From an uncultured archaeon (lineage in GTDB: Archaea > Iainarchaeota > Iainarchaeia > Iainarchaeales > JAAZKV01), in assembly GCA_964578405.1 (NCBI GenBank), contig CAZOCW010000003.1, positions 1-25,312 of the forward strand: a DNA stretch of 25,312 bases, read 5' to 3'. The position numbers were made by a program, and so were the translations under genes. Below are positions 1-25,312 of the stretch, in pieces. The first letter of the stretch is position 1. Each line of letters starts with the position of its first letter. Under the pieces are notes generated by a model. The model ran no database searches, was not told where the DNA came from, and worked only from the letters and a program-made list of their open reading frames with translations.

Positions 1-1
1 T

Positions 2-424
2 CTTACTGATGATTATTATTATTCAATAAGAGATGATTTAGAGTGGCTTAAAGTAAAAGAAAATTATTTGTTTACTTCTCCTCCTTCAACTGCAGCTTAC
101 CCTCGCGGAATTGCATTTTCTGCTTTTGCAGGACTTATTGTTCAAATAAATGATTCTTTTTCAATTGAAGCAGGAGTGTCTGATCAAATGGGAAAAATTG
201 CAAAAGCACTTGATACAAATGTTACTCCTTTTGATTTTTTGAGTGGGGATATGGATAGTGATGGGGCTTTTACTTCTGAAGAAGAACAAGTATTTATTGA
301 AACTATTGCATATTTAACAGACAAATATGTTTCTGACAAAAAAGAACTAATAAATAACACAACTTCAATTGAAAGAAAATATGTTGAAGCGAAGAAAATA
401 ATTTTACTTTCAGAATATAGTTAA
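2..424 (+). CDS. Hypothetical protein, 5'-truncated by the window edge
   Basis: The frame is open from position 2 (LTDDYYYSIRDDLEWLKVKENYLFTSPP...), so the track's TTG at 68 is internal. Stop TAA at 422-424. No family recognised. Confidence 0.7.
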   Translation, partial: LTDDYYYSIRDDLEWLKVKENYLFTSPPSTAAYPRGIAFSAFAGLIVQINDSFSIEAGVSDQMGKIAKALDTNVTPFDFLSGDMDSDGAFTSEEEQVFIETIAYLTDKYVSDKKELINNTTSIERKYVEAKKIILLSEYS

Positions 425-467
425 TTCAAGTATTTTATATTTGTGTAATAATTTTTACAAGTTATTT

Positions 468-1163
468 CTATTTTTTAGGCATCATTAAGTGTAGTTCTTC
501 TAATGAAATGTTCCCAATTTCTTTATCTTGTAAAAATAAACTTCCAACTGCCGGGGGAGTTCTCCAAAAAGAAGAAAATCCTTTTTTATCAATTTCTTTA
601 AAATAATCTTGGACCTTTGAATAATATATTTTTGATTCAATAGAAAGATCTTTGTAAGTTTTTTGAAATAATTCGCAAAAAGGGTATTGTTCGCGAAGTC
701 CAGGCATTGCAATAAAAGGGAATAATCTGCATGGGGAGGGTCTTGCTTCATAAATGTTACAATTGTTTTCAGGGCGAATAAATTTGCAGGCGTTTCTTGT
801 TTCAATAATTGATTTTTTATCTTTAAATTTAAATGTTTTTTTCTCTTCACGTTTAAGCACAACTTGGGGGACAATAAAATAACTCTCTCCAACAATCCCA
901 ACCTCTTTTTTTACTAAATCAAAAATTCTTTTTGGAAAAAAAGTTGAAGGGTAAGTTAATACTCCGGGAGTAGTTTTTGGAAAAAGTTTTACATTTAAAG
1001 CACAATCATTTTCTAGGAAATCTTTCTTTGTTTTATTGAGTAATTTTGATATTTTATTTGCTTCATCGGGTAAAACTGTAATGTGATATCTCTTACAACA
1101 CTCTCCGCAAGCAAGGCAAAAGTCAGATTCTTGTTTTTTTGTTAATTTGTTTACCGTTTGCAT
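468..1163 (-). CDS. YkgJ family cysteine-cluster protein (CxxCxxCC, putative Fe-S/Zn-binding)
   Basis: N-terminal CLACGECC and C-terminal CKFI...NCNIYEARPSPCRLFPF...C match the family pattern. Confidence 0.88.
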   Translation of the reverse strand: MQTVNKLTKKQESDFCLACGECCKRYHITVLPDEANKISKLLNKTKKDFLENDCALNVKLFPKTTPGVLTYPSTFFPKRIFDLVKKEVGIVGESYFIVPQVVLKREEKKTFKFKDKKSIIETRNACKFIRPENNCNIYEARPSPCRLFPFIAMPGLREQYPFCELFQKTYKDLSIESKIYYSKVQDYFKEIDKKGFSSFWRTPPAVGSLFLQDKEIGNISLEELHLMMPKK

Positions 1164-1273
1164 AAATAATGTTAATGTGAGAAGAATTTAAAAACAAAAA
1201 TAAACGTGTAACTCTAAAACTGAGACAATTAGTTTATATAAGAGTTAAGAGTTCTATTTGGATTAGTGATAAA

Positions 1274-1699
1274 ATGAAAAAAAACTCCTTGTATACTTGG
1301 CCAATTGTTCTCTTAATAGTTTTAGTAATTATTTTTGTTATATTTTTGGTGATTAATACAAAACCTTTTGCTTCAACTAATTTTCCTATTCCAAATGATT
1401 TGAACACGAGTGATTCTACTTTTGTTGATACAAATTCTTCGGATTTGAATAATATTGTGAATGATAATAATTTACAAAATAAATTTCCACTTCCTTTAGT
1501 TGAGGAAGAAACTGACATTAATGTTATGCAAGAACTTGATACTTCAATTAGCCTTTGTCTTGAAAAATGTAAAACATTAAGATTAAGTTGTGCTGAAGAA
1601 GGACTAGAGTTAAAACCAGATGCAACTGGGTGTTATTCTCCGACTCTGGAAGTATTGCAGTCTGATGGAAATTGTGAAACAAACTGTTTTGTTAAGTAA
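1274..1699 (+). CDS. Membrane-anchored exported protein with an Asn/Asp-rich linker and a Cys-rich C-terminal module
   Basis: One N-terminal hydrophobic helix (WPIVLLIVLVIIFVIFLVI), six C-terminal Cys, and an SD-like AGTGA upstream. Confidence 0.75.
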   Translation: MKKNSLYTWPIVLLIVLVIIFVIFLVINTKPFASTNFPIPNDLNTSDSTFVDTNSSDLNNIVNDNNLQNKFPLPLVEEETDINVMQELDTSISLCLEKCKTLRLSCAEEGLELKPDATGCYSPTLEVLQSDGNCETNCFVK

Positions 1700-1783
1700 T
1701 ATTAAAGGACAAATGATTTCTTTTTTGTCCTTTAATAGCTATCAAAAGACATTGTTAAATTTGTAATTTAATGTCTTTTGATA
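1700..1783. repeat. Double inverted-repeat element, copy A
   Basis: Perfect 14-bp arms TATTAAAGGACAAA (1700-1713)/TTTGTCCTTTAATA (1724-1737), a GC linker, then perfect 14-bp arms TATCAAAAGACATT (1740-1753)/AATGTCTTTTGATA (1770-1783). A homologous copy lies at 10019-10082. Confidence 0.85.
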
Positions 1784-1814
1784 TAATATTGGGAAATTTT
1801 GCCCGATGAGAACC

Positions 1815-1823
1815 TTTTAAAAA
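1815..1823 (+). promoter_or_regulatory. Putative TATA box for tRNA-Thr
   Basis: TTTTAAAAA about 42-50 nt upstream of the mature tRNA 5' end. Confidence 0.45.
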
Positions 1824-1864
1824 GTAACCAAATCAAACTTCAGTAATAGCAGCACAAAGATGTT

Positions 1865-1936
1865 GCCTCTGTGGCTCAGTGGTAGAGCGTCTGCTTTGTA
1901 AGCAGAATGTCGGGGGTCCGAATCCCTCCAGAGGCT
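1865..1936 (+). tRNA. tRNA-Thr(TGT)
   Basis: Acceptor GCCTCTG/CAGAGGC, D arm GCTC/GAGC, anticodon stem TCTGC/GCAGA with loop TT-TGT-AA, T stem GGGGG/CCCTC, T loop TCCGAAT, discriminator T. CCA is not encoded. Confidence 0.95.
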
Positions 1937-1949
1937 TTATTTTATGATC

Positions 1950-1995
1950 AAGCCTTTGTCAAGGCTTAATTTATACTTTTTCTATTTTTTTTCTC
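1950..1995 (+). terminator. Hairpin plus T-tract downstream of tRNA-Thr
   Basis: AAGCCTT-TGTC-AAGGCTT followed by T-rich runs. Confidence 0.45.
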
Positions 1996-2048
1996 TAACC
2001 GTACCTAATATAATATGCACGAATTGAATGTTAGTTATAGGTGGGTTT

Positions 2049-2450
2049 ATGTTGTTCGTAACTAAGATAATTGAAGAAGATTTGTCAAGTAAGGCAAGTG
2101 AAGATATAGTGTCAAAATGCACTGAATTAATACAAGTAAAAGAAGCTATTGATAGAATAAATGGGGAAAATAAAACTGCTGTTATTCTTGAAAAAGACTC
2201 TCAAAACTACATGGTTGTTGGGGGCGGACAAAACTCAAAGTACGTTGCTTACGCTTATGTTAAAGGAAAAAAATGGGTTATGGCAAACAAATTCCCAATA
2301 CCAAGAGACGCAATGGAATTAGTTGTTGGTGGAAAGAAAGGAATTTACCCATCAAAAAGATTAATGAGTCTTGAAATGATACTTGAAGCAGCAAAACACT
2401 TTGCTGATAGAGGTGCGTTAGCACAAACATTCAATTGGGATAAAGAATAA
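2049..2450 (+). CDS. Imm1-like immunity protein (polymorphic toxin immunity family)
   Basis: The pattern YMVVGGG...LVVGGKKGIYP...LEAAKHFADRGAL...W near the C-terminus resembles Imm1. The start is moved from 2028 to ATG 2049 because SD-like AGGTGGG lies at 2039-2045. Confidence 0.65.
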   Translation: MLFVTKIIEEDLSSKASEDIVSKCTELIQVKEAIDRINGENKTAVILEKDSQNYMVVGGGQNSKYVAYAYVKGKKWVMANKFPIPRDAMELVVGGKKGIYPSKRLMSLEMILEAAKHFADRGALAQTFNWDKE

Positions 2451-2561
2451 TTATCCTAATTGTTTTCTTTTTTTTATTAATTTTTTATTTTTAATCTATT
2501 TTATTTGACTTTGGAATATTTTTTTGACAGAGTTTGTTTTTTCAGATCTTCTTTTCAGAAG

Positions 2562-2610
2562 GAAAAAAATTAAAAAAAATAAAAATAGAGGGTAACTTTC
2601 GTCACCCTTT
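2562..2610 (-). terminator. Intrinsic-type terminator for the CxxC-x17-CxxC gene
   Basis: The minus strand reads AAAGGGTGAC-GAAA-GTTACCCTCT (10-bp stem, GNRA loop) followed by long T-runs. Confidence 0.7.
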
Positions 2611-2633
2611 CTTCTAAGTATTAGTTAGAAATT

Positions 2634-2858
2634 TTATTGTTCTTCAGAGTCGCTATCGTTAGATCTATTGTCTCTAAATCCTGGTCTAGCTGGTCTGTCG
2701 TTCTTGTGCTTCTGGTAGCAGTCTCTACAATAAACTGGTCTTCCTTCAATTGGTTTGAACGGTACTTCAGTTTCTGTTCCGCAATCAGAGCATGTTGCTT
2801 TGTGCATTTCTCTTGGGCCACCGAATGATGGTCTGTTTCCGAATCTTCTTCCTTCCAT
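2634..2858 (-). CDS. Standalone CxxC-x17-CxxC zinc-ribbon protein
   Basis: PREMHKATCSDCGTETEVPFKPIEGRPVYCRDCY is the family signature, with Arg/Gly-rich flanks and a strong SD AAGGTGA upstream. Confidence 0.92.
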   Translation of the reverse strand: MEGRRFGNRPSFGGPREMHKATCSDCGTETEVPFKPIEGRPVYCRDCYQKHKNDRPARPGFRDNRSNDSDSEEQ

Positions 2859-2988
2859 TATTTTTTCACCTTAAGTTTTTACAAAAAGCTATAAAAAAAC
2901 AAGACTATTTTTTTTAAGAAAAAGTACTTGAAATTTCATTGCCTTTATAACTAATTATTTGGGAAAGGGGGTTATAAACCTTCCTAAA

Positions 2989-3106
2989 GCACCTTGCCGG
3001 CAAGGTGCAGGCGCTTTGTCGACGAAATCTGCAAAGTACGAGCGCTTTGCCGGCGAAGTGCAGGCGCTTTACTGACAAAGTAGGAGCAGTTTGTGAGCAA
3101 AGTGAG
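2989..3106. repeat. GC-rich array of five degenerate palindromic units of about 22 nt
   Basis: Units start at 2989, 3011, 3042, 3064 and 3086, with approximate consensus GCGCTTTGYCGRCAAAGTGCAG. The first 20 nt (GCACCTTGCCGGCAAGGTGC) are a perfect palindrome. Confidence 0.8.
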
Positions 3107-3255
3107 GCTTTTTGAAAGAAATATAGTCGGTTTATCCTTAAAGCATAGGGCCTTTACAAACCCTCTCTTGACTAATTATGGCTGTATGGGTTGTGTGGGA
3201 AGTTTTAAGGCCTAAAACTTGATTTTGAGTCACTTTGTACGGTGAAGGAAAGATT

Positions 3256-3263
3256 TTTATAAA
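3256..3263 (+). promoter_or_regulatory. Putative TATA box with purine-rich BRE-like sequence upstream of the small membrane protein gene
   Basis: TTTATAAA preceded by GAAGGAAAGA, about 40 nt before ATG 3303. Confidence 0.5.
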
Positions 3264-3302
3264 GGTTTATGGGGATAGTATATATTATTACTAGTGATAA
3301 AG

Positions 3303-3470
3303 ATGGGTGAAAAGGATGTACAAACAGGAATAATAGTGCTCTTCGTAGCAGTATTTTTTCTCTTCTCAGGCCTTGAAATGCTTGATATACAAATAATTGA
3401 CCCTCAGCTTAGTACATTAATTTCTTTTATATTAGTTGGAGTAGGAATTTATCTAATTACAAAAAAATAA
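3303..3470 (+). CDS. Small two-helix membrane protein (55 aa), absent from the ORF track
   Basis: My translation is MGEKDVQTGIIVLFVAVFFLFSGLEMLDIQIIDPQLSTLISFILVGVGIYLITKK*. It has two hydrophobic segments, a C-terminal KK, and SD-like AGTGA and a TATA box upstream. Confidence 0.75.
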   Translation: MGEKDVQTGIIVLFVAVFFLFSGLEMLDIQIIDPQLSTLISFILVGVGIYLITKK

Positions 3471-3565
3471 ATTTACTTTTAGTTATTTTTTTAGTCTTTT
3501 TCTCTAGAGCATAGCTTTATTAAATAAAAAAGCACTACTATTTTAGATTATAAAAGTGATTTTGT

Positions 3566-6500
3566 TTGGGAATTTATTCTTTTTTTGAAGACAAGTGGTA
3601 TGACTTGCTTGAAGGAGTAAATAAATTTGTGCCAATATTGGCTGTTACAGATCAAATTGACAAAATTATTCCAAGTTTTATTTTATTTTTATTATTTTTA
3701 TTATTACTAATTCTTGGAGCAGGAGCATTTTTGTTCTTGAATACTACTCCAGCTTATGATGTTGAAGTAATTGTATTAAACAAAGTCGGAAACCCAATTG
3801 AAGGGGCGGTAGTAAAACTTTCAATGATTTGTAAGGAAGAAGAACTTCAAGTTTTAACAAATGCTCAAGGAAAAGTTTCCTTCACAGCATGTGATACTTC
3901 AGTGGATGTTACTGTTGAAAAACAAGCATACAAACAATTAATGGTTCCACTTGATTTTTCTGAAGAAAAAAGTCAAACTCTTAGTTTAAGTCCAATTGAG
4001 GTTCCTGTAAGAGAGGTAAATGTAACTGTAGTTGATGCTTCACAAAATTTAATTCAATCAGCAGGACTGGAACTAACTTGTGTTAATGGAAATGATTTAA
4101 ACAAACAAATTGTTACAACAAATAATCCTTCAAACATTCAAGGCACTCAAGGATTTAAAGTTACAGTTCCAAATGGATGTACACTTGTTCAATTAAAAGC
4201 AACTGCAACTTCATATACTGAAAATATAGTTACTCTAAATAGTACTGAAAATACTAAAAAAATTGTTCTTGAAAAACCAGTTGTTTTAGGTACTGCAATA
4301 TTTACTGCAAATAGTCCAATGGGTCTTCAATCTGATGCAATAATTACAGTTACTGATTCTGATGATAAAGAATATACTTTATACACTCTAGCAAATGGGC
4401 AAGTAATAAAACAATTTACTGCTGGAAATTATTCTTATAATGCAGTTGCAAGTGGTGCACAGGATAGTGGCACCTTTACTGTTATTGCAAATAAACCTGT
4501 TGATGTTAATGTTTACTTTTCAAAATTAGTTCCAATTATTGATACAACAAAAATGATTTATCTTTCATTAAAAGATGGAAATTCATTTGTTGGGGGAGCT
4601 GAAGCAAAAATATTTTTTACAAAAGCTAGCGATACAAATTATTGGATGCCTCTTTCTTCAACTTTGGCAGGAACTATTGGCCCAAGTCCAGTAACGGATA
4701 CTAATAACAAAACTTTTACTGCAATAATTAAAGCAAATAATTATGAAACAAAATTAGTTCCAATTGAACTAAAACTAAAGTCCGATTCTCCTCAACTTGT
4801 TGCAATGAAACAGGGCGGAACAACTCTAAAAATAAAAGTAGTAAATGATCTAAATGTTCCTGTTTCAAACGTACAAACAGTGCTTTACATTTCTTCTTTT
4901 GCAGGGTACTTTGATAAAAGTGCCTTAACTGATGTTAATGGATTAACTCAATACAAAGGTCTTCCAAGTGGGACATATAAAATAACTGCAAAAACAGAAA
5001 CTGATGAAGGTGAACTTACTAATGTAATTGTAAGTGGAACAACAAAAGAAGTAATTTTGCGAATGGTTACTGGGAGAGGAACAATTAAGTTTAATTTAAT
5101 GGATGATGAAGGAAAAGCAAATGCACTTGTTCAATTTTATGTTCAAAACCCAAATGGAACTTTTACAAAAACATTTGAAGGAAAAACAACAAAATATTAT
5201 TATGATTCAAATACTCTTAAAGCAGAGCAAAAAGTAAAACTAGTTGTTATTGATGAAAATTATATTCCTACAGAAAGCTTTGTTTACACATTAAAGCGTG
5301 GTACTCAAGACAAAACTTTATTTTTACGAAAACAAGCTTTGCTTCCAAATCAAAGAGAAACACAAATGATGCTAAGACAAGTTTATGCAAATAATCCATT
5401 GCTTTTAGGGGAAACAGTTGCAACAAGAATAATGCCTGGACAAAAATACTACTTATTATTTGATTTAGTGCTAAACAAAGAAGAAGATAGAAATGTTATT
5501 GCAAATTTTTATGTTGGTCCAGAAGACAAAAACACGTTAATAGCACACAATCCTTTTACATTAGGGTATACAGTTTCAAAAGGAACTTATTCTCCAGTAC
5601 TTTCTTCAAAACTGGAAGGATTTGAAATTAATCCTTCAGAAGCAGCAAATCCAAATTTAATAAAAAGCGGAGATTATAATGCTAAACAATTAAACGTACG
5701 ATTTGGTTCACAAAATGGATTGCAAATGATTCCAATTATTGTGGAAATAACAGTTGATGAGAATGCAACTGGTAAAACAAAAATATTTTGGCAATCAAGA
5801 TTTGGGGACATACCTTCACCAACAACTATGAGTTTATTGTATTCTAAAGAATTTGAAATAGGTAAAGCGTTTTGTATGGGGCTAGATTGTCCTGCTTTCT
5901 TATTCTCAAATTACATAAAACACGCTGATGATAATTCAAAGCCTATTAGTGATAATATTGAAGTATTATTACTAAATGAACCTTACAAAATGCAAACAAT
6001 AGTTGAAAATCTTACTGATGAATTAATAGGGGATGCAAATTTATCTTTAACAATTGAAAAAGCTGGACAAGTTAGATTACTATTTGCTGGGGACAAAAAT
6101 GTTACAAGTGCACCAGTAACAATTAATCCATTAGCACAAACAAATCTTGCACAGTTTGATTTGAATACAAAAACTTCTGCAATTGGTGCAATAAAAGTAT
6201 TTGAAAGTGTGCAAAAAATGCAAGGTGGCACGGATATTTTAGCATCAACTGAGGGAAACAAAAATAATTTTGTTAGATTTGAAGTAAGAAATAGAAATGA
6301 TTTGAATATTATTGTTGTTGCAACACAAACCAATGGAGTAATTTATGAAAAATCCTATTATCCATTCTTTGTAATAAATGTCCTTTCAATAAATGGGATG
6401 AATAGAGGACAAAAAACTGGAATTAAAGCAACTTGGGAAGCAAAAATTGATAATGGTACTACAAATGGACTTGAGTTTAAGTGCTTGCCTTTAACTAATA

Positions 6501-9500
6501 CTTGTAATGGAACAACTGATGAAAATGGATACGCAACAATTCCATTTGATGCAACAAATATTACTGCTGGAACAAGAATAATATTTACTGCAGTAGATGA
6601 AAATAATTCTACTCCTGCAAGAACGGTTGTTACAGTTACAAAAGCATTCCCTGATCCAATACCTGATCCAATTCAGTGTATAAAAATGAGAATTAGCGGA
6701 ACTATTGTTGATTCAAACTATATTGCTTCTCATCCATTCCCTTCAATTAATTTGGATGTTAATGTAATTGATGTAAGAAATAATTCTCTATCTTTAATTT
6801 ATCCTGATGATTTGGCTTGTGAGGGAGTAAAAAGAGTTACAATAACCACAGAAATTCAAGCAACACCAAAAACATTTGATATGAATAAGGGGCAAACAGT
6901 TACAATTGCACTTGATGGATCTCCGACAGTTGCTGCAAAAGAAGGAATGCTTGGAGCTTATCCTCTTGTAATAAATTCAAGTGGGCAAGGAGTAAGTGGA
7001 AAAGTTGGAGAAATTGATGTAATAATGAGTGATCCAAATTCACCATTTGTTTTGAGTAATCCAATAGTTGATTTACGAGTAGTTGACAAAGTTAATGTTA
7101 GTGTTACAAACAAAGATACTGCTGGAAGACAAGATAATTTCTATCCAAAAGTTGATATTTCTACGAATAGTGTTTCAATAGTTTATCATAAACCTGGAGT
7201 TCCAACAATTTATTTGCTTAGTCCAAAAGTAATTGGTTCAGCAATTGAATCACTAATCAATGGGGTAACTTGGGCGCAAGAAGTAGGACAACATGGGAGT
7301 AGTTGTATGAATCCAACTTATGCAACTCCTGATGACTTTTTGTTTAAAGAGGATATATTGCAACTTTGTACTGCGATGGTTACAAATGTATCCAAATACA
7401 AACCAACTCCAAAACCTGAACCTGATATTAATTTAGGGATTAATACAAACACTACTCCGCAATCTCTTGCAAGTGGAAAAGAAAATGTTGGGAAAATTTA
7501 TTTTGAAACTTCAACTCCTACAGGGGATCCAAAAGATGCAGAAGAAGGAGATATTTATTCATTATATCCCCCAGGATTACTTGGGCCAATTACTTTCCCA
7601 ATAGAAACTTGTCACCAAGATGCACTAAATAGTCCTTATGTTGCTGCTGAAAGACCACCTAACTGGCAAGGATCAGTAGAAAATAGTCCAATTTGGACTG
7701 GTGGGGGAGAAAAAGGATTTATTCAAATGCAAGTTTTGTCAACTCATCAATGTGGAGATCAAAGAATTGATGGGGAAGGCTCAATAGGTACTGATCCTAC
7801 TACTGGCGAAGTAATTGCGGGGGAGGGTGAAATGGCACCTTACGCTTACCTTTTCCATTCACATGGAACAACAGAAGGAAGTGGATTCTTAGGGTGGGGT
7901 ACAAGAGATAATCCATGTACATTTAACACACAAATTGAAAAAGCAAGAATATTCAATTGGCAACAAGAAGTGCAAAAAGAATGGACAAAAGATTATAACA
8001 TAATTCCAATTGAAGGGCCACCAAAGTCATTAGGTTCTTACGAAGCTACTCCTACTCCGCAATGGGGAGATATTTCAGAATATGCGGGTCATGCTCCGGG
8101 AGATACTTGGACAATGGATAATGGTTATTTAATGGGTGTTGTGTGTGTGCAACCAATGGGATTTATACCAATGGAAAAAGGAGAAAGAGATGTGAAATAT
8201 ACTGATTGGCCAAAAGATGGTCCTCCACTTGAAGATCCTGCGGATCCATTAGTTGAATACGATGATAGTGGAATGATAAAATACAAACTTGATCCGTCCT
8301 CAATTCCTGAAGGAATAAATATGTTCTTGCATAATGGACAAGTTTATGCACAATATATTGGAGTGCCAGAAATTGCAAGTAAAGTAATTGACATTAATTA
8401 TTCAAGAGTAAATTTACTTGGAAGCGAATATGCAACAATGACTGTTAGTGATTGGTACCAAGGAGTAAAGACAACAAAGAAATTCCAAATGCATTTAGTT
8501 GGAAACCCAACAAATTGTTACACTGCTGAAGGACAAGCAGGACTCACTGGTAAAGAATTTGTTCCAAAAGTTAGATTCAATTGGGATTGGAATTCAATTT
8601 TAACAAATACTTGTGATTCAACAAACAATGATTACATTTACTGTGATGCAACACAATTCACAACAGAATTGTTTAAGAAATTCCCACTAATCCAATCTGC
8701 GAAAGTAAATATTCAAGATGAATTACTTCCAAGATATACTTCATTTTATTCATACTTAATTAAAGATAATTACTCGGATAAATTCCTTGCTGATTTTTAC
8801 AAGTACAATTCAACTGCAGTATTCAATTCAACAGGAAACTTCCTTTCCACTTTGACAAATGTGGGGTATGATAGATTCATTACTGAACACAAATTACATT
8901 TTAGAATGAGAGATTCAAGCGGAACAATTTGGGATACAAACACTTGGTTGCCAAAAGGCGGAATTTATAGGGTTGAAATTGATGTTAACTTTAATGATCC
9001 AAATGTGCACAGTATGTTTGATGGAAATACTCTTAATGCTGAAATATTTGTAACATTTACTTTAGTTCGTGAAGCACCAAACTACAATCCATTCTACGAA
9101 ACTCCATTTGACGGAATGGTTGGAATAGAAAATGGAATTAACATTAGAGATGGATACGGATCAGGATTAGTTCCAACTAGTGAAATATCATTGCCTTTAG
9201 CTTTAGGAATGGCAAATTTAACAAAATCAAATAATTCAATGGTAAAAATAAATTATCAAACGGAAACAAATTTAAGTAGATTAAATAAAGGGGTAGTGCT
9301 TGAATACATTAATGGCAGTGCGGATAATAATAAAACTCTAAAGTTCTATCCTGCGCAACCAGGCCCTGTGTTAATGAATATTACTTCAACTACTGCTGGC
9401 CCAGTTACTGCAACTTACAAATTAAACGGATTTGACGCGGGTACTGGAATGACAAAGAAATGGACAATGGTGTCTTCAACAATTGGAAAATCAAAATGCC

Positions 9501-9931
9501 AAGACTTTTCATCAAATCAAGAATACACATTTACTGATGGGTACATGGATAATAATTATAGACAATTCTCTTGGCCAGCTGGAAGAAATGTTGGAACTAT
9601 TAGTCTTGCAACAGTATTCTTTACTCCAAACACACTTGGAACATTTAATCCAACTTACTTGACTTCTTCAGATAGTAATTATACTAAATTATATTCAGTT
9701 GATCAATTAGTAAATGGAGTAGCAGGGCAATCAGTATTATTGAATTACTATGATACTCAAGAAGGGATTGATTATACTACTATCAAAGGAGTATTTGATA
9801 AACTTTCAAGTACTCAAATGTGTGTGACACAAAACCAAGCTGAAAATATGAAAGTATTTTGGAACCCTGATTACTTACAATCACTAATTGATTTAGTTCC
9901 AAATAAACAAGGAAAAGATTGTACTGACTAG
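3566..9931 (+). CDS. Giant membrane-anchored surface protein (2121 aa): carboxypeptidase-regulatory-like/Ig-like beta-sandwich repeats, a Pro/Gly/Trp-rich insert, and a C-terminal domain shared with the next gene
   Basis: TTG start with SD-like AGTGA and an N-terminal TM helix (FILFLLFLLLLILGAGAFLFL). Repeated motifs of the type V.V.n..G.PI.GA.V.L and TD.NG.....L..G.Y.I.A are typical of these beta-sandwiches. Confidence 0.85.
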   Translation: MGIYSFFEDKWYDLLEGVNKFVPILAVTDQIDKIIPSFILFLLFLLLLILGAGAFLFLNTTPAYDVEVIVLNKVGNPIEGAVVKLSMICKEEELQVLTNAQGKVSFTACDTSVDVTVEKQAYKQLMVPLDFSEEKSQTLSLSPIEVPVREVNVTVVDASQNLIQSAGLELTCVNGNDLNKQIVTTNNPSNIQGTQGFKVTVPNGCTLVQLKATATSYTENIVTLNSTENTKKIVLEKPVVLGTAIFTANSPMGLQSDAIITVTDSDDKEYTLYTLANGQVIKQFTAGNYSYNAVASGAQDSGTFTVIANKPVDVNVYFSKLVPIIDTTKMIYLSLKDGNSFVGGAEAKIFFTKASDTNYWMPLSSTLAGTIGPSPVTDTNNKTFTAIIKANNYETKLVPIELKLKSDSPQLVAMKQGGTTLKIKVVNDLNVPVSNVQTVLYISSFAGYFDKSALTDVNGLTQYKGLPSGTYKITAKTETDEGELTNVIVSGTTKEVILRMVTGRGTIKFNLMDDEGKANALVQFYVQNPNGTFTKTFEGKTTKYYYDSNTLKAEQKVKLVVIDENYIPTESFVYTLKRGTQDKTLFLRKQALLPNQRETQMMLRQVYANNPLLLGETVATRIMPGQKYYLLFDLVLNKEEDRNVIANFYVGPEDKNTLIAHNPFTLGYTVSKGTYSPVLSSKLEGFEINPSEAANPNLIKSGDYNAKQLNVRFGSQNGLQMIPIIVEITVDENATGKTKIFWQSRFGDIPSPTTMSLLYSKEFEIGKAFCMGLDCPAFLFSNYIKHADDNSKPISDNIEVLLLNEPYKMQTIVENLTDELIGDANLSLTIEKAGQVRLLFAGDKNVTSAPVTINPLAQTNLAQFDLNTKTSAIGAIKVFESVQKMQGGTDILASTEGNKNNFVRFEVRNRNDLNIIVVATQTNGVIYEKSYYPFFVINVLSINGMNRGQKTGIKATWEAKIDNGTTNGLEFKCLPLTNTCNGTTDENGYATIPFDATNITAGTRIIFTAVDENNSTPARTVVTVTKAFPDPIPDPIQCIKMRISGTIVDSNYIASHPFPSINLDVNVIDVRNNSLSLIYPDDLACEGVKRVTITTEIQATPKTFDMNKGQTVTIALDGSPTVAAKEGMLGAYPLVINSSGQGVSGKVGEIDVIMSDPNSPFVLSNPIVDLRVVDKVNVSVTNKDTAGRQDNFYPKVDISTNSVSIVYHKPGVPTIYLLSPKVIGSAIESLINGVTWAQEVGQHGSSCMNPTYATPDDFLFKEDILQLCTAMVTNVSKYKPTPKPEPDINLGINTNTTPQSLASGKENVGKIYFETSTPTGDPKDAEEGDIYSLYPPGLLGPITFPIETCHQDALNSPYVAAERPPNWQGSVENSPIWTGGGEKGFIQMQVLSTHQCGDQRIDGEGSIGTDPTTGEVIAGEGEMAPYAYLFHSHGTTEGSGFLGWGTRDNPCTFNTQIEKARIFNWQQEVQKEWTKDYNIIPIEGPPKSLGSYEATPTPQWGDISEYAGHAPGDTWTMDNGYLMGVVCVQPMGFIPMEKGERDVKYTDWPKDGPPLEDPADPLVEYDDSGMIKYKLDPSSIPEGINMFLHNGQVYAQYIGVPEIASKVIDINYSRVNLLGSEYATMTVSDWYQGVKTTKKFQMHLVGNPTNCYTAEGQAGLTGKEFVPKVRFNWDWNSILTNTCDSTNNDYIYCDATQFTTELFKKFPLIQSAKVNIQDELLPRYTSFYSYLIKDNYSDKFLADFYKYNSTAVFNSTGNFLSTLTNVGYDRFITEHKLHFRMRDSSGTIWDTNTWLPKGGIYRVEIDVNFNDPNVHSMFDGNTLNAEIFVTFTLVREAPNYNPFYETPFDGMVGIENGINIRDGYGSGLVPTSEISLPLALGMANLTKSNNSMVKINYQTETNLSRLNKGVVLEYINGSADNNKTLKFYPAQPGPVLMNITSTTAGPVTATYKLNGFDAGTGMTKKWTMVSSTIGKSKCQDFSSNQEYTFTDGYMDNNYRQFSWPAGRNVGTISLATVFFTPNTLGTFNPTYLTSSDSNYTKLYSVDQLVNGVAGQSVLLNYYDTQEGIDYTTIKGVFDKLSSTQMCVTQNQAENMKVFWNPDYLQSLIDLVPNKQGKDCTD

Positions 9932-10018
9932 TACCCAAGTTAGCTGATGATAGTTTTTACTAGGGCAAAAAACACTTTTTTTCTCAATCCTTAAAGTATT
10001 TAAATCAAAAAAACCTTA

Positions 10019-10082
10019 TATTGAAGGACAAAAATGCATGATTTGTCCTTCAATAGCTATCAAAAAATGTTGTTTTTTGATA
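10019..10082. repeat. Double inverted-repeat element, copy B
   Basis: TATTGAAGGACAAA (10019-10032)/TTTGTCCTTCAATA (10042-10055), a GC linker, then TATCAAAAAA (10058-10067)/TTTTTTGATA (10073-10082). Confidence 0.85.
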
Positions 10083-10112
10083 TTACTTTAGTGCTTTTTT
10101 AGGTTGAATAAA

Positions 10113-13100
10113 ATGGGTAAAGGGCAACAGAATTATTATGCTGAAGAAGAGGATACTCCTCAAGAACAATCAAGCGATCAACCAATTTTTGCTGGACTTA
10201 CTTTTAGAAAAATTACTTCAATTGCGCTAATTCTATTAGTTTTAGTAATAGTTCTTTTCTTAGTTTTAAATTTACTTGGACAAAAAGGAGGCCCATTGTT
10301 TTTGAATTCTGATGGGAACAAAATTTTGGGGCATGCAACTTTGTCAAAAGATGGAAAATTACTTGATTCATTTGCCATGGATGGAAATAAACTTTCCATA
10401 ACTGGAAATCCAAATAACACTGTTTATTCCACAATTAAAACAAACGGGTTAATTGATGGAAATAAAAAAATTGAATTTATAATTAGGGATTCTCGCGGGA
10501 GAATAACTTCAATTAAAGTATCTTCAAGTGATGTTTCAATTGATGAAAATGGAAACATTCATTTTTCTTTCAAACCAACTGAGGACATGAATCTTGATGA
10601 TTACTATGATGAGAATACTGGGGAGTATAATTTTCCAAATGGAGAGACTGTTGATTTAGAATTTGAATTTGTTATAACTAATGATGAGAATGAAACTGCA
10701 ATAATTGATATTCCTGCAGAATTTATTTTCCAAGATTTTATTCAAAGTGGATGCATTGCTTTTGAAAAAACAACAATTAGAGAATCCACCCACTTTGGAG
10801 CACTAGAACTTAATACGCGAATGAGAGTAATTTGTGCGGTTCCTGCGGATCTAGTTTCAAACCTTGAATGGCAAGGAGAAAGAATGGGGAATGTGGAAGT
10901 TAGATTTAATGAAATTTACAAAAACTCTTCAGTGCTTACTCCTTATGCAAAATCAGTTTATGCAACAATCCCTCAAGGAGAGTATAATGTAAAAATTATT
11001 TTTACTCCATTCAAAGAATATTCTGGACAAAAAGCTTCATTCTTTGTTAACTTTGCTTTAGGGACAAGCACAGCAAAATTAGATTTTGATGTTGCAATTG
11101 ATAATTTAGAACAATGCATTAAACTTACTCCTGAAAAAGTTGTAATACCTGCTGATCAAGATTCTGCTAATTTAACTATTGATGTTTCTTCTTGTGCATC
11201 AAGTAAAGTGGAAATTAGTATTTGTGATAATGATCCTAGTTGTGCTGGAGGGAGCGAGGGCGGGATAGATGTTTCTCAAATGTTTTTTGCACTTAATACT
11301 GGAAGTGGCTCAACTAAAACTATTAGAATAACTCGAGGAGAAATTGCTGGTGCGTATGGTGCAACAATTTATGCACGTGCACCAGGAATTGAAAAAGTAT
11401 TTGTTGATGATAAACTTGTAATTGTTGAACCAAACTCTGATGCAACAATTGTTCCTGATAAATATGTTGTTTCACTAATTGGGGGCGCAAGAGATTCTGT
11501 TCGAATAACAAATAAAACTTTGGCAGAAAATGTTAATGTTAATACAAGTATTTGTTCGGTTTACAAAGGTTCTTTAGGAATAACTGGGGATACTTCAATT
11601 GGTGCTGCAATCACTGCTTACGGAGGAACAAAAAGTTGGTGGTATGATTTAGCAACAAACCCTGATAGATATGCTGGGAGTGGAAAGTATCAAGCATCTT
11701 TAATTAATACACTTGCCGCACTTGATAATATTAGAGCTGCTACTCAAAATTCTTCTCAATCCAAAAATTCTTTAATTAAAACTGCATTTTTAACAGGAAG
11801 TGATATTGCAACAACAGTTACGGAAACTGTTACTGCTTCAGATCAAGCAACAGAAAAATTAACTGATTTACAAACTGCTTCTGATCATTATAATCAATTT
11901 GCGACTGTTGATCTTGCTACAACTTATGCTTCATTGGCTTCAAATGCAGCTTCACTTTATCTTGGTGCATCAACTGTGGGGACAACTACGGTTTCTGCAA
12001 AATCCGCAACAGTGGCTTATCAAGCGGCTACTATTTCTGTCTTATGCACTTCTGCCCAACCAGGTGCTTCGACAGCGGTTAATAGTGAACTTATTGCAGA
12101 GGGTATTTTAGCTACAGAATATGCTCTTCAGGCTAAAGGAATTTATGATGCTGTTGCGGCAATGGCGGATCCGCCAAAAGAGATTAATCCGAGTGCAGCA
12201 GTTACAAAAAATGAAACACTTGTAGAAAAAATAACTGAATTAAAAACACACACTGATAAAACAATGGATTATTTGAGACTTGCTTTGAAATATGCTTCAC
12301 TTGATTCTTTTACAAATGCTTCAAAGGATGATGCTAAAGTTGTTGAATATTTAAAACTTGCAAAAGCAGAAAATGTTTTGGCACAAGCCTCATTAGTTGC
12401 TGCGCAATCTGCAGCTGCTGATGCTGATGATGAATTAACTACAATGATACAAGAAGAAATGAGTGATTTGGACAAAGCTATTTCCTATGTTTCAATGGTT
12501 GATTCAATACTCCAATTACTTCCTGCGTGTATTGCTAGTAATTTTACCGTGACTGGTAATGCAACATCCGCCCAGAGTGGAATGACTGCTTCATACGCTG
12601 CTGCAGGGGCTGAATGCACTGCAACTTCTGGGTTAAGTCCGTGCTGTGCTCTTGTTGCAGTTGGTCCTACCGTTGGTGCGGCAGCTAATGCAGCAATTGC
12701 TTCTCAACAAGCAGCATTGGGTGCTAATAACGGAACGTTAACAGCATTATCTGCTTTGTCTTTAGGTCTTCAAGGGTATACTATTTGGAGACAAGCAGAA
12801 CTCCCTGCAATGATTACTGCAACAAATGATGCAAGAAATAGTTTGTCTACGGTTATTGCAAAACTTTCTGCGGTTGGAGCAAAACTTGATGCATTAGAGT
12901 TAGCAATTGATCCTGCAATTACTGCGGCTGAATGGTTAAGCACTGAAGAAAAAAATGCAGCAGATGGATCAACTTACGATACTTACCTTGGAATAAATTT
13001 TAGTGATGAGTTTAATAAAAAAAGAATGACTGGATTAATTTCAACTGCAATTATGAATGGATTTGTAAATGGGGCTTATGCTGGGGGAGTTTATACTACT

Positions 13101-15389
13101 GCAAATACTTTTGCCACAGGAAGTGCTTCACCAATTAGAACACAAGAAAATAATTCAAATAAAGAAAATAAAATTTCTTTTGAAGATACTACTGATACAA
13201 CTACGGGGGATACAAGTACAACTTCAACAGATACTTCTACAACTGTTGATACTTCAGAAACAAGTAATGTTGAATTAAAAGAAAATTGTTCAAATCAAAT
13301 TTCATTAATCGTTCCTGATTACATTGTTAATTTAGTTCATGACGGAAAACAAATTGTTGTTTCAAATCCGGGAGTAACTGCTGTTTGGGATCACTCGGAT
13401 GCAAAAGTATTTGATGTGTTTGAATCTCAAGAAACTGGGGTAAAATTTGCAAATTCTGGAATTAAAAATAATTCTTATGGAGTAGTAGAATTTAATATTG
13501 CTAAACACCTTCATGATGATCCTGCTACTGTTACGGGGACAGATTTTGGGCCATTTAATGTCACTGATTCAAGTGTACAAGAAATGAAAGTAAAATACCA
13601 CTTCAAGTTTAATTCAATGCCAAGGCAAGGAAATAATTACACTCCTGTTGCAAACAATGAGTGTATCGATGGATTAATGAGAGGAAATACTGGGAACGCA
13701 GGAATACCAAAAGTAATTATGTCTTGGGATTGGAATAGTGTAAAAGGAGTGGGGTCTATTGCGGGTGCAGGAAGTTCTCAAAGAAATATCTCTAATGCAA
13801 TAGTTGGAGAAAATAATCCTGACGAACCATATCTTGATGCAACACAATTAACAATATTAATAAGTAAAAAACTTGGATCTTTATCAAATTTCTTAGAAAC
13901 TGTAACTCCTCAATGCCCTGAAAATCCAGCGAACAAAATTCTTGTTGCAGTTAGACCATTTATTTCAAATCCAACAACTGGATTACCTTATACGGGTGAA
14001 ACACAAGATGCAGGAAACTTTTGTTATTTACCATTAACTACAAGATATTATGATGGCAAACCCGCACTTTATTATTTTGTTGAAGATTCTCCAATGACTG
14101 CTTGGGAATTTTTCTTTAGTGATACTGAAAGAATAAATAATGCTCAAGAATTAATTAAACTAGTAGACTTTAATGTAAATTTAATGAGAGATGGGTATGG
14201 AACTGATTTCCAATATGATTTCGTAAACAGATTTACTAATTCAATAATGCAAGCAGGACCTTCATTTATGGATCCTAACCAAGGAGCAAGAAGATACTTT
14301 AGTGACAAGGAAAGAATTTATTTTAGTTCACAAGCTAATGCACTAAATGCAAATTCAAAGTGGGTTCTTCCTGATGCTGGAAAATACAGAGTACGAATGT
14401 TAATTGATTTTGAAGATGTTGCAAAAATATTTGATGGATCAAGTCCACAAGCAAGAATAATAGTTGAATTATATTCTCTTGATCCTGTAAATAGTGGATA
14501 CAGTCCATTGTATTATATGCCAATTGATGGACTTGTTGGATTAAGTGCTAGCGGATCAAGAACAAGTTACGGTTCATCAATTACTAGTGGGAGTACTTTT
14601 GATATTTCAAAGAGTGACGGAGTTTACCTGGATACAAGTCAAAAAAATTCTCTTGTAAAAATTAATTATTCTAAAGTAGAGGATTTCTTTACGCTAAATG
14701 CTCTTCCATCAATGCGAGGAAAACTACTTGAGTTAAAATATAATTATAATCCAAAAACAATGCGTGATGAAAACTCTTACATAAAATATTTCCCAAGTGT
14801 TGCAACTCCTCTGCTCTTTGAAATACAGGGATTAGAAGGACAACAAACATTTTACACTTACTCTGTAAAAAGAAATAATCAACCTATTAATTCAACATTT
14901 AGTAATATGCTATTGTTGTCTAGCGTTGGAAAGTGTACTGATCTTGCTGGAGCTCCTCTCTCAGGCTTTTATTATAAAGCTCCGGATTATGGTGAAAACG
15001 GAATGTATGGGGTATTATTACCAACTGCACAAGTAAGTGGAACAACTTATTTGAAATCAATTACTTATTCTCCATTAATGGATGCATTTGATATGTTAAA
15101 ACCTAAAAATGGACAAATTTATAATCCTAGTGATTTAAAAGGAATAAATAATCCTGTTGCATTAATTGGAATAAGTGGAATGCCTTACAATGATAAAAGT
15201 GCAAATTCAACTCCTGCTTCATTAACTGATCTACTTAAAGGAGTAGAGGCAAAGAGCATTTGTGTATCTTCACTGGGTGATCGAGAATTCTTCTTTTGGC
15301 CAGAAGACAAATTATACTCAACAAATAGTCTTGAGGGCGGATCACTCAACTCTCTTGAAAATACTGCTAAAGGAAATTGTGTACAATAA
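10113..15389 (+). CDS. Giant membrane-anchored surface protein (about 1758 aa) with an Ala-rich helical insert and a C-terminal domain paralogous to the upstream gene
   Basis: ATG 10113 follows SD-like AGGTTGA (the track starts at TTG 10104). It has an acidic N-tail, one TM helix (IALILLVLVIVLFLVLNLL), a beta-rich region, an Ala-rich region, an S/T/D linker and the shared C-terminal motifs. Confidence 0.85.
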   Translation: MGKGQQNYYAEEEDTPQEQSSDQPIFAGLTFRKITSIALILLVLVIVLFLVLNLLGQKGGPLFLNSDGNKILGHATLSKDGKLLDSFAMDGNKLSITGNPNNTVYSTIKTNGLIDGNKKIEFIIRDSRGRITSIKVSSSDVSIDENGNIHFSFKPTEDMNLDDYYDENTGEYNFPNGETVDLEFEFVITNDENETAIIDIPAEFIFQDFIQSGCIAFEKTTIRESTHFGALELNTRMRVICAVPADLVSNLEWQGERMGNVEVRFNEIYKNSSVLTPYAKSVYATIPQGEYNVKIIFTPFKEYSGQKASFFVNFALGTSTAKLDFDVAIDNLEQCIKLTPEKVVIPADQDSANLTIDVSSCASSKVEISICDNDPSCAGGSEGGIDVSQMFFALNTGSGSTKTIRITRGEIAGAYGATIYARAPGIEKVFVDDKLVIVEPNSDATIVPDKYVVSLIGGARDSVRITNKTLAENVNVNTSICSVYKGSLGITGDTSIGAAITAYGGTKSWWYDLATNPDRYAGSGKYQASLINTLAALDNIRAATQNSSQSKNSLIKTAFLTGSDIATTVTETVTASDQATEKLTDLQTASDHYNQFATVDLATTYASLASNAASLYLGASTVGTTTVSAKSATVAYQAATISVLCTSAQPGASTAVNSELIAEGILATEYALQAKGIYDAVAAMADPPKEINPSAAVTKNETLVEKITELKTHTDKTMDYLRLALKYASLDSFTNASKDDAKVVEYLKLAKAENVLAQASLVAAQSAAADADDELTTMIQEEMSDLDKAISYVSMVDSILQLLPACIASNFTVTGNATSAQSGMTASYAAAGAECTATSGLSPCCALVAVGPTVGAAANAAIASQQAALGANNGTLTALSALSLGLQGYTIWRQAELPAMITATNDARNSLSTVIAKLSAVGAKLDALELAIDPAITAAEWLSTEEKNAADGSTYDTYLGINFSDEFNKKRMTGLISTAIMNGFVNGAYAGGVYTTANTFATGSASPIRTQENNSNKENKISFEDTTDTTTGDTSTTSTDTSTTVDTSETSNVELKENCSNQISLIVPDYIVNLVHDGKQIVVSNPGVTAVWDHSDAKVFDVFESQETGVKFANSGIKNNSYGVVEFNIAKHLHDDPATVTGTDFGPFNVTDSSVQEMKVKYHFKFNSMPRQGNNYTPVANNECIDGLMRGNTGNAGIPKVIMSWDWNSVKGVGSIAGAGSSQRNISNAIVGENNPDEPYLDATQLTILISKKLGSLSNFLETVTPQCPENPANKILVAVRPFISNPTTGLPYTGETQDAGNFCYLPLTTRYYDGKPALYYFVEDSPMTAWEFFFSDTERINNAQELIKLVDFNVNLMRDGYGTDFQYDFVNRFTNSIMQAGPSFMDPNQGARRYFSDKERIYFSSQANALNANSKWVLPDAGKYRVRMLIDFEDVAKIFDGSSPQARIIVELYSLDPVNSGYSPLYYMPIDGLVGLSASGSRTSYGSSITSGSTFDISKSDGVYLDTSQKNSLVKINYSKVEDFFTLNALPSMRGKLLELKYNYNPKTMRDENSYIKYFPSVATPLLFEIQGLEGQQTFYTYSVKRNNQPINSTFSNMLLLSSVGKCTDLAGAPLSGFYYKAPDYGENGMYGVLLPTAQVSGTTYLKSITYSPLMDAFDMLKPKNGQIYNPSDLKGINNPVALIGISGMPYNDKSANSTPASLTDLLKGVEAKSICVSSLGDREFFFWPEDKLYSTNSLEGGSLNSLENTAKGNCVQ

Positions 15390-15411
15390 AAAAATTGAAC
15401 GAAAGAGAAAT

Positions 15412-16383
15412 CTAGTCTCGGTCAATTATTTTAGTTTTGTATTTTGAATTCTTATTTTTTAGTAAAATTATTCTTGAATTCTCTTTTTCACTTTCAAACT
15501 TATAAGAAGGCATTAATGCTAACAGTTTATTTGTGAAACCTTTTGTGTAATCATGTGAAGGAGTATTGTGTTCTCCTAATCTTTGTCTTGAATACCCTAA
15601 CCACATATAGGATTTAACTTCAATAAAATCTGATTTTACTGCTTCAAGCATGCTTGCGAATTCTTTAATCGTTTCGTCTGAATCATTTAACTCTTTAATT
15701 AGAGTTAAACGAATTACACTTCTTGTTGGTAAGAGCGAAAGCATTGCAAGAGATTTAAGATATTTAACCCAGCCATCCTTTTCTTTATTGCAAGTAATAC
15801 TTTTGAATAACTTTTCGTTAGGCGCAACCATTGAAAGATATAATTGAGTGGGAAGAGAAGTTTCTTTCCACATTTTTTTTAACATGTTTGGATTTTCTCC
15901 GTTACTTACAATGAAAACAGTTTCAGTTCCTTTTCTTTCTTTTAATAATCTAACAAGTTCTGGTAAACGTTTGTATAAAGTTGGTTCTCCACTAAGTGAA
16001 ATTGCCCAATGTTTTGTTTCTAGAGCTTTGTTAAAAGTTTCTTTACTTACTTTGTCATGCCCTCCAAAACCACTAATTAATTTCTTTCTTTCTTCTATTA
16101 ACCCATCAATCATTTTCTTTGGATCAATTATACTATCGGGTTTATCTCCCATGTATTCTTTTGGTCTCCAACAAAAAATGCAAGAATTATTACACCAAAA
16201 AGTTGTGGGTGCGATTTGGTGGCAAGAAATTGTATCTGCTCCATAAAAATCTTGTTTGTAACAGTGGCCCTCTCCTCGAAGAGCTTTTTTATTCCACTCG
16301 CAAATCTGTATACTAGCGTCCTCAAAGAAGCCATATTTCTTATGAGAAAAATCGCTTTTCAGTTCTTTTTTGTTCAAAATCAA
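15412..16383 (-). CDS. taw1: 4-demethylwyosine synthase TYW1/Taw1 (radical SAM tRNA-modifying enzyme)
   Basis: CYKQDFYG...SCHQIAP, radical SAM motif CNNSCIFCWRP, AISLSGEPTLY, FIEVKSYMWLGYSRQRL. Confidence 0.95.
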   Translation of the reverse strand: MILNKKELKSDFSHKKYGFFEDASIQICEWNKKALRGEGHCYKQDFYGADTISCHQIAPTTFWCNNSCIFCWRPKEYMGDKPDSIIDPKKMIDGLIEERKKLISGFGGHDKVSKETFNKALETKHWAISLSGEPTLYKRLPELVRLLKERKGTETVFIVSNGENPNMLKKMWKETSLPTQLYLSMVAPNEKLFKSITCNKEKDGWVKYLKSLAMLSLLPTRSVIRLTLIKELNDSDETIKEFASMLEAVKSDFIEVKSYMWLGYSRQRLGEHNTPSHDYTKGFTNKLLALMPSYKFESEKENSRIILLKNKNSKYKTKIIDRD

Positions 16384-16440
16384 TCGACCCTATAAAAACC
16401 TTTTTGAGGGAGAATCCTTTTAAACAAAATGAATGCAGAA

Positions 16441-16467
16441 TAGTTATGCTACTTTGTAGCAAAACTA
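16441..16467. promoter_or_regulatory. Inverted repeat between divergent taw1 and DUF2666-like genes, candidate operator
   Basis: TAGTT-A-TGCTAC-TTT-GTAGCA-A-AACTA, lying downstream of a TATA-like TTTTAAA at 16418-16424. Confidence 0.4.
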
Positions 16468-16490
16468 GTTATATTTGGAAGGTGTGAGAA

Positions 16491-16940
16491 ATGGAAGGAA
16501 GTATACAATTTGTTGCAAACTATGATGATTGGAAGGCAATTAAAAAACAAACAATAACTGAGAAAACTGATCCTTTGACAGTGGCTGAATTTTTGGCTAG
16601 TTTAACTACTAGTGTTGATAATAAAGTTGAAGTAAACTTAAGAAAAAAAGTTGCACTTGATAAATTAGATGCAGCAATTGCTGCTCTAGGGCTTACAAAA
16701 GGAGATGCTGTGAAAGTACTTGAAGAAATTAATTCGAGAAGCATTTCAAAAACAATAAATGAAATTTCTCAAATACCTGAATTACAAAAAAACCAACAAA
16801 AAGAAGTAGCTGATTTTTGCAGAGTTTATGCAATGAAAAAATGTCTTAAAGCGTGCGGTCTACTGGTTGATTATTCTCAAATTGAAATACCTGGAATGGG
16901 AAGACTAAAGAAAAAAGTTCCAAAAGACGCAAAAGACTAG
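16491..16940 (+). CDS. Conserved archaeal hypothetical protein, DUF2666-like
   Basis: The N-terminus IQFVANYDDWKAIKK..I.EKT....VAEFLASL resembles DUF2666 proteins as I recall them. Strong SD AAGGTG upstream. Confidence 0.55.
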   Translation: MEGSIQFVANYDDWKAIKKQTITEKTDPLTVAEFLASLTTSVDNKVEVNLRKKVALDKLDAAIAALGLTKGDAVKVLEEINSRSISKTINEISQIPELQKNQQKEVADFCRVYAMKKCLKACGLLVDYSQIEIPGMGRLKKKVPKDAKD

Positions 16941-16984
16941 AACGGGAAGAAAGAATAATTAATTAACTCAATATGTTGGACAAA

Positions 16985-17024
16985 ATACTCTGCAGAGTAT
17001 GAGTCCTATACCCTATTAGGGTAT
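16985..17024. promoter_or_regulatory. Pair of related palindromes upstream of the pilin-like gene
   Basis: ATACTCTGCAGAGTAT (16985-17000, perfect) and ATACCCTATTAGGGTAT (17008-17024). Confidence 0.5.
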
Positions 17025-17069
17025 TTGGACATGTTTTTGGTTGTGAATTAATTTTTTGGTTAGGTAAAA

Positions 17070-18947
17070 ATGATGGCTAAAGGACAAGGAACAATTGAAT
17101 ATTTGGTTATACTTGCCGTAATAGTAATCTTGGGTCTTGTTGTTGTAAGTATTATACTAAATCTAACAAACTTTTCTTCAGTTATTAATTCAACGGATAA
17201 AATTGGGGCAAATATTGGGAATCCCATTGCAATTCTTGATGCAGCAATTGATAGTCAGGGAGAAGCAATATTTGTTTTGAGAAGTAATAAAGGAGAAAAC
17301 TTATCCTTAAGTGCGATAACTGTTGAAGGGGTGGATGCTAATGCCAGCGGGGTAATTCCTCAAATAGATTCATCTACTATAAAATTTGCTGGACTTAGTA
17401 ATGCCTGTTGTAAAGGTCAGTTAGGAAAAAAAAAGTGTCAAATAAAATTTTATTATACCACTCCCTATGGGAGTGATTCAACTGAAGTAACTTCAATAGT
17501 TGATTGTTTAAATGATATTGATGTGGGGTGCGTTTATTCCTATTCTTCTTGGAGCGATTGTAATTACCAAGGATTTCAATCAAGAAGCTTAATTTCATCA
17601 ACTCCTTCTGGATGTGTAAAAAACTTATCTCTTTCTCAACCATGCACTTATACAGATATTACTCCTCCTCAAATAGTATTATTTTCTCCTCAAGATAATA
17701 ATTATTGGTCAAGTTCAACAATAATTAATTTTGATTATAATGTTTCTGATGCGTCTCCAATAACTTCTTGCAGTTTACTTGCTGATGGAGTGAATGTTTC
17801 TACTCAAAATAATCCTTCTACTGGGATAAATACGATCGCTTATCATTTAAATGACAGCAATCATATTTGGGGAATAACTTGCACGGATATGTTTTCAAAT
17901 ACTTCTACAAACTCTCCGCGAAATATTAGTGTTGATGCAAATTCATATGAAATTAATAATTGTGTTCAATTACAAGGAATAGATAATAATTTGACGGGAA
18001 ATTATATTTTAATGAATGATATTAATTGTGCAACAGACACTACTTTGGGCGGGACACTTTATAATGCGGGGGCAGGATTCAATCCAATTGGAGATTATTC
18101 TGGAAATGATTTTTTGGGAATTCTTGATGGAAACAAACATAAAATTTACGGATTAAATATAAACCAGCCCTCTGGGACAGGAATTGGATTGTTTTCTTCA
18201 ATTGGAACAAGTGGAAGTGTAAAGAAAATTGAAATCCTTGATGCAAATGTTAATGGGGATAATGCAACAGGAATACTTGCGGGACAATGCAAAGGGTCAA
18301 TAACCCAAGCTGGAGTTGGGGGGGCAATTACATTAAGTTATGCTGGTGGGGGAATGGTTGGGGAACTTTATGGGACAATAAGTGAAGCATATTCCTCAGC
18401 AAAAATAACTACTGTCGGGTCAAGTGCGAATGGACTTGGGGGAATTGTTGGATCACTTGCAAACAATTCTGGAGCAATAATAACAAATTCTTACTTTGAT
18501 GGAAATATTTACACTTCAAGAATTAGTGCCGCTGGAATAGCTGCAATGGGGTTTGCAGGAACAAGTATTACAAATTCATATTCTTCTGGGCCAATAAGTG
18601 CAGCAAATTATGCGGGAGGACTAGTTTCAGCAGCTTCTGGGGTAAGTGTGACGAACTCTTTTTCTGTTTCTAAAATAACTACTGTTGCTACGGGTGGAGG
18701 GGTACTTGCATATGTGATGACTGCCACACCGACAGGAAACTATTGGGATACAATTTTGACAAGCAGAAATAGCTGTTATAGGCTTATTGTAGGGGGGGAC
18801 TCTAATGTAGGGTGTACGGCAACTAAAAATAATCCAAGTTACTATTATAATAAGAACAATGCTCCAATGAATGGTAATTGGGACTTCACTAATGTGTGGG
18901 ATCAAAATGTGAATGGATATCCGGTGCTAAGATGGAGAAGCAGTTAA
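17070..18947 (+). CDS. Class III signal peptide (type IV pilin-like) protein with a thrombospondin-like motif, an Ig-like domain and a GLUG-type beta-helix
   Basis: MMAKG|QGTIEYLVILAVIVILGLVVV has K-G before the cleavage site, Q at +1 and E at +5. Further motifs are SSWSDC...QSR, DITPPQIVLFSP, and repeated GGxxG/GLxG units (GILAG, GGMVG, GGIVG, GGLVS). Confidence 0.85.
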   Translation: MMAKGQGTIEYLVILAVIVILGLVVVSIILNLTNFSSVINSTDKIGANIGNPIAILDAAIDSQGEAIFVLRSNKGENLSLSAITVEGVDANASGVIPQIDSSTIKFAGLSNACCKGQLGKKKCQIKFYYTTPYGSDSTEVTSIVDCLNDIDVGCVYSYSSWSDCNYQGFQSRSLISSTPSGCVKNLSLSQPCTYTDITPPQIVLFSPQDNNYWSSSTIINFDYNVSDASPITSCSLLADGVNVSTQNNPSTGINTIAYHLNDSNHIWGITCTDMFSNTSTNSPRNISVDANSYEINNCVQLQGIDNNLTGNYILMNDINCATDTTLGGTLYNAGAGFNPIGDYSGNDFLGILDGNKHKIYGLNINQPSGTGIGLFSSIGTSGSVKKIEILDANVNGDNATGILAGQCKGSITQAGVGGAITLSYAGGGMVGELYGTISEAYSSAKITTVGSSANGLGGIVGSLANNSGAIITNSYFDGNIYTSRISAAGIAAMGFAGTSITNSYSSGPISAANYAGGLVSAASGVSVTNSFSVSKITTVATGGGVLAYVMTATPTGNYWDTILTSRNSCYRLIVGGDSNVGCTATKNNPSYYYNKNNAPMNGNWDFTNVWDQNVNGYPVLRWRSS

Positions 18948-18993
18948 TTAAGATTATATACTTTTGAGATTAAATATTTTTGTGTGATTAAAA

Positions 18994-19899
18994 ATGGTTT
19001 TTGAAGAAATAATGGTGAATCAATTCCTTCAATCTTTTTCCTCTCTTCCACTTAACTTATTTTTCAAAGGAATAACTTATTTTGGTCACCCTGGACTATG
19101 GTTTGTTCTTGGGGCAATACTTTTTTGGTTGGGAAAAGAAAAGCAAAGTTTCAAATTAGTTTCACTAGTTTTATTTGCAAGTTTCTTTTCTGGAATTTTA
19201 AAATATTTAATTATGCGACCAAGACCAACTGGAGTAATTGCAATGAGTGAAGAATTTACTCCATCAATGCCTTCCACACATTCAACAATTGCTGGCGCAA
19301 TGGCAGGGTATGCTTATTTTAGTAAAGAGGTTCAAAACAATTATGCGTACATTCTAATTGTGCTTGCATTAATTACTGGATTATCAAGAATTTATTTAGG
19401 AGTACACTTTTTGACGGATGTTTTAGCAGGATTATTACTTGGTGCACTAATTGGGTGGTTTGTATTCAAACTAGACACTAAATTAAACAAAATGCAATTT
19501 CACATTACTGCAATTAAAGATGAATTTTTAGTAATTGCATTTTTTGGGTTAGTAATAATATTTTATTTATTTGTTCCTGCTGAATTTTATGGTGCATTTG
19601 CACTCTTAGGATACTTCACAGGATATGCAATTTATAGACACACGGATGTTAAAGAAATTTTAGTTCTTCCACAAACAAAAACCCAATCAATTATTGCGGT
19701 TTTCTTTGGACTTGCTGGTTTAGGGGCTATTGGGCTAATTGCATACTTTTCAACTGGACTAATTTCCCAAGTAACCTTCTTTATTTCAGGTTTATTTGTA
19801 ACTCTATTTTGGCCAATAGTAATTTCTAAGTTCGTTTTAAAACGAGAACTTCACAAATCCAAAAAATCAAAAAAAAGGGCAAAAAATAAGAAAAATTGA
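18994..19899 (+). CDS. PAP2-family membrane phosphatase (lipid pyrophosphate phosphatase-like)
   Basis: C1 KYLIMRPRP, C2 PSTH, C3 SRIYLGVHFLTDVLAG, and multiple TM helices. Confidence 0.9.
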   Translation: MVFEEIMVNQFLQSFSSLPLNLFFKGITYFGHPGLWFVLGAILFWLGKEKQSFKLVSLVLFASFFSGILKYLIMRPRPTGVIAMSEEFTPSMPSTHSTIAGAMAGYAYFSKEVQNNYAYILIVLALITGLSRIYLGVHFLTDVLAGLLLGALIGWFVFKLDTKLNKMQFHITAIKDEFLVIAFFGLVIIFYLFVPAEFYGAFALLGYFTGYAIYRHTDVKEILVLPQTKTQSIIAVFFGLAGLGAIGLIAYFSTGLISQVTFFISGLFVTLFWPIVISKFVLKRELHKSKKSKKRAKNKKN

Positions 19900-20015
19900 T
19901 CTTAACTATTCTCCCCTAATTAAGTTTACTTTTAGGGATATTTGCTCTGATCGGGCTTACTGAAGGCTTTTTAATAACAATAATCTTTTCTTTGTCAATT
20001 TTAAGGGTGGTTTAA

Positions 20016-21680
20016 TTGAATAGGACATTAATGACAAGCATAGTGCTAATAGGAATAGCACTTCTATTTTTTGGGTGTATAGGGGGATTTAATGCTGCGG
20101 ATATAGCAAAACTTGATTCCTCAGTACAAGCATTTCTTTCTCAACATCCAAACGCAGATATTAAAGCAGTGCAAATAAGTGCAAGTGATTTTAATTCAAT
20201 GAAAGATTTAGTTTCAACTCAATGCGAAATACCAATGGCAGTTAAGGACTATTGGAGAGTAAAAATAACTGATGCAAGCACACAACTAAAGATGACTGTG
20301 TGGATTGATTCAAATACACAAAAAGTTATATGTGTAATTAAAGAAGGACAAGATAATAATGGAAAAGTTGTTCCTCCGGTTGATACAAACGTTGTAATTC
20401 CACCAGTGGATACAAATACTGTTGTTAATCCTCCAGTAGATCAAAACAATACTCTTCCAGTGGACACAAATAATGTTACTCCTCCGGTTGATGTAAACGT
20501 GGTAGTGCAAGCTCCAATTGATAGAGTAAAAGTAGGAAATATCTACTTGAGTGTAGCACAAATAGAACTTGACAGTTACGGAACTGGAATTGATGCAATT
20601 AAACTAAGATTGGACAACGAAACGGATGTTGAACAATCAGTTTCAAAGAAAATCTCAATTAGTGTACTAAATGATAAGAATGAAGTTGTTGATGCTAGTA
20701 CATACCAACCCTCTCTTTCAGTTAGTGATATGAAAGAACTACAATTTGAAAATCTAACAAGTACTTTTTTATATCAAAAACTTTCTCCAGGAACATACAC
20801 TGTGAAAATAGGAATTTATAACGATGGTTCAACAACTACAACTACTTTCTTAACAAAGAAAGTTACTATTGGGCCAGATGCAGACAAAATAATAGTTTAT
20901 CCAAGAAAAGTAGAAACTTTTGCTCCTACTGATTCAATTACTTTGGGACAAGTAAAAGTATACTTAGAAACAATAATGTTGAGTGATGCTGGAACAAAAA
21001 TTGATGAATTCAGACTAAGACTTGAAAACTTGGCAATTACTGATCAATCAGTTTCAAAAGATTTCTCAGCAGAAGTACTTAATGAAAAAAACGAAGTGGT
21101 AGATGTAAGTTCATACGCCCCATCAGTTTCAGTAAGTGATATGAAAGAAGTACAATTCGAATCAATGACTAGTACTTTCTTGTACGAAAAACTTTCTCCA
21201 GGAACATACACAGTTGTTGCTAAATTCTATAACGCAGGATCAGCAAAGTCAAGTGTTTATTTGACTAAAACAATTAGAATCGGTCCTGATGAATTACAAA
21301 ATATAGACAACGCTAAAAAAGTAATGAAATATACGTTAACTGCAGGAGAAATAACAAAAGTTACTCTAGACTCTTACGGGACAGCAGTAGACAAATATTC
21401 ATACAAAGTTAGCGGAACAACATTATCAGGCAAAGTAATTGAAGCAATAATGTTAAACGACAAAAATGAAGTTCTTGATGTAGCAAGTTACGCGCAATCA
21501 ATAAGTGTAAGTAACATAGTAAACGATTTACTATCAGTGAATAATTCCTTTTTGTATAAAAAACTTCCAAATGGGGACTATACATTGTTAGTTCAAATCT
21601 ACAATGATAACTCAAGCGTACCAGGATTTATTATGGCTAAAAAAGTAACCATCTCACCTGACGCACCAAAAGAACAATAA
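20016..21680 (+). CDS. Lipoprotein-like surface protein with a PPVDTN repeat linker and three tandem beta-rich repeats of about 120 aa
   Basis: Signal ending LLFFGC, five P(P)VDxN units (20373-20498), and three repeats sharing LN[DE]KNEV.D...Y..S.SVS and FLY.KL..G.YT. TTG start with SD-like GGGTGG. Confidence 0.8.
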   Translation: MNRTLMTSIVLIGIALLFFGCIGGFNAADIAKLDSSVQAFLSQHPNADIKAVQISASDFNSMKDLVSTQCEIPMAVKDYWRVKITDASTQLKMTVWIDSNTQKVICVIKEGQDNNGKVVPPVDTNVVIPPVDTNTVVNPPVDQNNTLPVDTNNVTPPVDVNVVVQAPIDRVKVGNIYLSVAQIELDSYGTGIDAIKLRLDNETDVEQSVSKKISISVLNDKNEVVDASTYQPSLSVSDMKELQFENLTSTFLYQKLSPGTYTVKIGIYNDGSTTTTTFLTKKVTIGPDADKIIVYPRKVETFAPTDSITLGQVKVYLETIMLSDAGTKIDEFRLRLENLAITDQSVSKDFSAEVLNEKNEVVDVSSYAPSVSVSDMKEVQFESMTSTFLYEKLSPGTYTVVAKFYNAGSAKSSVYLTKTIRIGPDELQNIDNAKKVMKYTLTAGEITKVTLDSYGTAVDKYSYKVSGTTLSGKVIEAIMLNDKNEVLDVASYAQSISVSNIVNDLLSVNNSFLYKKLPNGDYTLLVQIYNDNSSVPGFIMAKKVTISPDAPKEQ

Positions 21681-21689
21681 AACTTCAAA

Positions 21690-21731
21690 AATGCCCCCTG
21701 GCAAAAATGTTGGGGGGTATTCTCTTTTTTT
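21690..21731 (+). terminator. Intrinsic-type terminator
   Basis: ATGCCCCCTGGCA-AAAA-TGTTGGGGGGTAT forms a 13-bp stem with G-U pairs, followed by TCTCTTTTTTT. Confidence 0.7.
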
Positions 21732-21843
21732 AAAAAATAAATCCTAATTATACTAAATTAATTCACAAAACAAACCCACTCAAAAGCTTTAAAAAACACT
21801 CTCGCAATCAATTAATTAAGGACAAGAAAGCAAAGCTCCTTAT

Positions 21844-21962
21844 CCCCCCTTAGTTTAGCAGCTAAAACGCTCGGCTGTAGTATCTATAATCCCATGGGAG
21901 AAACAAAAATTCTTTCTGGTGCGGAAACCGAGATACCCCCGGTGCAAGTCTGGGAGGGGGGA
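21844..21962 (+). tRNA. tRNA-Tyr(GTA) with a 46-nt intron at 37/38 (21881-21926)
   Basis: Acceptor CCCCCCT/AGGGGGG (C1-G72, archaeal/eukaryotic Tyr identity), discriminator A, D stem GTTT/AAAC, anticodon stem CTCGG/CCGAG, T stem CCCGG/CTGGG. A relaxed bulge-helix-bulge forms at the intron ends. Confidence 0.9.
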
Positions 21963-22024
21963 TTTTTTTCTTAAAAATCTCGTCGACCTCTATATTTTTA
22001 TAGTAAAAAGAAGTTGGTTATAAT

Positions 22025-22618
22025 ATGAAGAAAGTTATTTTTGTTTTAGTTGTTTTAGTAAGTGTTCTATTTTTGTTTGGGTGTACCACAAGTTCTTCAG
22101 ATCAGGGAGCAACTTCCTCGGCTGATAATGTTTCTGCTACCTCTCAATGGAGCAAAGAAGTTGCTGCATTAGGAAATCCATCTTATGAAAAAATAAATGT
22201 GGCGGCAGGATATGAAATACTTCCTTTTCCAGGTTTGACTTATAGTGGGTTGAGGGATGGGTACCAAGCTTTTTATGCAACAAATAAAGATTATTCTTTT
22301 GCAATTTATGCTTCTCCTGCAGTAGTAAATGCAACTGGAAAAGATTATGCACAAGTAAAAGCGGGAATTATGCAAAAGTATGGGGTCTATTCAAATTTAA
22401 CTTGCACAGACCTCCAAAGCGCTAATTGGCTTACGCAGGCAAAAGTATTTGAGTGCAGTTATTTTGCTTCACAAATAAATGTCCAGTATAAATCAACTAT
22501 TTTTTATAAATCTAATGAATATGTGGAGACAATTTTATCAGTTTGGGGAACTTCTCCTCTTAGTTCATATGAATATATTTTTGATGAATTTAATCAAAAA
22601 GCAGTTAGCTGGAAATAA
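22025..22618 (+). CDS. Lipoprotein-like hypothetical protein
   Basis: MKK plus a hydrophobic stretch ending LFLFGC, then a Ser/Thr linker. No family recognised. Confidence 0.75.
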   Translation: MKKVIFVLVVLVSVLFLFGCTTSSSDQGATSSADNVSATSQWSKEVAALGNPSYEKINVAAGYEILPFPGLTYSGLRDGYQAFYATNKDYSFAIYASPAVVNATGKDYAQVKAGIMQKYGVYSNLTCTDLQSANWLTQAKVFECSYFASQINVQYKSTIFYKSNEYVETILSVWGTSPLSSYEYIFDEFNQKAVSWK

Positions 22619-22695
22619 TTAAAATGGAATCGAGAATAATCAATTTATCTTTGGTTCAAATCGTCCCAAGTCCAGTCTGGGAACGGGATTACCTT

Positions 22696-22737
22696 TTTTT
22701 AGGCTAATTCTTTTTGTTAGTTTTATCAGCCTAAAAA
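22696..22737. terminator. Inverted repeat, possible terminator
   Basis: TTTTTAGGCT (22696-22705)/AGCCTAAAAA (22728-22737). Confidence 0.35.
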
Positions 22738-22851
22738 CAGATTAATTTTTAATTCCCTAATTTTTTCGTAGCACTTTTACTACAAGTAGTTGCTTTGCAA
22801 TACATATAAATAGTACTAAATACAAAACTATTGTTAGAGAAGGAATTTCTA

Positions 22852-23181
22852 ATGAGAAGTGCAGCTGGTTTAAGAGCGATGGCTATGCGCCCTAATAAAA
22901 ATGCTGCTCGCTTAGCAGCATCTGAAAAATATGTTGCAGAGTTAAGAAGAAGCAAACTTGACGCTTTATCAGAACATAATTTGGCACAACGTAATGCGGC
23001 GCAAGCGCGAAAAGGCGTAAAAAGAAACGCACAATCCGCTAAATGGACTAATCCTGTATTTTTAGTTACTGCTCAACTTAAACATCCAAAATTAATGGCT
23101 AATGCAAAAAGGTTATTGGAAAAAAGAAAACTGAATAATGCGGCTAATCGTCAACTTGAAGCACGTTTATCTAAGCCATAA
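22852..23181 (+). CDS. Small, highly basic Ala/Arg/Lys-rich hypothetical protein
   Basis: ATG 22852 follows purine-rich GAAGGAA (the track starts at TTG 22831). The frame is open and helical in composition. Confidence 0.6.
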   Translation: MRSAAGLRAMAMRPNKNAARLAASEKYVAELRRSKLDALSEHNLAQRNAAQARKGVKRNAQSAKWTNPVFLVTAQLKHPKLMANAKRLLEKRKLNNAANRQLEARLSKP

Positions 23182-23304
23182 TACTATTTGAGTAAAACAA
23201 TTTTTCTAAGTAAATATGATCTTACTATTGCTAGTTGTGCAACTTACTAAGAGGATTTCTTATTCTAAATACAATTAAATATAATCAAAGTTACTAAGTT
23301 TATC

Positions 23305-23964
23305 ATGAGTACTGGAGTAGATTCTGAGTTTTCTAAAATGATGGAAACAAAAGATGAGTATAGTGCGGTAAATAGAATTTTTGTACAACTTCCTCCTAAG
23401 TTGACTAAAGAGGAAAAAAAAAGAAGTGCTTTACTTACTTACAAATTACATAATGCTTTAAGAAAAAGAACTAGGCCAATTGGGGAGTTTAAATACAAAG
23501 TTGCGGTTGGAAGTATTCATTATGAGTGTCCAATCAATGTTGTTATTTTGGACAAAAGTGAAAATATTATTGCTTCACTTGGATTTTATTTATTAAGTAG
23601 AAAAGGAAAAACTACTTTAGTCATAAATGGAATACAGGGTAAAAGAAATATGCAAGAACAATTAAATGCTCTCTCAAAACAAGTTGGAGAAAATTGGAGA
23701 GTTTGGGCGGTAAAAAGAATAAAACGAGTTGCAAAAACTAGTGGAATTACTACTTCTGGTTCTTTACCTGGATTACATGCGTTACTTCAACCTTCTTCCC
23801 CAGAAGAATATAAAAGACAATTAAGACAATACTCTCAAACATTTAGAAAAGCAGAAATTTTAGAGGTTTTAAAACACAAAGTAGAACCATATCCTAAGCA
23901 ATGGAAAGATGCATTTCAAAGTTGGAAAGAATCAATCAAAAAAGCAAAACAAGTAAGAAAATGA
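23305..23964 (+). CDS. Hypothetical protein with a VirK/YbjX (DUF535)-like core
   Basis: IIASLGFYL...TLVINGIQG resembles the L.F....L.IG.LQG core of DUF535 as I recall it. The ORF is solid; the family call is tentative. Confidence 0.45.
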   Translation: MSTGVDSEFSKMMETKDEYSAVNRIFVQLPPKLTKEEKKRSALLTYKLHNALRKRTRPIGEFKYKVAVGSIHYECPINVVILDKSENIIASLGFYLLSRKGKTTLVINGIQGKRNMQEQLNALSKQVGENWRVWAVKRIKRVAKTSGITTSGSLPGLHALLQPSSPEEYKRQLRQYSQTFRKAEILEVLKHKVEPYPKQWKDAFQSWKESIKKAKQVRK

Positions 23965-24074
23965 TTTTAATTAACTGAAAAACTAGTTCTTTAATCACAA
24001 ACTTAGCTTGGGTTAAAGTCTGGCGGGGATTTAGTTTTTATACTAGTTGTTTCTTTTTTGATTAGGTGTTAATA

Positions 24075-25202
24075 GTGGAAAAAAATAAGATCTCTACATA
24101 TCTTAGACTTGTAGTATTGTTTCTTTTGCTTGCGTGGGTTACTTATGGAAGTTATTTGCATCAAATTCTTGGTGGGGCAAAAGCTGCGTCAATTCATGCG
24201 TTGTGTCCTTTTGGAGCGCTTGAAAGTTTATACGCTTTAATATTTTTAGGAACTTTTATTCAAAAAGTATATGTTGGAACATTTGTTTTGCTAGCAATTA
24301 CTGTAATACTAGCAATTGTTTTTAGAAGAAGCTTTTGTGGTTTACTTTGTCCTTTTGGAGCATTACAAGAACTGTTTGCAAAAATTGGACAAAAAATATT
24401 GGGAAAAAGAATGGAAGTGCCAAAAGCAATTGATGTTCCATTAAGGTATCTTAAATATTTAATTTTGCCATTAACACTTTTATTAGCTTGGTATTTTTCA
24501 ACACTTTGGATAAGTCCAGTTGATCCATATTCAGCATATGCGCACTTAACAAATGTTGGCGGGGCTATTGCTGAAGAGCCATTAGCTATAGTTGGATTCA
24601 TATTACTGGGGTTAACAATAATTGGTTCATTTGTTTATGATAGGTTTTTTTGTAAATACCTTTGTCCAGCAGGAGCATTTTATGCAATTATTGGAAAAAT
24701 AAGTCCCACATTTGTTGAAAGAAACAATCATTTGTGTATACATTGTAAAGCTTGTACAAAAGTTTGTCCAATGAATATTGATGTTGAAAAAGGTTTCAAA
24801 ATAAAAAATTCTGAATGTATAAACTGTAATGAATGTGTAAATGTTTGTCCAAAAAAAGGAGCACTTGAAGTAAAAGTAGCTGGAAAAACAATGAGTACTT
24901 TAGTTATTTTGCTTTTAGTGGTAGGTTTATTTTTTGGAACAATATTTTTGGCGCAATATACTGGAAATTTTCAATTAAAACCATCCGAACTTAAGGTTGG
25001 AGAAGTATTATCCATATCTGATCTAAAAGGATCCTTGACAATTGAAGAAGCTGCAGTGCAAACTGGTTTGGGTTTAGATGCAATTTATACTAAACTAGGG
25101 ATTCCAACAACTGTCCCTAAAGAAACAATGTTAAAAGATGTTTATACTTTAGTGCCCGGTTATAATTTCCATGATTCTAAAATAAAAGCAAGTTCCAACT
25201 AA
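24075..25202 (+). CDS. Membrane-bound 4Fe-4S binding protein (NapH/MauN-like polyferredoxin)
   Basis: TM helices, CPFG, FCGLLCPFG and FCKYLCPAG, plus two ferredoxin motifs CIHCKACTKVCP and CINCNECVNVCP. The likely start is GTG 24075 after SD AGGTG (the track starts at 24066). Confidence 0.9.
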   Translation: MEKNKISTYLRLVVLFLLLAWVTYGSYLHQILGGAKAASIHALCPFGALESLYALIFLGTFIQKVYVGTFVLLAITVILAIVFRRSFCGLLCPFGALQELFAKIGQKILGKRMEVPKAIDVPLRYLKYLILPLTLLLAWYFSTLWISPVDPYSAYAHLTNVGGAIAEEPLAIVGFILLGLTIIGSFVYDRFFCKYLCPAGAFYAIIGKISPTFVERNNHLCIHCKACTKVCPMNIDVEKGFKIKNSECINCNECVNVCPKKGALEVKVAGKTMSTLVILLLVVGLFFGTIFLAQYTGNFQLKPSELKVGEVLSISDLKGSLTIEEAAVQTGLGLDAIYTKLGIPTTVPKETMLKDVYTLVPGYNFHDSKIKASSN

Positions 25203-25312
25203 TTTATGCTTTTTCTGTGCAATGGATGCTGAAAGATTTGCTTTTTATACTTCTAAGTACTATCTCTAGTAAGGTGTTAATGTGCGAAATTTAATTATTT
25301 TAATCTTAAGTC

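Follow-up and report, generated by a model that had tools for sequence, protein, structure and literature searches.

The locus raises the question of what a long alanine-rich insert does within a giant surface protein of an uncultured member of the order Iainarchaeales. The proteins that build contacts between DPANN archaea and their hosts are unknown (10.1101/2023.02.24.529834; PMC11329633), and the original prediction took the insert for a surface-displayed module that inserts into a host membrane. In the present analysis a displayed long hairpin arm was obtained by computation, and membrane insertion was considered improbable. The reading proposed here, to which about an even chance is given, is a soluble rod-like arm on an anchored scaffold, with a variable tip that would recognise the envelope of a partner without forming a transmembrane pore. 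For this genus the partner is a putative host; Diapherotrites were earlier proposed to be free-living (PMC5905446).

The window, that is, the whole stretch of 25,312 nucleotides that was analysed, contains the gene on its forward strand. The called start is probably the ATG at 10113, giving 1758 aa. The full-length protein had no Pfam match and its parts had no match in PHROGs. The features are as follows (KD19, best 19-residue Kyte-Doolittle mean).

10104-15389, + strand: whole gene, 1761 aa, giant surface protein, presumably anchored at its N-terminus
10212-10283, + strand: predicted N-terminal transmembrane anchor, aa 37-60, KD19 3.19
10284-11552, + strand: beta-rich stalk, enriched in D-x-N
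11553-11555, + strand: invariant Cys484, start of the cassette slot
11685-12296, + strand: predicted hairpin 1 (helix aa 528-645, turn with Cys648, return helices aa 652-731)
11964-12131, + strand: tip of hairpin 1, aa 621-676, hypervariable and charge-poor
12318-12968, + strand: predicted hairpin 2 (helix aa 739-840, Cys838/847/848 turn, return helices aa 846-955)
12522-12734, + strand: tip of hairpin 2, aa 807-877, hypervariable and nearly charge-free
13017-13097, + strand: helix B, aa 972-998, Gly-rich, the most conserved part of the insert
13116-13274, + strand: disordered S/T/D/N linker, pLDDT below 50
13275-15389, + strand: second half of a putative split beta-sandwich and order-wide C-terminal head, confidently modelled
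13287-13289, + strand: invariant Cys1062, end of the cassette slot
3566-9931, + strand: upstream paralogue, 2121 aa, same head, different central insert

An acidic tail and Arg-Lys precede the anchor helix, and the orientation is probably N-in, C-out, with the protein exported and its N-terminus anchored. The last modelled domain of the stalk (aa 336-445) is a PapD/ASH/MSP-like Ig domain. Judged from the secondary structure of the model, the strands on either side of the insert seem to make up a single split beta-sandwich between Cys484 and Cys1062, which would be joined by a disulfide. The linker, which had been predicted and was found at aa 1027-1054, varies in length and is missing from some orthologues. 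The part after it comprises 700 residues; the head of about 600 aa carries several near-invariant Cys and aromatic residues and marks the whole order, and its confident model gave no PDB or other structural match. Homologues carry the labels Ca. Iainarchaeum sp. and Ca. Diapherotrites. The best-matching public sequencing runs were freshwater metagenomes, with no RNA runs among the listed runs containing the sequence. Read depth was 2-5, too low to reveal variation within the population; exact pieces covering parts of both tips were present in a second study.

Of the 140 genomes of the order that were searched, 138 contained the family of giant proteins, with several copies, and the protein matched the general plan of the family: N-terminal anchor, Ig-like stalk, variable central cassette and C-terminal head. 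As in other Iainarchaeales giant proteins, a Gly-rich helix closes the cassette ahead of the second Cys. This helix B aligned with long cassettes of other families (hhalign, 97.3%, E 1.9e-11) and is probably a homologue of the second helix in the hydrophobic hairpin of the family. The link from long to short cassettes is weaker (42%) and is based on position and visible motif continuity. Short cassettes (L039:17334-17696, L061:2610-3050, L062:4400-4801 and 24 other loci) consist of 67-107 residues between two Cys; their Gly/Ala hairpin is strongly hydrophobic, its turn often has CxxC or Pro, and the flank is acidic. Variability of the short hairpins is uninformative, because their divergence is similar to that of N-terminal anchors. 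The PF13488 glycine zipper matched 2/27 short cassettes (best E 0.0004) and 1/16 long ones, and the present insert had no match to the glycine-zipper families PF13488 and PF05433. A quick tree, with an unresolved backbone, gave no age order for short and long cassettes.

Other passengers of the slot are extracellular cargo, namely Cys-rich repeats or S/T-rich linkers. In sister-class paralogues (L056, L058, L069 and L071) Cys-rich repeats, with as many as 29 Cys per 330 residues, lie immediately ahead of the second Gly-rich helix. A third paralogue (L041:2003-10051, contig C24 of genome G000; open frame of 2683 aa) retains the two Gly-rich helices, which enclose a T/S/G-rich low-complexity passenger of 350 residues. 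In the upstream paralogue 3566-9931 a variable central segment also lies within conserved flanks, like a cassette system, and certain genomes of the family contain up to four or more copies of it. The two genes recur as a tandem pair in many of the family's genomes.

The insert, 11584-13125 (aa 494-1008), was Ala/Thr/Ser/Leu-rich as predicted (Ala 19%, Thr 12%, Ser 9%, Leu 9%; Ala 5.5% in the rest of the protein), and both Cys-containing turns were found. The AlphaFold2 model of aa 336-1295 (mean pLDDT 75, pTM 0.56) retained the long helical hairpins of the original prediction, now as a four-helix rod; the membrane insertion attached to them was left as doubtful. Helices were modelled at aa 528-645, 652-731 (broken), 739-840 and 846-955 (about 118, 80, 102 and 110 residues; pLDDT mostly 62-97), followed by a short helix at 972-994, and the turns share one end. 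The insert is predicted to be an up-down rod, which at 1.5 A per residue would measure about 15-17 nm, with both Cys turns distal, and the four-helix packing was supported by structural matches to four-helix bundles. Alignment of one hairpin to the other by hhalign (96.9%, E 1.3e-10; 74.6% for the reversed control) points to an internal duplication; hairpin 2 is probably the duplicate of hairpin 1. Of 42 dereplicated orthologues, 30 had an odd number of Cys in each of the two hairpins, a statistic inflated by relatedness; counts per hairpin pair were 1+1, 1+3, 3+3, 3+5, 1+7 and 1+9, and 1+4 in the present protein. The simplest reading would be one disulfide joining the hairpins, with the other Cys paired within hairpins. 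A single zinc hook at the tips was disfavoured, as Cys totals of 2, 6, 8 and 10 occur.

Two nearly charge-free stretches had been described. This held for the second (aa 801-896), with 2 charges in 96 residues, a charge-free run of 58 residues (P=0.003 by shuffling) and no equally charge-poor 95-aa window in 5000 shuffles. The first (aa 603-688) had 7 charges in 86 residues and was charge-poor only in its core (aa 604-661, one Lys in 58). To call the hairpins hydrophobic was an overstatement: they are uncharged rather than strongly hydrophobic. The anchor reaches a KD19 of 3.19, compared with 1.05 in hairpin 1 and 1.68 in hairpin 2 (aa 847-865). The amphipathic, coiled-coil-like segments were recovered, since all four helices of the arm are amphipathic, with a heptad-type pattern that continues to the tips. 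The inner faces of the helices were hydrophobic. The outer faces were 30-43% charged at the base of the arm; in the distal part, three of the four segments had outer faces with 60-72% A/G/S/T and 5-13% charged residues, and the fourth 48% and 15%, respectively.

Mean identity among orthologues was 0.16-0.22 in the tips and reached about 0.5 in stalk, helix B and the first part of the head; the low charge of the hairpins was conserved as composition. Against the nearest orthologue (L084) the tips were 52% and 34% identical, stalk plus head 93%, and helix B 30/30. Fourfold-degenerate differences in this pair were 0.53 in the tips versus 0.29 (p=0.006); two further pairs gave p=0.018 and 0.31, significant in 2/3 pairs. 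This raised silent divergence hints at recombinational exchange of tip segments. Positive selection on the tips was unsupported, dN/dS being 0.33-0.79 there and below 1 everywhere.

None of the 28 Asp in the insert is in D-x-N, as had been stated, although for the single sequence this is not significant (P=0.24). Across 42 orthologues, which are not independent, the motif was observed 17 times in the insert versus 69 expected, and 137 times in the stalk versus 79 expected; E-x-N was unaffected, and D-x-N-x-S/T occurred 0 times in the insert versus 13.5 expected. Enrichment of D-x-N in genome G000 was 3.1-fold across the 91 ORFs that are N-anchored or secreted (336 vs 108, z ~22, far at the top among 400 pairs) and 1.3-fold in cytoplasmic ORFs, and N-x-S/T was not enriched in the exported ORFs. 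Canonical N-x-S/T sites, considered as a counter to membrane insertion, were rejected, as they are slightly depleted in the hairpins. The upstream paralogue holds 35 D-x-N versus 9 expected, and ORF 20016-21680 has DTN repeats. As a hypothesis from motif counts, D-x-N may be a non-canonical N-glycosylation sequon, and the signal could then indicate a non-canonical N-glycosylation rule in the lineage; the alternative is a calcium-binding or turn motif. The AglB of the family was found in 31/37 genomes and not in the 82%-complete source genome, and its motif varies (WWD, WWN or WWG); the +2 Ser/Thr is recognised through the WWD motif (PMC7226087). Two STT3-like genes occur in genome G018, and the second, like several others, is without the Asp of WWD (AglB loci L097, L089; L096).

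The best natural structural matches were the ClyA-family toxins (ClyA, AhlB/AhlC, SmhA/B, Hbl, MakA/E), which also covered the fifth helix. Profiles of 31-44 sequences gave no sequence homology to this family in Pfam, NCBIfam or PDB sequences. The arm is longer and internal to an anchored protein of 1761 aa, whereas the ClyA-family protomer is secreted and soluble, and in place of the conserved hydrophobic tongue it has Cys-bearing, hypervariable amphipathic tips. A conserved hydrophobic head hairpin of the ClyA type is absent: among 31 homologues the median KD19 was 1.35 and 1.42, with 6/31 and 7/31 reaching 1.6, paralogues are charged, and the region is the least conserved.

Type III secretion translocators (IpaB/SipB/YopB/AopB) likewise have coiled coils and a pair of hairpins whose hydrophobicity is intermediate (PMC9993115). 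Conservation of translocon proteins peaks in the membrane regions (PMC9993115), unlike that of the arm, in which the equivalent segments are least conserved; translocators travel with chaperones through an injectisome, whereas the arm protein has its own anchor. SipB was matched by 1/31 members only (E 0.026), and no injectisome or class II chaperone genes were found among the annotated ORFs of the window. Among the listed matches there was no convincing viral or PDB match to viral or cellular fusogens (class I/II, fusexins), and the arm tips are not conserved. Like the predicted arm, trypanosome VSGs and invariant surface receptors (ISG65 family) are Ala-rich, with Cys-stabilised heads. They too are long helical bundles that are anchored in the membrane and bear a variable head distal to it (PMC11065263); these eukaryotic proteins are three-helix, homology was not found, and the analogy is functional only. 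Surface coiled-coil proteins of cluster 2 DPANN, encoded near type IV pilus genes and proposed to act in host contact (10.1101/2023.02.24.529834), belong to other lineages and were likened to reovirus sigma-1. The neighbours of the arm gene, unlike those pilus loci, are a paralogue and a wyosine-formation radical-SAM gene (15412-16383, - strand, Taw1-like), a conserved downstream neighbour.

Searches with 31 inserts in Pfam, 44 in NCBIfam, PHROGs and PDB sequences gave scattered coiled-coil matches only. A profile search of 1.84 billion proteins returned family members and weak partial matches without the flanking domains of the family. In the ESM Atlas the best match by features (0.76) gave no lead, and by structure TM was ≤0.27. 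The structural matches listed included no T3SS translocators, colicins or VSGs, and an uncharacterised phage protein among viral structures (E 7e-4, rmsd 36) was rejected. In the literature reachable, no paper was found on the domains of the family; at most, the family appears there as the five membrane-anchored proteins of more than 1,800 aa that were published, without domains or mechanism, from a 42-kb stretch of the genome of Ca. Forterrea multitransposorum (PMC5905446). These five very probably belong to the family; genome G026 has clustered homologues, and the one examined has a short hydrophobic hairpin, not the arm.

In the proposed reading, the scaffold would display the arm from its Cys-bounded slot, with one disulfide stapling both tips and further Cys coming in pairs. 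The slim, uncharged and probably glycan-free tip would pass the surface coat of the partner. A four-helix rod is about 2.5 nm wide. A host S-layer pore has been measured at 3.5 nm (PMC11329633), and passage is therefore plausible. The tip would then bind a variable target on the envelope, giving partner specificity, and possibly contact lipid head groups, and it may be exchanged or diversified under antagonistic selection. In favour of a recognition arm, three paralogue-like homologues keep the Cys turns with hairpins that are 20-36% charged, and the arm occurs as a single copy in 15/16 genomes of its family. Counted against it are that a lipid-facing surface would likewise yield conserved low charge, that the slot seems membrane-directed, since 27/28 short forms have a hairpin of transmembrane strength, and that ClyA-family toxins are the best natural matches, fifth helix included.

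The last two points are also those that favour a tethered membrane-inserting module, a ClyA/AhlB-protomer- or translocator-like bundle on a stalk, through the ancestry of the slot and the toxin-like topology. On contact, hairpin 2, with hairpin 1, would enter the host membrane, alone or with paralogues, for cell anchoring or pore opening; moderate hydrophobicity can suffice for host-inserting segments (PMC9993115). This reading is possible but unlikely. Equally doubtful is its wider form, in which these multi-paralogue giant proteins are membrane harpoons whose slot drives a hydrophobic hairpin into the partner membrane, as is the idea, put forward tentatively, that this hairpin was extended into a convergent ClyA-like four-helix arm inserting its uncharged tips past the coat. 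If true, it would offer a first molecular candidate for the means by which these DPANN cells take hold of host membranes or open them. A structural strut or shield, with arms packed against neighbours or paralogues in a dense surface assembly through faces of small uncharged residues, and tips varying, as those of trypanosome coat proteins do, to evade viruses or predators, is rather less probable still. Helix packing suits the small-residue outer faces, an envelope component would be expected to be near-universal and multi-copy like this family, the gene pair is conserved, and decoy helical-bundle surface proteins with variable distal heads exist (PMC11065263). Glycans would be expected on a shield, yet the putative D-x-N motif is avoided, and the long arm was found in one family only.

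Very improbable is an anchor in the cell's own membrane, with the long arm as a stilt, its uncharged tip in or on that membrane, and the short forms as hairpin anchors. The short-form segments reach KD19 2.4-3.5, and a segment of this strength in a Sec-exported chain normally integrates in the cell's own membrane. However, self-facing tips have no cause for exceptional variability, the short-hairpin loops are without positive-inside bias (4 K/R in 234 residues) and have an acidic flank, and helix B is weak (median KD19 1.05), with helix A unrecognisable in the present protein. A cytoplasmic arm between two membrane helices was rejected on the last of these grounds and by the Cys-rich extracellular cargo in sister cassettes.

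The recognition arm bears on a family whose head matches no solved structure. As a discrete foldable module of 500 residues with a hypervariable tip, the arm can be made and tested, and as a binding probe it could reveal the partners of Iainarchaeum.

Elsewhere in the window, 17070-18947 encodes a protein of 625 aa in which a pilin-like (class III) signal peptide is combined with Ig and GLUG motifs; its gene sits between DUF2666 and PAP2 genes, which adjoin in relatives. A tRNA-Thr(TGT) (1865-1936) is followed by an Imm1-family immunity protein (2028-2450) with no adjacent toxin. On the reverse strand, 2634-2858 encodes a 74-aa protein with a CxxC-x17-CxxC zinc-ribbon pattern and Arg/Gly-rich ends.
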